Shown: positions 1 through 64,000 of the stretch, in pieces | Position numbering within the stretch: the first letter of the stretch is position 1 | Layout of the letters: every line of letters starts with the position of its first letter | Assembly: GCA_964522105.1 (NCBI GenBank) | Contig: CAZFVA010000008.1 | Location: 20,225-84,224, forward strand | Length of the DNA stretch: 64,000 nt | Direction of reading: 5' to 3' | DNA from: an uncultured Anaeromyxobacteraceae bacterium | GTDB taxonomy: Bacteria > Myxococcota_A > UBA9042 > DTJE01 | Notes under the pieces: model-generated | Told to the model about the DNA's origin: nothing | Database searches by the model: none | The model's input: only the letters and a program-made list of their open reading frames with translations | Position numbers and translations under genes: made by a program

Positions 1-370
1 CGGTAACCCACAGTTTTTCCAGGGCTTTCACAACGACAGTCTCATGCCGCTTTTCAGTCGTCCTGATGAAATCATCATTGCTGACGTCCAGCGTCGGCCA
101 CAGATTCCTGAAATGCGCCTGCATTTCGTCGCAATGTTCCTGCGGCGTCATGCCACGCTTTTTCGCAGCTTCTTCCACTTTCTGACCGTGCTCGTCCACG
201 CCTGTAAGAAAAAACGTCTCGCAGCCGAACATCGCATGGTAACGCTTCAACACGTCGGCCAGGATTGTGGCGTACGCGTGACCGATATGCGGCTTGTCGT
301 TAACGTAATAAATCGGGGTTGTTACGTAATAGCGCTTCTTTTCGTCCACCTGAATTCTCCGAAAAACCAC
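1..370 (-). CDS. metG: Methionyl-tRNA synthetase, N-terminal part (gene continues beyond window start)
   Basis: The minus-strand translation reads ...KKRYYVTTPIYYVNDKPHIGHAYATILADVLKRYHAMFGCETFFLTGVDEHGQKVEEAA... It carries the HIGH motif and the MetRS-typical N-terminus. The putative GTG start is near 370. The ORF track lists only an antisense ORF (44..412 +) here. Confidence 0.85.
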   Translation of the reverse strand, partial: MVFRRIQVDEKKRYYVTTPIYYVNDKPHIGHAYATILADVLKRYHAMFGCETFFLTGVDEHGQKVEEAAKKRGMTPQEHCDEMQAHFRNLWPTLDVSNDDFIRTTEKRHETVVVKALEKLWVT

Positions 371-451
371 GGGAAGTTTAATCCCGGACCGCGACAAGAG
401 GAAGGGGCATGACGCACCCGGCAGGCAGTATCACACTCACCGCAGGCAGTA

Positions 452-1279
452 TCACGTCAAACCGGTCACGAATTCCCTGTTCATGAAGACAGGTTCCGAA
501 AGGCCGGGAACATGCACGTCACCGCCCGCTGAACCGGTCGCGCAGGATTCAATGCGACGGGCAGCATGAACGATGTCGATCATGTAAAGTTCGACGGCTG
601 TGCCGGGCCCCGGTTGAACTGGGACAACAACTTCGGCGGCAAGCGCACATTCAGGCAGCACAACCAGACATTCTTCAAGCCTTTCGGCTGGATACATAAC
701 AACGGCATGACCGTCCGGCGCCAGAACGGCTGAAATCACGCCCATCAGGTCCCGCATGTTCAGATGCAGTTCATGCCTGGCTGCGGCCTTTTCTGAATCC
801 GGATTAACCCGCCCCGACCCGAGCCGGTAAAACGGCGGATTGGAAACGACCAGGTCAAATTGCGCGGATTCGTCAGCCTTACAGGCAGCGACGACAGTTC
901 TGACATCACCGGCGACAACCGAGATCCTGTTTTCAAGACCATTGATTTGTGTGTTGCGGACGGCCCTGTCAGCGGCCAGTGGCTGAATCTCGACCGCTGT
1001 AACCGCTGCCTGTGGCATGTGCGCTGCCAGCAGAATTCCAATAATCCCGCAACCGGCACCAACATCAAGCACAGCGCCGGCCTGGCCGTACGCACCAATC
1101 GCGTACCGCGCCAGGACAACCGAATCTATGCCGAACCTGTAGCCACGACTTGCCTGAATAAATGGCCAGCGGTCAAACAGGACTGTCAGGTCTTCATCTT
1201 CGCCAACAGCCCCTTCAAGGCGCAGCGCATCTTCAATGCCGACCGGGACAGGATATGGGATCGGGGATAGACGGCCCAA
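452..1279 (-). CDS. tRNA (adenine37-N6)-methyltransferase-like class I SAM MTase (TrmN6/YfiC family)
   Basis: Contains the motifs LDVGAGCGIIGILLA (SAM motif I) and VVSNPPFY (N6-adenine MTase NPPF/Y). The YRFGIDSVVLA region aligns to the YfiC N-terminus. The start was chosen at TTG 1279, 1 nt after the stop of the upstream DUF1015 gene. The 1381 start listed in the track is also TTG. Confidence 0.65.
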   Translation of the reverse strand: MGRLSPIPYPVPVGIEDALRLEGAVGEDEDLTVLFDRWPFIQASRGYRFGIDSVVLARYAIGAYGQAGAVLDVGAGCGIIGILLAAHMPQAAVTAVEIQPLAADRAVRNTQINGLENRISVVAGDVRTVVAACKADESAQFDLVVSNPPFYRLGSGRVNPDSEKAAARHELHLNMRDLMGVISAVLAPDGHAVVMYPAERLEECLVVLPECALAAEVVVPVQPGPGTAVELYMIDIVHAARRIESCATGSAGGDVHVPGLSEPVFMNREFVTGLT

Positions 1280-1280
1280 G

Positions 1281-2606
1281 CTACGGAACCTGCTCTTCAA
1301 GCGGGTGGATGACAAGGCCGGAAATGATCTTCGGGAAGAAGTAAGTCGATTTCTGAGGCATTTTTTCGCCAGCCTGGGCAACGGCCTCGATCTGACCTGC
1401 AGTAACCTGATTCATTATGATTCCAACCTGATACCTGGCAGGATTGGCGCGGACAGCGGCATCAATCTCGACCGGGTCATAATGGTAATCAATGTTGGTC
1501 TTGGCGGCCTGGGCTTCAAGTGAGATTCCAAGCATCTCAAGCAGCATGCGCTGGTGAATCCAGGAAACGTCCAGCGCGGCGACCGCAGGATGAAGCCCGC
1601 AATCCCGGGCAAATCTGGCGCGACTTTCCGGCTTCACCAATACGGTGTGCCATCCGAGGCCCTGCAGATACAACCCGAACACAAGCGAGCCGTCCTTTCC
1701 CATCGCTTCAACAGCCAGATCGACCTGGTCCACCGGCTTGTCGATATGCGTAACAACGCAGTCAGCGCGAAGTGCTTCAAGCAGACGTTCATTACTGAAT
1801 CCGGGGACGTCATGAAGCATGCGGTTAAACGGAAGTATTACCAGGCCATCCTGACACGTATTAGCCATATAAACGGTGGCAAAGTTGAACGGTTCGTCGC
1901 CGGTTGAACCACCCAGTTCGGCAATCCTTGCGGCGCGGTAATTTCGCGTCGTTTCGTATCTGTGGTGTCCATCGGCTATGAACTGGGGACTTGAAGAAAG
2001 CACGTCAGAAATGATGTCGACCGCATCCTGGCGGCGAACGATGTGCAGAATGTGCTTGATGCCATCCGGGGTCGTCCCTTCGGCCGCAAATTCCATGACG
2101 CCGGGCTGCGAAAGCACGGCGTCGATCTTTTTGGCAGGATCAGTATAGAAAGAAAAGACCTGTGAACACACGACCTTACAGGCACGGAAAAGCTTGAAGC
2201 GATCAACCTTTGGTCCGTCCAGAGTCTTTTCGTGGGCCAGCAGGCCACCTTCATCAGTCAGACGCCAGCGCCCGATGATTCCACGACGACAGACTCTGCC
2301 GCGACCGGAAAGATCAAACTCCTGGTCATAAACGTAAAAGCCGGGTTCAGCATCCTGAACGATGACGCCGTCTTTCAGAAACTTGCTGAAGTCGTCGCGG
2401 GCACGTGTGTACCGATTATTGTTTTCATCATCGGTATCATATTGATAACCAAGGATCATCCTGACAACGTTCGCAGGATGCTGGTCATAAAGCTCTTTTT
2501 GCAACTCGGGGGAAATGACATCGTACGGGGGCGCCAGAACCTGACCTAGATCCCCGACCTTCTTCGAGTCATACCTGAAAGCTTTAACTGGAAGCACACC
2601 CTTCAT
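1281..2606 (-). CDS. DUF1015 family protein
   Basis: The N-terminus MKGVLPVKAFRYD... and the ~440-aa length match DUF1015/COG4198. ATG at 2606 is preceded by a GAGGA RBS. Confidence 0.7.
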   Translation of the reverse strand: MKGVLPVKAFRYDSKKVGDLGQVLAPPYDVISPELQKELYDQHPANVVRMILGYQYDTDDENNNRYTRARDDFSKFLKDGVIVQDAEPGFYVYDQEFDLSGRGRVCRRGIIGRWRLTDEGGLLAHEKTLDGPKVDRFKLFRACKVVCSQVFSFYTDPAKKIDAVLSQPGVMEFAAEGTTPDGIKHILHIVRRQDAVDIISDVLSSSPQFIADGHHRYETTRNYRAARIAELGGSTGDEPFNFATVYMANTCQDGLVILPFNRMLHDVPGFSNERLLEALRADCVVTHIDKPVDQVDLAVEAMGKDGSLVFGLYLQGLGWHTVLVKPESRARFARDCGLHPAVAALDVSWIHQRMLLEMLGISLEAQAAKTNIDYHYDPVEIDAAVRANPARYQVGIIMNQVTAGQIEAVAQAGEKMPQKSTYFFPKIISGLVIHPLEEQVP

Positions 2607-2813
2607 TTTTTCCTCGCAAGCCTGAACCAGACGCAGCCCGACTGCCCACAATCAATGCAATCGGACCACTTACGGGGCCAAGGCTATCACAACAAACTGC
2701 CCGGTCAACCTTATGAACAAACTTCTAATGCCTGTTTCTGCGCCTGCGGCGACTGTGTAACCGTTTTCAGCAGACACCGCCGCGCTTACACACCACACGA
2801 ATTCGGACTGCAG

Positions 2814-4208
2814 TCATTTACCAAGCAAATCCAAAACCTTACCATGCACACCGAAAAAGTCACGTCCGCTCATGCCCAGAATTACATCACCGACATCAGC
2901 ACTGGCAACAGCTTCGGCCGCAAGTTCATCCATGTCCGCGATAATCGCCGCCGGAGTCCCCCGGGCGCTGATGTCAGAAACAAGGCGGGCCATGTCGATT
3001 TTCTGGTCCTGGGGAAGGCCATCGGCCTTTTCAAAAGGACTGCAGAACAGCACACGATCAGCCTGGGAAAACGCGTCTACATATTCAGACTGAAAAACCT
3101 TACGACGACTGGTGTTTGATTCCGGTTCGAACAACGCGATGATTTTGCTGCCGGGATACGCCAGCCTTACCGCGCGGATAGTCTCGCGGACGGCCGTCGG
3201 GTGATGGGCAAAATCGTCAATGACTGTGACCCCGCGCGCAACACCTTTTACTTCCTGACGTTTTTTGATGCCTGAAAAGGAAATAAGCGCATCAGCCAGT
3301 CGCGAATTGACTGCCCCGATTTCATGCAGAACGCCAAGAGCGGCAATCGTATTTGAAAGGTTATGTCTGCCAATCAACGGCGAAACGAACCGGCCGACGA
3401 CAACTTCATTGCAGATAAGATTAAAGCTGACCCTGCCCCCGGCCCACTCGATGCCAGTCGCATGCCACCAGCCTTCGTCGATGCCGAAAGTGCGGACTGT
3501 GGCCGCTGTTTCTGTGGCCGCCGCCGCCGCGTTGGCATCGTCAACTGGTATCAGCAGCGGGCTTCCCGCAGGCATGATCTTCGCAAATTTCGCAAACGAC
3601 GCGATTACTGCCGCAAGGTCGGCATAGATGTCAGCATGGTCAAATTCGACGTTATTGATGATTGCGGCCTGCGGCGCATAGTGAAGGAATTTCGGCCCCT
3701 TATCAAAATAGGCCGTATCGTACTCGTCGCCTTCAACTACAAAAAATCGGCCCGCCCCTGCCCTGAAATTGGACCCGAAATCGAGCGGCACCCCACCCAC
3801 CAGATAACCGGGATCAAACCCCTGGGCATACAGAAGCCACGACAACAGCGACGATGTCGTTGTTTTGCCGTGCGTTCCGGTCACGACAACCGGAAACCTG
3901 CCTGCCAGATAGTGTTCACGCAAAGCTTCCGGAAAAGACATGAACGGGATGCCGCGTGCCCGCATCGCTTCGGCTTCAGGATTGTCGCGCCTCATCACGT
4001 TCCCGACAACGACAAGGTCAGGTTCCCAGTCCAGATTGCTGCCGTCATAAGGTGACATGACGTCTATCTTCAGGCTGGCAAGCAGGTCGCCGACCGGCGG
4101 GTACGGATACACCCTGTCAGAACCCCTGACTTCATGACCTGAATCCTGAAGCAACCCGGCAACTGCCGACATTGCGGTACCGCCAATCCCCATAACGTGA
4201 ATCTTCAT
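2814..4208 (-). CDS. mpl: UDP-N-acetylmuramate:L-alanyl-gamma-D-glutamyl-meso-DAP ligase (murein peptide ligase)
   Basis: Begins MKIHVMGIGGTAMSAVAGLL, has the Mur ligase P-loop VTGTHGKTTTSSL and the DDFAHHP motif. ATG at 4208. Confidence 0.85.
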   Translation of the reverse strand: MKIHVMGIGGTAMSAVAGLLQDSGHEVRGSDRVYPYPPVGDLLASLKIDVMSPYDGSNLDWEPDLVVVGNVMRRDNPEAEAMRARGIPFMSFPEALREHYLAGRFPVVVTGTHGKTTTSSLLSWLLYAQGFDPGYLVGGVPLDFGSNFRAGAGRFFVVEGDEYDTAYFDKGPKFLHYAPQAAIINNVEFDHADIYADLAAVIASFAKFAKIMPAGSPLLIPVDDANAAAAATETAATVRTFGIDEGWWHATGIEWAGGRVSFNLICNEVVVGRFVSPLIGRHNLSNTIAALGVLHEIGAVNSRLADALISFSGIKKRQEVKGVARGVTVIDDFAHHPTAVRETIRAVRLAYPGSKIIALFEPESNTSRRKVFQSEYVDAFSQADRVLFCSPFEKADGLPQDQKIDMARLVSDISARGTPAAIIADMDELAAEAVASADVGDVILGMSGRDFFGVHGKVLDLLGK

Positions 4209-4300
4209 GACCTGACCTCCCCGGGACCAATCCGGCCCGGCTTCTGACGCCGATTCTATCCCGGGAACTGAAACTACACTAAATGGAACGACCCGCCGCG

Positions 4301-4329
4301 TTGACGTACGGGCGGCACGCAGGTATAAT
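4301..4329 (+). promoter_or_regulatory. Consensus sigma70-type promoter (TTGACG-17nt-TATAAT) driving the radical SAM/GT2 operon
   Basis: ttgacg at 4301-4306, a 17-nt spacer, and tataat at 4324-4329, only ~8 nt before ATG 4338. The transcript is either leaderless or the true start is the AAGGA-preceded ATG near 4371. Confidence 0.5.
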
Positions 4330-4337
4330 CGGCCTAC

Positions 4338-5486
4338 ATGACCACGCGGGAAATGAAGGAAAAACGGCGCATGCACGATTCCAGTTTGCTTAGTTCTGCC
4401 ATGATTCTGGGACGATCGATGGTGCGGTGCGTCATTGGCAGACCAAGCCCGACAATGCTGATTCTGGAACCGACTCTGCGATGCAATTCCCGCTGCATTA
4501 CATGTTACAACCGGAAAAATCTGAATCAATCTGGTGCAGACCTCGACGTCGCGACTTGTCGAAGGATTGCAGCAGACCTGCCCGACCTGCTTCTTCTGGA
4601 AATCAGCGGGGGCGAACCGTCATTACACAAGGAACTCCCCGATCTGATTGCCGAATTCGTAAAAGCCACACCAGTAAAATATATCAGCATCCCCACCAAC
4701 GCCATCATGCCCGACGCAGTGGAAAAGATGGCCCGGGAAGTCTGCAATGTATTCAAGGGCTTTGTAGGTATTGGCCTGTCGATGGACGGTATTGGCGAAA
4801 CTCATGACGCCATCCGGGGTGTGAACGGCAATTTTGATTCTTTGCAGGAAACGTACAGACGTCTGGTCGTTCTTAAAAAGACTCTGCCCAACCTTCATAT
4901 CAGTGTAAATACATGTATTTGTTCGCAGAATGAATCATCTTACCGGGATATTCTTTCCTGGGTTGCTGATAACTGGCCGGAAATTGAAGGTCACAGCATC
5001 AGCCTTGTAAGGGCACCGGGAACGGACCAGGCCAGAATGGATTGCGCCGGATTTCTGAAAAGGGAAGGCAAGTACCTTAAAGGACAGGCGCGGTTGCGTG
5101 ACGGGTATCGCCTCGGTCTGGCCGGTCAATTAAACAAGCTGTTCTGGGGGACCTATTACTCCGAGGCGCTGAAATATCATCGCGGACAGCCTCGACACTG
5201 GCGATGTTCGGCTGGGAGTGGATCCATCTACATTGACGCTTTCGGTTCTGTGCATACCTGCGAGCTGCGTGATCCGATTGGTTCACTGCGTAACCCCGGA
5301 ACAAGTTTAAGCAGCATACTTAACAGCGCGGCTGCAAATCGCGAACGCCTTGAAATAGATACCGGAAAATGCTCATGTGACCATTCCTGTTTTCTTCAGC
5401 ACAGCGCCTTTACAAGACCTGGAAACATCGGTTTCTGGTGGCGCGGCCTGATGAATTCCCATGATGAAGGCATCCAATATGACTAA
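4338..5486 (+). CDS. Radical SAM protein with C-terminal SPASM/twitch-like Cys-rich domain
   Basis: CNSRCITC forms the CxxxCxxC motif. Downstream lie GGEP and C-terminal CSAGSGSIYIDAFGSVHTCE...CSCDHSC clusters. The start is uncertain, between 4338 and ~4420. Confidence 0.8.
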   Translation: MTTREMKEKRRMHDSSLLSSAMILGRSMVRCVIGRPSPTMLILEPTLRCNSRCITCYNRKNLNQSGADLDVATCRRIAADLPDLLLLEISGGEPSLHKELPDLIAEFVKATPVKYISIPTNAIMPDAVEKMAREVCNVFKGFVGIGLSMDGIGETHDAIRGVNGNFDSLQETYRRLVVLKKTLPNLHISVNTCICSQNESSYRDILSWVADNWPEIEGHSISLVRAPGTDQARMDCAGFLKREGKYLKGQARLRDGYRLGLAGQLNKLFWGTYYSEALKYHRGQPRHWRCSAGSGSIYIDAFGSVHTCELRDPIGSLRNPGTSLSSILNSAAANRERLEIDTGKCSCDHSCFLQHSAFTRPGNIGFWWRGLMNSHDEGIQYD

Positions 5487-6558
5487 CCCTGTCATAGGCA
5501 TCGTTGTGATATTCAGGTTTCGGACAAGTTACGTTGATCAGTGCATCCAGAATCTGCTTAAGATGGAAGGCGGTCCCTGGCCGCTGGTGATTGTGCCGGA
5601 TCAATATGTCCCGGAATATGATGGACTCGCAATTCAGGTGCCGCGAAAAGCAGGCATTTCGGCAAAACGGAATTTCGGAGTTAACCATTTACCCCCGGAA
5701 TGCACACATGTCGCGTTCATCGATTCTGACGCATATCCAAGGGTTGACTGGCTTGTCAACGCTCGTGCCCGACTTCAACAGGCAGATGATTCTGTCGCCG
5801 CAATTTGCGGACCGACAATGACCCCTCCGGACGATTCGTGGTCGCGCAAGATTTCTGGACACGCGCTCAGCAGCACTTTAGTGATGGGTCCAACGCTCAG
5901 TCTCCTTTGCCGCGACACCGGCCCTGTACAGCCCGTCCGGGAAGCTTCGACATGCAATCTGATCGTCAATCTGGAAACCTTTCGGTCAGTCGGTGGTTTC
6001 GATGAAAACTTGCTGACTTCCGAAGATATTGCCCTCGTTTACGCCATCATCGACGCCGGCAACCAGATACTGCGTGATCCGCAGGTGGTCGTTTTTCACC
6101 ACAGGCGTGACTTGCTGCACTTCTGGCTGCAATGGTTTAACGAGGGACTCGCCCTGCGACAGCGCAGAAAGTCTAAACAGGGATACTCGCTGAAGATCTG
6201 TCTTCCTTCGGTTAAGATGCTGGCAATGACTGCTCTGGCATTATCAGCCTTCTGGATTGGAACGACCGCCCTGCTAATCCTTGCTGCCCTCCAAGTAGTT
6301 GAGTTTACTATCTTCTTTATAGATCGGATTATCGCACGCGTTCCAGTTGGCGAAGCTTTCGGGGCAGCTCTGGCGATGTGGGGCTTTCCAAAGGCTTACG
6401 GATTCGGCGGTCACTTATCTTATGTTCTTAGCAAGAATATATATGTTTTTAACCGTAACGACCCCCCGGCAACTACCTGTGTAATAAAAACCGCCATTGT
6501 CCGCCGGTTTACAAAGGAAATGCCGAAACTGGACCTGAAAATCAGTGATAACGCGTGA
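5461..6558 (+). CDS. Family 2 glycosyltransferase (GT-A) with C-terminal transmembrane segments
   Basis: GT2 N-terminal fold with VIVPDQY...FIDSDA (DxD) and 3-4 hydrophobic helices at the C-terminus. It overlaps the rSAM gene. An alternative ATG at 5479 overlaps the rSAM TAA stop, which suggests translational coupling. Confidence 0.75.
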   Translation: MMKASNMTNPVIGIVVIFRFRTSYVDQCIQNLLKMEGGPWPLVIVPDQYVPEYDGLAIQVPRKAGISAKRNFGVNHLPPECTHVAFIDSDAYPRVDWLVNARARLQQADDSVAAICGPTMTPPDDSWSRKISGHALSSTLVMGPTLSLLCRDTGPVQPVREASTCNLIVNLETFRSVGGFDENLLTSEDIALVYAIIDAGNQILRDPQVVVFHHRRDLLHFWLQWFNEGLALRQRRKSKQGYSLKICLPSVKMLAMTALALSAFWIGTTALLILAALQVVEFTIFFIDRIIARVPVGEAFGAALAMWGFPKAYGFGGHLSYVLSKNIYVFNRNDPPATTCVIKTAIVRRFTKEMPKLDLKISDNA

Positions 6559-6800
6559 AATTCATCAAGTAACCTCCCCTGACACATTTCCAGGGCCGTT
6601 TCAAGAAGTGCGCACAATGCACGCATCCCGGTTTATTTGTCTAACCCTGATGGCCGCAGACGCTTGAAGCGTTGACGCTGAACCCGCGTGGCACAATCTA
6701 CGGCTGGCACCAGACACCGGAACAATTATCGAAACGTCAGAGCTTCAAAAACCGAAATGCCTGCCGTGTTTTGCCCCCCCCTTCCTAAAAGGAGATTCAA

Positions 6801-8033
6801 ATGAAAAAGCGAACAGAAAACATGCCTGCGACGGTAGAAGACCATCTTTTCGACAGAGTTGCAGCAATACTGGAACAGGCTCGTGCAAACGTGGTTCGAG
6901 CCGTAAACCACAACATGGTCATCGCATACTGGGCCATCGGCCGCGAGATTGTGATAGACCTGCAGCGTGGCGAGAGCCGTGCTGATTATGGGCAGCAGGT
7001 ATTCAATGAACTATCCGAACGATTGACCGTAAAATATGGGGCGGGCTGGTCAAAAACAAACCTGTGGAGTTTCAGACTCTTCTATTTGTTATATGCCGAT
7101 CGAGTACCATCAATTCCACACACACTGTGTGTGGAATCTTCAGAACAAACTGATTTAATTGACTTAAGTCGTAATTCGAAACACTGGCCCATCAAGGATT
7201 CTGATCATTCGAGAGCCGCTGGCCCCGATTTAACTTTTCATCTTTCGTGGTCTCACTACCGAACCCTGATACGGGTAGAAAACGACGAAGCTCGGATTTA
7301 CTATGAACACGCGGCAATCGCCGAAGGCTGGAGCGTAAGAGTACTTCAGCGTCAAATCAGCTCGCAATATTTTGAACGTCTGGCAAGAAGCCGTAACAAG
7401 CGAAAAAAGGCAGACGGAAATTTTCCCATTGTGGTTGAACCCGATGCCGTTCCAGTCGCCACAACTGAGCATGAACCGATTCGCGCACTGATTGACACCA
7501 TTAAGGACCCGTACGTATTGGAATTTCTGGGCATCCCTGATCCAACTGCATTACATGAATCCGATCTTGAAACCGCGATCATCGGGCATCTACAGGAATT
7601 CATGCTCGAATTGGGAAAAGGATTTGCTTTCGTGGCAAGGCAGAAGCGATTGTCATTTGATGGTGACGACCTGTATGTTGACCTGGTCTTCTATAACTGC
7701 TTTCTGAAGTGCTACCTGTTGATTGACCTGAAGATGGGAAGACTGACGCATGGTGATGTCGGTCAGATGGATGGATACGTACGGATGTTTGACGACCTGT
7801 ACGCGGCGGCCGACGACAACCCGACCATCGGCCTGATCTTGTGCACCCAGAGTAACAACACAGTAGCCCGATATTCGGTTCTGAACGATCGCAGACAAAT
7901 ATTCGCCAGCAAGTACGTCACATATCTTCCGACCGAAGCAGAATTTTCCATTGAAATCACCCGCGAAAGAGCCCTGGCCGAACAACAGATTGCGGCGACG
8001 GCGGAGCGTCAAATATCCAAAATCTGCCGTTAA
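6801..8033 (+). CDS. YhcG/DUF1016-like PDDEXK nuclease family protein
   Basis: AYWAIGREIV...RADYGQQVFNELSERLTVKYGAGWSKTNLWSFRLFYLLY plus LSWSHYRTLIRVENDEARIYYE are typical of YhcG/DUF1016. A GGAG RBS precedes the start. Confidence 0.7.
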   Translation: MKKRTENMPATVEDHLFDRVAAILEQARANVVRAVNHNMVIAYWAIGREIVIDLQRGESRADYGQQVFNELSERLTVKYGAGWSKTNLWSFRLFYLLYADRVPSIPHTLCVESSEQTDLIDLSRNSKHWPIKDSDHSRAAGPDLTFHLSWSHYRTLIRVENDEARIYYEHAAIAEGWSVRVLQRQISSQYFERLARSRNKRKKADGNFPIVVEPDAVPVATTEHEPIRALIDTIKDPYVLEFLGIPDPTALHESDLETAIIGHLQEFMLELGKGFAFVARQKRLSFDGDDLYVDLVFYNCFLKCYLLIDLKMGRLTHGDVGQMDGYVRMFDDLYAAADDNPTIGLILCTQSNNTVARYSVLNDRRQIFASKYVTYLPTEAEFSIEITRERALAEQQIAATAERQISKICR

Positions 8034-8214
8034 CGATCAGAATTCCTGGTTCTTCATCCAAATCTGCGCCACCGACCAGGCTTTTATAAAACTCACTTTT
8101 GCCCGCCATTACGATTGCTTGACTCTTAAATCAGGGCCACCAATACTTAACCCGTAGATTGATTTCATGAAAGCAAGGTTCTGGACGCCATCACCGGCGG
8201 ACGGAGGGGGCGGC

Positions 8215-9330
8215 ATGGTGTCTGACAGGCTGAATCAAGTGGCGGATGAACCGTTTCTGGAAGCCCGCCTGCGGGCAGGTGCAGAAGGTCGCGCGCTGGG
8301 ACTGGGACTGTCGTCGTACTTCCCGCTGGAAGTGTTTGATGCCTTCGGGCTGGCGGGCATTCGCATGCCACCCGGGCCGATGACCGGCTACCCACGCGCC
8401 GATGGCGTCCTGCAGGCGTTTGCATGCACCACCGTCCGTTCGATGCTGGAAAGGCTTCTGCAGGCCGATCTGCCTGTCGGTCTGGTCGGTTCCACCAGCG
8501 GTTGCGATGCGCTGACAACCGTGCCGGGCATCCTTAACGCCGCGATACCATCGCTGCCGGTCGTTTCGCTGCGCCTTGCAGTCGCGGTTGAATCCGAAGC
8601 CGCCAGTCACCACGCAACACTTACACTTAAAGACATGTGCCGCGAAGCCGCCGCAATACTGGGACGGGCAATTGACATGGACCGCCTGGAAACGGCCATC
8701 GTCGAACGCGAAGCCGTGCGCATCCGAGTTGGAGACCTGTTTGACCGTCTGCCATCACGTGACGTCCCGGCATCCAGGATTTACGCCGCCGCCATTGCTG
8801 CCCAGGTCATGGCCCCGGCGGACTTTCTTGCGCTTTGCGAAACGTCGTTTGCGGTCGGTGCGGCTTCGGTAGATGACACAACCAAAACTACGGTTATCCC
8901 GATCCTGCTGTCCGGTGAAATGATTCCGTCCGTCCAGTGGATTCGCGACCTTGAAGATATGGGTGCAGCCATCGTATCGGACGACACCAACACAGGCTCG
9001 CGGGAAGCCGGTCGCCGTGTTCGCGCCGACCAGCCTGACCGGTTGCAGGCCATCGCCGAAAGCCTGATTCACCGCCCGGTCCACAGCCCTGAAAGGTTCG
9101 TATCAGGTCGCCCGGAAGGCGTCGCAGCGCGGGCCAGTGACGCAGGCGCGAAAGCCGCGATCCTGCTGCACTACAAGTTCTGCGACCCGAGCGCGTTCGA
9201 GGCACCGTCACTGGTGGCCGCCCTGAAAAAGGTCGGCATCCCGTCAATCGTGCTGGAAATCGATCGCCAGATCACGATGACAGGGGGCGACCGAACCAGG
9301 GTCCAGACTATGCTGGAGGCGCTGCCATGA
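8215..9330 (+). CDS. 2-hydroxyacyl-CoA dehydratase / benzoyl-CoA reductase D-component family subunit (HgdB/BcrC-like)
   Basis: HGD-D family features including LHYKFCDP. The start was chosen at ATG 8215, behind a GGAGGGGG RBS. The stop overlaps the next gene's ATG (ATGA). Confidence 0.7.
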   Translation: MVSDRLNQVADEPFLEARLRAGAEGRALGLGLSSYFPLEVFDAFGLAGIRMPPGPMTGYPRADGVLQAFACTTVRSMLERLLQADLPVGLVGSTSGCDALTTVPGILNAAIPSLPVVSLRLAVAVESEAASHHATLTLKDMCREAAAILGRAIDMDRLETAIVEREAVRIRVGDLFDRLPSRDVPASRIYAAAIAAQVMAPADFLALCETSFAVGAASVDDTTKTTVIPILLSGEMIPSVQWIRDLEDMGAAIVSDDTNTGSREAGRRVRADQPDRLQAIAESLIHRPVHSPERFVSGRPEGVAARASDAGAKAAILLHYKFCDPSAFEAPSLVAALKKVGIPSIVLEIDRQITMTGGDRTRVQTMLEALP

Positions 9331-10526
9331 TTAAGTTGCGTGCGAACAAGCGCCTGCAGTCGACTATCCGCAACCAGGTTCTGTGGACCAGATTCGGCTC
9401 AAAAATCGGGCGTCCGGTGGCATGGGTCACGTCAGGATCGCCGGTCGAAATTGTACTTGCCGCAGGTTTTATACCGTTTTACCCGGAAAACCATGCGGCC
9501 ATCTGTGCGGCACGCGGGATGTCCATGGAACTGGCAGAACAGACCGAAGCTGAAGGATATTCCCGCGATCTGTGCAGCTATTTCCGCGTCGATATCGGCA
9601 GTCAGATCAGTGGCAAGTCACCGATGGGCCATCTGGTTCCCCCGGATGTCATCCTGCTGTCAAACAACATCTGCGGCACAGTCCAGAACTGGTTCCGACT
9701 GACGGCCGAACGATTCAATGTACCGCTGCTGTTTCTGGACACACCTTTTAACGACGGTCCACCGACCGATGCTGACCTGGCCTACGTCCGCGAACAGATG
9801 CTCCACATAGCGGCAGAAGCCGGCCGAATAAGCGGCCACCGCGTAACCGATGCCCGTCTTGGCCGGGTCGTATCACGATCCCGGAAAGCCCTGGAACTGT
9901 GGGCCGAAGTCCTTGGAATGGCGACCGGACACCCGGCACCGTTCACATCGTTCGACGCATTTGTCCACATGGCCCCGATCGTGTCCATGCGCGGCACCAG
10001 ACGCTGCATTTCTTATTACAAGAAACTGCGTGACGAGGTTCGCGAACGCGCAAAGGCAGGCATTTCGTCTGTGCCCGACGAACGCGTCCGCGTGGTCTGG
10101 GACAACATCGCGATCTGGCCGGCGCACAAAGAGCTGAAGAAGCTTTTTGAAAAATACCACGTGTCTCTGGTGGCCGACACATACACCAGCGCATGGAGTG
10201 CCGAGGACTTAAACCCTGCGGACCCGTTCACCAGCCTGGCCCGCGTCTATACCGACATCATTTTGAACCACGGTGCAGAACACCGCGTCAAAGTCATTTC
10301 AGATATGGTGCGCAAGTTTGACGCCAGCGGCTTCGTGCTGCATTCGAACCGGTCGTGCAAACGCTATTCGCTTGGCCAGTTCGGCGTAAAAAACGCAGTG
10401 TCGGCCGCCACCGGCGCCACCGGTGTCGTAATCGAAGCCGACATGGCCGATCCACGCTCGGTCTCGTTCGAACACCTCCAGCAACGGCTTGTGCCGTTCT
10501 TCGAGGCACTGGGGGCATCCGAATGA
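9327..10526 (+). CDS. 2-hydroxyacyl-CoA dehydratase D-component family subunit (HgdA-like paralog)
   Basis: VAWVTSGSPVEIVLAAGFIPFYPENHAA and SCKRYSLGQ motifs of the HgdA/BcrB family. Overlaps its neighbours by ATGA at both ends. Confidence 0.7.
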   Translation: MIKLRANKRLQSTIRNQVLWTRFGSKIGRPVAWVTSGSPVEIVLAAGFIPFYPENHAAICAARGMSMELAEQTEAEGYSRDLCSYFRVDIGSQISGKSPMGHLVPPDVILLSNNICGTVQNWFRLTAERFNVPLLFLDTPFNDGPPTDADLAYVREQMLHIAAEAGRISGHRVTDARLGRVVSRSRKALELWAEVLGMATGHPAPFTSFDAFVHMAPIVSMRGTRRCISYYKKLRDEVRERAKAGISSVPDERVRVVWDNIAIWPAHKELKKLFEKYHVSLVADTYTSAWSAEDLNPADPFTSLARVYTDIILNHGAEHRVKVISDMVRKFDASGFVLHSNRSCKRYSLGQFGVKNAVSAATGATGVVIEADMADPRSVSFEHLQQRLVPFFEALGASE

Positions 10527-11278
10527 ACCGCGTAGCAGGGTTGGACATTGGATCTACCGCCACCAAGTGCGTCGTCATGGAAGACGGACAGGTCACGGCG
10601 CGCGTCGTTGTGCCGTCGATGCCGGACATGCGCGTCGCGGCCGAAAGCGCACTGCGGGAATGCGGGGCCGAAGGCATTCCGGTCCTGACTACCGGCTATG
10701 GCCGCGCCCTTTTCGAGTCGCGTCTGGCGCAGGTCAGCGAGATCACCGCCCTGGCGGCCGGCATAGGCTTCGTCGCGCCAGGCGCAGTTACGGTCGTGGA
10801 CATCGGCGGCCAGGACAGCAAAGTTGTGCGGGTTGAAGCGGGGAAAGTCCTTGATTTCGCAATGAACGACCGCTGTGCAGCCGGGACCGGCCGATTTCTG
10901 GAAGTCATGAGCCGCGTTCTGCACGTCCCTTTTGACCAGTTCGACGCGGTCAGTTCCAACGCAGTCGAACCGCTGCCGGTAACCAGCACCTGCACCGTTT
11001 TCGCCGAGTCAGAGGTCGTCGGTCTGCTTTCCGCCGGACACTCGCCCGCCAGAATACTGAAGGGCGTTCTGGCGTCGGTGTGCAGTCGTGTGGCGTCACT
11101 GGGACAACAGGTTGGCTTGAAAAGCCCGGTCGTGGCAACCGGCGGCACGGTCCAGTCGCAGGCAGTCGTCCGTGCCCTGTCATCCGCCCTGGGCCTGCCG
11201 GTAACGATACCCGACCATCCCCAGTTCGTCACAGCCACCGGCGCTGCCCTGTTGTGTGCAAGACGTGTGGAAGGCTAA
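10523..11278 (+). CDS. CoA-substrate-specific enzyme activase (BcrAD/BadFG/HgdC ATPase)
   Basis: Starts MNRVAGLDIGSTATKCVV (actin-like ATPase phosphate-1 motif). Shows VVDIGGQDSK and CAAGTGRFLE, which are typical of HgdC-type activators. Confidence 0.8.
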   Translation: MNRVAGLDIGSTATKCVVMEDGQVTARVVVPSMPDMRVAAESALRECGAEGIPVLTTGYGRALFESRLAQVSEITALAAGIGFVAPGAVTVVDIGGQDSKVVRVEAGKVLDFAMNDRCAAGTGRFLEVMSRVLHVPFDQFDAVSSNAVEPLPVTSTCTVFAESEVVGLLSAGHSPARILKGVLASVCSRVASLGQQVGLKSPVVATGGTVQSQAVVRALSSALGLPVTIPDHPQFVTATGAALLCARRVEG

Positions 11279-12054
11279 GGATTGACCCGCTGTTTCTTCC
11301 TGACATTCATACCAAGATTGCGAATCATGGGCCGCGGTCCAAAACGCGTAATCGCAGAAAGTATCTTGTACTGCCAGCCCGGCACCGACAACGCCTTCCC
11401 GGAAAGCGCATTCTTCCAGGAAGCGGCCACGACTGCGTCAGCCTCAAGCCACATGAACTCGGGCACACTCTTCATCTTCATTCCACCGCGCTGGTGAAAT
11501 TCAGTATGAGTAAATCCGGGACACAGGGCACAGACCTTCACGCCTGTTCCCTTCATTTCGGTATTAAGGGACTCTGATAAAACTGTCACATAAGACTTTG
11601 CCGCGCTGTAAGTACCACCGGCTATCCAGCCTGCCACCGAACTTACGTTAATGATTACGCCGTCGTTGCGCTGTTTCATGCCGGGAAGGACTGTATGGCA
11701 GAGCCGCATCGGGGCCGTCACCAGAACCTGCAGCATCTGGTCTTCAAGCTCACGGTTGCTGGCCAGAAAACCTTCCTTGATACCGAAACCGGCATTATTT
11801 ATCAAAACCGAAATCGGTTGCCCCTCCTGGTTCAGCCTGGCTTCAACCGCACCGCAGCCTTCCCTTGTACCTAAATCTGCCCGCAGCACCTCGACCATAA
11901 TCTGATACTTTTCCGTCAAGATCGCGGCCTGCGCCTGCATCCTGGCTTCATCACGGGCAACCAGGACAAGATCAAATCCTTTCGCTGCCAGCAGGCGGGT
12001 AAAGGATTCACCGATTCCGGCGCTGGCACCTGTTATCAAAGCTGTTTTTCGCAA
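11275..12054 (-). CDS. SDR family short-chain dehydrogenase/reductase
   Basis: TGASAGIG Rossmann motif, NNAG, and a YSAAK catalytic YxxxK. Confidence 0.85.
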   Translation of the reverse strand: MRKTALITGASAGIGESFTRLLAAKGFDLVLVARDEARMQAQAAILTEKYQIMVEVLRADLGTREGCGAVEARLNQEGQPISVLINNAGFGIKEGFLASNRELEDQMLQVLVTAPMRLCHTVLPGMKQRNDGVIINVSSVAGWIAGGTYSAAKSYVTVLSESLNTEMKGTGVKVCALCPGFTHTEFHQRGGMKMKSVPEFMWLEADAVVAASWKNALSGKALSVPGWQYKILSAITRFGPRPMIRNLGMNVRKKQRVNP

Positions 12055-12137
12055 TGGCTGTCCCCGCTCAAAATTCAGGCCAATTATAGCCGATTTGCGC
12101 TAGTATATGGCGCCTTCGACGTAGGAAGAATACGAAC

Positions 12138-13607
12138 ATGAAGAATCCCGACAAACGCACAAAAATCGTTGCTACTCTGGGGCCGGCCTCTGAAAGCCCC
12201 GAAAAGATCCGGGCACTTATCAATGCCGGAGTTAACGTTTTCCGCCTGAATTTTTCCCACCAGTCCCCTGAAGACGCCACACATATAGTCGACCTGATTC
12301 GCGCCGCCCGGGCCGAACTGAAGCGACCTGTGGCCATTCTTGCTGACATAAAGGGTCCCGCCGTCAGAATATATGGCTATGCCACGGCCATGCCACTCGA
12401 TGAAGGAAGCGTTCTGACCATCGAGTCCCGCCCACCCGAAGGCATAGAAAAGCTCGAAGCCGACGCACCGCTTCTGGTCTATACCAACCTGCCCGGGGTA
12501 GACAGTCTCTGCTCGATCGGACAGCGCATCCTTCTTATGGACGGCTCGTTTGCGGGTGAAGTTGTCGCAAAATCCCCGGATCGCATAGAGGTACGCGTGG
12601 GCAACCAGGGCATGCTGCGGCCAAAAGCCCACCTTACGATTCCGAACGTCGACTATCCCCTGCCATTCCTTTCCGACAAAGACATCAACGACATCGGCTT
12701 CGCCGTCGAACGCGAAGTTGAATACATCGCCCTGTCTTTCGTGCGCGAGGCCACCGACATTGAAGAAGTCCGCCGCCTTGTCGCGCGCTCGAAGACCGCG
12801 TCCGGCCGCAAGCCGAACGTGCTGCTTATCGCCAAAATCGAGAGCGCAAGAGGCCTGAAGAACGCCGGAGATATAGTAGCTGCGGCCGACGGGATAATGG
12901 TCGCGCGCGGTGACATGGGCGTCGAGGTGGCCATCGAATACGTACCGATAGCGCAAAAACGCCTGATCAGAACCGGATTCCTTGCATCGAAGCCAGTCAT
13001 AACCGCGACCCAGATGCTTGAATCAATGATCGAAAGCCCGATGCCCACACGGGCCGAAGCAAGCGACGTCGCAAATGCCTGTTTTGATTCGACAAGTGCC
13101 GTAATGCTGTCGGGCGAAACCGCAATGGGACGCTTCCCGGTCAAAGTCGTCGAGACGATGTGCGCCATCATCCGTGAAGTCGAACTGGAATTCGACTACG
13201 AAGGCTTCCACAACTCGATTCCGATGTCGGCGCGGTCGGGCGACCTGCCGGCCATCGTTTCATACAACGCGGTCTCGACTGCCTACCAGTGCGGGGCCAA
13301 AGCTCTGGTCGTTCTTACCGAAACGGGCCATGCCGCACGCCTGCTGTCGCGACTCAGACCGCGTATGCCAATCTGTGCAGTTACCCGCGACGAAGCTGTC
13401 TGCAACCAACTGTCCATGAACTGGGGTGTCTATCCTGTGTACCTCGACAAGCCTTACTGCAACCTTGACGAAGCCGAATGCGCCGCATTCGAACGGCTGG
13501 AAGCTGAAGGTGTCGTGTGCAAGGGCGACCGGGTCGTAATCGTTGCCGGTCTGCCACTTTCACAAAAAGGTACGACCAACATGATCCGGGTCGAAACGAT
13601 CGTCTGA
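12138..13607 (+). CDS. pyk: Pyruvate kinase
   Basis: Begins MKNPDKRTKIVATLGP and includes FRLNFSHQ, the MVARGDMGVE motif and the C-terminal domain. Confidence 0.9.
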   Translation: MKNPDKRTKIVATLGPASESPEKIRALINAGVNVFRLNFSHQSPEDATHIVDLIRAARAELKRPVAILADIKGPAVRIYGYATAMPLDEGSVLTIESRPPEGIEKLEADAPLLVYTNLPGVDSLCSIGQRILLMDGSFAGEVVAKSPDRIEVRVGNQGMLRPKAHLTIPNVDYPLPFLSDKDINDIGFAVEREVEYIALSFVREATDIEEVRRLVARSKTASGRKPNVLLIAKIESARGLKNAGDIVAAADGIMVARGDMGVEVAIEYVPIAQKRLIRTGFLASKPVITATQMLESMIESPMPTRAEASDVANACFDSTSAVMLSGETAMGRFPVKVVETMCAIIREVELEFDYEGFHNSIPMSARSGDLPAIVSYNAVSTAYQCGAKALVVLTETGHAARLLSRLRPRMPICAVTRDEAVCNQLSMNWGVYPVYLDKPYCNLDEAECAAFERLEAEGVVCKGDRVVIVAGLPLSQKGTTNMIRVETIV

Positions 13608-13727
13608 TAATCCCGCTGTTCCCGCTGACATATATTGGCTCATAAATACTGATGTAACGGCTGGTTGGCTTGACTATCCAGATATGGCTGCCAATACTTG
13701 AACCGATGGTCGCGCGAGGATAATGCA

Positions 13728-14669
13728 ATGGACGGACCGGACGATCAGATTAAGACCGATGCCGACGACAATTGCGACGACAGGAACACCGAAACGTCCC
13801 GTTTAACAAGGCGCAGCCTGCTGACATGGCTTGGCAGAGCATCGGTACTGGGACTTTTTTCACCCGTCATTGATGCGTGCGTCCGTGGAACCGAATACTC
13901 ATCTCCGGACGGCGGAGATCTTGCAGACTTCGGTGCCGAGACTATCACAGGGTTCGATACGTTGACCGATTCGGGCAGGGACAGGGATACAGGGGAAACA
14001 GGCACCGGGGATGACGGCTCCGACGAAACCGGGTTCAATGACGAGGGTGCCGTTGACGCCGGAACTGAAGAAGTCACAGCGCCGACGTGCGAAGATGCTT
14101 TCAACCCCGGTTCAGAAGACCTCCCCCTGTTTGAAGACTGGGGCGAGCGCACAGTTGACCGACAGGAACTTGCCACTCTGCTGGCCACATGGCGCCTGAC
14201 CGTAGACGGCCTGGTGGACAACCCGCTCACGCTGGACTTCTGCCAGTTACGGGACCTCGGAGTAGTTAATCAAGTTACCGACTTCCATTGCGTTGAAGGG
14301 TGGTCCATCTATGACATTCCCTGGAACGGGGTCCCGCTTTCAAGGGTTCTTGACCTGGCCGGCGTCAAGCCGGAAGCCCGCTTCCTGAAAATCACCAGCG
14401 TCGGCGGTAAATATACAGAATCACTGTCGCTGGACGTGGCCCGCGAACCGAAGACGCTTCTGGCCATAGGCATTTTGAATAACACATTATCCCTTAAGCA
14501 CGGATTTCCATTGCGCATAGTTGTTCCACGGCTGCTGGGATACAAGAATCCCAAGTACGTCACGCGAATCGAACTTACAACTGAAGAACACTCAGGCTTC
14601 TGGCCTGGATACGGCTATACCGTATCAGGCGAAGTGCCGTCTTCCCGCCTGCGGGACGGAAAGTACTAG
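13728..14669 (+). CDS. Sulfite-oxidase-family molybdopterin oxidoreductase (YedY/MsrP-like), Tat-secreted
   Basis: Tat motif SRLTRRSLLTWLG, the Moco-binding FHCVEGWS motif, and KNPKYVTRIEL. ATG 13728 follows a GAGGA RBS. The TTG at 13698 listed in the track is less likely. Confidence 0.7.
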   Translation: MDGPDDQIKTDADDNCDDRNTETSRLTRRSLLTWLGRASVLGLFSPVIDACVRGTEYSSPDGGDLADFGAETITGFDTLTDSGRDRDTGETGTGDDGSDETGFNDEGAVDAGTEEVTAPTCEDAFNPGSEDLPLFEDWGERTVDRQELATLLATWRLTVDGLVDNPLTLDFCQLRDLGVVNQVTDFHCVEGWSIYDIPWNGVPLSRVLDLAGVKPEARFLKITSVGGKYTESLSLDVAREPKTLLAIGILNNTLSLKHGFPLRIVVPRLLGYKNPKYVTRIELTTEEHSGFWPGYGYTVSGEVPSSRLRDGKY

Positions 14670-14695
14670 GAACACTTCAGGCAGGGGCTGCAGCA

Positions 14696-15451
14696 TTGAT
14701 AGATAGCCTGGAAATACTGCTGTCGCTGGGAACCTTTGTAATTGCTCTGCTTTATTCGTCTGTCGGTCACGGCGGCGCAACGGGCTATCTGGCCCTGCTT
14801 GCGATAGCAGGTATCCCGCATACCGAAGCCCGCTGTCAGGCCCTGATCATGAATGTATTCGTGTCGGGCATAGCTTTCGTCGGGTTCACCAGAAACGGCT
14901 CCAGACTGCCAATCGCCATATTCCTTCGTCTGGGAATCCCTGCAGCACTGTTTGCATTCATCGGGGCAAAAATTCCGGTCGGCGCCCAGACATACCAGGC
15001 AATCCTGGGAATCTTTCTGTTCATTGTAAGTGCCCGTATCTTCTGGATGCGCGCCGGCAAAGAGCTTTCCGCCTCAACCATATCAAACTGGTGGCAGGTT
15101 CTGCTCGGCGCTGGAATCGGTCTGTTATCCGGAATCCTTGGAATAGGCGGCGGCGTCATTTTAAGTCCGCTGCTGATACTGATATGGGGCTACCCGTTCG
15201 CCACCGTGGCCCGGATTTCGGCGGCATTTATCTTCTGCAATTCAATTGCCGGGCTTGTCGCAATCATCCCTGACATACAATTTGCATCGACGTTCAAGTG
15301 GCTGCCTGTCGTAACGGCTATAGCAGGCGCGATCACAGGGTCCATGACAGCATCACGTTTCGCAGGTGAATCCGGCCTGCGAAAGCTACTTTCCATAGTA
15401 TTGTTTCTGGCCGCAGTTAAACTGCTTTATCCGTTGGTAACAGCGCTGTAG
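14696..15451 (+). CDS. TSUP/TauE-SafE family permease (putative sulfite/organosulfonate exporter)
   Basis: A ~250-aa polytopic membrane protein with duplicated glycine-rich halves (GHGGATGYLALL and GIGGGVILSPLL), typical of DUF81/TauE. Confidence 0.7.
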   Translation: MIDSLEILLSLGTFVIALLYSSVGHGGATGYLALLAIAGIPHTEARCQALIMNVFVSGIAFVGFTRNGSRLPIAIFLRLGIPAALFAFIGAKIPVGAQTYQAILGIFLFIVSARIFWMRAGKELSASTISNWWQVLLGAGIGLLSGILGIGGGVILSPLLILIWGYPFATVARISAAFIFCNSIAGLVAIIPDIQFASTFKWLPVVTAIAGAITGSMTASRFAGESGLRKLLSIVLFLAAVKLLYPLVTAL

Positions 15452-15457
15452 GGGACG

Positions 15458-16669
15458 ATGAAACATATGAAAATCATCGGCAAACCGGTAACGATTCAGC
15501 AGGCACTTGAAAAAGTACTTGATCACCAACCGGCGCGTCGTTTCCTGCAAATGCCTTTGTCAGATGCATCTGAACAAACACTGGCCACAGACGTTGTTGC
15601 CCCGCACGACTATCCCCCTTTTGACCGTGCCATGCTGGATGGCTACGCCCTGCGTCGCAGCGAAGGCCGGATGCAACTGCGGATACTTTCAAGCGAACCG
15701 ACCGGTGCCGGACACGAATCACAACCACTGGCCCCGGGCCACGCCGCCCGCGTCATGACCGGCGCTCCGGTACCGCACGGAGCCGACCTTGTGATTGGAT
15801 TCGAAGACGCGGATCTTACCAACCCCGGGTACGTTCAGTTTTCAAACGTGCCGGACGGCCCCGCCATTTCGCGACAGGGGTGTGAAGCCGGAAAGGGCGA
15901 CACCCTTCTTTCAAAAGGCTCGCGGTTGACTCCGGCCGCACTTGGAGTTCTGGCTTCGTGCGGTATAACCCATGCTTCCGTAATTTCCCCGCCGATCGTA
16001 GACATCATCTGCACCGGGGACGAGCTGGTCGAACCGGATCAAATTGCACAGGGACCACAGATCAGAAATTCAAACGGAACCACATTGATGGCTCTGGTCA
16101 GGTCGCTTGGATGCCAGATCCGCTACCGTGGAATCGTTTCGGACAACTTTGATTCAATACAAAACCTGGTCACGCAGAGCGTTAACGCACCTGATCGATG
16201 CGATCTTCTGATATTGACAGGCGGAGCCTCGGCAGGCGACTACGACCATGTCCCCGACGTCCTTGAATCAACCGGCTTCGCCATACAGTTTCGCGCCGTC
16301 AAAATGAAGCCGGGAAAACCGGTAAGTTTCGGCGTTCATGGCTCGCTGGCGGCCTTCGGACTGTCTGGAAATCCGGTTTCATCGTACCTGCAGTTTCAAA
16401 TGCTGGTCGCCCCGCTGCTGCGTTCATGGCTTGGACAGGAACCGTGTCCCGGCAGATCGGCCATAATAGAAAACGATTTGCAGTGGCAGGATTCAGGTCG
16501 CACACAGATTCTGCCCATGAAAGGTTACGCGACCGGAATACTTGCTGAAGTACCATTGCAGGGTTCTGCCGATCTGATCGGTCTGGCACGCGCAGATTGC
16601 TTTGTCATCGCCCCCGAAAATCGGACGTACATGAAAGCAGGGGAGAAGGCACATGCGCGACCGCTTTGA
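15458..16669 (+). CDS. moeA: Molybdopterin molybdotransferase
   Basis: PFDRAMLDGYA hallmark, ~400 aa, MoeA domain order. Confidence 0.85.
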   Translation: MKHMKIIGKPVTIQQALEKVLDHQPARRFLQMPLSDASEQTLATDVVAPHDYPPFDRAMLDGYALRRSEGRMQLRILSSEPTGAGHESQPLAPGHAARVMTGAPVPHGADLVIGFEDADLTNPGYVQFSNVPDGPAISRQGCEAGKGDTLLSKGSRLTPAALGVLASCGITHASVISPPIVDIICTGDELVEPDQIAQGPQIRNSNGTTLMALVRSLGCQIRYRGIVSDNFDSIQNLVTQSVNAPDRCDLLILTGGASAGDYDHVPDVLESTGFAIQFRAVKMKPGKPVSFGVHGSLAAFGLSGNPVSSYLQFQMLVAPLLRSWLGQEPCPGRSAIIENDLQWQDSGRTQILPMKGYATGILAEVPLQGSADLIGLARADCFVIAPENRTYMKAGEKAHARPL

Positions 16670-17453
16670 CCGGGAGATCAGTTACCTGCGTATTTCCGTG
16701 ACCGATCGCTGCGATCTTCGTTGCCAGTACTGCCTGCCGCCGGGGCAGAACGAATGGTTTGAAAAGGCCGACCTGCTGACTGATCAGGAAATTATTGAAT
16801 TTACCAGGGTCGCAATTTCTTCCGGCATCACCAAAATCCGCATCACCGGTGGTGAACCCCTGCTTCGCCCCGGAATCGTTCCATTAGTGAAGGAAATGGC
16901 CTCGCTGCCTGGAATCAAAGACCTGGCAATGACCACAAACGGGATGTCTCTTGCCATGTATGCCAGGGATCTGTTCCTGGCGGGACTGCAACGCGTAAAT
17001 GTCAGTATGGACAGCATGGACACCGGACTGTTCCGCAAAATAACCGGGGGCGGAGACCTGGAACAGGTCCAGAACGGAATTCGCGTCGCACTTGCTGTCG
17101 GACTGAAACCTGTAAAAATTAATGTCGTAAATATCCAGGGGGTTAACGACGAAGAACGCGAATCTCTGATCCGTTTCGCAACCGATCTCGGGGTCGGTAT
17201 AAGGTTTATCAGGCAGATGTCACTGGCCGATGGCACTTTTGCACCGATGGAAGGCGGAGAGGGCGGCGACTGTGGAAAGTGCAACCGCATCCGTCTTCTT
17301 TCTGACGGGACTGTGAAACCGTGCCTTTTTGGTACGGAAGGCTTCAACATTCGCGAATTCGGCATTGAAGACGCTTTAAGAATGGCGATTACGTCCAAAC
17401 CTGCCCGGGGAACAAAGAATCCCGGGGGACGCTTCAATCGCATAGGAGGTTAG
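16653..17453 (+). CDS. moaA: GTP 3',8-cyclase (short-form MoaA)
   Basis: [17 protein letters not shown] radical SAM cluster, GGEPLLR, and a C-terminal CGKC...PC second cluster. It is 266 aa (short/archaeal-like) and overlaps the moeA end. Confidence 0.85.
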
Positions 17454-17454
17454 T

Positions 17455-17901
17455 ATGCTGACTCATCTGGACGCAGACGGCAGAGCTGTGATGGTGGATA
17501 TATCCCACAAGCCGGTTTCGCACCGCACAGCTGTCGCAGAAGGCTTCCTGCGCATGGCACCACAGACGGTGGCCCTGGTACGCGATGGATTGATGAAGAA
17601 GGGCGATGTTGAATCGGTCGCTGTGATCGCGGGAATTACTGCCGCAAAAGAAACGTCGCGACTGATTCCGCTGTGCCACAACGTCCCGCTGTCTTGTGTG
17701 AACATCGAAATCGAATTTCTGGAAAATGGCGCACGGTCAATCGCGACTGCAAAATGCACAGGTCAGACAGGTGTTGAAATGGAGGCACTGACGGCTGTAT
17801 CTGTGTCGCTGCTGACCATCTATGACATGTGCAAGGCCGTTGACAAGCAGATGGAAATCACGTCGGTACGGCTGGTCAAAAAGCAGAAGGAATCTTTATG
17901 A
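17455..17901 (+). CDS. moaC: Cyclic pyranopterin monophosphate synthase
   Basis: [29 protein letters not shown]; 148 aa. Confidence 0.9.
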
Positions 17902-18827
17902 ATGAACCGGAAATCAAGATCCTTTCTGTCAATATCTCGACGGCAAAAGGGACCGGCAAGACTCCGCGACAAAGCATCCAGATTGTTGCCGACGGTGTCG
18001 AAGGCGACAGCCACCGCGGCAGCCGGAATCGCGAAGTCAGCCTGCTCGGAATAGAAAGCATTGAAGACTTCAACACGGCCGAATCCCGATCACAGTCACC
18101 CGGTAACTTTGCAGAAAACATTACGACCGCAGGCTTCCCGATTTACAAACTGAATCCCCTTGACGTGCTCGATGCGGGGGACGTAATCCTTGAAGTGACC
18201 CAGATCGGGAAAAAGTGCCACGGTTCTTCGTGTGGAATACTTCGCGAAACTGGAAAATGCATTGTTCCTGCCGAAGGAATTTTTGCCAGGGTTATCAAAT
18301 CAGGCACGTTGACCACTGATCACCATTTCAGAATACAGCCGAAAGTTCTGCAGGTGACTGTTGTAACCGCAAGTGACAGGGCCTCGCGGGGCGAATATGA
18401 AGATCGATCCGGCCCCGCAGTTCAGGGCGTCCTGGAAACAGTAGTGGCCACCTTCGGTTACCCGCTGCAATGCACGCGAATAATAGTTCCCGATGGCATT
18501 GAACAGATTCAAAACGTAGTTCTGGCGGCAGACGCAGACATAATCATTGTGACCGGCGGGACCGGAATCGGTCCGAATGACTTCACGCCGGAAGCGCTGA
18601 TTCCCCTGCTGGACAAGCAAATTCCAGGGATCATGGAAATGGCACGGGTCAAATTCGGCACAACCAACCCGAACGCCCTTCTGTCACGTTCAGTCGCCGG
18701 TGTCCGCGGCACAACTGCCATCTATGGAATTCCCGGGAGTCCGGCAGGTGCAACTGAATACATGGAATTAATCGCACCGACGCTCAAGCATACGCTTCAT
18801 ATGCTTCACGGACTGGACGGCCATTGA
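17898..18827 (+). CDS. MOSC domain - MogA/MoaB (MPT adenylyltransferase) fusion protein
   Basis: The N-terminal ~150 aa form a MOSC beta-barrel ([18 protein letters not shown]...[12 protein letters not shown]). The C-terminal ~160 aa are MogA/MoaB ([27 protein letters not shown]). The ATG overlaps the moaC stop (ATGA). Confidence 0.75.
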
Positions 18828-18929
18828 TATCCAAATCATGTCCGTTTTTCTATCTGCCGGTCGAAATTTCCAAGAATCAGCCACCAGAACTACATTTGTT
18901 GCAGAAAATCAAGCACAAAGTTTGACGAT

Positions 18930-19298
18930 TTGCACTACCCGAACTTATCCTTGGACGGAAAGTGGCTGAAACGGGGATACCTTTTGGACAACAGGAACAT
19001 CGCGCAAGAAAAAACCTTCGGACACTGCGTAATTTGTGGCACAGAAGGAACAAGCGAACATGACTTCATCTGTTCGGAATGTGGCGATCCTTTATGCGCA
19101 ACGCTGTACTGTTCGAACTGCCACAGACGCCTGAACCTGGACCATGAATCTGCAAAGGCATTTCTTTCCGACTACGGGTATGAAATCGAAGAAGTGGCCG
19201 GTTTAATAATCAAAATCAGCCACTGCGGACACTGCCTGTCACCGGATCAAACTGCCGATCTCGAAATTTACCGCATCCACTTCGACAAGTTGGACTGA
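18930..19298 (+). CDS. Hypothetical Cys-rich small protein (four CxxC pairs; putative zinc ribbon)
   Basis: CVIC, CSEC, CSNC and CGHC. Only a TTG start is available and there is no clear RBS, so this may not be a real gene. Confidence 0.3.
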   Translation: MHYPNLSLDGKWLKRGYLLDNRNIAQEKTFGHCVICGTEGTSEHDFICSECGDPLCATLYCSNCHRRLNLDHESAKAFLSDYGYEIEEVAGLIIKISHCGHCLSPDQTADLEIYRIHFDKLD

Positions 19299-19453
19299 CC
19301 AGGTATTCAACCGGAAAATTTTCAGGGGATTACCATTTGCCGGTCAGATACATGCCCGATTACCGTTCGTTCGGGTTGACACCCTTTGCCTTGGGCCTTA
19401 CATTTCATATCACGGCAATAGGGTCGTGTTTGTACTACCCAAACGGATTTGAA

Positions 19454-19627
19454 ATGGACAAGGAACTTCTTTTCGATAACAGACTTATTAACAGATGGAT
19501 TGCAAAAAAAGCTGTCACCAGCACTGAATATGCGGCTTATCTGGAAAAGCTTCCAGACTGTGCTGACGAAGCTGAAAACATTGAGTCATCAGCCGTTGAC
19601 CACGGCGACAAGGCTGATACCAGATAG
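19454..19627 (+). CDS. Hypothetical small protein (58 aa)
   Basis: ATG-initiated MDKELLFDNRLINRWIAKK... inside a longer TTG ORF (19337). No recognisable family, weak RBS. Confidence 0.2.
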   Translation: MDKELLFDNRLINRWIAKKAVTSTEYAAYLEKLPDCADEAENIESSAVDHGDKADTR

Positions 19628-19670
19628 AACGGCCGATTTCAGGACTTTGTGATTCCAGGGGGTATCATTC

Positions 19671-19988
19671 ATGTCTGAAAGCAAAACATCGTGCGAAGAC
19701 CGACTGAACGAAGGTCTTGGTAATGTCGATTTTTCAACTTTCATCATATCTCTGGGTACGTCAGCCCTGTACCACCTCGGAGCCAATAATCCGGAAGCAC
19801 AGGAAAAGGCGATTGTCAGCCTTCCGATGGCCCGGAACGTTATTGATATTATTGTGATGCTGCGCGAAAAAACTGCGGGCAACCTTACAACAGACGAAAA
19901 CAAACTGCTTAGTGCGCTTCTTTTCGATCTGCGTCTTAAGTACGTTGAAGCATGCGGAAAACAGTCTGCATCAGGGCCGACTGACTGA
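19671..19988 (+). CDS. DUF1844 domain protein
   Basis: FSTFIISLGTSALYHLG...LPMARNVIDIIVMLREKTAGNLT matches the DUF1844 pattern. It sits immediately upstream of trxA, as is common in Deltaproteobacteria. Confidence 0.55.
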   Translation: MSESKTSCEDRLNEGLGNVDFSTFIISLGTSALYHLGANNPEAQEKAIVSLPMARNVIDIIVMLREKTAGNLTTDENKLLSALLFDLRLKYVEACGKQSASGPTD

Positions 19989-20006
19989 ACGCAAAAGGGG
20001 AACGCC

Positions 20007-20342
20007 ATGTCCAGTTCAAAAAACGTCCATGAATTCACTGACGCAAAGTTCAAAGCTGATGTACTTCAAAGTGAACAGCCTGTCCTGATTGACTTCTGGG
20101 CTCCGTGGTGTGGTCCGTGCAGGGCCATTGCGCCGCTGATTGAGCAGATTGCCGACGAATACGCCGGGCGCATCAAGGTTGGAAAAATCAACGTAGACAG
20201 CAATGTAGGCGTTGCAACCAATTATGCGGTCACCGCCATTCCCACGCTTCTTTTCATAAAGAAGGGGCAGGTAGTGGACCAGTTAGTCGGCGCCGCAGAC
20301 AAAGGAAAGATCACGGCCCGACTTGACAAACTGCTTGCGTAA
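20007..20342 (+). CDS. trxA: Thioredoxin
   Basis: WAPWCGPCR active site, 111 aa. Confidence 0.9.
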   Translation: MSSSKNVHEFTDAKFKADVLQSEQPVLIDFWAPWCGPCRAIAPLIEQIADEYAGRIKVGKINVDSNVGVATNYAVTAIPTLLFIKKGQVVDQLVGAADKGKITARLDKLLA

Positions 20343-20349
20343 CGCGGCC

Positions 20350-21333
20350 TTACCGCCGATGAAGCCAGCCCGTATCTGATTCAGTCTGAACACGCAGACC
20401 ATTGCTGAAAAGTGCCACACCCTGCCCCGCAGAGATACTACCGACACAATGCAGACCGGCTTCGACCATAAGCACGTGCGAACTGGCCGGCGCTACAAGA
20501 ATCAACTGATAGTCGTCGCCACCGTACAGCGCCGCCGGCATCAAGTCCGTCCGACCGGCTGCCAGGCAGAACGCGCGGGCTTCATCGCTGATTGGAATCA
20601 GATTAATGTCAACGTTTGCCATGACGCCGGAATCGGCAGAAATATGTTCCAGATCGGCGACAAAGCCATCGGAAATATCAATGACTGCGTGAACATCAGC
20701 GCGACCGATAATGTCCGTCAAATCAAGGCGTGGCAATGGGCGCCGAAACGACGCAACCAGGCGCGGGAAGTCCAGTTCCATCGACCGGTTTTCCAGCAGA
20801 AGCCGCAGTCCCAGTGCCCCGTCCCCGACAAAGCCGCTGACCCAGATTTCATCGCCTGCGACGGCCATATTTCTGCAGGGAACAGGCATGACAACCTGCT
20901 CGCCGACAGCAGTAATCGAGATGACCAGAGGGCCGGGGGTGCGCGTGATATTTCCACCAACGACAGGCACATGGAACTGCGCCGATGCCACGGCAATTCC
21001 TTCGGCTATCTTGCACAAAAACGTATCTTCCATTGAATCGGGAACGACCAGCGACACCAGCAGACCGACAGGTCGCGCGGCCATCGCGGCAAGATCTGAC
21101 AGATTCACGGCGATCGACCGGTATCCGGCATCGGCAGGTGAACAGATATCAAAAGAAAAGTGCACGCCATCGACAAGCGCGTCTGTCGTAATTGTGGCAA
21201 GACCGCCCGCGACCCGAACAACTGCAGCATCATCGCCATTTGGAATAACGATGCCGTCTTCTGCGAAACGGCCTGCGATGCCGGCCCCGTCAAAAATCCG
21301 ACGAAGTTCTGCTATCAGGGCAAATTCGTTCAA
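20350..21333 (-). CDS. thiL: Thiamine-monophosphate kinase
   Basis: EFALIAELRRIF...GDDAAV N-terminus, AIR synthase-related PurM-like fold, 327 aa. Confidence 0.8.
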   Translation of the reverse strand: MNEFALIAELRRIFDGAGIAGRFAEDGIVIPNGDDAAVVRVAGGLATITTDALVDGVHFSFDICSPADAGYRSIAVNLSDLAAMAARPVGLLVSLVVPDSMEDTFLCKIAEGIAVASAQFHVPVVGGNITRTPGPLVISITAVGEQVVMPVPCRNMAVAGDEIWVSGFVGDGALGLRLLLENRSMELDFPRLVASFRRPLPRLDLTDIIGRADVHAVIDISDGFVADLEHISADSGVMANVDINLIPISDEARAFCLAAGRTDLMPAALYGGDDYQLILVAPASSHVLMVEAGLHCVGSISAGQGVALFSNGLRVQTESDTGWLHRR

Positions 21334-21336
21334 CTG

Positions 21337-22554
21337 TCACTCCGCCCCGCCCGAGCCCTCTGGATTTCTTTGATCATCAAGATACTCAATGCCACGACCG
21401 GATATGCGACATCCTTTGATTCTTTGACCGGAAAGGCGTTCGCCGTCCCAGCTTAAAGTACCGGTCCGACCGGGGATGACCGACTTGACAGGAAATACCC
21501 AGCCGGTCGAGGCATGACTTTCGATTATGCGCATGGCAGCAAACGCCGCAACCGAAACGAAATCGTCAAGTTCAGCCACAAAAAGGTCATTTGCACCTTT
21601 TTGAAACACGTCATCTACGTCCAGGTCCACAAAAACCAGGCCGTTCAATGAAGCTCCGCCCTGGGCAGCCAGGCCCGGGTCATCAAACAACCGTGTACCT
21701 GTAACGGTAACGTTGACCGCTTCAAAATAGCCGGCGAAACGAAGGTATTCAACAAGGCGCCTGGCCTCGTTATTATCAACAATCAGGTGAAGGATCTCGT
21801 TTCTGCACTTCCTGAGCTCGCGATACTGTTTCGCAAACGCTGAAACTTCGTCGGCAAAACTGACTTCTTCTTCCCCGGACGCCGGCAGAGCACGACTGCC
21901 CATCAGACGGATCCCGGCCGCGTCCGTGGCAGCCTTGAAGGCGGCCAGTTCAGCTTCCCCAAACTGGTCGTCGCGCCGAACAACAAAGGCACAATCAACC
22001 GGCGAAGAAGCGTTGACCACTGAAACAAGCGATTCGGCAAGGCGCCTGCGCGAAACGGTCGTCTGAACAACCTTGAAGGCGGCAAGATCGCTGCGTCCCA
22101 TCGTCACAAGGCTTATGTTTGCCCGGTCGGCTGCCGAAGCCATCGAATAGGACTCACGATCCCCTATTCCACCGACCATCAGGGCCGCCCCGACGCGCAC
22201 AGCCATATCTACAGACTTTTCAGCACCTGCGACCGTGCCCCCGGTATCAAAAACCACCAACTTCAGCCCGTCCAGCTTCGACAGCGATCCCTGCATCGCA
22301 GCCTTTACCTTTTCCCCAAGCCAGGCGCGGGGCCCACTGAGCGGAAGTGCAAGGGCGATCACCGGGAATTCCGACGAACCATCACACGAGTCACCGACAC
22401 AAATGTCTACGGAAGCATCGGCGGGCTCAAGAACATCGCGGTCGTCTGCTGTGGCGGCCTGACCTGCCAACGCCAGCGTAAAAAAAGACAGCCCGACAAA
22501 AACTGACAAAAAATGATGGGTATATTGGCTTGCAGCCCTGACAGGGGCGGTCAT
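21337..22554 (-). CDS. LppC/LpoA-like (PBP1-fold) periplasmic protein; putative penicillin-binding-protein activator family
   Basis: Signal peptide followed by IALALPLSGPRAWLGEKVKAAMQG (LppC LPLSG motif) and a type-I periplasmic-binding fold. Confidence 0.45.
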   Translation of the reverse strand: MTAPVRAASQYTHHFLSVFVGLSFFTLALAGQAATADDRDVLEPADASVDICVGDSCDGSSEFPVIALALPLSGPRAWLGEKVKAAMQGSLSKLDGLKLVVFDTGGTVAGAEKSVDMAVRVGAALMVGGIGDRESYSMASAADRANISLVTMGRSDLAAFKVVQTTVSRRRLAESLVSVVNASSPVDCAFVVRRDDQFGEAELAAFKAATDAAGIRLMGSRALPASGEEEVSFADEVSAFAKQYRELRKCRNEILHLIVDNNEARRLVEYLRFAGYFEAVNVTVTGTRLFDDPGLAAQGGASLNGLVFVDLDVDDVFQKGANDLFVAELDDFVSVAAFAAMRIIESHASTGWVFPVKSVIPGRTGTLSWDGERLSGQRIKGCRISGRGIEYLDDQRNPEGSGGAE

Positions 22555-22575
22555 ATCACCCCTCCGAACGTGGAA

Positions 22576-24387
22576 TTACCCGTTCGAATCGCGGTACATA
22601 AGTTCCGCAATTCGATACGAAGACTTTTCAAGATTCTTGATAGCCTGAATGATGGTGGCCGGATCAGTCCCGGATCTGGCCCTGCGACAGTTTTCAAGGT
22701 CTGAATTGATTGCCGCAACTTCGTCGTCTGTAAGGTAGTTCAGGAACTCTTCCAGCGAACGTTCGGTCGTGTACATCAGGCCATCTGCCCTGTTCTTCAG
22801 ATTGGCGACTTCCTGACGTTTTTCATCTTCGCGGACACGGTCGTCGGCCTCGCCAACTATGCGTTCGATATCGCGTTCGCTGAGCCCTGATGTGGGCCGC
22901 ACACGCACTGTCTGAAGATTACCGGTTCCAAGGTCCCTGGCCGAAACACTCAGGATACCGTTGACGTCAACTTCGAACGACACTTCGACCTTCGGAATAC
23001 CCCTTCGCGCCGGGGGGATACCGATCAGTTCGAACCTGGCAAGCGACTTGTTGTCCCTGGCCATCGGGCGTTCACCCTGAAGAACATGGATATTAACCAT
23101 CGGCTGATAATCTTCAGCCGTGGTGAAAACTTCGTTCGTGGAACACGGAATAGCCGTGTTGCGGTCAATCAGCTTCGTGAACATGCCACCCTGGGTCTCG
23201 ATTCCCAGCGACAGCGGAACAACGTCAAGCAGGACGACGTCACCGACATCACCCTGAATAATCCCGGCCTGAATCGCGGCACCGACGGCGACCGCTTCAT
23301 CTGGATTAACGTTGCGGCTGGCCTGTGTACCAAAGAAACTTGTGACCTTCTGCTGAACCATCGGCATCTTGGTCATTCCGCCGACCAGCAGAACTTCGTC
23401 AAGATCCGAAGCCTTCATACCTGCATCGGCAAGAGCCTGCTTGCAATGGTCCAGAGTACGGTCTATCAGGTCTTCTACCAGCCCTTCAAGCTGCGACCGC
23501 GTAAGTCTGACCTGTAGATGCTTGGGACCGCTGTCATCGGCAAATATGAACGGAAGATTGATATCGACTTCACGGGAAGCCGACAGGTCTATCTTGGCCT
23601 TTTCAGCGGCATCGCGAAGTCTTTGAAGTGCAACAACGTCGTGCCGCAGGTCAACTCCGTGAATCCGCTCGAATTCCCCGGCCAGCATATCGACAATTCT
23701 TCCATCGACATCTTCACCGCCCAGGAACGTGTCACCGTGAGTCGTGCGAACCTGGAAAACACCGTCCCCAAGTTCCATGATCGAAATATCAAACGTGCCG
23801 CCGCCAAGGTCATAAACGGCCACGCGCCCGCTCGACCTTTTGGAAAGCCCGTAAGCCAGGGCAGCCGCTGTCGGTTCGTTAACTATTCGCTTTACATCAA
23901 GCCCTGCAATCCTTCCGGCATCGCGGGTGGCCTGGCGCTGTGCATCATCAAAATATGCAGGAACGGTGATTACGGCCTCGGTAACGGTCTCGCCAAGATA
24001 CTCCTCGGCAAACTCTTTCATGCGCTTGAGGATTACTGCCGACAGCTCGGGTGGCGAATACTTTCTGCCCGCGACGTTTACGGCCGCGTCGCCGTTCTGA
24101 GCCTTAACTATCTCGTACGGGTATGAATTCAATATGCGCTGGACTTCGGGGGAGTCGAATTTGCGCCCCATCATCCTTTTGATAGCGAACACGGTGTTAC
24201 GGGCGTTTGTGATTGCCTGTCTTTTTGCAACAGCACCGACTAAACGTTCGCCTTCATCAGTGAACGCCACTACTGATGGCGTAATCCTGCTTCCTTCCAG
24301 ATTCGGAATGACGACGGGGTTTCCGGCCTCAATGACCGCCACGCAACTGTTCGTGGTCCCCAGGTCAATACCGATTACCCTGCCCAT
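22576..24387 (-). CDS. Hsp70 family chaperone (DnaK-like), not linked to grpE/dnaJ
   Basis: [26 protein letters not shown] and a complete substrate-binding domain. ATG at 24387. Confidence 0.9.
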
Positions 24388-24569
24388 ATGGCGCTTCCCT
24401 CCAGCCCGGCGGCGTCCTGTGCAGGACAACCAATCATAAGAGTCACTATGCTAACACTGCCGGGCAGATTACTCAACCAGCATAACAACACGATTTGAAC
24501 CCTGAAAGGCTGTGATGTGCAACGAAAAACGTGAAAGTCACAGGATAATTAACAGATTAGACGGGGGAC

Positions 24570-25169
24570 CTATAAAATTGATTCAGGTACAAAAACAATA
24601 TCACCGGGACGCAAATAGAAATTCTTGGCTTTTCCAAGGCTTATCTGATCAACGGGAACTACAAATCTAGTCTCGGTACCACCGACCGTTCTGGTAACAA
24701 CCGTTGCGTCCGGACGGGCAATTCTGGAAAACCCGCCAGCAAGCGTAATCACCTGAATAATCGTCATCTGATCCTGATAGCGGAAAGTACCCGGCTTCGT
24801 AACCTGCCCCAGAACGTACACCCGCTTACTCATCATTTCTGTGACCAGAACGGTAACCCACGGATCTTTGATAAGTCCGCCGGCAAGGCGCCTGCTGATC
24901 TCATCAGATATCTCGGCAGAAGTCTTTCCATCAACATTTACTTCGCCAAGAAGCGGATAAGAAATAGTCCCTTTGCCAGATACCTGAAACGTGCCGCTCA
25001 GATCCTTTTCGCGATAGACCCGTACCTCGATTACATCACCGGGCCCCAGAGAGTCGGAAGGGCTGATTTCAGCCGGTCCGGCAGATTCCACATAAGCGAC
25101 GGAAGGGGCGCAACCGCCGACCAGCAGAACCAGAACAAGGCTGATTAAAGGGTATATAAAATGCAGCAT
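24570..25169 (-). CDS. Short Wza-like outer-membrane polysaccharide export (OPX) lipoprotein lacking the C-terminal OM helix
   Basis: Lipobox LVGGC, a Poly_export domain (LGPGDVIEVRVY...GEVNVDGKT) and one SLBB domain. At 199 aa it has no Wza-type C-terminal amphipathic helix. Confidence 0.7.
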   Translation of the reverse strand: MLHFIYPLISLVLVLLVGGCAPSVAYVESAGPAEISPSDSLGPGDVIEVRVYREKDLSGTFQVSGKGTISYPLLGEVNVDGKTSAEISDEISRRLAGGLIKDPWVTVLVTEMMSKRVYVLGQVTKPGTFRYQDQMTIIQVITLAGGFSRIARPDATVVTRTVGGTETRFVVPVDQISLGKAKNFYLRPGDIVFVPESIL

Positions 25170-25170
25170 A

Positions 25171-26451
25171 TCAGTACATCACGCGGAACTCGCCCATAAG
25201 CTTATGAGCCATATACTTTCCGTATTCAATCTGCTCGCTGTCAGCACCCCACCGCATCGTTGAGGTGAAATCCGTAAGTGACGACTCGAAATCGTAGCGG
25301 ACACGGAAATCCAGGTAACGCAGTATCTGAATATCAACAGCCATCCCGGCACTCAGCATGTGGTCGCGCCGCTCTGCCTGGGAAACAACGATGTCAGTAT
25401 AGCCACGGGCTGCAATTTCGGCGGCTGACGGGGAATATCCTGCGTACATCAGGTAGGCATACTTCATGAACACCGAAAGTCCGTATCTGTTTTTGAATTT
25501 CACGTCCAGTTTCAGATGAACCGAGTCGGCCGTGTACCATCTTGCGTAATACGAATCAGTGAAATCCCTGTCGTACCCGAGCTCCACAAGAAGGTTAGTA
25601 AAGGGCTTATAAGCAAAACTGAGTTCACCTATAAACGTCTGGACATCAGTTCCCTGCTTGAAGAAACCCTGACCGTAACCGGCCATGAAGGACATCGCCA
25701 GTTTTCTGGTGACATAGCCGCGGACGCCAACTTTGGCACGCAGGGGCATCGAATCTGCCCTGACGCCCACAACATTGGTGGCCCAGTACGAATACCGCCA
25801 GTCAACATCAACGACGAACGATGTGCTCGGGAAGAAGTTCCACAGCAACAGGAATCTGGTCGAATGATAGAACTGATCCAGTTCAGCATGACTGTCGAAC
25901 ATGTTCAGTCCAAAGGAATACGCCAGATCCAGGTCCAGCGCACCGCCCGGTCTGAACTGAACGCCGACGGCAGCTACGTTGACGTTGCGGTCATAGGTGT
26001 CAGATGTCGAATAGTTGGTCGGCTGGGTCAGACGCTTGTAATCGTCGGCAACATACAGACCGACAAGTGATTTCGGCAGAAAATCGGCCCGAAGCCCCGT
26101 GGCCGCGATGATAAGGCCCTGATTCTTGACCGCCTTCGAGTCAGCGAACCAGATATTGAAACCGACCTGGGCGTCCCATGTAAGCCTGACCCAGGACGGG
26201 TTCGGATTCTTCAGCGAGAAACCGGGGGTAAATACCAGTTTGGCACCCCATTCCGGGATTTCCTCGGACGACTCGCGGAACACGTTCGAATCGTATCCGC
26301 CCTGAATGCTGAGGCGCGGCACAAACACAAAACTTCCGAACCGTACACCGCGCACGTCGTCATATATTTCGGGCTTAACGGACACGCCAACGTCGGCATG
26401 GGCCGCACCCGGAATCGCGACAGCCAGCATGACTGCCACGATCGCGAACAT
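25171..26451 (-). CDS. Predicted outer-membrane beta-barrel protein (candidate OPX-partner porin)
   Basis: Signal peptide MFAIVAVMLAVAIPGAAHA, alternating amphipathic Y/G-rich beta-strands, and a C-terminal aromatic residue (…EFRVMY). Confidence 0.5.
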   Translation of the reverse strand: MFAIVAVMLAVAIPGAAHADVGVSVKPEIYDDVRGVRFGSFVFVPRLSIQGGYDSNVFRESSEEIPEWGAKLVFTPGFSLKNPNPSWVRLTWDAQVGFNIWFADSKAVKNQGLIIAATGLRADFLPKSLVGLYVADDYKRLTQPTNYSTSDTYDRNVNVAAVGVQFRPGGALDLDLAYSFGLNMFDSHAELDQFYHSTRFLLLWNFFPSTSFVVDVDWRYSYWATNVVGVRADSMPLRAKVGVRGYVTRKLAMSFMAGYGQGFFKQGTDVQTFIGELSFAYKPFTNLLVELGYDRDFTDSYYARWYTADSVHLKLDVKFKNRYGLSVFMKYAYLMYAGYSPSAAEIAARGYTDIVVSQAERRDHMLSAGMAVDIQILRYLDFRVRYDFESSLTDFTSTMRWGADSEQIEYGKYMAHKLMGEFRVMY

Positions 26452-26525
26452 CAGATTTTTATGAGGTCTGCCCAAAGCGCCCCCCACGAAAACAGAACTG
26501 CGTCTTCGCGACGCATCGCAAAAAT

Positions 26526-27095
26526 TCAGTTGAACGGACTGGCCGACGGCGGCGGCTCAAGATTGCACGGCATTGCCTGGCAGAAATCTGTCAGACCGCT
26601 GGTCGTGTAATCACTTGGAAGTCCGCTGTCGAACAACGGCTCCACCACAGGTTCACCGGAAAACAGTGTTTCTGTTTCAGTCCCCCCGCAAGCTTTAATC
26701 GAGTTCATCAAAGTCAGAACCCTGCCGTTAGCAATTGATATCTTCACAAACTCATGTTCGGCACCTGCCCGATCCTGGCCTATAACTCTTTCACTTAAAG
26801 CCACAGCATTATTATCCGATACCCTCAGCAGCCCCTTGATTCCTTCCAGATTAGTTTCGATACATTTCATCTTTTCTAAATCATTCTGGGTTCTGGCGGT
26901 TGATAAGGCTTCAAGGGCCTGGCGCACAAAGTCGTTCATCTCGGCAATCTTGGCTTTTCCCTGGGCAAGAAATTGATTGAGGGGCATGTTCTTCAACACA
27001 GCCGGATCAAGTTCCGCGGGCGATTCAGCAGCCGAGGCACTGAAACCGCTTAACATGATTACGAAAACCGCAATTATGGCAGATAACCTTTTCAT
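26526..27095 (-). CDS. Secreted hypothetical protein
   Basis: Signal peptide MKRLSAIIAVFVIMLSGFSASA followed by a helical region. No family recognised. Confidence 0.4.
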   Translation of the reverse strand: MKRLSAIIAVFVIMLSGFSASAAESPAELDPAVLKNMPLNQFLAQGKAKIAEMNDFVRQALEALSTARTQNDLEKMKCIETNLEGIKGLLRVSDNNAVALSERVIGQDRAGAEHEFVKISIANGRVLTLMNSIKACGGTETETLFSGEPVVEPLFDSGLPSDYTTSGLTDFCQAMPCNLEPPPSASPFN

Positions 27096-27141
27096 ACCGA
27101 CCTCCCTTTCAGCCCCGGGGAACCAGAAGAACACGCAAAAA

Positions 27142-28584
27142 CTAACCGCCCTTAAGCAACATGAAATGCCTGGTGACCATAACTATACCACCATCAGGCG
27201 GCGGGAAAGGCCAACGCTTGACCTTCGAAATAATGCACTGCCCGATTCCGCTGTCCCCGGTCTCGTTTTCTGTCACACTGGCCTGCGTAACAGTACCGGC
27301 TGATCCGATCGTGAAAGTAATGCTGACTTTACCCTCTACTGACGGGTTTACCTTAAGAGCCTTCTCGTAACAAGTGGTAATGGCCCCGCGGCGCCGTCTG
27401 AACACACTTTCGATGGATGCCGGATTAAGCTTGCCTGGACCGGCAGATTCGCCAAGACGACCACCAATCCTTATCTTGACCGCAGCTTCTGCGACACGTT
27501 CGGTCGCCTCGATCTTCTTTGTGGCAATAGCCTTGTTTGTACCTTTCACATCAGCCGCTGAAAGCTTCTGATAGGTATTTCCACCACCGCCACCGCCTGC
27601 ACCGCCCCGCCCGGCCGCGCCACCGCGATAACCGAACGCGTCGTCCGCGATAATGGTGCCGCCGCCGCTGCCGGATGAAGCAAACGCGCCTTCCATATCA
27701 TTGTCAGCCGCTTCAGCACCGATCATGCCGCGAACGCCGCCGGCACCACCGAGATACTTCAGGATTGTGCCTTCGCGAACCTTTGCGACCTGTCTGCGAT
27801 ATTCAGCAGCCTTGTCAACCGGTCCGGACGCAGCTTTCGTAAACTTCTTCGCCGGCTTGATGTCTTCCTCGATCTGAACTTCGCCGCCGCCCTTGTCGTC
27901 CGCGTCACCCTCGCCTTCGCCCTCGAGGGCCGCCTCATCAAGTTCGGGTGTTTTTTCCTTCAGAACGACCTCGGACTTCAACACACGGTAAACAATAGAC
28001 TTTTCAGCCTGATCAGCTTCATACTGACCTGAAGCATGCCACCAGTAACGTGCGCCACCCACACCAGCAATATTAACGATCATGCTGAAAACAAGGGCCC
28101 ACATGAACGGCCCTTCAAACGCCTTCAGCGGGCCACCCCTGGCGGCCGACGGCAGAGGCATCTTCTTCGGGGGCGGCGGCGGGCTCACCATCTGGAAAAG
28201 CAGTCTGACTTCGCCAAACGTAACTTTACCCGCGTCATTCATTCCGACTGGAAGCAGAAAGTGGTTACCTTCATTCCTGGCAAGGCCCTGTTCACGAATC
28301 TCGTCAAAGGTAAGAATCTTGCCATTAACCGATGTTTTTCCGGTCATTCCCTTGGTGAAGCGAAGACTGTACTTGCCATCCTTGAAAGCAAAAAGAGTAT
28401 AAGATTCCGGCGGTTTAGATATCGGAAGAATCAGCGTGTTTTTGGGATTCAGCCCGACGGTGACGTCGGCGCCGAATTTCACCAGTTTTTCCTCGATGAT
28501 TCGCGACTGGTGAACCAGACCAACCCTCAGAATTCTGTCGTCCGCGCTGATGTTTTTCTTATTCCTGGCCATCCTGTCCGCCAA
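27142..28584 (-). CDS. FHA-like/TM/Gly-rich/TonB-C domain protein (GltG/PglI- or AgmX-like)
   Basis: N-terminal FHA-like beta domain, a PPPPP linker, one TM helix (FMWALVFSMIVNIAGVGG), an acidic Gly-rich spacer, and a C-terminal TonB-C-like domain (EGKVSITFTIGSAGTV...KRWPFPPP). Confidence 0.55.
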   Translation of the reverse strand: MADRMARNKKNISADDRILRVGLVHQSRIIEEKLVKFGADVTVGLNPKNTLILPISKPPESYTLFAFKDGKYSLRFTKGMTGKTSVNGKILTFDEIREQGLARNEGNHFLLPVGMNDAGKVTFGEVRLLFQMVSPPPPPKKMPLPSAARGGPLKAFEGPFMWALVFSMIVNIAGVGGARYWWHASGQYEADQAEKSIVYRVLKSEVVLKEKTPELDEAALEGEGEGDADDKGGGEVQIEEDIKPAKKFTKAASGPVDKAAEYRRQVAKVREGTILKYLGGAGGVRGMIGAEAADNDMEGAFASSGSGGGTIIADDAFGYRGGAAGRGGAGGGGGGNTYQKLSAADVKGTNKAIATKKIEATERVAEAAVKIRIGGRLGESAGPGKLNPASIESVFRRRRGAITTCYEKALKVNPSVEGKVSITFTIGSAGTVTQASVTENETGDSGIGQCIISKVKRWPFPPPDGGIVMVTRHFMLLKGG

Positions 28585-28627
28585 TCAAATATTACCGTGA
28601 GCCATTACTACAGGCCCACATACTCAA

Positions 28628-28957
28628 TTAAAAGGGGTTGCCGTCCACCGAGGACTTCAACTCTTCAACGATGTTCCTGTCGAGCGGGAGGCTCACATAA
28701 TTAGTTTCACCCTGCGAGATTAGATAATCAACGCCTGGTTTTTGAACCTTGCCGTAAACTTTTTCTTCGTCGAAAGTAATTTCAACGACTTTCTTGGAAT
28801 CAGAACCGATCCATTCCCTTGTCTTCGCCGTACCGACCTTTTCCTGTGGCTTGTCAGCCACCGGAGCGGGCTCCTGAGCCATCGAAACCTGCGAACAGAT
28901 TAAGACCAAGCCAGCCATTCCAGCAAATCTAATCTTAACTGCGAGGTCCCTTATCAT
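28628..28957 (-). CDS. Small secreted protein (GltF-like position)
   Basis: MIRDLAVKIRFAGMAGLVLICSQVSMA signal peptide, GGAG RBS, ~109 aa. Confidence 0.4.
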   Translation of the reverse strand: MIRDLAVKIRFAGMAGLVLICSQVSMAQEPAPVADKPQEKVGTAKTREWIGSDSKKVVEITFDEEKVYGKVQKPGVDYLISQGETNYVSLPLDRNIVEELKSSVDGNPF

Positions 28958-29034
28958 CGTCCGGACTCCGTTCATTCCCGAATTATCCATCACCGGGGCT
29001 GACATTGCCAATCAGCCGACCCATTTTTGCACCG

Positions 29035-30474
29035 TTAATTAAAATCCCAGCCGTCATCTGCGGGCACCGGCGGTTTTGCCGGCGACCCGCCTTTGTCTTC
29101 TGCAGGCTGATCCACCGGCGATTCATCGGCACCATCTTCGTCTGCTTTTTCAGGACTGCTGACACCTTCCGCCTTGTCTTTTTCTGCTTTTTCAGCTGCA
29201 GAGCGCATCAAAGCCCCCTGCTGCTCAACGAAGTCAGCCATGCGGACGGCCTCGTCAATGTATTTATCAGCAGTTTCAGCGGTTCCCCCGCCGATCCTGA
29301 CCATAGTCTTGTACCGTTTCAAAAATTCAGCGCCGCGCCGGTAGTGATCCGCCTTGTCCATGCCATCAGCCGGGATATTTTCAATCTCGGCCACCCCCAT
29401 GTTGAAATAACATTCGGCACAAAGGGGGTTAATCTTGAGCGCTTTATCAAAAGCTTCAAAACCATTACCGAATTGCCTGTTCTTTCTGAAGGCGTTACCA
29501 AGATTCACAAACGCCTGCCAGCACACCGGATCAAGCTCAACTGCCAGGCTGAACTGCTCGACAGCGCCGTCAACGTCCCCGGCATTAAGGTAAAGAAGAC
29601 CGAGATTATTCCGCGCCCCGACAAGCCGCGGGTCAAGCTCCAGCGCTTTCGTAAACAATTCAATGGCACGACGGTTGTTGCCGTCGTTCATCTCGAGCTT
29701 TCCGAGGATGTCGTAAACATCGGCCTCTTCCTTGACCCTGATGGACTGAAGCAGGATAAATCTGGCCGCATCAACACGCCCCATCGCCAGATACGCCGAC
29801 GCCATGCTGACCATAATCTCGGTGTTGGACTCGTCCTTCTTCAGCAATTCGGTGTCAAGACGCAGAGCATCCATACCACGGCCGGCCATCATCATCGCAT
29901 CTGCAAGCGCCAGGCCCAGATTCAAACGACCTTTATTCTTCTCGTACAACGATTCCAGCAGAACGGCCGGTTCATTTTTTCTGCCCAGTTCCCTGCTGAT
30001 TTCAATATACAGACGCAGAATCGTCCTGCTGTTCGGCGCCAGAGTAACTGCCTGAGCTGCATTATCGACAGCCGCCAGGAGTGAACCCGATGCCCTCTGG
30101 GCCACGGCAAGGTTATAGTAGTCAACGGCAATGGCAGTCCCTGACGCGACAGCCACCTGAAGAATTTTCATCCCTTCGGTCATCCGAAGATTCTTGAACT
30201 GTGCGATAGCTTCGGTGGAAGCTGCGGACGAAGTCGGCACCGCATCAACGGGCTGCGCGGCGGAATCATCCGGCACCACTTCCACATCCTGAGCGGTCGA
30301 ATCCGCTGAAACTTCAGGCTGCGCAACTTCTGTAACTGACTGTTCCACAGGCGGTATTTCGATCGGAGACGGTGTTTCAACAGGCTGGACCGCGGCACAC
30401 CCGGCCACAACAATTGTGACCGCAGCAATCAGCGCGGACCTGAAATCACTTGTGAGGAAGAATCCCTTAATCAC
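29035..30474 (-). CDS. TPR-repeat lipoprotein (GltE/AglT-like, 479 aa)
   Basis: Lipobox VVAGC, an Ala/Pro/acidic linker, multiple TPR units (…AIELFTKALELDPRLVGARNNLGLLYLNAGDVDGAVEQF…), and an acidic C-terminal tail. Confidence 0.7.
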   Translation of the reverse strand: MIKGFFLTSDFRSALIAAVTIVVAGCAAVQPVETPSPIEIPPVEQSVTEVAQPEVSADSTAQDVEVVPDDSAAQPVDAVPTSSAASTEAIAQFKNLRMTEGMKILQVAVASGTAIAVDYYNLAVAQRASGSLLAAVDNAAQAVTLAPNSRTILRLYIEISRELGRKNEPAVLLESLYEKNKGRLNLGLALADAMMMAGRGMDALRLDTELLKKDESNTEIMVSMASAYLAMGRVDAARFILLQSIRVKEEADVYDILGKLEMNDGNNRRAIELFTKALELDPRLVGARNNLGLLYLNAGDVDGAVEQFSLAVELDPVCWQAFVNLGNAFRKNRQFGNGFEAFDKALKINPLCAECYFNMGVAEIENIPADGMDKADHYRRGAEFLKRYKTMVRIGGGTAETADKYIDEAVRMADFVEQQGALMRSAAEKAEKDKAEGVSSPEKADEDGADESPVDQPAEDKGGSPAKPPVPADDGWDFN

Positions 30475-33400
30475 AGAGCCTCCTCAAACGAAACGGCCCG
30501 CGTAACCCTGTCAACAGGAACAGAAATGTCAGCTTTCTGAAGCGGATATTCCTGCGGAAGGTACTTGTTCAAAGCTTCGATGGCTTTAACTGTCCAGACG
30601 TTGGCAATTTTCAGTTCGCGACCCTGTGTAATCAAAGTTGCGTACCGCTGCTGAGCCGTCTGAAGATAGATCTGGGCCTGATCCTCGATGGCCGTCTGAT
30701 AGATGTCCATTTCCTCTTCAGACATCTCGGGAATCTCGGCAGCAAACAAAGACTTGGCAAACAGTTCATGAATCTGAGCCAGTCTGAAATACGCCGCAGA
30801 TGTCCACTCAAGATTCTTGTACCTGATGACCTTCTTATAGGCCTCTTCAAGCTCGCCAAGAAGAACAGCCTTACCCTTCAGCAGGCGTCCCTGAACGGGC
30901 AGCGACCCCTGAAACTGAATCGCTTCGTACTTCTTGAATTCAGGTTCAATAAGCAGGAACACCATCTTTGCGGGCCAGGCGGCCACCGGTGTGTCCGGCT
31001 GAAGCGCCCGGGCATCAAATTCGGAGATGATCTGATTTGCAAGTGAAAGCCACTCACGCTTGTCGTTACGGGCCAGCGCCATATCGGACAGACTGGCAAG
31101 AACCTCGATTACAACGGCCGAATGGTCAGGCGACTTACTGAATTGTTTCAGGAACTGCCTGTAGATTGCAGACGCCTGTTTGTCATCTTTCAGTCTCTGG
31201 TAAAGCTTTGCAGCCCGCACCAGCGTTGCCCCCGCCGCCTTGTCAGACGGGAAAGCTGCAACAAACTTCACATAGGCGGAAGCAGCTTCGGCCAGTTTAC
31301 CCTGGGCCTCAAGCAGCGAGGCAGCCTGAAGTCTGGCATAAGAGACGTCCTTTGACGTCGGGAACCTTGATACAAGCGCTTCATATGAAACTACGGCCTG
31401 CTCGAAATCAAAGAACTTCCCTGCATTTTCGGCCAGTTGCATCAACGCGCCTTCAACAAATCCCGACTTTGGATAGTCAGACACAATCCGAAGATAGATT
31501 TTGGCAGCCGAATCGTAATGATGAACCTTTTCATACGCCAGGGCAGCGTTCTGCAGGGCCTTGTCGGACAAAGTCCCGGTCGGCTCGCTGTCAACAATCG
31601 CTATGAATGCTTCGGCCGCCTTGATGTATTCACCCTGATCAAAGGCCCTTTCAGCTTCCTTGAACTGGGCCCCCAGTTTGAAAAGCTTCACTTCCTTTGC
31701 CAGTGCCGTGCGATCTTCAGGCTTGCCGAGCTTCTGCTCGTCAATGCGTTTCGCCCAGACGGCAATGTTTTCCCAGTCGTTTTCAAGACGATACGAATTG
31801 ATGATATTTGCAGCTGCGTATGCCGCCACGACATCCTGCGGCCACGTCTCGATGATTTTCAGATAGCGCTGTCTGGCTTCATCCAGATTGTTGTACTTGT
31901 AGAACTCGGTCGCCACGCGGTAAGCCATACGACCTGGCAATTCAGGATCTGTCTGTGACTTTGTCTTCAAAGACACAAAGAAATCAGCATCTTCTACCCA
32001 CTGAAGCGTCAATTCAGGAATCGGAAGCGGAGTCACCTGCACTTTGCCTTCAATCTCGGGCATCGGAACGTCGGTCACGTCACCCGTCTCGCCGGGTACC
32101 GCAGACGCGGCCAACTTACCGTCCTTAACCTGTTTACCGGCTTCACGCTCTATTGAATCAATGACATTGAAGGCCGCTGATTCAAGATATTCCGTCTTTC
32201 CTACCCAGTCCCGGACCTTGCGGTACATAAGGGAAGCTGCGTCAAACTGGAACGAAAAGTAAAGGCAGTCGGCCAGCAGATATGCGTTTTCATAGGCGTA
32301 CTTGCTTTCCGGAAAACGCCTTAAATAGTCTTCATAAACATCAGCTGCTTTGCGGTACTCGGCAAGCGAAGCAACCAGGAATTTCTCGTCCCCGCTGACG
32401 CTGGCCTGGCCCTTCAGCTCCTGCGCGCGCTTATGATGGAACTGCGCGGCCTGATTCATTGCCAGTTCAAGGCGCTTGTCGACCCGCGCAAGAACTTCCG
32501 GGTGATCTTTGTTGTGTTCGTACCAGGCGCTTCCCGGACCATAATTTCTGGCCAGGGCCAGACGCTCGTTAATGGCAGACTCGGTATCCCGCAGCGTGTC
32601 GTAAACAGAAATAATCTTTTCCATGACGGCGGCGTTGCCGGGATTCATCGGATCGCGGGCAACTACCTGACGGTAAGCCTCGATCGCCATCGGGAACTTT
32701 CTGACTTCATATTCGTCATAAAGGGCATCGGCATAGCGTTCAAGGACTTCACGCTCGTACGGTTTTCCGTCCGAAAGATACTTCAAGGCCCTTGCCACGT
32801 CGGCATCAGGATCATCAATGCCATCGCCATCCCAGTCTTCATCAGCAAGGCTGAGCCCCAGATATTCAACAGCTTCTGACCGAATCGCAACAGCACGGGC
32901 GTCCGGTTTTTCCGCATTGTCGACATACTCGATCAACCGCTTGAACGTCCCGATGGCGACAGGGTAGTTGTAGTTCTGAAAATACGACCAGGCCAGTTTG
33001 TACAACAGAATCCCGAAGTATCCGGAATCCTTCGTGTCCAGAGCCTTCTCGTATGAAGCAATGGCCTGTGTGTAATCACCAAGATCAAAGTGATACTCAC
33101 CGACCAGAAGCCACGCCTCGGGAACCCATGAACTGGTCGGGTACTTCTTGATAAGCGCAAGGAATACCTTTTCGTAACCGTCCTTGCCGGCCATCCTTAA
33201 CGTATGACCGAACGCGTACATGGCGGTGTCAACTTCCGCAAAATCCGGAAAGTCATTGATAAGTCTTGAATAAGCGGCCAATGACTTTGAATAGTCACGA
33301 TCCGGTTCAAGCGGCTCGTCCGCAAGCTTTCCCCGGTAGTACAGGTCCAGCTTCTTTTCGTAATCAGGCACTGCCTTCAGGTAGTCTTCCTGAGACTTGT

Positions 33401-33815
33401 CAAAATACAGTTTTGCAATGCGGAAAAGCATCGCCGGGGTATATGTTTTGTGGTTCGGATACCTGTCAAGGAAACGCTCAAAAACACTGATTGCCAGGTC
33501 ACGGCTGTCCCTGACATCTTCTTCAACCGCCGCCGCTTCAAGACGATGGATGCGCTCTATTGCACCACGCCGCCGATCGATTTCCTTTTTCAGCGACGCC
33601 AGAATTTCTTCGCGATACTGCTGCGCCTGCTCGTCGTAACGACCGACAAGCTGCTCGAGTACCTGAATCTCGGACTCGGAGATAGACGTTTTCCCGACAG
33701 GCGCGGCCCCTTGTTCTGAAGGTACGGCTGACGCGGTGGACGACGACACCAGCAAGGTAAAGACCATCGCCGAAGAAATAGCGGACAACAATTTGTTTAC
33801 CGTTATCCCAATCAT
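30471..33815 (-). CDS. Large periplasmic TPR-repeat protein (GltD/AgmU-like, 1114 aa)
   Basis: Signal peptide, TPR-like repeats along the whole length, 4-nt overlap with the downstream TPR gene. Confidence 0.7.
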   Translation of the reverse strand: MIGITVNKLLSAISSAMVFTLLVSSSTASAVPSEQGAAPVGKTSISESEIQVLEQLVGRYDEQAQQYREEILASLKKEIDRRRGAIERIHRLEAAAVEEDVRDSRDLAISVFERFLDRYPNHKTYTPAMLFRIAKLYFDKSQEDYLKAVPDYEKKLDLYYRGKLADEPLEPDRDYSKSLAAYSRLINDFPDFAEVDTAMYAFGHTLRMAGKDGYEKVFLALIKKYPTSSWVPEAWLLVGEYHFDLGDYTQAIASYEKALDTKDSGYFGILLYKLAWSYFQNYNYPVAIGTFKRLIEYVDNAEKPDARAVAIRSEAVEYLGLSLADEDWDGDGIDDPDADVARALKYLSDGKPYEREVLERYADALYDEYEVRKFPMAIEAYRQVVARDPMNPGNAAVMEKIISVYDTLRDTESAINERLALARNYGPGSAWYEHNKDHPEVLARVDKRLELAMNQAAQFHHKRAQELKGQASVSGDEKFLVASLAEYRKAADVYEDYLRRFPESKYAYENAYLLADCLYFSFQFDAASLMYRKVRDWVGKTEYLESAAFNVIDSIEREAGKQVKDGKLAASAVPGETGDVTDVPMPEIEGKVQVTPLPIPELTLQWVEDADFFVSLKTKSQTDPELPGRMAYRVATEFYKYNNLDEARQRYLKIIETWPQDVVAAYAAANIINSYRLENDWENIAVWAKRIDEQKLGKPEDRTALAKEVKLFKLGAQFKEAERAFDQGEYIKAAEAFIAIVDSEPTGTLSDKALQNAALAYEKVHHYDSAAKIYLRIVSDYPKSGFVEGALMQLAENAGKFFDFEQAVVSYEALVSRFPTSKDVSYARLQAASLLEAQGKLAEAASAYVKFVAAFPSDKAAGATLVRAAKLYQRLKDDKQASAIYRQFLKQFSKSPDHSAVVIEVLASLSDMALARNDKREWLSLANQIISEFDARALQPDTPVAAWPAKMVFLLIEPEFKKYEAIQFQGSLPVQGRLLKGKAVLLGELEEAYKKVIRYKNLEWTSAAYFRLAQIHELFAKSLFAAEIPEMSEEEMDIYQTAIEDQAQIYLQTAQQRYATLITQGRELKIANVWTVKAIEALNKYLPQEYPLQKADISVPVDRVTRAVSFEEAL

Positions 33816-36226
33816 TCCGGCGACTCTCCCGCTTTCTTGCTGTCCCGCTGATTTTCCTTGTTGTACGCCTGCTCAAGGACTCCCAGCGATTTCATCTTGG
33901 CGGCCCGCTTTTCGTTTAGAACCTTCAACTTCTGACGCGCCCGCTGCTGTCTTTCCCACGCAACATCAACAACACCGAGATCTGCCTCAAGAAGGACGCC
34001 TGCAATACGCTGACGGACCGATTCAAAAAGCCTGTAGCCTTCGGTCTCGGAAAACCTCCTGGAATCCATCTCGACTCTCTGAACCTCGGCCACCATGCGC
34101 TCTAGCTCGGCTTTCTCGCCAAGAACACTCTTTTCCAGGGCAGCAGCACCTGAATCAACGACCTTAAGAAGCCTGCCAACGACTTTTCTGGTTGAATCGG
34201 CGGCTGAAACGGCCTTCCCGATTACCCGTGAAGCTTCAGACATGAACTTCCCGGCATCCTTGTCAACAGACGCGCCCTTTTCAGCAAGGACGCCGGCTTC
34301 AAAGACAAGGGCCTTCATCAGAAGTTCCCTGGCCATATCAGCGTTTTTCAAAGCCATCGGGGAATTTCTTACGGACGACGCCTTTGTCACGGCATTCTTC
34401 AATTTCGCGGCTTCCACGCCAAGATCAGAAAGGGCGTTTCTGACAGTTTCCATCTCGCTGCGAATCAACTTTTCCTTTTCCGCAGAGAGGGTTACATCCT
34501 GCCTGGCCTTCTGCTCACGAATCCACTCGTCGATTCCACGGATCTGCTGATACTCAATGTTCAAAACAGCGTCGATCATGAAAAGTTGCCTTTCCATAAC
34601 CTGCATGTCTTCCCCGACGGCCTTGTCACGGGCGAGGTATTCGCTTAATTTAATCGGCCCTTCCTGGAACTTCTTATAAGCCTGCTGCCGACTTTTGACT
34701 GCCGCCTGATACTGCGCCAGGGCTTCCCCGGTCAACGCGCGACTCACAATCGGCTCAAGCTCGACAGCAAGTCGCACTGCAGCCTCAAGAAGACTGCCTT
34801 CAGAACTCTTCAGATAAAGATATTTCTGCTTCAACACGGGGAATGTCTCGATTGCGCCGCCGGACTGAAGCGTATAAAGGAGCCTGCCGACAATCTCGAA
34901 TGACTGCCTGACGTCTTCCTTTTCCGTTTTCAAGTCCTTGAACAACACACCGACCGAATGCATTCCACCATCATTCTCGAGCCATTTTGTTGTCTTTTCA
35001 GATAACGGAACCCTGACCTTGAACGCTTCGTTATCGTTGACCGTCATGTAATCAAAGTATTCAGACAGACTGCTGCGACTTGCGGCAACAGTATCAAGTT
35101 CCTTCACAACCGGGGTCAGCACACTGGAAATATCGCGGTACGCACCCTCAGCCCCGTCAATGTCACCGAGCCGGGACATTATCCGGCCACGCAAGGCGGC
35201 GGCACGAAGAGACAGGTCACCAGGTTCAAGCCGCATGACCAGAATATTCAGCACGTACACAGCGTTCTTAAGATCGCCAACCTTCACGTGAACCCACGCC
35301 GAATCGTAAAGCGAATCAAAAAACGAAGAAGAAGACTGCTCAATCTGCTGAAGACTTAGAAGGGCTTCGTCATACCTGGCCTGAAGAAACAAAATTTTGG
35401 CCTGCGCAAGCAGAGCCCTGCCCCGGACATCTATCGTTGTCTGGTCTGTGCCCTGCGTGCGGGCAGCAGCGGCAAAGCCGGCCCAGGACTCATCAAGACG
35501 TCCCGCCTCGGCATCAATCACACCCATGAAATAGCGCGCCCGCCCAAAGTCCAGAGAACCATCGGCGATAGACGAAAATACTTTGTAGGCCTTGGAGTTA
35601 TTGCCCTGGTGGTACAGAAACTTTCCATAGCAATAAAGAACATTTGGTTCGGCAAGAAGACCTGAATCTATCTTGGCGGACCATTTTTCAGCCCCGGAAA
35701 AATCATTAATTGCGACAGATGATTCAAAAAGTCTGGCAACAGCGCGACCATAATCAGCACCGGCTGCAGGATTGGCGGCCAGCATGAAATAAACGCGGGC
35801 AGCAATCAGATTGCGACTTCTATAAAGACTCTCGCCAAGCCTGAAAGCCGTACCGAAATATTCGATCGAATTCTTGCGCGAAATCTTGTCGAGCGCGTCC
35901 TTATACAGTGTAGCGGCCCTTTCATAATCACCCGATTCAAAATACAGGTCGGCATCAAGCAGACGCCTCTCGACAGGAAAGTAATTCGTAACAGCGACAA
36001 GGCTTTCAATCTCGGCATCAGCCCGCTTTAACGCTGTCTCGACATTTCCGACGTCGGCCTCGACAGACGACACCACTTGAAAAAAGCGTTCAGCATCGCG
36101 GGCCTTAATCTTTTTTCCTGATGCATAAGAAAGGGTTACAGGTGACGAGGCGACACAGAAGGCAGCACAAAGAACGACCGGTCTAAAAAAACATGAGAAT
36201 GTTTTGTCGTTAAAGAACCCGGTCAT
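33812..36226 (-). CDS. Large secreted TPR/alpha-helical repeat protein
   Basis: Signal peptide (FRPVVLCAAFCVASSPVTLSYA), TPR-like repeats in the N-terminal half and a coiled-coil C-terminal half. The start was chosen at ATG 36226 to avoid overlapping the upstream gene. Confidence 0.6.
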   Translation of the reverse strand: MTGFFNDKTFSCFFRPVVLCAAFCVASSPVTLSYASGKKIKARDAERFFQVVSSVEADVGNVETALKRADAEIESLVAVTNYFPVERRLLDADLYFESGDYERAATLYKDALDKISRKNSIEYFGTAFRLGESLYRSRNLIAARVYFMLAANPAAGADYGRAVARLFESSVAINDFSGAEKWSAKIDSGLLAEPNVLYCYGKFLYHQGNNSKAYKVFSSIADGSLDFGRARYFMGVIDAEAGRLDESWAGFAAAARTQGTDQTTIDVRGRALLAQAKILFLQARYDEALLSLQQIEQSSSSFFDSLYDSAWVHVKVGDLKNAVYVLNILVMRLEPGDLSLRAAALRGRIMSRLGDIDGAEGAYRDISSVLTPVVKELDTVAASRSSLSEYFDYMTVNDNEAFKVRVPLSEKTTKWLENDGGMHSVGVLFKDLKTEKEDVRQSFEIVGRLLYTLQSGGAIETFPVLKQKYLYLKSSEGSLLEAAVRLAVELEPIVSRALTGEALAQYQAAVKSRQQAYKKFQEGPIKLSEYLARDKAVGEDMQVMERQLFMIDAVLNIEYQQIRGIDEWIREQKARQDVTLSAEKEKLIRSEMETVRNALSDLGVEAAKLKNAVTKASSVRNSPMALKNADMARELLMKALVFEAGVLAEKGASVDKDAGKFMSEASRVIGKAVSAADSTRKVVGRLLKVVDSGAAALEKSVLGEKAELERMVAEVQRVEMDSRRFSETEGYRLFESVRQRIAGVLLEADLGVVDVAWERQQRARQKLKVLNEKRAAKMKSLGVLEQAYNKENQRDSKKAGESPE

Positions 36227-36242
36227 GTCATCTTCACCGCGG

Positions 36243-36950
36243 TTATTCGACGCCTGCGGCTTCAGCGCTATCCTGACCACCAGACAGGTCACCGGACATC
36301 AGCCGTTTCTGCTTCAGACCAAAACGAACCGATGGACGGTCCTGAAGAGGGGCAGCAAGACCGCCCTTTTCGAAGGAAACCACACTGACCTGAGCTTCCA
36401 TTCCGGAATTGGCAAAGAATGTGAAAGACGATTTCACAATAAACGCATACCCGTCCACGTATGTGAACAGTCCGTTATTCGCCCGCATTTTGATTTCTAC
36501 GGAAAGCAGATGATTGCCAGTGGCCACGCTGCCGGTAAAAACCTCGAACGAATCTGCCGACGCCAGTTTTCCGTCACGATTGGTCCTGAAATAAACCTTT
36601 TCGCCATCCAGAAAATAAACAATTTCTTCGATATCCATCGACGAAGACATCGTGTTGCGATGGACTATCCGGGCCTTGGATTCAGAAATCAGGTTATGCA
36701 TAATCTGCTCGCGCAGAAGCAGAAGCCTGGTCTTTGAATCAAAGACACGACCTTTAAGTTCTTCAACCCGTTCCCGAAGCGCCCTCAACCGAACATCGAA
36801 TCCAGCACCCCCGGCATCACCGGCAGTTGAGGCAGTTGCGGCAGTTGCGGCCGTATCCGCAGGTGCAGTACCTGTGGAATCAGGCTGTTGCGCCAGTGCC
36901 AGGACAGGGCAGACAGTCAAAACACAATAAATGATTAACGCCCGGATCAT
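36243..36950 (-). CDS. Secreted hypothetical protein (coiled-coil + beta-rich C-terminus)
   Basis: MIRALIIYCVLTVCPVLALA signal peptide behind a GGAG RBS, an Ala/Thr-rich linker, a coiled-coil, and a beta-rich domain. Confidence 0.45.
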   Translation of the reverse strand: MIRALIIYCVLTVCPVLALAQQPDSTGTAPADTAATAATASTAGDAGGAGFDVRLRALRERVEELKGRVFDSKTRLLLLREQIMHNLISESKARIVHRNTMSSSMDIEEIVYFLDGEKVYFRTNRDGKLASADSFEVFTGSVATGNHLLSVEIKMRANNGLFTYVDGYAFIVKSSFTFFANSGMEAQVSVVSFEKGGLAAPLQDRPSVRFGLKQKRLMSGDLSGGQDSAEAAGVE

Positions 36951-37126
36951 CTGACGACTCCAGGTTTCTATTACCAAACCGTTGACGAACCCACCCTGAC
37001 AATCCGACCGGCACAGGCTAAAAGCACCCGCCATCTCTTGTCACCGAATTTTAAGCGAACTTACCCGGCAAGTCAAAAGCAGGCAGGCCGAAAGCACAAG
37101 ATTTACGGTATTAATTGCAGATTGGA

Positions 37127-38248
37127 CTAAACCTGGCCTTTATGAATTCCGGCATTCAGGGCAAGCCCGACCGCGACCATCGACGACAGCATCGATGATC
37201 CGCCATACGACATCAGGGGAAGAGTCAGGCCGACGACCGGGAAAAGCCCCAGAACCATTCCAATATTAAAGACTACCTGCCAGAAGATGGTCGCGACCGC
37301 ACCTACACTTACAAGAACCCCGAATCGTTCCCGGGCGCGAATCGCAACGACCAGAAGTGAAATGACAAGCACAAGATACACGACCAGCAACGCGACGCAC
37401 CCGATAAACCCGCGTTCCTCGGCAAAAGACGCGAAAATGTAATCATTGTGCATCTCGGGCAGATAGCGCAGACGCGATTGGACACCCTGACCACCGCCCT
37501 TCCCGGCGATACGCCCGCTTCCGACGGCCCAAAGCGCCTGTTCAGGCTGCATGCCTTTATCAAGATTGCGCTTTGCCGACGGTTCCTGCGTGCTCATCTT
37601 CATCCAGACCCGAACTCTGTCTTTTTGATATGGCCTGATAAGATTAAGGTTCCAGGCCAGAGGAATTACCAGCGCGGCTATCGCCAGCAACGAAAGAAAA
37701 GACCGAAAACGGATGCCTTCAAAAAACATCACCGAAAAGCCGATAGCTGCCACGACCATCGCAGTCCCGAGATCAGGCTGGGCAAGGATCAGAAGCATCG
37801 GAAGAAGAATAAATCCAAGTGGTTTCAGCAACATCCGCAACGTATAACGCTCGGGATTCTTTTCACTGTGAAAAAATCTGGCCAGCATCAGAACGACACC
37901 GACCTTGATGAACTCGGAAGGCTGGATACCGACCTGACCGATGTTGAACCATCGTCTGGAATTATTGATTTCCCTGCCGAAGATAAGCACAGCGACAAGC
38001 AGAATAATTACACTCCAGTAAAAAACCGGAGCGAGCTGCTGAAAAAACCGCATATCAATGACGGCCACGGCGATCGCGACCATGCAACTGATGACGACCC
38101 ACAGAACCTGCGTCTGATGAAACGTCTCGCCTGTATATGAAGCAGCGTTTGTAAGATTGACCAGGCCCATGACCAGAAGAACCATCAGCGCTGCACCGGC
38201 CACCCAGACGGCGCGACTGAATCTTTTTCTGTCCCGTGTCCTTATCAT
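37127..38248 (-). CDS. rodA: Peptidoglycan glycosyltransferase RodA (SEDS family)
   Basis: FtsW/RodA/SpoVE topology (PSEFIK...), positioned downstream of mrdA. Confidence 0.85.
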   Translation of the reverse strand: MIRTRDRKRFSRAVWVAGAALMVLLVMGLVNLTNAASYTGETFHQTQVLWVVISCMVAIAVAVIDMRFFQQLAPVFYWSVIILLVAVLIFGREINNSRRWFNIGQVGIQPSEFIKVGVVLMLARFFHSEKNPERYTLRMLLKPLGFILLPMLLILAQPDLGTAMVVAAIGFSVMFFEGIRFRSFLSLLAIAALVIPLAWNLNLIRPYQKDRVRVWMKMSTQEPSAKRNLDKGMQPEQALWAVGSGRIAGKGGGQGVQSRLRYLPEMHNDYIFASFAEERGFIGCVALLVVYLVLVISLLVVAIRARERFGVLVSVGAVATIFWQVVFNIGMVLGLFPVVGLTLPLMSYGGSSMLSSMVAVGLALNAGIHKGQV

Positions 38249-40332
38249 CAGTCCTCTTTATCCGGCAAATCAACCGGGTCAACCGGGTCAACCGATTCCC
38301 GCTGGCCTGACGGTCCGGCAAAACCGGGGGCGACCTGCCTGCTGTCGAAGATTATCTCAAGTTCCGGATTGTCCTTGAATCCCTCCCAGAGATCCCCGAA
38401 CTCTTCAGCATGTTCACGGTAATAAGTTTCAATCACCTTACGCGCAATCGGGGCAGCCACTGCGCCGCCGAAACCGGCATGTTCAACAAACACGGCGACC
38501 GCAATTTTTGGTCTTTTTGCCGGCGCAACCGCCAGGAACCATGCGTGATCTTCCTTAAGCCAGCTCTGAACTTCCGGAGCTGCATCTTTTCTGGACTCAC
38601 GGGCTTCCGCGGTGCCTGTCTTACCTGAAAACGGCAGTTCAGTTATGCGTGAAGTATAAGCCGTCCCGTCTTCGTCGTTCACTGCACCCAGCAGACCTTT
38701 CATCACAAGATCCAGGTGCTCACGCATCAATGGTAATGTGCGTGTAACTTCAGGTTCAACGGTCGTTTCTTCACCTGTCTCGATGTCTATCAGCGCCTGC
38801 AGAAGGTGGGGCCGCATAAGGCGTCCGCCGTTAACCAGTGCAGCATATGCCCTGGCCATTGACAGCGGAGTTGCCCGGATATCGCCCTGGCCAACCGATG
38901 CATTAATTGCAAAACCTGGTTGGAAACCACCACGGGAAGTCGTGTACCAGCGCTCGGTCGGCATCAAACCGGCCATCTCGCCAATTTCGATACCGGTCTT
39001 TTCACCTACCCCGAAAAGATCCCTGGCATAGTGGGCAATAACATCAATGCCGAGCAGGTCACCAAGTCTGTAGAAATAAGTGTCACAGGACTGAATAAGC
39101 GAGCTGACCAGATCAACTTCGCCATGTCCGAAACGCTTGAAACAGCGGAATCGCCTGTTCCGGTATTCATAATACCCGGGGCAGTCGACCCTGGTTCTGG
39201 AATCAATGACACCTTCCATCAAACCGGCCAGAGCCGTAAAGACCTTGAATGTGGACCCGGGTGGAAAAGCCGACACTGCCTTGTTCATCATCGGAGCGTA
39301 CTCCGGCGACAGGGGCGGCGCCGGTTCAGTTGCGGCGGCAGTAAGGCGCGGACCCAGTTCGAACGTCGGTTCGCTTGCCATCACCAGAACTTCGCCAGTC
39401 TGTACGTCAATCGCGACAACGGCACCGGACTTCTGCGGCTTCAAAGCGGCGGCCGCCGCCTTCTGAAGAACTATATCAAGGGTCAGCCTGATGTTTTTGC
39501 CGGACTGCGGGGGAAAGGAAACGAGATCCTTGAACGGTTCCGGAAGGTCAGAAGGACGAATCCTGTTTCCGGAAGCACTTCTTACATACACGTCTTCGCC
39601 GGCCTTACCGCGAAGAACTGAATCCATCGCCTTCTCGATGCCGGAGCGACCTATGACGTCAGCCGACTTGATTGCACCGCCCGAAGCGTCAACCTCTTCG
39701 CCGGTAACCTCGTTAACGTAACCGAGGGCATGAACGGTAGCAGGCCCCGCCGGGTAATAGCGCACCATTCTTGAATGAAGCGAAAAACCGGGCATCTCGT
39801 GAAGATGGGCCTGAACAACTGCCTTTTCGTCAAAAAACGTCTTCCCGCATTTTGAACAGACCATATGCCCGTTGGACGCATCGAATCTCAAAGGCTCAAG
39901 GTCGAATGGACACCTGGAACCGACAAGATTTCTTTTGATCGGAATCTTGTGAAAGCGCTTTGACCCCTGTCGGCCGTCAATAATCTTCTCGAGCGCATCT
40001 GCCGCCTCTGACGGATTCACGACGCCAAAATCTATCAACTTTTTTACGACTTCTTCCGGTTGTGAAACGTGATGCGGAATAACCATCAGGTCGGAAACTT
40101 CAACGTCTGAAGCCAGAAGAACGCCGTTTCTGTCGTAAATGGCTCCACGCGGGGGCACGATGCGTTCACGGACAACGTGGCTTACGGTTGCCAGAGTTTC
40201 GTACCGTTCGCCGTGAACAATCTGAAGTACAAAAAGGCGGGCGCAGAGAGCCAGAAACACCAGCACGATAAGGATTACCGCCCACCGGAAGTGGGTTCTA
40301 TATTCAACCAGCCCGTCCTGAAGACCGATCAA
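38248..40332 (-). CDS. mrdA: Penicillin-binding protein 2 (elongasome transpeptidase)
   Basis: PBP dimerisation domain plus transpeptidase domain (STFK, SGN, KTGT). Contains an internal Cys/His insertion (RCPFD...HMVCSKCGK). The C-terminus carries a VDPVDPVD tail encoded by a 9-bp tandem repeat. Confidence 0.85.
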   Translation of the reverse strand: MIGLQDGLVEYRTHFRWAVILIVLVFLALCARLFVLQIVHGERYETLATVSHVVRERIVPPRGAIYDRNGVLLASDVEVSDLMVIPHHVSQPEEVVKKLIDFGVVNPSEAADALEKIIDGRQGSKRFHKIPIKRNLVGSRCPFDLEPLRFDASNGHMVCSKCGKTFFDEKAVVQAHLHEMPGFSLHSRMVRYYPAGPATVHALGYVNEVTGEEVDASGGAIKSADVIGRSGIEKAMDSVLRGKAGEDVYVRSASGNRIRPSDLPEPFKDLVSFPPQSGKNIRLTLDIVLQKAAAAALKPQKSGAVVAIDVQTGEVLVMASEPTFELGPRLTAAATEPAPPLSPEYAPMMNKAVSAFPPGSTFKVFTALAGLMEGVIDSRTRVDCPGYYEYRNRRFRCFKRFGHGEVDLVSSLIQSCDTYFYRLGDLLGIDVIAHYARDLFGVGEKTGIEIGEMAGLMPTERWYTTSRGGFQPGFAINASVGQGDIRATPLSMARAYAALVNGGRLMRPHLLQALIDIETGEETTVEPEVTRTLPLMREHLDLVMKGLLGAVNDEDGTAYTSRITELPFSGKTGTAEARESRKDAAPEVQSWLKEDHAWFLAVAPAKRPKIAVAVFVEHAGFGGAVAAPIARKVIETYYREHAEEFGDLWEGFKDNPELEIIFDSRQVAPGFAGPSGQRESVDPVDPVDLPDKED

Positions 40333-40390
40333 AACGTAACTCCGTAAAATGGGTTTCGGGTCGTAACCCGCAGTCAGTCAGCCGGGATAA

Positions 40391-40906
40391 TCACACAAAA
40401 AGGCTGCGCGCGTCACGTTTACGATGAAAACGACCGTCTGCGATCCCAAACAGCTTGAACAACAAGGGGGCAAACACCGCCGTCATGACTGCCTGGGTAA
40501 GGCCGTTCGTGACTACCAGAGTCGAGTAACTGTACCCGCGATCAAATACGACCGAGAAAAGAAGAAACAGCAGCGCGGACAACACTGACGACGCAAACAC
40601 GACCAGCATCAACGGGATAGTTCTGCTTAACTGGAATCGCGACATTGCCATCCTGGCAAGCACAAACATGACAACCTGAATCTCCATCTGCATGCCGAAC
40701 AGGCCGCCGGGCATGAAGGCGTCGGTCAGCAGACCCATCAGCGAAACGATAAGCAGGGGCGCGACACCGGACGTGGAAGACGCAAGAAATATTGTGGCGA
40801 CCAGAGTTACATCAACAGAAAAATTCTGAAGGCCCAGGAGCGTCAGGGCAGGTATCTGCAACATCAGACAGACAAAGACAATTATCAGGACAAAGACGCT
40901 ACGCAT
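40391..40906 (-). CDS. mreD: Rod shape-determining protein MreD
   Basis: Small polytopic membrane protein immediately after mreC. Confidence 0.6.
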   Translation of the reverse strand: MRSVFVLIIVFVCLMLQIPALTLLGLQNFSVDVTLVATIFLASSTSGVAPLLIVSLMGLLTDAFMPGGLFGMQMEIQVVMFVLARMAMSRFQLSRTIPLMLVVFASSVLSALLFLLFSVVFDRGYSYSTLVVTNGLTQAVMTAVFAPLLFKLFGIADGRFHRKRDARSLFV

Positions 40907-41778
40907 TATCTGTCCCCTGGCTCATCACCTGCGTCCGCAGCAGCAAGATCAGTCACGATCATTGCATGACTGACCACAGCCGGGTCAACCGCAAGCGCGA
41001 TGTCATATTCCATGAAAGGCCCGACCTGGCGTCTGGCCTCGGGGTCTATCAGATATCCGACTTCAATGCCCCGGGGGAAAACGCGGTCGTGCCCGGAAGT
41101 CACAATTGTGGCACCTTTCTGCAGCAGCGAATCGTTCATGGAAATCTGCAATCTTGCCTGATAGCCGGTCTTGCTGCCGGAACCGACAACCATACCAAGA
41201 ACACCTGTCCCCATCACCTGACAGGCAACCCTGCTGCGGGTGTCGGTCAAGAGCATGACGTCAGCAAACCGACCGCTGGCTGAAGTAACCCGCCCGACAA
41301 GACCGGTATCAATTATCACAGCCATGTCAGCGGCCGGGGCCGTTTTGCCGTCCATCGCGACACGCAGACGTTCAATCCTGAAATATGGATTTACGTCACG
41401 GACCACCACAGAGGCTGCCGCAAGTTTCAGATCTACACGCTGCTCGCGAAGACCGAGCAGAAGGCGCAGATCACGATTTTCAACTGCCAGACGCTTTGAA
41501 TTCAGGGACTCGCCAAGAAGCTTGCTGTTTTCTGCAACAAGCCTGGTGTTTTCCCTGACGGCAGAAAAAATGCCGGTAATATCGGAAGTTACGCCGCCAA
41601 CAGACTGGGTGACGCCGCCAAAACCTGTCTGAGCCCACCCGGTCAGACTGATCAGACCGTTCTGAACACCGGACGGCGTCGTCCTTCTGCTTCCGGACAG
41701 GTACATAAGAAGAATCGGCAGAATAATCAGCAGAGTAGATAGTGCAGCCAATCTGTGCCTGAAAAGCCAGTCCCGCAT
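40906..41778 (-). CDS. mreC: Rod shape-determining protein MreC
   Basis: N-terminal TM helix, a coiled-coil, then the MreC beta domain. Confidence 0.8.
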   Translation of the reverse strand: MRDWLFRHRLAALSTLLIILPILLMYLSGSRRTTPSGVQNGLISLTGWAQTGFGGVTQSVGGVTSDITGIFSAVRENTRLVAENSKLLGESLNSKRLAVENRDLRLLLGLREQRVDLKLAAASVVVRDVNPYFRIERLRVAMDGKTAPAADMAVIIDTGLVGRVTSASGRFADVMLLTDTRSRVACQVMGTGVLGMVVGSGSKTGYQARLQISMNDSLLQKGATIVTSGHDRVFPRGIEVGYLIDPEARRQVGPFMEYDIALAVDPAVVSHAMIVTDLAAADAGDEPGDR

Positions 41779-41809
41779 GACAATGCCAGTTAAAACAATG
41801 AGTCTAAAA

Positions 41810-42871
<1,062 letters not shown>

Positions 42872-43065
42872 TCACCCACCATTTGCAGAAAAATGGGGAT
42901 GCTTTATATCATGGTGACCATGAATGATCAACACGAAGCCGGGGCGCGTCCCCGCTGCGGGACAATCAACATCAAACACTGTCGCGCGTTCCGTTTGACC
43001 GGCGAACACTAACCTGTTAAAAATAACACACCGGTCATCCCGGATATTTCGGAGGTATTCCAATA

Positions 43066-43596
43066 ATGAGAATCCAGCAATTGATCAGGTCGTCCCTGTT
43101 TGTTGGCGTTATTGCCGTTTCTGCAGCCTGTGCCAAGGCTCCTGCCGCGGCCGACCGGGAAGCAACCGAGGTTGCCCTCCCCCAGAAGCCTGATCTGAAG
43201 GCAAAAACGACCCCCGAAAAGTACGATGACGGCACACTGACCGTCACTGGCGTTGTGAAGAACGCCGCGCATCTGAACGGAAATTCAGTGAAGGTCCGTG
43301 GAAAGGTGATTAAGGTCGATACGTGTACTGTCGGCGAAGTATGCTCGGCAGAAGCGTCGGTCATGCTTGCCGATGACAGCGCAAAATCATCCCGCGTGCT
43401 GACTGTGATGGACCCGAGCGAAGGGCTTCATCATGACATCAAGAAAGAATTCCCGCTGAACGCGCTTGTCACGGTCGAAGGGAAAATTTCCATGTGGTCA
43501 CCGACCGGTCGGACGATCAACATGGATGGAATTCTGCTTCTTGATCCGCCGAAGAAAGAAGAAACCGAAGAAAATAAAGAAGCTGCCGCCAAATAG
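43066..43596 (+). CDS. Hypothetical lipoprotein
   Basis: Signal peptide with lipobox (VSAACAK), a Lys/Glu-rich C-terminus, and an AGGT RBS. Confidence 0.5.
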   Translation: MRIQQLIRSSLFVGVIAVSAACAKAPAAADREATEVALPQKPDLKAKTTPEKYDDGTLTVTGVVKNAAHLNGNSVKVRGKVIKVDTCTVGEVCSAEASVMLADDSAKSSRVLTVMDPSEGLHHDIKKEFPLNALVTVEGKISMWSPTGRTINMDGILLLDPPKKEETEENKEAAAK

Positions 43597-43616
43597 GGTC
43601 TAATTCCGCAGGCCTG

Positions 43617-44471
43617 TCAGCGTTTTGTAAAAACAACATTGCCGAACCGTATTCTGCCGCCGACATCAGGATGTCCTGGAATCCACTCACGTCCGTCACT
43701 GGCAGCTTCGATCAACAGGATGACAGTTGAACCAAGGTTGAACACGCCGTAGTCGTCACCTTTTCTGGCGGCCGCAGGATTTTCCAGAATCTGGACACCA
43801 TGGGCCCGGCCATTGTTCGAAACGATGTCTGAAAATGCCAGCGATATCCTGCCGACACTGGTCGCGCCGACCATGACCATGCAGACAAGGCCGTCAGCAG
43901 TTTCAATCAGACCGGAGACTCTCTCGTTCCTGCAGAACAGGCCGCTGATAACTTCAGTCGCTGCCGGCGAAACGGAAAGCAACCCGCCCTGAATGTGCTT
44001 CACCTTCAAAACCGAACCATCGACCGGGAAATGGACCCTGTGATAATCACCCGGGCTGAGATAGATAGTCAGATACCTGCCACCCTCGAAACGGGCTGCG
44101 TCAGATTCATCAGCCAGAAGGTCGGCCAGCCTGTAATCACAGCCCTTGGCCTGAAACAACATGCCGTTCGTGATAACGCCGTAACTCTGAATCTTTCCAT
44201 CACACGGTGAAACCACAGCATCCGGGGACATGTCGACCGGTCTTGCCCCCGGCTTCAGCCGACGCGTAAAGAAACTGTTGAACGAATCAAAGCCTGAAGC
44301 AGGAATTTCGGCTTCATCAAGATTTACCCCGAAACGTTCACAATAGACCTTCAGAAACGCGGGCATCAGGACGTCAGGAACGGGGACGTCTGCGATAATC
44401 CCGGCAATCCTGGATTGAAGTCTTGTGGAAGCGGCCGTGTAAGCCAGCTTCATTACTGTCTTCCTTACCAA
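43617..44471 (-). CDS. psd: Phosphatidylserine decarboxylase proenzyme
   Basis: YLSPGDYHRVHFP motif and the FNLGSTV (GST cleavage site). The start may instead be the ATG at 44453. Confidence 0.8.
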   Translation of the reverse strand: MVRKTVMKLAYTAASTRLQSRIAGIIADVPVPDVLMPAFLKVYCERFGVNLDEAEIPASGFDSFNSFFTRRLKPGARPVDMSPDAVVSPCDGKIQSYGVITNGMLFQAKGCDYRLADLLADESDAARFEGGRYLTIYLSPGDYHRVHFPVDGSVLKVKHIQGGLLSVSPAATEVISGLFCRNERVSGLIETADGLVCMVMVGATSVGRISLAFSDIVSNNGRAHGVQILENPAAARKGDDYGVFNLGSTVILLIEAASDGREWIPGHPDVGGRIRFGNVVFTKR

Positions 44472-44510
44472 ATCGCACCTCCCGGAGTTCCGCTGAAACG
44501 AGACCCTTAA

Positions 44511-45443
44511 TTATTCAGCGATGTCCGACATTATCCGGTCTGCATCCATCCCGGTCATTTCAAGATACTGCGCCAGCCTTGCCGAAAAATCTGAATTACG
44601 AACCTCGGCAAAAGCTCTGGGACCGAACCCTTCAACACAGAAAGAAGCCATCACTGTCCCGACGGCCAGTGCCCTGCGGACCGATTCAACATCAAACTGA
44701 CCGATGCGGTCCAGATAAGCAAGCGTTCCGCCTGCAAAACAGTCCCCTGCGCCGGTCGGATCAACGACCGCTTCAACCGGGAACGCCGGATAAAGTTTCA
44801 AGCCTTTTGCATCAAACAACATCGCACCGTGCTCACCTCTTTTGACGACAAGGGCGCGGGCCCCCATCTGAAGGATCCGGCGCGCCGCCTTCATAAGGTT
44901 ATGTTCACCAGAAAGCTGCCTGACTTCGTCGTCATTCAGGAAAAGCAGGTCGGTCGAAGGCATCAAGGCTGTCAGATCGTCTTTGAACAGCTCGATCCAG
45001 CATTCAATCGTATCAAGGGCGACGAAACTGCCGGCCTCTGTCTGTGACAGAACGAGTCGCTGAAGATCGGGCTTGATGTTTCCAAGGCACAGGACGTCGG
45101 GCGACAGCAATTCAGGCGGAATAACCGGACTGAATTCAGCAAAGACTCCAAGTTCGGTCCGAAGCGAGTCACGACCGATCAAGTCTTCATGGTATCTGCC
45201 GTGCCACCTGAACGTCGCGCCTTCTTTGCGCGCAATGAACGAGGTGTCAACGCCGCGCCCTTTCAGGAAGTCCAGGTCAGCTTCAACAAAATCTGTACCG
45301 ATGACGGCCACGATAACAGGCTTCGAAAACATCGAAGCGGCTGTCGAAAACCAGGTTGCAGACCCGCCAAGAACCTCGACCGGCTGCCTGCCAGGCAATT
45401 CAATAACGTCGTAAGCCACCGAACCAACAACAAGCAGACTCAT
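44511..45443 (-). CDS. PfkB family carbohydrate/nucleoside kinase
   Basis: Ribokinase-like fold with the DPTGAGDCFAGG anion-hole motif. Confidence 0.75.
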   Translation of the reverse strand: MSLLVVGSVAYDVIELPGRQPVEVLGGSATWFSTAASMFSKPVIVAVIGTDFVEADLDFLKGRGVDTSFIARKEGATFRWHGRYHEDLIGRDSLRTELGVFAEFSPVIPPELLSPDVLCLGNIKPDLQRLVLSQTEAGSFVALDTIECWIELFKDDLTALMPSTDLLFLNDDEVRQLSGEHNLMKAARRILQMGARALVVKRGEHGAMLFDAKGLKLYPAFPVEAVVDPTGAGDCFAGGTLAYLDRIGQFDVESVRRALAVGTVMASFCVEGFGPRAFAEVRNSDFSARLAQYLEMTGMDADRIMSDIAE

Positions 45444-45497
45444 CGCTTCCTCCGGTCAATCAGAATTCATGGGTTTACAGGCGCAGAAACAGCCGAC

Positions 45498-46382
45498 TCA
45501 CGACTTCACAAAATACCTTCCGACAATCGGTTCAAGACGATCGAGTGTCGCCTGCGGAATTCTGGAACGTTCGGTCAGAAAGGCATGTCGCAGGGAATCT
45601 CCACAACCGCAGTCATCAGCGTGATCAAGATGTTCGACCGCACCAAGAATCAGCTTCTTTGCCTTCGCGGCGCCTGCTGCAAGCCTTTCGACCACAGACG
45701 CGCACGAAACGTCGTCTTCTTCTTCGTGCCAGCAATCATAATCGGTGGGCAGCGCAATCGTGACGTAGCAGATCTCGGCCTCGCGGGCCAGTTTGGCTTC
45801 TGTGGCGTTCGTCATACCGATGACGGCGACCCTGACATAGTCGTGACCGCCGGCAGCCCCTATGTCCCTGTACCAGTGGGATTCGGCCCGGGACGAAAAC
45901 TGCGGGCCTTCAATGCAGATGTAAGTCCCGCCTTCCACAATCGGCATACCAATCCGGTCGGCCGTTTCGATCAGCAACTTACGCATCGAACTGCAGAACG
46001 GGTCCGCCATGCTGACATGCGCCACAAGCCCTTCACCAAAAAAGGTGCTGACCCGGTGAATCGTTCTGTCAATCATCTGATCAACGATAACGGGCGTCGT
46101 CAACGTGATCTCGGTGCGCATGCTGCCGACGGCACTGGCGGAAAAAATCCTGGTGACGCCAAGACTTTTCAAAGCCCAGATATTGGCGCGACACGGCACT
46201 TCAGTCGGAAGCAGCCGGTGGCCACGCCCGTGACGCGGTAGAAAAGCTATTTCATGTCCGGCATAAGTCCCGATGGTGATCACGTCTGACGGCGCACCAA
46301 ATGGCGTGGAAACCTCTACTTCCCTGACATTTTCAAGGTCGTCAAGGATGTACAGGCCGGTGCCCCCGATTATCCCTATCAT
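45498..46382 (-). CDS. mtnP: S-methyl-5'-thioadenosine phosphorylase (PNP family 2)
   Basis: Begins MIGIIGGTGLY, has FLPRHGRGHRLLPTEVPCRANIWALK and SASAVGSMR. ATG at 46382. Confidence 0.8.
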   Translation of the reverse strand: MIGIIGGTGLYILDDLENVREVEVSTPFGAPSDVITIGTYAGHEIAFLPRHGRGHRLLPTEVPCRANIWALKSLGVTRIFSASAVGSMRTEITLTTPVIVDQMIDRTIHRVSTFFGEGLVAHVSMADPFCSSMRKLLIETADRIGMPIVEGGTYICIEGPQFSSRAESHWYRDIGAAGGHDYVRVAVIGMTNATEAKLAREAEICYVTIALPTDYDCWHEEEDDVSCASVVERLAAGAAKAKKLILGAVEHLDHADDCGCGDSLRHAFLTERSRIPQATLDRLEPIVGRYFVKS

Positions 46383-46404
46383 GACTTTCCCCCCGGGCAG
46401 GATG

Positions 46405-46677
46405 CTAATCTTCGCCGATTTCTTCCTCGGACATTTCCTCTCCGCCATCAAGATCCTCGAGGGGGAGTTCTTCGTCTTCGAGGGTGGATGACGGTTCATC
46501 ATCATCGTCAATGATGTCATCATCTGGCGGAATGACTATCGTTACCGGGACTTCCGGCCGTCTGGAAACATCAATTCCACACCTGGGACAAACCGGCGGG
46601 TTCTTTTTCATGTCGTAGAACTTGCAACCACACTCGAAACAACTGTGCCTCTCACCGAACTTTTCTCTGTCAACCAT
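46405..46677 (-). CDS. FYDLN_acid (TIGR02300-like) zinc-ribbon protein with acidic tail
   Basis: MVDREKFGERHSCFECGCKFYDMKKNPPVCPRCG followed by a long D/E-rich C-terminus. ATG 46677 follows a GAGGT RBS. Confidence 0.65.
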   Translation of the reverse strand: MVDREKFGERHSCFECGCKFYDMKKNPPVCPRCGIDVSRRPEVPVTIVIPPDDDIIDDDDEPSSTLEDEELPLEDLDGGEEMSEEEIGED

Positions 46678-46902
46678 CCCAAACCTCAAAAACTGAATGA
46701 AAAGGAAACCCGAATAACCGGGACGGGCTAGGTATACAATCACGGAACCGATGTCAAGCGTATCGAACACCGGATTACAAAGGTCGTCAATATTTTGTTG
46801 TACCGTTTCCCCTTGACCTGATGCCATTGGTGCTTATTATGGCCTGCGGTCAGCAGACCTGGATAATCAATTAATTTGGGGACAAAGTCCCCTGTTTTAT
46901 GA

Positions 46903-48504
<1,602 letters not shown>

Positions 48505-48541
48505 CCACCCGCGAACTGCGCCTTTCAACGCTGTCCTGCTG

Positions 48542-49303
48542 TTATCTGCGGGAACACACAAGCGAAAAAACAGACCGCATGCCAGTTGCAGATATCGGTT
48601 CCAGACAGTATTCATCAAGTAAATCAGCAACCTTCTGAAGTCGGCCACCACCAAAATCAGCGAAGCTGACAATACCCCGCGCAAAGAAAGCTTTCTGAAA
48701 ATACCCTTCAGGAATCAGTTGTTTCAGGTCGTCACAGGAAAAATAATGCCAGTTGTTCCTGCCCGCAGAACCCCATTTCCTAAGCATCAGATGCGTCACT
48801 TTCAGGGAAATTCCCTTATCGACAATCAGGAGATGTCCACCGGGATTCAGAACGCAAAGACAGTTTTTTACAGCTTCACGGAAGGCCGCGATGTCGTGCT
48901 GACGGTTGACCCCGCCAAGAACGTCTTTCAATACGACCAGATCGAAGCGGTCCGCCCGGTCCAGGGCAAAGATATCTGCACGGGAAGCACGAAGCTTTTC
49001 GCGGGTCAGACCGTACCGGTCGGCAGCCGCGTCAAGCGCCCGGTCAAGCTTCGGCAGTTCTTCCGCCAGATAACAGGTGGCGGTGGCGTCGGCGCCCCTG
49101 GCAGCCAGAAACGGACTTACTGTCGAGTGACCGGTGGCACCAATTTCGAAGGTCTTCAGACCGTCGAAGCGCAGGTCAGGATCAATAACGGCCAGACCGT
49201 CAAGAATGACCTGCCGGTGCGGACGGACATGCCACGCCACGCAACGATTCAACAATTCATCTTCAAGCTGCGACAACTTGTACACGTTCGACTTCATCTG
49301 CAC
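48542..49303 (-). CDS. Class I SAM-dependent methyltransferase-like protein
   Basis: Rossmann-like FEIGATGHS motif I variant and a VLNPGGHLLIVD post-II region. The specific family is not recognised. Confidence 0.4.
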   Translation of the reverse strand: MQMKSNVYKLSQLEDELLNRCVAWHVRPHRQVILDGLAVIDPDLRFDGLKTFEIGATGHSTVSPFLAARGADATATCYLAEELPKLDRALDAAADRYGLTREKLRASRADIFALDRADRFDLVVLKDVLGGVNRQHDIAAFREAVKNCLCVLNPGGHLLIVDKGISLKVTHLMLRKWGSAGRNNWHYFSCDDLKQLIPEGYFQKAFFARGIVSFADFGGGRLQKVADLLDEYCLEPISATGMRSVFSLVCSRR

Positions 49304-49470
49304 ATCTCACCTGCCGGTCTGTCACTATCGTATGGCCTTCGCCATCAGAATTGAACATTTCAATTGCCGCTGCATCAAATGATTATTCAGAATTTCAGGA
49401 CACAGATGACTGCTTGACTGACTTGTTACTGCCACTGATACTTGTCGTCAAACTGCGTTGAGAGGGGCGC

Positions 49471-51003
49471 ATGGCACACTGGCTGTTCACCCGGAAACCG
49501 TTGTCACTGCTGATGGAAGAGATGGCCGGTGAAAACCGGCTGCGACGGATACTTGGACCTGTGGCGCTGTCCAGCCTGGGCGTCGGGGCCATCATCGGAA
49601 CCGGCATCTTCGTTCTGACAGGCATCGCTGCCCACGACAAGGCCGGACCCGCACTGATGCTGTCGCTCAGCCTGTCCGGCATAACGTGCATCTTCGCCGC
49701 CCTCTGCTACGCCGAGTTCGCGTCGATGGTCCCGATCGCCGGGTCGGCATACACATACGCGTACGCCACGCTTGGCGAACTTTTCGCGTGGGTCATCGGA
49801 TGGGACCTGATTCTGGAGTACGCGGTCGCCTCGGGAACTGTGGCCCACGGATGGTCTAAATATTTCCAGAATTTAATAGGGATGGCTGACATCCACCTTC
49901 CAAAGGCCATTACGCAGGCACCGTTTGACTACGATCCCGGTGTCGGCCATATGATCGCGACCGGCTCCATCGTGGATCTGCCGGCAGTGCTGATTGCACT
50001 GATAGTTACAGTGATTCTGGTCAAGGGCATCAAAGAGAGCGCCGGTTTCAACGCCGGAATGGTCATCGTCAAACTGTTCATAGTTCTGTTCGTCATCGTG
50101 GTCGGCGCGTTCTACGTAAACCCCGGTAACTGGATACCTTTTGCGCCCTTTGGACTTGGCGGGCTGAGCCTTTTCGGGCACACGATTGCAGGTCAGACGG
50201 GCGCAGGTGGCGAACCTCTTGGAATGATGGCCGGCGCTGCAATGATCTTTTTCGCATACATCGGATTTGATTCAGTATCAACGCATTCGGAAGAGGCTAA
50301 AAACCCGGCTCGCGACGTCCCGATCGGCATCATCGCGTCGCTGCTTATCAGCACGATTCTGTACATCGCGGTGGCCGCCGTGCTGACAGGCATGGTGCCG
50401 TACGGCGAAATTGACATCGACGCACCGGTTTCGGCAGCTTTCGCCAGCGTCGGACTGCCATGGGCGCAGTTGCTGGTCGCGATCGGCGCCTTGACCGGAA
50501 TCACGTCTGTCCTGCTGGTAATGATGCTCAGCCAGCCACGCGTTTTTCTGGCGATGGCCCGCGACGGTCTTGTGCCGCGCAGCTTCTTCGGCGCCGTTCA
50601 CGAGCGCTTCAGAACCCCTTGGAAATCCACGATTCTGGTCGGACTTTTCGTCGCGGCCACAGGTGGTTTCATCCCGCTGCGCGTGCTGGCCGAGCTGGTC
50701 AACATCGGAACACTGCTGGCCTTCGTGCTTGTGTGCGTAGCAGTTCTGGTGATGCGCCACACGCATCCGAAGGCGAAGCGCCCTTTCCGTGTACCTTTCT
50801 CGCCCATTACACCGATCCTGGGGATTGTGCTGTGTCTGATCCTGATGTTTTCACTGCCGGTGGAAAACTGGCTTCGACTTGGCGTCTGGCTTGCCATCGG
50901 TCTGGTAATCTATTTCGCGTATGGCCGCCGCCACAGCATCATGGCTGAGCGCCGCCGCGCCGGGATCGTCGAAAAGGACCACCTGGCCGGCCCTGATGCG
51001 TAA
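49471..51003 (+). CDS. APC-superfamily amino acid permease
   Basis: Twelve predicted TM segments; GVGAIIGTGIFVLTG motif typical of amino-acid/polyamine transporters. Confidence 0.8.
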   Translation: MAHWLFTRKPLSLLMEEMAGENRLRRILGPVALSSLGVGAIIGTGIFVLTGIAAHDKAGPALMLSLSLSGITCIFAALCYAEFASMVPIAGSAYTYAYATLGELFAWVIGWDLILEYAVASGTVAHGWSKYFQNLIGMADIHLPKAITQAPFDYDPGVGHMIATGSIVDLPAVLIALIVTVILVKGIKESAGFNAGMVIVKLFIVLFVIVVGAFYVNPGNWIPFAPFGLGGLSLFGHTIAGQTGAGGEPLGMMAGAAMIFFAYIGFDSVSTHSEEAKNPARDVPIGIIASLLISTILYIAVAAVLTGMVPYGEIDIDAPVSAAFASVGLPWAQLLVAIGALTGITSVLLVMMLSQPRVFLAMARDGLVPRSFFGAVHERFRTPWKSTILVGLFVAATGGFIPLRVLAELVNIGTLLAFVLVCVAVLVMRHTHPKAKRPFRVPFSPITPILGIVLCLILMFSLPVENWLRLGVWLAIGLVIYFAYGRRHSIMAERRRAGIVEKDHLAGPDA

Positions 51004-51105
51004 TCACCATGTCTTGACTGACAGCCCGGTGCCGTTGATACTTGCCGGGTTGAAGTAAATCGTGAATGGAAGTTCCCGGACACGCTTGAATTTTGGAGGT
51101 CACCC

Positions 51106-52839
51106 ATGTCCCGTTTCCCGATGCTGCCGATTCTGCTGGGGGTCATTCTGGCCCTTGGATGTTCTGAAAGCGTAACGCCCGGTACCGATCTCGGTCAGGA
51201 CACATCAGTCACTGACATTGCGGTCACGGATATTCCGGTGGCGCAGGACGTCGTCGCGGACAGCCGTGACACCGTCCAGACCGACGTGGAGCCTGAGGTC
51301 ATCGCAGACGTAACGGTTGACGTGGACCTGGATGTAATTACCGACGTTCCGTCAGACGTAGTCGTCATCCCGGACGTGGCCCCCGGCACGTTCCCGGCGC
51401 GCGAACTGCCATTCGCATACGCCCGTCCGGCTGAAGGCGACCCGATTTCCGAAGCTGACGTAACCGCCTTCACAAAGAAAGTCACCGGCCTGTGGAAAAA
51501 GACGGGCTGGGCCCGCTGGATTCTGCGCACCAGCACCGGCGTTGACCAGTCAACGGGCAAGGACGACTACCTGGCCTGGCACAATGACATCGCGGCGGCA
51601 AAGGCTGATGGCGTCGTCACATTCAGTCACATGGGCGGCGAACACAACATGTGGATCCCGGGATCAAAGGTCCTGTCCGAGGCAATCGGCGGTTACCTGC
51701 TGACCGGCGACTGGGAATTTGCCAAAATGACCGAACAGTACTGCAAAGGACTGTCAGCGGTAATCAAGGGCTTCGTCTGGGATGAAGAAGACACAAACAC
51801 ATTCCTGATGGCCCGCGCAATCTTCCCGATGGACCAGTCCTTCACGCTTGATGAAACGAACTGGCAGGACGACGGCCGCAAGAAGGACGTCATCTTCAGC
51901 ACCATGTACAAAATCGAAGACGGCTGGAACGCCCACACATTCCCGTGGCCGAACAACCCGACGTGGGGCGCCGAGTACGTCACCAACATGCGCAGCAAAG
52001 ACGACGTACGCAGCATCGTCCGCACGACGATGTTCCTGCCTTACGTTCTGGAAGATGCGCCGGACGAATGGGTCAAATCGGCTTGCCAGGAAACGTGGGA
52101 CCTGATGAAAGGCTTCAACAAGGACATCGTTGACAGCGGATACAACATCCGGACCAAGGACAACACCGGCGCGGCGTACATCATCCCGTGTGAAGACCAG
52201 GATCTGGGCAGCTACATGTGCTACATCGGAATGGACCCGACGAACGAGTGCTGCCAGCGCATTTCATCTGATTTGATTGCCTACGGCGAACAACTGACAG
52301 AAGAATGCGGTAACTGCACCGGCAGCGTTTATGACGCCTACGCCAGCGTGGTCCACTTCTACAACATCCCGATAATCTGGGACTATCATATGGCGGCAGT
52401 CGGCAACGCCCTGGTAAACCTTCAGGCAAAGCTTGCATACAAGCTGCTTGGCGGCCTGGACGATCGCATCGACAGTTACATGCACCCGACCGAAGACGAA
52501 CCTGGCCACACGGACAGTGCCTGGAACAAGGAACTGGCGGTCCTGCTGGTCCAGACGGCCTCCGTCGGCCTGCCGCTTACATGGTTCGAGGCGACTCACA
52601 TTCACAAACAGTGGACTCAGGCTGTCACCGACTATGAAAACTGGCCGAACTGGGATCTGTGGGCTGAAACAGTGGCCGATGGCCCGGTCCAGGTCCGTCC
52701 CGGCGCGACCGACGGCGGCATCGACATCGAAGCCATCACAATGTTCCTGGAATACTGCAATTCACCTTTCAAGAATCCGGCAGGCGTCAAATTCATCGAC
52801 TGCGACATCGTGAAAGACCCGACCAAGTGGGGCGAGTAG
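51106..52839 (+). CDS. Hypothetical secreted lipoprotein with N-terminal D/V/T-rich repeat region
   Basis: Lipobox LALGCSES, degenerate VTDI/VADV repeats, and a large Trp-rich domain of unknown family. The last 14 codons lie in a 42-bp sequence that recurs at 55726. Confidence 0.55.
   Translation: MSRFPMLPILLGVILALGCSESVTPGTDLGQDTSVTDIAVTDIPVAQDVVADSRDTVQTDVEPEVIADVTVDVDLDVITDVPSDVVVIPDVAPGTFPARELPFAYARPAEGDPISEADVTAFTKKVTGLWKKTGWARWILRTSTGVDQSTGKDDYLAWHNDIAAAKADGVVTFSHMGGEHNMWIPGSKVLSEAIGGYLLTGDWEFAKMTEQYCKGLSAVIKGFVWDEEDTNTFLMARAIFPMDQSFTLDETNWQDDGRKKDVIFSTMYKIEDGWNAHTFPWPNNPTWGAEYVTNMRSKDDVRSIVRTTMFLPYVLEDAPDEWVKSACQETWDLMKGFNKDIVDSGYNIRTKDNTGAAYIIPCEDQDLGSYMCYIGMDPTNECCQRISSDLIAYGEQLTEECGNCTGSVYDAYASVVHFYNIPIIWDYHMAAVGNALVNLQAKLAYKLLGGLDDRIDSYMHPTEDEPGHTDSAWNKELAVLLVQTASVGLPLTWFEATHIHKQWTQAVTDYENWPNWDLWAETVADGPVQVRPGATDGGIDIEAITMFLEYCNSPFKNPAGVKFIDCDIVKDPTKWGE
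52797..52838. repeat. 42-bp direct repeat, copy 1 (cgactgcgacatcgtgaaagacccgaccaagtggggcgagta)
   Basis: Exact 42/42 identity with 55726-55767. It encodes the DCDIVKDPTKWGE tail of the 51106..52839 lipoprotein. Confidence 0.9.
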
Positions 52840-52861
52840 ACAATCGCCCGTACGGTCAATC

Positions 52862-54289
52862 TTACAATGCCGGGGCTTCGTCACATCGACCGTCAGGAGT
52901 TATTACACAGCAGTCGGCATTACGCCGGCGGCAAAGGCGATCTTCAGGAATCGGCTCACGGGCCAGCCTGGCTCTGGCCCATTCAATCTGTTCCATCAGC
53001 GACCAGAGACCGCCATCCGCGTGCCCGGCGTTCTTGCACGAGAGATAGTCAAGCTGGTATCCCTGATCACAGAGCCGATCAAAGTCCTGTTCCTGAAGAG
53101 GCGTGTTGATCATTTCGTCCAGCTCGGAATACACCATGAACGTCGGAATATGGCGGCGCGGTTTGACCGGTGAAGTCGCCACAGTGTTGACCCTCAGATA
53201 GCAGTCCCACGGCGGCAGTTCTTCCCATTTGTCGGCCATTACTTTTTCAATGAATTCGGGCTGATAGAACGTCTCCAGGGGAAGCGTCTCAAGCTGTTCA
53301 ACAGGCACCACGTCACCTGCCGAGCACTCGTCCTGCGGAAAGACGTAGTTGAAGGCATTAGTCGCAAGGTTATAAGGCTCCACGTCGGTCAATTCGGAGT
53401 GAAGGTCTTCCGGCATGCCGTACCAGGCTCGTTGCGCCGTCAAAAAGGCGGCGAAGCTTATGGTCGTCGGACCAGGATCTGTAAACGCCAGTGCGCCCAG
53501 CGGCCGCAAAGACGATGGGGGAAGGGACGCCAGGACGGCGACTGGCTCGAATTCTGGAGCGTAATATGGTCCGTACAGTTCGGTCATCAACGCGGCATGG
53601 CCTCCCTGCGACCCTCCCCAGATCAGCAGATCGTCCGTTATCTTCACCCTTTCCTGCAGTTCCGGCAGAGCCAGCAGTTCCCTGCCTGCCCGCACTGCGT
53701 CCCACGAACCGATCGCTGTCTGTTCCGCCACAAGATACCCGTGCGTCACCGTCGATGGCGCTCCGGAACCGTTCATCCCAATATAGTCGGGTGCGATTGT
53801 TACAAACCCCTCGGCAGCAAAGATACCGGCATGGAACGGTCCAAGAATCCCGCGGCTCGGCGCGCAGGGATCCGAAAATCCTGTCGTTCCATGCATGAAT
53901 ACCACCAGCGGATATTCCAGGCCTTCCTGCTGCACGAAGTCCGGGATACCCAGAATGGCCGTGGCCTCGACAAGTTGCCCGCGATCCTGCGTCGTGTACC
54001 TGAAACTGTATGTCCGGCAGCCGTTCTGAACAGGTGCCAACTTACCCAGATCATACAGTGGCAACAGGCCGTTAATGGTTTCAGGGTCGATATTGAAAGT
54101 CGGCAGTTCTTCCCACGACACCAGCTTACCGACCTGCTCGCGGGGAACCAGTTCGTACGGAGTCATCCCGCACAGAGCTACCGGCATGACGGCAGGCCCC
54201 AACTCATCTTCACCGCAGGCAGTCACCAGACTCAGACAGCACGAAACCGCCAGAGGCACCAGCGCCTTCACCAGGATTGCGAATCTCAT
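52862..54289 (-). CDS. Secreted alpha/beta-hydrolase lipase (LIP/secretory lipase family-like) lipoprotein
   Basis: Signal/lipobox (LVTACGE) and a GGSQGGHAA nucleophile elbow (GxSxG). The start was chosen at ATG 54289 (MRFAILV…). Confidence 0.6.
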   Translation of the reverse strand: MRFAILVKALVPLAVSCCLSLVTACGEDELGPAVMPVALCGMTPYELVPREQVGKLVSWEELPTFNIDPETINGLLPLYDLGKLAPVQNGCRTYSFRYTTQDRGQLVEATAILGIPDFVQQEGLEYPLVVFMHGTTGFSDPCAPSRGILGPFHAGIFAAEGFVTIAPDYIGMNGSGAPSTVTHGYLVAEQTAIGSWDAVRAGRELLALPELQERVKITDDLLIWGGSQGGHAALMTELYGPYYAPEFEPVAVLASLPPSSLRPLGALAFTDPGPTTISFAAFLTAQRAWYGMPEDLHSELTDVEPYNLATNAFNYVFPQDECSAGDVVPVEQLETLPLETFYQPEFIEKVMADKWEELPPWDCYLRVNTVATSPVKPRRHIPTFMVYSELDEMINTPLQEQDFDRLCDQGYQLDYLSCKNAGHADGGLWSLMEQIEWARARLAREPIPEDRLCRRRNADCCVITPDGRCDEAPAL

Positions 54290-54426
54290 TACTTCCCCCG
54301 GATAATATGTAAATGCTTTTGACCGCACGTGACGACGACCATGGTCAATGTTAGCATAATAAGGCAGTAACTGTCACAATATCACGGCCACTTGCGGAGC
54401 TACCCATCAGGACGGGAGGTAAAACG

Positions 54427-55698
54427 ATGAAAGCCGGTTTCGCCACAATATCGATTCTGCCACCGCGCGCATCCCTGGGAGGTGTGGCCGACGATCGCAT
54501 GCCGCGCTGGTACACTTCGGTGCTGGACCAGCCACGCGCGCGGGCAATCGCCCTCGAGGACATCTCGACAAGTGTGGTACTGATTTCTGCCAACCTTCTG
54601 GATTTTCCCGCGCCACTTACCGACGCGGTCCGCGCCCGGTTCAGGTCTCGAGTCCCAGGTGACGTCGAACTGATCCTGCACGGCGACCACACGCACAGCG
54701 GGCCTGGAAATTTCTGGCCACATCTGCTGGCCCCGAAGTTTCTGGGTCCTTACATGCCTGAAAACCTGAACTTCCTGGCAGACGCCCTGGCCGAGGTTGC
54801 CGGGCTGGCGTGGGAATCGCGAAAGGATGCCTCGGTCAGGTGGGCACGAGCAGTGGTCGATGGCCTGCAGGTTAACCGCAGGCGGCCCGATGGTCCGACC
54901 GATCCGCAGCTTCGCGTATTGACTTTCCACGACGAAAACGAAGCAGCAATGGGCGCTGTCGTTCATTTTACAGCCCACCCCAGAATCGTTGCCGAAAGCT
55001 GCGACCAGTTCTGGGCCGCATCCGGGGACTGGCCCGGAGCAGTCTCGACAGCCCTGGAAAAAGAGTTCCCCTGCGTGGCCGTCCTGAACGGGGCGTTAGG
55101 CGGAATTGACCCGATAATGCCACCGCAGCCTTACCAGGCCGGACCTGCCCTGACTGCCTTCGTCGATCCACTGGTAGCCGCCGTCAGATCTGCCATTGAA
55201 GGCGCCGCACCTGCAAAGCCATTCGTGTCTTTCCACCGTTCCGAGGCGGTATTTGATCGATTCAGGGCCGACCCGTGGCCAGACGGCTTTGCCTGGTGGA
55301 CGCCACTGACCTGGCCGCTTGTCAGATTCTGGGATTTCGTGGCATCACGCCGCATCCCCAAGCCGCACCGCGTTCCAGTTTCCGCACTGCGCATCGGTGA
55401 CATCGCATTTGTCTTCCATCCATCGGACTATGGCGTCGGATGCGGCATTGTCACCCGCGAAAACGGACGGCTGCTGGGATTGGACGCCATGGCAGTCTGT
55501 CACGCCGACGATTATGCAGGGTATATCCAACCGGCTGACGAGATGGACAAGATCCCCCTGCCCCGGGATCCGTACCGGTTTTTCACAATCTATGAAAACC
55601 TGATGGGCTTTCACGGCCGTGATGCTGCAAAGATATTCGCCGCCGCAGAAAAGGACGCCCTGTCCCACGTCGCCAAAACCCGGTCCAGATTTCCATGA
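54427..55698 (+). CDS. Neutral/alkaline ceramidase-like hydrolase (N-terminal catalytic domain family)
   Basis: GFATISILPP…GGVADDRM…HGDHTHSGPG pattern resembling the neutral ceramidase N-terminal domain. AAGG RBS. Confidence 0.5.
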   Translation: MKAGFATISILPPRASLGGVADDRMPRWYTSVLDQPRARAIALEDISTSVVLISANLLDFPAPLTDAVRARFRSRVPGDVELILHGDHTHSGPGNFWPHLLAPKFLGPYMPENLNFLADALAEVAGLAWESRKDASVRWARAVVDGLQVNRRRPDGPTDPQLRVLTFHDENEAAMGAVVHFTAHPRIVAESCDQFWAASGDWPGAVSTALEKEFPCVAVLNGALGGIDPIMPPQPYQAGPALTAFVDPLVAAVRSAIEGAAPAKPFVSFHRSEAVFDRFRADPWPDGFAWWTPLTWPLVRFWDFVASRRIPKPHRVPVSALRIGDIAFVFHPSDYGVGCGIVTRENGRLLGLDAMAVCHADDYAGYIQPADEMDKIPLPRDPYRFFTIYENLMGFHGRDAAKIFAAAEKDALSHVAKTRSRFP

Positions 55699-55721
55699 AT
55701 TGATTGACCCGGGCCCAGGGG

Positions 55722-56390
55722 CTACCGACTGCGACATCGTGAAAGACCCGACCAAGTGGGGCGAGTAACCGGAACGGCATCTGCCTGACCAGGCGTATCA
55801 CCCGGACAGGTCTCGAAATCATCGACCAGCGGGTCAAATGTCCCGTCAAAATTCACCAATCTGCATACGATCGGCAGTGAGCGAACCGGATAACAGCCGT
55901 CCTGCACCAGCGCATCGTCATTTTCGATCTGCAGACAGTCCGGTGGCTGGCAGGCACGCCATCCGAATCCAAACGACGAGTGATAAAACCGGTAGGTCAG
56001 ACCATCGTATTTCAGTCTTATAGAGTCGTTATGGTGTTGCCCACCCCAGTTGTAGGTGGCGTCCTCGACCACTTCAACAACCCCGTTGATGGAGACCCAT
56101 GCACCCGCAGTTTCATAGTGACAGACCTCTTCCGTACCGCATGAAATCGGGGTTGTCCGGATGTAGAAATATCCGTTGATTTCGCCGTAGTTGAACGAAC
56201 ATACGAAGTCCGCATCGCTGACCGATTTGTACGGTTCCAGGTCATATTCGCGCAGAGTGCGAATCTGGAATCCAAAACAGGTCTCGAAGCAATCGGTCAC
56301 GACAGTTGCGTCATCATCCGGATTCCGGGCGACCGACTCACACCCGCCAGTTACAATAACTAGTAACAAAATGATGATGTTACGCAGCAT
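55722..56390 (-). CDS. Cys-rich hypothetical lipoprotein
   Basis: Lipobox IVTGGCES and ~14 Cys. Its C-terminal 14 residues are encoded by the repeat copy, which suggests the 3' end was remodelled. Confidence 0.5.
   Translation of the reverse strand: MLRNIIILLLVIVTGGCESVARNPDDDATVVTDCFETCFGFQIRTLREYDLEPYKSVSDADFVCSFNYGEINGYFYIRTTPISCGTEEVCHYETAGAWVSINGVVEVVEDATYNWGGQHHNDSIRLKYDGLTYRFYHSSFGFGWRACQPPDCLQIENDDALVQDGCYPVRSLPIVCRLVNFDGTFDPLVDDFETCPGDTPGQADAVPVTRPTWSGLSRCRSR
55726..55767. repeat. 42-bp direct repeat, copy 2
   Basis: Identical to 52797-52838. The next base after the repeat differs (taa here versus tag in copy 1). On the minus strand it supplies the last 14 codons (…TRPTWSGLSRCRSR*) of the 55722..56390 lipoprotein, in a different frame. 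Confidence 0.9.
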
Positions 56391-56391
56391 C

Positions 56392-57588
56392 TTAATCCTG
56401 CCTGTCCGGCTGGAAGGTTTTCACACATCTTACGTTAAAACTGGCTGAAGTCGGGGTTTGGTGCACATGACCGCTGGCCATATGCACTATGAAAACTGAC
56501 GCCGGGGTTGTCATGATCGGGTTGGGTGTAGAAGTCCAGAAATAAAGATTATTTCCGCAGAACTTTCCAAGGTCGTCGCTCCACCTGACACAACCTTCTT
56601 CGGCAACCATTACGTCGATTATTGAAACAATTTCAGTAGTTGTAGGAACGCGCCACCCGCTGCCTTTGTCAGCACATGCACTCAGGGCACCTTTCCAATC
56701 AATATCCAGACCTGAAAAAGTTGATTCCCATGCAATACCGGTCAGCCTGTCAAACACGATCTCCGGGAATTTCAGAAATCGCCCTGGAAGGCTGGCGCTG
56801 GCCGGCTCGGGGGCACGGACGCATCGCACCGGATAGAACGCTTCACGCTCGCAGGCTTCAATGTTTCCGCGACGATGAACTGTACAGAAGTTCGCCGACA
56901 TATAGGCCTGTGTGCCTGACCAGTACATCTGGTCTCCGGCACATCCGGTCCCGAAAACAGGATCCCACATACAGTCGTCATTACCGGCATCAACAAGAGT
57001 AAAGAGTTCAAAAATGTCGGCCATGCGCCAGCCAGCCCCGGGAAGATCAGGCGGATCTGAACAATAGCCGGCGGCAGCCTCAAGGGATAACGCCCCTGTT
57101 GCTCTGGCGGCCCAGATTAACGATGTTGCCGTATCAAGAACAGTCCCGTCATTATTATCTACAAAGGCGCGTGCACCACCGGCGACATGGGAATCCTGAC
57201 CGTACCAGGGCTGGCCGTATTGAATATTGCTGCAGGAAGCCAGATCTTCATCTTTCAGACACTGTTTTGAACCTGTGGGGACTGCCCGGCAGTGGCAACC
57301 GTCTGAAATAGCAAAATTGGACGGGCAGGTGTCAGTCCAACATTCTTCCAGACAGATTCCTTCCTGACATGCGCCGTTGTTACAGGGCGTACCATCGGGC
57401 GCCACTTCCGCCTGACAGTTTGCAAGTTCCGAATTCCAGACAAGAATCTCGCACTCACGGGTTGAAGGCGCGCAGGTCGAAACTGCGTCTGCCTGGACGT
57501 CGTCGATTACTTCCAACGGAAGTTGATTCGACAATCCACAGGCGCTCAAAGTCGCGGCAAGCAGAATTAAGAACACAGTCCACTTCAT
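56392..57588 (-). CDS. Lipoprotein with two DUF1566 (Lcl C-terminal-like) domains and Cys-rich N-terminal region
   Basis: Lipobox LSACG. Carries LIWAARATG…GYCSD…GWRMADIFEL…YWSGT and IAWESTFSG…GWRVPTTTEI…YFWTSTP, which are two DUF1566 signature units. Confidence 0.6.
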   Translation of the reverse strand: MKWTVFLILLAATLSACGLSNQLPLEVIDDVQADAVSTCAPSTRECEILVWNSELANCQAEVAPDGTPCNNGACQEGICLEECWTDTCPSNFAISDGCHCRAVPTGSKQCLKDEDLASCSNIQYGQPWYGQDSHVAGGARAFVDNNDGTVLDTATSLIWAARATGALSLEAAAGYCSDPPDLPGAGWRMADIFELFTLVDAGNDDCMWDPVFGTGCAGDQMYWSGTQAYMSANFCTVHRRGNIEACEREAFYPVRCVRAPEPASASLPGRFLKFPEIVFDRLTGIAWESTFSGLDIDWKGALSACADKGSGWRVPTTTEIVSIIDVMVAEEGCVRWSDDLGKFCGNNLYFWTSTPNPIMTTPASVFIVHMASGHVHQTPTSASFNVRCVKTFQPDRQD

Positions 57589-57783
57589 ACGTATAACCGA
57601 TTCAAGGAAGTTGATTCGGGCCCCGGAAATCGATCCTTGGCGGTCATATTATCAGTGTAATCAAAGACCTTCAAACATTAGTCCATCGCCGGTCTACCGG
57701 GTCAGAAAGCTGCTGCGAAACATTAGGAATGAGGTTTGTTTTTCATCCCGGCAACAAGGTCACCATTCCGAAAAAATTGGCGA

Positions 57784-59787
57784 TTACTGAACAGAGTCGG
57801 AATGTTCCAGCGCAGCAAGTTCTTCAGCGGCGGAAGTCCACTGGTCAAAAACCTCGTCCAGCTTTGAACGCAGTTCCCTTGCCTGGTCACCAACGACCCT
57901 CGCGCGGTCAAGGTCTTCATACAGGTCGGGGGAAACAAGTTCTTCTTCAACCTTGTGAAGCTCGGTTTCAAGGGCCGTTATCTTCTGTTCGAACTTCTCG
58001 ACTTTGTCGCGCAATGGCTTCAGCAGCCGGTATAGACGGTTTCTGCGCTCGGCTTCGTCACGCTTGCGCTCACGGTCCTGATTTCTGCGCGCCGCCGACG
58101 CAGCGTCGGATTCTGAAACAGGCTGCGCTTCGGTCTGCGCGGTAAGGCCACCGGTGCGCGAAACGTAATACGTGTAGTTGCCTTCGTACCTGGCAGCCTG
58201 ACCATCCCTGATTTCAACGACCGCTGATGCGACGTTATCCATAAAACGACGGTCATGGGTCGTGAAGATGATAGCCCCGGAATGTTCCTTCAACGCCCGC
58301 TCAAGGACTTCGCGCGACGCGATATCAAGATGGTTCGTCGGCTCGTCCATCACCAGGATTCCAAACGGTTGCAGCAGTATCCTGGCAAGCATCAGGCGGG
58401 CCTTTTCGCCGCCCGACAATGACACAACCTTTTTGTCGTAATCGTCATCACCAAAAAGGAAAGCGCCCAACAGCGACTTGACGTGCGGCGCGGTGTGAAG
58501 GTCGGCCACGGCAAGCATCGTCTGTTCCAGCGTCAGGTCCGGATTCAGAATTTCATACTGGTCCTGCGCGAAGTAGCCGACTTTGACGTTGTCGGCCAGC
58601 ATCACTTTACCTTCGTCCGGCACCGTCACACCGGCGGCAAGACGCAGCAGCGTAGACTTTCCTGCACCGTTCAGACCGACCAGCGCAAGACGTTCGCCGC
58701 GATGCAGGCGCAGATTCAGGCCCTCAAACACCGTTCGCGCGCCATATCTGCGGGTCACATCTTCAAGGCTCAGTGCAAGGTCGGGCGACCTTGGCGGCGA
58801 TGGAAACTTGAAACGGACGTTGCGGACGCCTTCCGGGGGATGAAGTCTTTCAACCTTTTCCAGCGCCCTGATACGCGACTGAACGACCTGCGCCCTGTCC
58901 TTCCTGACGCGGTTCTTCGCGATGAAGTCCTCGATATCCCTTATCTTATCAAGCTGTTCTTCATATTTCTTCCAGGCAAGTTCCATGGCCTTGGCGCGCT
59001 CTTCCACATACCGGTCATAAACTGGCTGCTTCGGATTGCCACCAAAATCGGTGGCACCGTCCCGCGACACCTCGACCACTTTTGTGACAGTACGATTAAG
59101 GAAAAAACGATCGTGCGCCACCATCACAACGGCGCCCGGGAACGTCTGCAGGTAATTTTCAAACCACAGAATCCCTTCAAGATCCAGATGGTTGGTCGGT
59201 TCGTCAAGAAGCAGAAGGTCGGGCGAATCAAGCAGCAGCCGCGCCAGTTCGACACGCATCAGCAGCCCGCCCGACATCGTCCCGACAGGTCTGTTCAGAT
59301 CGTCCTGAGCAAATCCAAGACCTGTCAGAATCGACATCGCCTTCGACGGCATCGCGTCTGCTTCAGCCGCGGTCAGACGGTCCTCAATTTCGGCAAGCCT
59401 GTGAACGACCGCATCATGAGAATCGTCGTGCACGTCCCCGCCATGAGCGGCCATATGCCTGTCCAGCTCGGCCAGACATTCCGCCTTGCGATCCAGAAGT
59501 TCGCCGACGCCACGCGCATTTCTGACACAGAATTGAACAAGACCGAGATCACCGGCGCAGCTCGGATGAATCTCCTGCTGCAGATAACCGAGCCTGATTC
59601 CTTTCTGAATTTCGATGCGGCCTGCATCGGCACTGATTTCACCAAGGATTATGCGGAACAGCGTCGTCTTGCCGGTACCGTTCGGCCCGACCAGACCTAT
59701 CCTGTCCCGCTGATTAATGCGGATATTTACGCCTGAAAAAAGCAGGCGGGACCCAAACGACTTCCTTATGTCTATAAGGTCAAGCAT
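57784..59787 (-). CDS. ABC-F family ATP-binding cassette protein (two ABC domains, no TMD)
   Basis: Two Walker A sites (GPNGTGKTT, GLNGAGKST), two LSGG signatures, and the inter-domain linker of ABC-F. Confidence 0.9.
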   Translation of the reverse strand: MLDLIDIRKSFGSRLLFSGVNIRINQRDRIGLVGPNGTGKTTLFRIILGEISADAGRIEIQKGIRLGYLQQEIHPSCAGDLGLVQFCVRNARGVGELLDRKAECLAELDRHMAAHGGDVHDDSHDAVVHRLAEIEDRLTAAEADAMPSKAMSILTGLGFAQDDLNRPVGTMSGGLLMRVELARLLLDSPDLLLLDEPTNHLDLEGILWFENYLQTFPGAVVMVAHDRFFLNRTVTKVVEVSRDGATDFGGNPKQPVYDRYVEERAKAMELAWKKYEEQLDKIRDIEDFIAKNRVRKDRAQVVQSRIRALEKVERLHPPEGVRNVRFKFPSPPRSPDLALSLEDVTRRYGARTVFEGLNLRLHRGERLALVGLNGAGKSTLLRLAAGVTVPDEGKVMLADNVKVGYFAQDQYEILNPDLTLEQTMLAVADLHTAPHVKSLLGAFLFGDDDYDKKVVSLSGGEKARLMLARILLQPFGILVMDEPTNHLDIASREVLERALKEHSGAIIFTTHDRRFMDNVASAVVEIRDGQAARYEGNYTYYVSRTGGLTAQTEAQPVSESDAASAARRNQDRERKRDEAERRNRLYRLLKPLRDKVEKFEQKITALETELHKVEEELVSPDLYEDLDRARVVGDQARELRSKLDEVFDQWTSAAEELAALEHSDSVQ

Positions 59788-59915
59788 GGTCGCGGAGATT
59801 AGCGCATCAACGCCTTTGTTGGAATACCTGTTTAACGCCGTCTTCAGTTGCAGCCACGGTCCAATAGGACTATAAAGCGCCTTGGGACACAGTACGCCGG
59901 AGGTCCGTCAGCATT

Positions 59916-60587
59916 ATGACCCGCAATTCACCGTACAACATCAAGGTTTCACCGTCGATCATCGCCGGCGACCAGGGACGGCTTGCTGAAGAAGTTCGAG
60001 CACTTGACAAGGCCGGAGCCGACATGATTCACCTTGACATCATGGACGGACAGTTCGTTTCAAATATCACGATAGGTCCCGATGTTGTCGCCGACCTGCG
60101 CAAACACACATCGCTGCCGTTTGACTGTCACCTGATGCTGCTGCAACCGTGGCGCTACGTGCCACAGTTCGTCAAGGCCGGGGCAGACAGAATAGCCGTT
60201 CATGTAGAAACGTCCAACGTATCAGACACTTTGAAGATGATTCGCGATGCAGGGGTAAGTCCGGGCATCGCGATTAACCCGCCGACCGGCATTGAAACAA
60301 TCTTCAACTATCTTGAATTAGTTGACTTTGTTCTGGTCATGACGGTCAACCCGGGATTTTATGGTCAGCCTCTTATCCCCGAAGCACTTGACAAGCTGGC
60401 CGTGCTGCGACAGAATTCCGTCGCTTCAGGTCGGAAGATGACCATTCAGGTGGACGGGGGCATCAGGGCCGCCAACATTCGGCAAGTGGCCGAAGCTGGC
60501 GCTGATGAAATTGTGGCCGGTGCTGCGGTTCTTAAAACTGCTGATTACCGGGAAGCAATCCAGTTCCTTCGGAAAGGCGGAATCTGA
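59916..60587 (+). CDS. rpe: Ribulose-phosphate 3-epimerase
   Basis: SPSIIAGD, HLDIMDG and VDGGI motifs; 223 aa. Confidence 0.9.
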   Translation: MTRNSPYNIKVSPSIIAGDQGRLAEEVRALDKAGADMIHLDIMDGQFVSNITIGPDVVADLRKHTSLPFDCHLMLLQPWRYVPQFVKAGADRIAVHVETSNVSDTLKMIRDAGVSPGIAINPPTGIETIFNYLELVDFVLVMTVNPGFYGQPLIPEALDKLAVLRQNSVASGRKMTIQVDGGIRAANIRQVAEAGADEIVAGAAVLKTADYREAIQFLRKGGI

Positions 60588-60599
60588 CCGGTTGTTAAA

Positions 60600-60676
60600 C
60601 GGGGCGTAGCGCAGTCTGGTAGCGCACATGGTTCGGGACCATGGAGTCGCTGGTTCGAATCCAGTCGCCCCGACCA
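60600..60676 (+). tRNA. tRNA-Pro (anticodon CGG)
   Basis: Hand-folded cloverleaf. The acceptor stem CGGGGCG/CGCCCCG has the C1-G72 pair typical of tRNA-Pro. The anticodon loop is TTCGGGA, with G37 next to the anticodon. T-loop TTCGAAT, encoded CCA, 77 nt. Confidence 0.85.
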
Positions 60677-60751
60677 ATAACAGTATCGAGTCTTCACTAA
60701 CCCTGACGGGGTTTCTGTACCCTCGATGACCGTATTTCATCCCCTGGCCGC

Positions 60752-60781
60752 TTGACAATGCTTTTCCCCGGTTGATACCAT
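60752..60781 (+). promoter_or_regulatory. Candidate sigma70-like promoter (TTGACA-18nt-TACCAT) upstream of the paired radical SAM operon
   Basis: ttgaca at 60752-60757 and taccat at 60776-60781, about 65 nt upstream of ATG 60847. Confidence 0.3.
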
Positions 60782-60846
60782 GTCACGTTATTTTGCCCGG
60801 GGCGGATGCGCCCGTACCACACCGATTTTTGCGGAGGACACCTGGA

Positions 60847-61362
60847 ATGCCTGCTAAGAAGGCCGATTCGAAATCCGAGATAAGCGCCGCCGTTAAAGGG
60901 GAAACTGCTGTCATTAAATTTCACAAGTCACTTTATTCGACCGACGCGCTTTTCGGCACGGCGTTTGTATTTCTTGACCGCTGCTACGTCCACCTTGATA
61001 TGGCCGGTGACGACCACATTGAAGTGACGCTGGCGTTAAGGCCGGATTCAGCCGTTTCGCTGGCCGCGCTTGCCGGTGAATTCAAGAACGAGATGGTCAA
61101 CCAGGCCCTCAGGTTCAAGCTGGCCAAGCAGACGGAAAAGGTCAGAACGATGATCGTCGGACGGGCCATCGGCGAAGCCATGCCTGCCGAAGAGCCTGCT
61201 GCGGATGGCCGCACATACCACTCGGTACCCGATCTGCCGCCGGAAGTTGCCAAACTTCTGAGTGAAGAAGAAGAAAGCCTGGACTTCCTGGACGACCCGT
61301 TTGGAATCGCCGTTCCGTGGGAAGAAAAGTACAACAAGGACAAGAAGCCTGAAGCCAAATGA
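60847..61362 (+). CDS. Hypothetical protein (171 aa), first gene of the paired radical SAM operon
   Basis: ATG follows a GGAGGA RBS. Globular N-terminal part (…AVIKFHKSLYSTDALFGTAFVFLDRCYVHLD…) with an acidic C-terminal tail. No family recognised. Confidence 0.5.
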   Translation: MPAKKADSKSEISAAVKGETAVIKFHKSLYSTDALFGTAFVFLDRCYVHLDMAGDDHIEVTLALRPDSAVSLAALAGEFKNEMVNQALRFKLAKQTEKVRTMIVGRAIGEAMPAEEPAADGRTYHSVPDLPPEVAKLLSEEEESLDFLDDPFGIAVPWEEKYNKDKKPEAK

Positions 61363-61386
61363 TTCGTCGCCCGCTGCGGAGATATT

Positions 61387-61602
61387 ATGAAAAGCAGTTT
61401 TCACAAGAAGATATACCCTCTTAAAGCCGTAAAAGCGGCCGTCGAGGCCTTTTCCGAAGTCGCAACAATCACCGTCGGAAAGGACGGTGATTACATCACA
61501 GTTGAACTCGAATCGGGCAACCCCACAGAAGATGCTGAATTTATGGGGGAATTCGAAAACTTCGTTCTGGGCGAAACTACAATGTTGCGAGGCGTCAAAT
61601 GA
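61387..61602 (+). CDS. Hypothetical small protein (71 aa), possible peptide chaperone or HxsD-like accessory
   Basis: GGAG RBS. The stop overlaps the ATG of the following rSAM (ATGA). No Cys and a beta-strand-rich centre (DYITVELE). Family unknown. Confidence 0.45.
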   Translation: MKSSFHKKIYPLKAVKAAVEAFSEVATITVGKDGDYITVELESGNPTEDAEFMGEFENFVLGETTMLRGVK

Positions 61603-63086
61603 CTTCGAAGCCCCTGAATAATCTGCTCAGATATCGCCAGGTCGGGGACAAGTTCGTTGTCACGAATGACATTGGCGAATTTGTTGTTTTGACCGCGGCC
61701 GAGCTGGACCTTCTGGCATCCGGCAAGGTTAAGGCCGGTTCCGAACTGGCTGATAGACTTCACGCGAAACATTTCCTGCTGAACGAAAACGAAGTCGAAA
61801 GTGCCGCCGACGCTTATGGCCGCAAGACTTCCTATCTGTACCACGGTCCTGTGCTGCACATCATGGTCATCACGCTGCGATGCAACCAGGTCTGCAAGTA
61901 CTGCCACGCAAGCCGTGCGTCGCTGCGCGAAACCGAAACAGACATGTCGATTGCGACCGCTGAAAAAGTGGTCGATATGGCGATGCGTTCACCGTCCGAC
62001 ACAATCACGATCGAGTTCCAGGGCGGCGAACCGCTGGTCAACTGGGAAACGGTCAAACACGTCGTTGAATACGGTTCACGCAAGGCCGATGCTGCCGGCA
62101 AGCGCGTCATGTTTTCACTGGTTTCCAACCTGTCACTTATTGATGACGAAAAGCTGGACTACCTGGTTTCCAGGCGCGTTCAGATTTCCACATCCCTTGA
62201 CGGCCCGAAGGACATCCACGACGGCAACCGCAAGCTGTCCGGCGCAAGCGCTTACGAAAAGTGCGTGTACTGGATGGACAGAATTAACGCCGCGTACGTC
62301 GCCGCCGGCCTTGACCCGAAGCTGTACCACGTTGAAGCACTGGCCACGATTACCAGGGAACACCTCGGCAGACCGAAAGACCTGGTCGATGAATACGTCG
62401 CCCGTGGCTGCCGCGCCATCTTCATGCGCCCGCTGAACCCGTTCGGTTACGCGAAGGCGACTGAAGACACGGTCGGATACTCGGCTGACGACTTCCTGAA
62501 GTTCTACAACGAAGCGCTGGACTACATTCTGGAACTGAACGGCCGCGGTATTGAAATCATGGAGCGCCTGGCTGCCATCTTCCTGACAAAGATCATGACG
62601 CCGGACGATCCGAACTACCTCGACATCAGAAACCCGTGCGGCGCCGGAATCGGCCAGATTGCGTACAACTACGACGGCTCGATCTTCACCTGTGACGAAG
62701 GCCGCATGGTCTATCAGATGGGCGATGACATTTTCAAGCTGGGCGAAGTCGGCAACATGACGCTGAAAGAAGTCGTCACCCATGACACGGTCAAGACGCT
62801 GGCGATGGCGTCAACACTTGACTCGCTGCCTGGCTGCGCGACGTGCGCCTACAAGCCGTGGTGCGGAACGTGTCCCGTGTACAACTACGGTGAACAGGGC
62901 AACATCTTCCCGCAGAACAGCACGAATCAGCGCTGCAAGATTTATATGGGTGTTCAGGACCGCCTGATGAAACACTTTGTCGAAGGTGACACAAAAACCA
63001 CCGACATCTTCAGCCGCTGGGTCGAGGTCAAAGACAGACCGGAATACCTTCACGACGGTCGTAAGCCGCAGGATCAGGGCCAGTAG
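61599..63086 (+). CDS. Radical SAM/SPASM domain enzyme with ~100-aa N-terminal extension (peptide-maturase-like; anSME/HxsB-type)
   Basis: CNQVCKYC (CxxxCxxC) and GGEPL. The SPASM domain is canonical: CGAGIGQIAYNYDGSIFTC, CATCAYKPWCGTC (Cx2Cx5Cx2C), and RCK. Confidence 0.85.
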   Translation: MTSKPLNNLLRYRQVGDKFVVTNDIGEFVVLTAAELDLLASGKVKAGSELADRLHAKHFLLNENEVESAADAYGRKTSYLYHGPVLHIMVITLRCNQVCKYCHASRASLRETETDMSIATAEKVVDMAMRSPSDTITIEFQGGEPLVNWETVKHVVEYGSRKADAAGKRVMFSLVSNLSLIDDEKLDYLVSRRVQISTSLDGPKDIHDGNRKLSGASAYEKCVYWMDRINAAYVAAGLDPKLYHVEALATITREHLGRPKDLVDEYVARGCRAIFMRPLNPFGYAKATEDTVGYSADDFLKFYNEALDYILELNGRGIEIMERLAAIFLTKIMTPDDPNYLDIRNPCGAGIGQIAYNYDGSIFTCDEGRMVYQMGDDIFKLGEVGNMTLKEVVTHDTVKTLAMASTLDSLPGCATCAYKPWCGTCPVYNYGEQGNIFPQNSTNQRCKIYMGVQDRLMKHFVEGDTKTTDIFSRWVEVKDRPEYLHDGRKPQDQGQ

Positions 63087-63103
63087 TCACTTCGAGGGCC
63101 CTG

Positions 63104-64000
63104 ATGAAGCAGCCCGCCACAACAGATCCAGTTGTAAAAGCCGTACTTAAAATTACGTACAGGTGCAACGCCAGATGTCTGTTCTGCAGGGCATCAGACT
63201 ACCGCACCACAGTCGATGACGAACCTGCCGAACAGATTCTGAAAAAGGCGCTGATGGCGCGGGAAGCCGGGGCCGGGATGATCCTGTTTTCAGGCGGGGA
63301 ACCGGCGTTGCGGCGCGACATATTCCTGCTTGCGAAAGGCGTCAGGGCGCTCGGGATGGAATTCGGACTGATTACGAACGGGTCGGTGCTGGCGAATCCT
63401 GCGTATCTGCAGAAGATGCTTGATGCGGGCCTGCGGTACGTCCACACGTCGCTGCACGGGGCATCTGCCGCCACACACGCCGCCATGACTGAACTGGACA
63501 GCTTCGACCTTGTCATGAAGCTGCTGGAACAGCTTGCGGAAACAGATGTCGATGTGCACGTCAACACAGTAATTACCCGCGCAAACGTGGGCGAGCTGGC
63601 CGCCATCGGGGACATGCTGGCGGCGCACGGCGCAATTACGCACAAACTGTGCCTGATGGAACCGCGTGGCCTTTTCTGTGAAAACGAGGCCGAGCTTCTG
63701 GTTCAACCGGAACTTGCAGGCAGGGCCGCGACCGACGAAGTTCACCGGACGACCGCTCTTTACGGCGCAACCGGATTTAAGACCGTGATCGAGGGATTCC
63801 CGCTTTGCCAGATCAGGTCGGCCCTTGATTCCGTTTCAAACCTGCTTGCCCACAACATCATTTTCATGAGCGAAGGCTTCGAAGATGCAATCTACCCGGC
63901 CGACCACGGCACCCGCGTTTTCACCGACATCTGCGCCGGATGTTCCGCCAGAAATGACTGCCCCGGCGTCTATCCTGGATACGTTGAAAGATTCGGGGTT
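63104..64000 (+). CDS. Second radical SAM enzyme (partial, continues beyond window end)
   Basis: CNARCLFC CxxxCxxC cluster 7 residues after the KAVLKITYR start, then GGEPALR. GAGGG RBS 17 nt after the previous stop. The frame is open to the window end (≥299 aa). Confidence 0.8.
   Translation, partial: MKQPATTDPVVKAVLKITYRCNARCLFCRASDYRTTVDDEPAEQILKKALMAREAGAGMILFSGGEPALRRDIFLLAKGVRALGMEFGLITNGSVLANPAYLQKMLDAGLRYVHTSLHGASAATHAAMTELDSFDLVMKLLEQLAETDVDVHVNTVITRANVGELAAIGDMLAAHGAITHKLCLMEPRGLFCENEAELLVQPELAGRAATDEVHRTTALYGATGFKTVIEGFPLCQIRSALDSVSNLLAHNIIFMSEGFEDAIYPADHGTRVFTDICAGCSARNDCPGVYPGYVERFGV

Follow-up and report, generated by a model that had tools for sequence, protein, structure and literature searches.

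The four genes at the downstream end of the window (the whole 64-kb stretch of DNA analyzed here) are, on balance, best explained as a pared-down Hxs radical SAM (rSAM) maturation system of the type 4 branch that has no HxsA. The identity and architecture of the cassette can be assigned with high confidence, while the proposal that the tail of its HxsD protein is the substrate of the cassette enzymes is tentative and drawn by analogy. At every locus of the lineage, hxsA4 and the gene for an A24-like membrane protein are absent and the four genes are kept, and the tail motif is a previously undescribed peptide motif on the small HxsD protein.

The first-pass annotation described four tightly coupled genes after tRNA-Pro, and all of these open reading frames were recovered on the forward strand (Table 1), each with a GGAG/GAGG-type ribosome-binding site 5' of its start. 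The intergenic spacing is 24 nt between g1 and g2, an ATGA overlap between g2 and g3, and 17 nt between g3 and g4; the g1 start was placed at the ATG at 60847 because orthologues begin MPAKK. A metagenome contig (L001) with 100% identity to the window over the last 1 kb places the g4 stop 21 nt past the window end, leaving the last 7 codons outside, and a convergent gene for a 724-aa lipoprotein has its stop codon 7 nt after g4. As the genes after g4 are convergent, the operon consists of exactly four genes and no precursor follows past the end, where the earlier annotation had supposed that the substrate might lie. The candidate promoter is located between tRNA-Pro and g1 (L001 879..908; window position = L001 coordinate + 59873), and the single site found compares to a mean of 2.1 in shuffles of the region, such that its position alone is suggestive.

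Table 1. Coordinates of the cassette and its associated features within the window
Feature	Position	Strand	Details
tRNA-Pro(CGG)	60600..60676	+	ARAGORN; Rfam RF00005, 65 bits
Candidate sigma-70-type promoter	60752..60781	+	TTGACA-18-TACCAT, TG before second hexamer; consensus match only
g1 HxsD	60847..61362	+	171 aa
Tail motif of g1, residues 145-164, LDFLDDPFGIAVPWEEKYNK	61279..61338	+	alignments
g2 HxsD-like	61387..61602	+	71 aa
g3 HxsB	61599..63086	+	495 aa
g4 HxsC-like rSAM	63104..>64000	+	306 aa

Curated NCBIfam HMMs bear out the proposal of an Hxs-like two-rSAM maturation cassette, with g1, g2, and g3 all above cut-off. The g1 protein matches HxsD (TIGR03976; 63.2 bits, cut-off 50), and PF27806 matches the identical gene on L001. 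Its HxsD domain spans approximately residues 12-111, modeled by AF2 with pLDDT >90, and the C-terminal tail that follows (residues 112-171; pLDDT 39-64) is predicted to be disordered. The g2 protein matches the HxsD-like family (NF038315; 72.3 bits, cut-off 41) and aligns to the g1 domain by hhalign (probability 98%, E 6.5e-14); g2 is a truncated paralogue of that domain, and a g2-type gene adjoins a g1-type gene in nearly all related loci. The two small proteins had been described as lacking cysteine, which does not hold for g1, where one Cys lies inside the HxsD domain. Both were also considered as precursors in the usual sense and rejected, as each is of the HxsD fold family, g2 being paralogous to the g1 domain.

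The g3 protein matches HxsB (TIGR03978) over residues 10-475 with 532.5 bits (cut-off 370). Its rSAM motif CNQVCKYC (C95/99/102) is followed by further Cys residues in CGAG (C347), GSIFTC (C365), and CATCAYKPWCGTC (C413/416/422/425), and at C446. Of the initial description as a SPASM rSAM, the SPASM-type Cys set stands, but the Pfam SPASM match stays under its threshold (18 vs 21.5 bits). The N-terminal extension of approximately 85 aa has no PqqD-type Pfam match. Among solved structures, CteB (5wgg; phmmer E 1e-22, g3 residues 55-431) comes closest to g3. The g4 protein was correctly recognized as a second, smaller rSAM, with CNARCLFC (C21/25/28) and a C-terminal CAGCSARNDC; its four auxiliary-cluster Cys (C235, C277, C280, and C286) are all invariant in the family. 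The curated model does not support g4 as an HxsC (82.4 bits, cut-off 267.9), nor does HxsC4 (76.6, cut-off 500). Profile-profile comparison to HxsC, however, gives a probability of 99.5% (E 6e-23), and g4 aligns end to end with residues 97-362 of K. pneumoniae HxsC, sharing the 'PLC' and CxxCx5C motifs. Hence g4 is a full-length HxsC homologue that has dispensed with the HxsC N-terminal domain. Its AF2 model has a mean pLDDT of 94, and the nearest structures are BlsE, SkfB, SuiB, and MoaA.

The position after a tRNA gene was initially read as typical of accessory cargo, a view that the genomic setting does not support. The gene order abcF-rpe-tRNA-Pro-cassette is kept across the lineage of uncultured Myxococcota (tRNA-Pro after rpe also in L004-L007, L009-L011, L013, and L015), the GC content of the cassette is that of its flanks, and the 3' end of the tRNA is not repeated in the window or L001. 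Due to this syntenic housekeeping context the cassette is not an island; it is passed on vertically, and the tRNA-Pro is a conserved neighbor outside of the system with no integration scar. The anticipated conservation as a unit was borne out, as the four-gene set recurs in many genomes, and dN/dS values of 0.05-0.18 for the four genes (g1, 0.05-0.10; g3, 0.08-0.12) indicate purifying selection. In L052, archease/RtcB and CTP synthase flank the cassette, and the lipoprotein and outer-membrane-protein neighbors are missing; this setting, the dN/dS values, and the conserved synteny and tRNA speak for the four genes as an autonomous unit.

NCBIfam curates "type 4" Hxs systems (HxsA4, NF038313; HxsC4, NF038332; HxsD-like, NF038315), on which a limited literature search found no paper. 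Their HxsA4 is a (His-Gly-Ser)n-Trp precursor usually encoded between hxsB and the hxsC-like gene. HxsA4 (NF038313, up to 111 bits) occupies this position in L020, L038, L063, L070, L072, L075, L107, L108, L125, L126, and others. The order in these sister operons is hxsD(tailed)-hxsD-like-hxsB-hxsA4-hxsC-like, often joined by further rSAM genes and by an A24-like membrane protein whose peptidase-family matches are weak. Among 44 type-4 loci whose sequence continues for 4 kb or more past hxsD on its downstream side, A4 was present in 19 and absent in 25, and 22 of the 25 A4-less loci belong to the lineage of the window; A4-less cassettes occur in other lineages too (L036 and L040). In agreement with the initial annotation, the HxsA4 HMM and HxS regular expressions found no His-Xaa-Ser precursor in the 64-kb window, nor did they in the A4-less loci of the lineage. 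Further, no HxsA of any type was found in the approximately 74 kb searched around the cassette (64 kb upstream and 10 kb downstream) or within ±10 kb of the 22 lineage loci with adequate flank.

The tail motif of HxsD in this branch is almost invariant (D[FY]LDDP[LE]GIA[VI]PWEEK[YFH]GK), and over homologues at 33-95% identity the tail is more conserved than the folded HxsD domain. Across 212 occurrences, no variation is seen at positions D-7, P-6, G-4, P0, W+1, and E+2, and P0141, P0142, P0143, P0146, P0152, P0192, and P0279 carry two or three copies in tandem. When 1.84 billion representatives were searched with a profile, 252 matches were returned (E<=1e-3); among the matches listed the motif appears restricted to HxsD proteins, with an HxsD domain in 124 of 150 and most of the others resembling truncated HxsD genes.

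These features allow a mechanism to be proposed in which HxsD-fold proteins would present a peptide segment to both rSAM enzymes, as in the E. coli system, and the two enzymes would install one or more radical-mediated covalent modifications on it. The lineage may have streamlined away the usual substrate and retained the machinery, in which case the invariant, disordered HxsD tail would be the most likely substrate, with the modification then expected on the peptide DFLDDPFGIAVPWEEKYNK. The loss of the A24-like membrane protein that accompanies A4 in other loci speaks for such streamlining. The tail contains two aromatic-X-X triads, formally the pattern of His-Xaa-Ser. Also in favor of the tail, L019 combines A4, HxsD-like, HxsB, and a g4-type rSAM, and a search of 10 kb there shows no HxsD with a tail. 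Against it, the N-terminal, putatively leader-binding domain of HxsB is not decaying in the lineage of the window, which fits a leader-bearing substrate that is still present. Because tail and HxsA4 co-exist in most type-4 loci (L123 even with a duplicated tail), the tail is not simply a replacement for HxsA. A short linear motif that is invariant and at times repeated could just as well serve HxsB or the HxsC-like enzyme as a docking peptide, and the g1 motif is a candidate for either a cis-tethered substrate or such a docking peptide.

The next candidate, somewhat less likely, is that the cassette is a trans-acting Hxs maturase served by an unlinked HxsA4-type precursor elsewhere in the genome, with the tail in a docking or regulatory role only. 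HxsA4 is a substrate-like component of many well-covered type-4 loci (the 19 of 44 above) and belongs to a large family (655 clusters), HxsA4-like genes also occur unlinked (L127, where 9 kb around the gene hold no rSAM), and both the conserved HxsB N-terminal domain and the tail alongside A4 suit this explanation. Against it, HxsA is missing from the flanks searched around the cassette and the lineage loci, as is the A24-like companion of A4; A4-less cassettes recur outside the lineage; and, as a weak negative, none of the best 120 HxsA4 clusters has as its longest contig one of the lineage's large contigs of 605, 403, 239, and 220 kb. A role in anti-phage defense, with a matured effector in the periplasm stopping the entry of phage DNA, is improbable. 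Canonical HxsDBCA is a broad anti-phage system whose families include g1 and g3, but canonical systems are 99.7% Pseudomonadota (PMC13128918), and this operon encodes no effector, with HxsA, a peptidoglycan-binding domain, and a signal peptide all missing. Additionally, defense systems are usually patchy or island-borne, unlike the vertical inheritance seen here across the whole lineage in a housekeeping context. PADLOC 2.0, which contains no Hxs model, is silent on this.

Modification of a flanking protein, either the 724-aa lipoprotein or a FadL-like outer-membrane protein, is more doubtful still. In most loci of the lineage the two genes lie next to the cassette, even when inverted to co-directional (L012 and L047-L049), but they are not beside it in L052, L053, and all other type-4 loci. 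As abcF and rpe are just as syntenic, this linkage is probably lineage-wide synteny, and proteins exported with signal sequences are unlikely clients of cytoplasmic rSAM enzymes. Least probable is that the rSAMs are housekeeping enzymes (anSME or the heme, PQQ, or Moco pathways) or a functionless, decaying remnant. By score, AhbD is the top NCBIfam match of g4 (95 bits, cut-off 500) and g3 weakly matches the anSME and QhpD models, but all of these matches, those to the refuting alternatives named at the outset included, fall 3- to 6-fold under their cut-offs (also anSME, 96.8/349; PqqE, 70/381; MoaA, 81/325), whereas the HxsB model passes. Genes for a sulfatase or for heme or PQQ synthesis are not present nearby, and the dN/dS values and invariant Cys ligands argue against decay.

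Returning to the preferred reading of a reduced type 4 member, the cassette shares with the sister operons an above-cut-off g2, the order of tailed HxsD, HxsD-like, and HxsB, an HxsB at 41-52% identity, and g4-type rSAM orthologues at 33-38% identity. It differs through the lack of hxsA4 between hxsB and the hxsC-like gene, of the A24-like membrane protein, and of an extra rSAM paralogue, through the score of g4 far under the HxsC4 cut-off, and through the absence from g4 of the methyltransferase domain fused to the g4-type enzyme in L019 and L020.

The type 1 HXS system, reportedly defined bioinformatically by Haft and Basu in 2011, likewise has matching HxsD and HxsB families, a tightly coupled operon, and a second rSAM right after hxsB that is HxsC-homologous in its core and C-terminal Cys motif. 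Conversely, the cassette lacks HxsA and the peptidoglycan-binding effector, has an extra HxsD-like gene, an HxsB that is just 29% identical, and a g4 without the ~95 N-terminal HxsC residues, and lies in a Myxococcota chromosomal syntenic locus rather than being plasmid- or island-borne in Pseudomonadota. Its HxsD has a 60-aa tail, while canonical HxsD is 90 aa; that the tailless HxsD of type 1 serves as an accessory protein speaks against the tail as a substrate. The canonical hxsD-hxsB-hxsC-hxsA system (E. coli/Klebsiella) was recently shown to block phage DNA entry, HxsD binds HxsC, and HxsB, HxsC, and HxsD are all required for HxsA modification (PMC13128918).

Beyond the Hxs systems, CteB (SCIFF thioether maturase) likewise belongs to the SPASM rSAMs and binds peptide through an N-terminal domain, but g3 scores just 103 on the SCIFF maturase model (TIGR03974; cut-off 425) and no Cys-rich SCIFF precursor is present here. 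StrB/WgkB-type enzymes and cyclophane synthases are SPASM peptide maturases whose cross-links form in aromatic-X-X motifs or between Trp and Lys, and PqqA/PqqE/PqqD and MftA/MftC/MftB are conserved-core cofactor systems. The three-residue cyclophane synthases include XyeB, HaaB, and HtkB (PMC11499958). Like these maturases, the cassette has a SPASM enzyme partnered by a small accessory protein. W-E-E and [Y/F/H]-G-K triads and a W..K pair are available in the tail, and its candidate core does not vary, which is also true of PqqA and MftA. In the cassette, no model of these families attains its cut-off (g3 weakly matches the XyeB, YhhB, AmcB, and GrrM models, 48-63 bits), and it is the accessory protein, instead of a leader peptide, that carries the candidate core. 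Type 2 Hxs (HxsA2, NF038296), found for example on plasmid pMTS1 of Cupriavidus sp. P-10, also has HxsD, HxsB, and HxsC, but with a short secreted HxS-repeat precursor upstream (order A2-D-B-C), a 106-aa HxsD without a tail, and a 394-aa HxsC with the N-terminal domain; its HxsB, at 37% identity, is the closest plasmid-borne one.

The four genes at the 3′ end of the window constitute a type-4 His-Xaa-Ser (Hxs) radical SAM maturation cassette with no HxsA, the His-Xaa-Ser (HxS) repeat target, nearby: an HxsD with a C-terminal tail (g1), an HxsD-like protein (g2), HxsB (g3) and an HxsC-like radical SAM enzyme (g4). The first-pass annotation had correctly read the locus as an Hxs-like architecture without a visible precursor, and the NCBIfam models it had named recognize both g1 (HxsD TIGR03976, 63.2 bits, cut-off 50) and g3 (HxsB TIGR03978, 532.5 bits over residues 10–475, cut-off 370). 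A gene identical to g1 on L001, an identical JGI metagenome contig that extends the window, also matches PF27806. The g2 product scores 72.3 bits against HxsD-like NF038315 (cut-off 41) and, by hhalign (98%), represents a shortened paralogue of the g1 HxsD domain; an origin of the HxsD-like protein as a detached N-terminal domain of canonical HxsC was rejected (hhalign probability 0.1%). Cysteines of g3 comprise C95/99/102 (CxxxCxxC), C347, C365, C413/416/422/425 and C446, the seven-Cys SPASM auxiliary-cluster motif, and its Pfam SPASM match (18 bits) lies under the 21.5 threshold. Among solved structures, the SCIFF maturase CteB comes closest to g3, the alignment with it beginning only at residue 55. 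The N-terminal domain of g3, in which no PqqD Pfam match (RRE-type winged helix) was found, is 53% identical within the lineage, i.e., the uncultured Myxococcota with the window's cassette, and shows no decay there.

No NCBIfam cut-off is reached by g4, with scores (bits/cut-off) of 82.4/267.9 for HxsC TIGR03977, 76.6/500 for HxsC4 NF038332 and, all under the equivalog cut-offs, 95.1/500 for AhbD, 80.6/325 for MoaA and 69.9/381 for PqqE. The anSME model, matched weakly by g3, likewise stays below its cut-off (96.8/349). Residues 97–362 of Klebsiella pneumoniae HxsC align end to end with g4, the two having a "PLC" cysteine and a C-terminal CxxCx5C in common, and a g4-family profile compared with one built from three canonical HxsC sequences gives 99.5% probability (E 6e-23, 260 columns). 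This homology to the HxsC core and the common cysteine motifs mark g4 as HxsC-like, an enzyme that falls in none of the curated HxsC families and lacks the ~95-aa N-terminal domain of HxsC. The AF2 model is confident (pLDDT 94) and resembles the radical SAM enzymes BlsE, SkfB, SuiB and MoaA, several of which carry auxiliary clusters. Within the g4 family, C235, C277, C280 and C286 are invariant. The subfamily is distinct (identity ≥43% inside, ≤38% to the next relatives) and small (~63 clusters), occurring almost solely in metagenomes and MAGs, with the labelled members belonging to the Myxococcota.

The four open reading frames agree with the original annotation, also in spacing and ribosome-binding sites. 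Over the final kilobase of the window L001 is 100% identical, and on it the stop codon of a convergent lipoprotein gene lies 7 nt after the g4 stop, with a FadL/TodX-like outer-membrane protein gene beyond the lipoprotein gene and nothing co-directional behind g4. The position of the g4 stop and the convergent genes after it define an operon of exactly four genes and rule out a precursor just past the window end, where the first-pass annotation had suggested the substrate might lie. HMM and regular-expression scans were likewise empty for an HxsA in the 10 kb downstream on L001, for an HxsA4 in the window and in every locus of the lineage, and for a small precursor between the tRNA and g1 (170 nt) or between g3 and g4 (17 nt). 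No credible tandem HxS open reading frame occurs in the 64-kb window; its sole tandem, HRSHRS at 9937, is spurious, residing in an off-frame reading frame inside a longer one.

Coordinates of the cassette, its neighbors and features of the compared loci (L numbers)
Feature	Location	Strand	Remarks
g1, HxsD with tail	window 60847..61362	+	171 aa
g1 residues 127–144	window 61225..61278		directly before tail motif
g2, HxsD-like	window 61387..61602	+	71 aa
g3, HxsB	window 61599..63086	+	495 aa; ATGA overlap with g2
g4, HxsC-like	window 63104..>64000	+	306 aa; stop 21 nt past window end
tRNA-Pro(CGG)	window 60600..60676
Promoter-like site TTGACA-18-TACCAT	window 60752..60781		between tRNA-Pro and g1; consensus match only
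ABC-F family ATPase	window 57784..59787	-	upstream
Ribulose-phosphate 3-epimerase	window 59916..60587	+	upstream
ORF with HRSHRS	window 9850..10137	+	95 aa; off-frame
ORF enclosing it	window 9327..10526		399 aa
Lipoprotein	L001 4159..6333	-	724 aa; lipobox; thrombospondin-3-like DxDxDG repeats; weak Big_1 match
FadL/TodX-like outer-membrane protein	L001 6333..7709	-	just beyond window end
anSME-like SPASM radical SAM	L009 9933..11099	-	388 aa
A24-like membrane protein	L038 449..1384; L122 6391..7494; L126 5579..6715; L124 254..1372; L040 4270..5448		also L018, L097/L098, L101, L128
Loci compared for leader kinds	L116 1322..1588; L111 6664..; L064; L077; L081		versus L020, L038, L070
HxsA4-like gene (P0336)	L127 9001..9330		80 bits
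g4-type radical SAM–methyltransferase fusions	L019 10001..11794; L020 2462..4405
Another radical SAM–methyltransferase fusion	L126 10247..11905
RtcB/archease	L052 998..2905; L126 2144..4013; L128 402..2272	-; +; -

The cassette is conserved, syntenic and under purifying selection. A one-genome-per-species scan recovered the g4 family in Myxococcota, "Deltaproteobacteria" and Anaeromyxobacteraceae MAGs, and the g1-g2-g3-g4 unit, whose absence elsewhere would have counted against the original reading, is intact in 13 complete and three partial loci (identity 50–72% for g4 and 67–84% for g3), with nine further complete cassettes on metagenome contigs. MAG contigs bearing the cassette include JAGOFO010000007.1, CAZNJW010000001.1, CAYYCO010000018.1, JAKPTZ010000033.1 and CALJUR010000121.1. 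Gene order around the 13 complete and three partial loci is abcF(-) rpe(+) [tRNA-Pro] cassette(+) lipoprotein(-) FadL-like(-), and in most lineage members the upstream ABC-F ATPase and ribulose-phosphate 3-epimerase genes share synteny with the cassette. Convergent in most loci, the lipoprotein and FadL-like pair is inverted to co-directional, still adjoining, in L012 and L047–L049, and is missing from L052 and L053 (~48% GC), where the cassette lies between archease/RtcB and CTP synthase. The conserved unit is therefore the four genes, with the neighbors reflecting lineage synteny, and the pair, absent from other type-4 loci as well, was rejected as a component of the system. One MAG of the lineage (L009) carries an extra anSME-like gene between g4 and the lipoprotein gene. 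Against three orthologous loci, dN/dS is 0.05–0.18 for all four genes, with dS near saturation and pN far below pS. Neither the window nor L001 contains a second copy of the tRNA-Pro 3′ end and the GC content of the cassette (0.54–0.58) resembles that of its flanks (0.51–0.59), so the cassette is not island cargo; the earlier suggestion of tRNA-linked accessory cargo is further at odds with the synteny of both flanks and the conservation of the tRNA itself in relatives.

More distant loci (L018–L021, L036, L038, L040 and L054–L128) combine a tailed HxsD, an HxsD-like protein and HxsB with two to six further radical SAM genes. Many include a small gene, generally directly behind hxsB, whose product has a basic leader (KLPKIKK..FLxSEEGKIT) and a (His-Gly-Ser)n-Trp run at the C terminus, in many cases along with a hydrophobic helix. 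This gene is covered by the NCBIfam model HxsA4 NF038313 (111 bits for L020), and NCBIfam also holds HxsA2, HxsA3, HxsC4 and HxsD-like models. The HxsA4 family, on which no paper was found, has at least 655 clusters; a weak search of large contigs, limited to the best 120 of 655 clusters, found none coinciding with a cassette of the lineage. The HMM used here, made from four HxsA4 sequences, detects L018–L021, L038 and many metagenome loci. Among the 44 loci whose sequence continues for 4 kb or more past hxsD, HxsA4 was present in 19 and absent from 22 of the window's lineage and from three of other lineages (L036, L040 and L115). The HxsA4-bearing loci also recurrently carry a polytopic membrane protein of ~310–390 aa with weak Peptidase_A24/Arc_PepC matches, mostly just upstream of the tailed hxsD, which could be the HxsA4 leader peptidase and which is absent from the window's lineage. 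With no HxsA4, no A24-like protein and no methyltransferase fusion, the cassette appears to be a streamlined derivative reduced to a core of tailed HxsD, HxsD-like, HxsB and HxsC-like proteins. HxsA4-like leaders are of two kinds, one with KLPKIKK..FLxSEEGKIT and a hydrophobic helix and the other with (I/L)PxF+K..GMLS..E and no helix. The HxsA4-like gene of L127, the start of which is overlapped by a 272-aa gene, is not accompanied by a radical SAM gene within 9 kb and is thus apparently an orphan precursor.

The invariant, undescribed HxsD tail is the most interesting lead from this locus. Canonical HxsD stops at its domain; in g1 the domain is followed by a variable Pro/Ala-rich linker and then LDFLDDPFGIAVPWEEKYNK, with the motif at residues 145–164. 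The tail, DDPxGIAxPWEEK[YFH], is defined as a type-4 HxsD feature by our own observation, not by a curated model, and all HxsD proteins examined from this branch have it, including SW and WEI variants; one lineage has ..GIAMSWEEKY. Across the g1 family (73 clusters, 33–95% identity) conservation is higher in the motif than in the folded domain. AF2 assigns pLDDT >90 to residues 12–111 (a beta-beta-alpha-beta-beta-alpha-alpha domain) and 39–64 to the tail, which is accordingly predicted to be disordered. When 1.84 billion representatives were searched with a tail profile, 252 proteins reached E ≤ 1e-3; an HxsD domain is recognizable in 124 of the 150 matches listed, and most others resemble truncated HxsD genes. 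Judged from these sequences, the motif is restricted essentially to HxsD proteins and their fragments, and a general tag on other families was rejected; the exceptions are P0144 and P0219, the N-terminal parts of which look unrelated, and a 459-aa protein that still ends HxsD-like. In 212 occurrences D-7, P-6, G-4, P0, W+1 and E+2 are constant and +5 is always Tyr, Phe or His. Seven HxsD homologues (P0141, P0142, P0143, P0146, P0152, P0192 and P0279) have two or three tandem copies with variable acidic spacers, and the P0141 locus (L122/L123) also encodes HxsA4 and five more radical SAM enzymes. The motif holds W-E-E and [Y/F/H]-G-K aromatic-X-X triads and a Trp..Lys pair, the latter being the kind of site cross-linked by StrB/WgkB-type enzymes. 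His-Xaa-Ser has formally the same pattern as the triads, and SPASM cyclophane synthases cross-link aromatic-X-X sites (PMC11499958). The candidate modification segment of g1 is the peptide around DFLDDPFGIAVPWEEKYNK. Directly before the motif, g1 has an extra lineage-conserved PDLPPEVAK(L/I)LAEEE, missing from HxsD of other type-4 lineages, with a short helix predicted by AF2 at residues 132–141.

We infer that the substrate in the lineage is either the HxsD tail itself or an unlinked HxsA4. By analogy with the canonical HxsC-HxsD complex, the HxsD-fold proteins would present a peptide segment to the two radical SAM enzymes. The tail is tentatively favored as the substrate because hxsA4 and the A24-like gene have been lost while the other four genes were kept under selection in different contexts, because A4-less cassettes recur in other lineages, and because the motif, specific to HxsD and disordered, does not vary and in some proteins is present in several copies. 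It is a more doubtful proposition that the tail is a genuine substrate and, within this lineage, the sole one, with HxsB and the HxsC-like enzyme modifying W-E-E-K-[Y/F/H] of their own scaffold. Were this true, the cassette would be a self-contained radical SAM system whose product, as with PQQ or mycofactocin, is a modified protein or a peptide-derived molecule that is released, every type-4 Hxs system would have a second, so far unrecognized substrate besides HxsA4, and HxsD would be more than a chaperone. The tail cannot be a strict replacement for HxsA, since it occurs together with HxsA4 in most type-4 loci, including one with a two-copy tail, and the same co-occurrence is consistent with a tail that may serve as a docking or regulatory peptide. 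An HxsA4 encoded elsewhere in the genome is somewhat unlikely to be the substrate. Speaking for it and against the tail are the orphan HxsA4-like gene (L127) and the retained HxsB N-terminal domain, and the absence of HxsA4 applies to the window and locus flanks.

The Hxs system was reportedly a bioinformatic prediction of 2011. In 2026 canonical hxsD-hxsB-hxsC-hxsA was shown to stop phage DNA from entering and so to protect E. coli, with HxsC and HxsD forming a complex; Pseudomonadota host 99.7% of canonical systems, and the order D-B-C-A accounts for 99.6% (PMC13128918). A similar anti-phage role for the cassette would seem unlikely, as it has no effector, is vertically inherited and lies in a housekeeping context. 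Hxs models are absent from PADLOC 2.0, in which even the HxsC and HxsA of K. pneumoniae draw no specific match. The HMM scores and dN/dS values leave no room for housekeeping cofactor enzymes or for gene decay, and no sulfatase, heme, PQQ or Moco genes adjoin the cassette. The HxsD/HxsB/HxsC-like machinery has thus been kept long in evolution without an HxS-repeat protein nearby, in a housekeeping-like chromosomal context, and would therefore have a role independent of the known effector. In addition, the locus brings to light a short, near-invariant, sometimes duplicated HxsD motif of which no mention was found in the literature searched (nor were there matches for "HxsD-like" or "HxsC4"), and a four-gene construct with one tryptic-size peptide offers a concrete handle on HxsB/HxsC-type chemistry.

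Compared with canonical HXS, the cassette has HxsB (g3) and HxsD (g1), but g1 adds a 60-aa tail absent from canonical HxsD, and neither a TIGR03977 HxsC nor an adjacent HxsA is found. The HxsD-like protein NF038315 (g2) and tailed HxsD (g1) of type 4 are present, whereas HxsA4 NF038313 and HxsC4 NF038332 are not. The K. pneumoniae plasmid system encodes HxsD, HxsB, HxsC and HxsA of 90, 462, 370 and 211 aa, and the Cupriavidus "type 2" locus has a short secreted HxsA2 upstream; g3 is 29% identical to HxsB of K. pneumoniae, 24% to that of Rhizobium and 37% to that of Cupriavidus. In L019 and L020 a g4-type radical SAM enzyme is fused to a class-I methyltransferase domain, which g4 does not have, and such a fusion is suggestive in light of the radical chemistry reported for HxsA (+8 Da, +C/-4H, on one HxS repeat). 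L126 encodes another radical SAM–methyltransferase fusion. RtcB RNA ligase and archease adjoin type-4 cassettes in three otherwise different loci (L052, L126 and L128), which may reflect shared synteny or a functional link.
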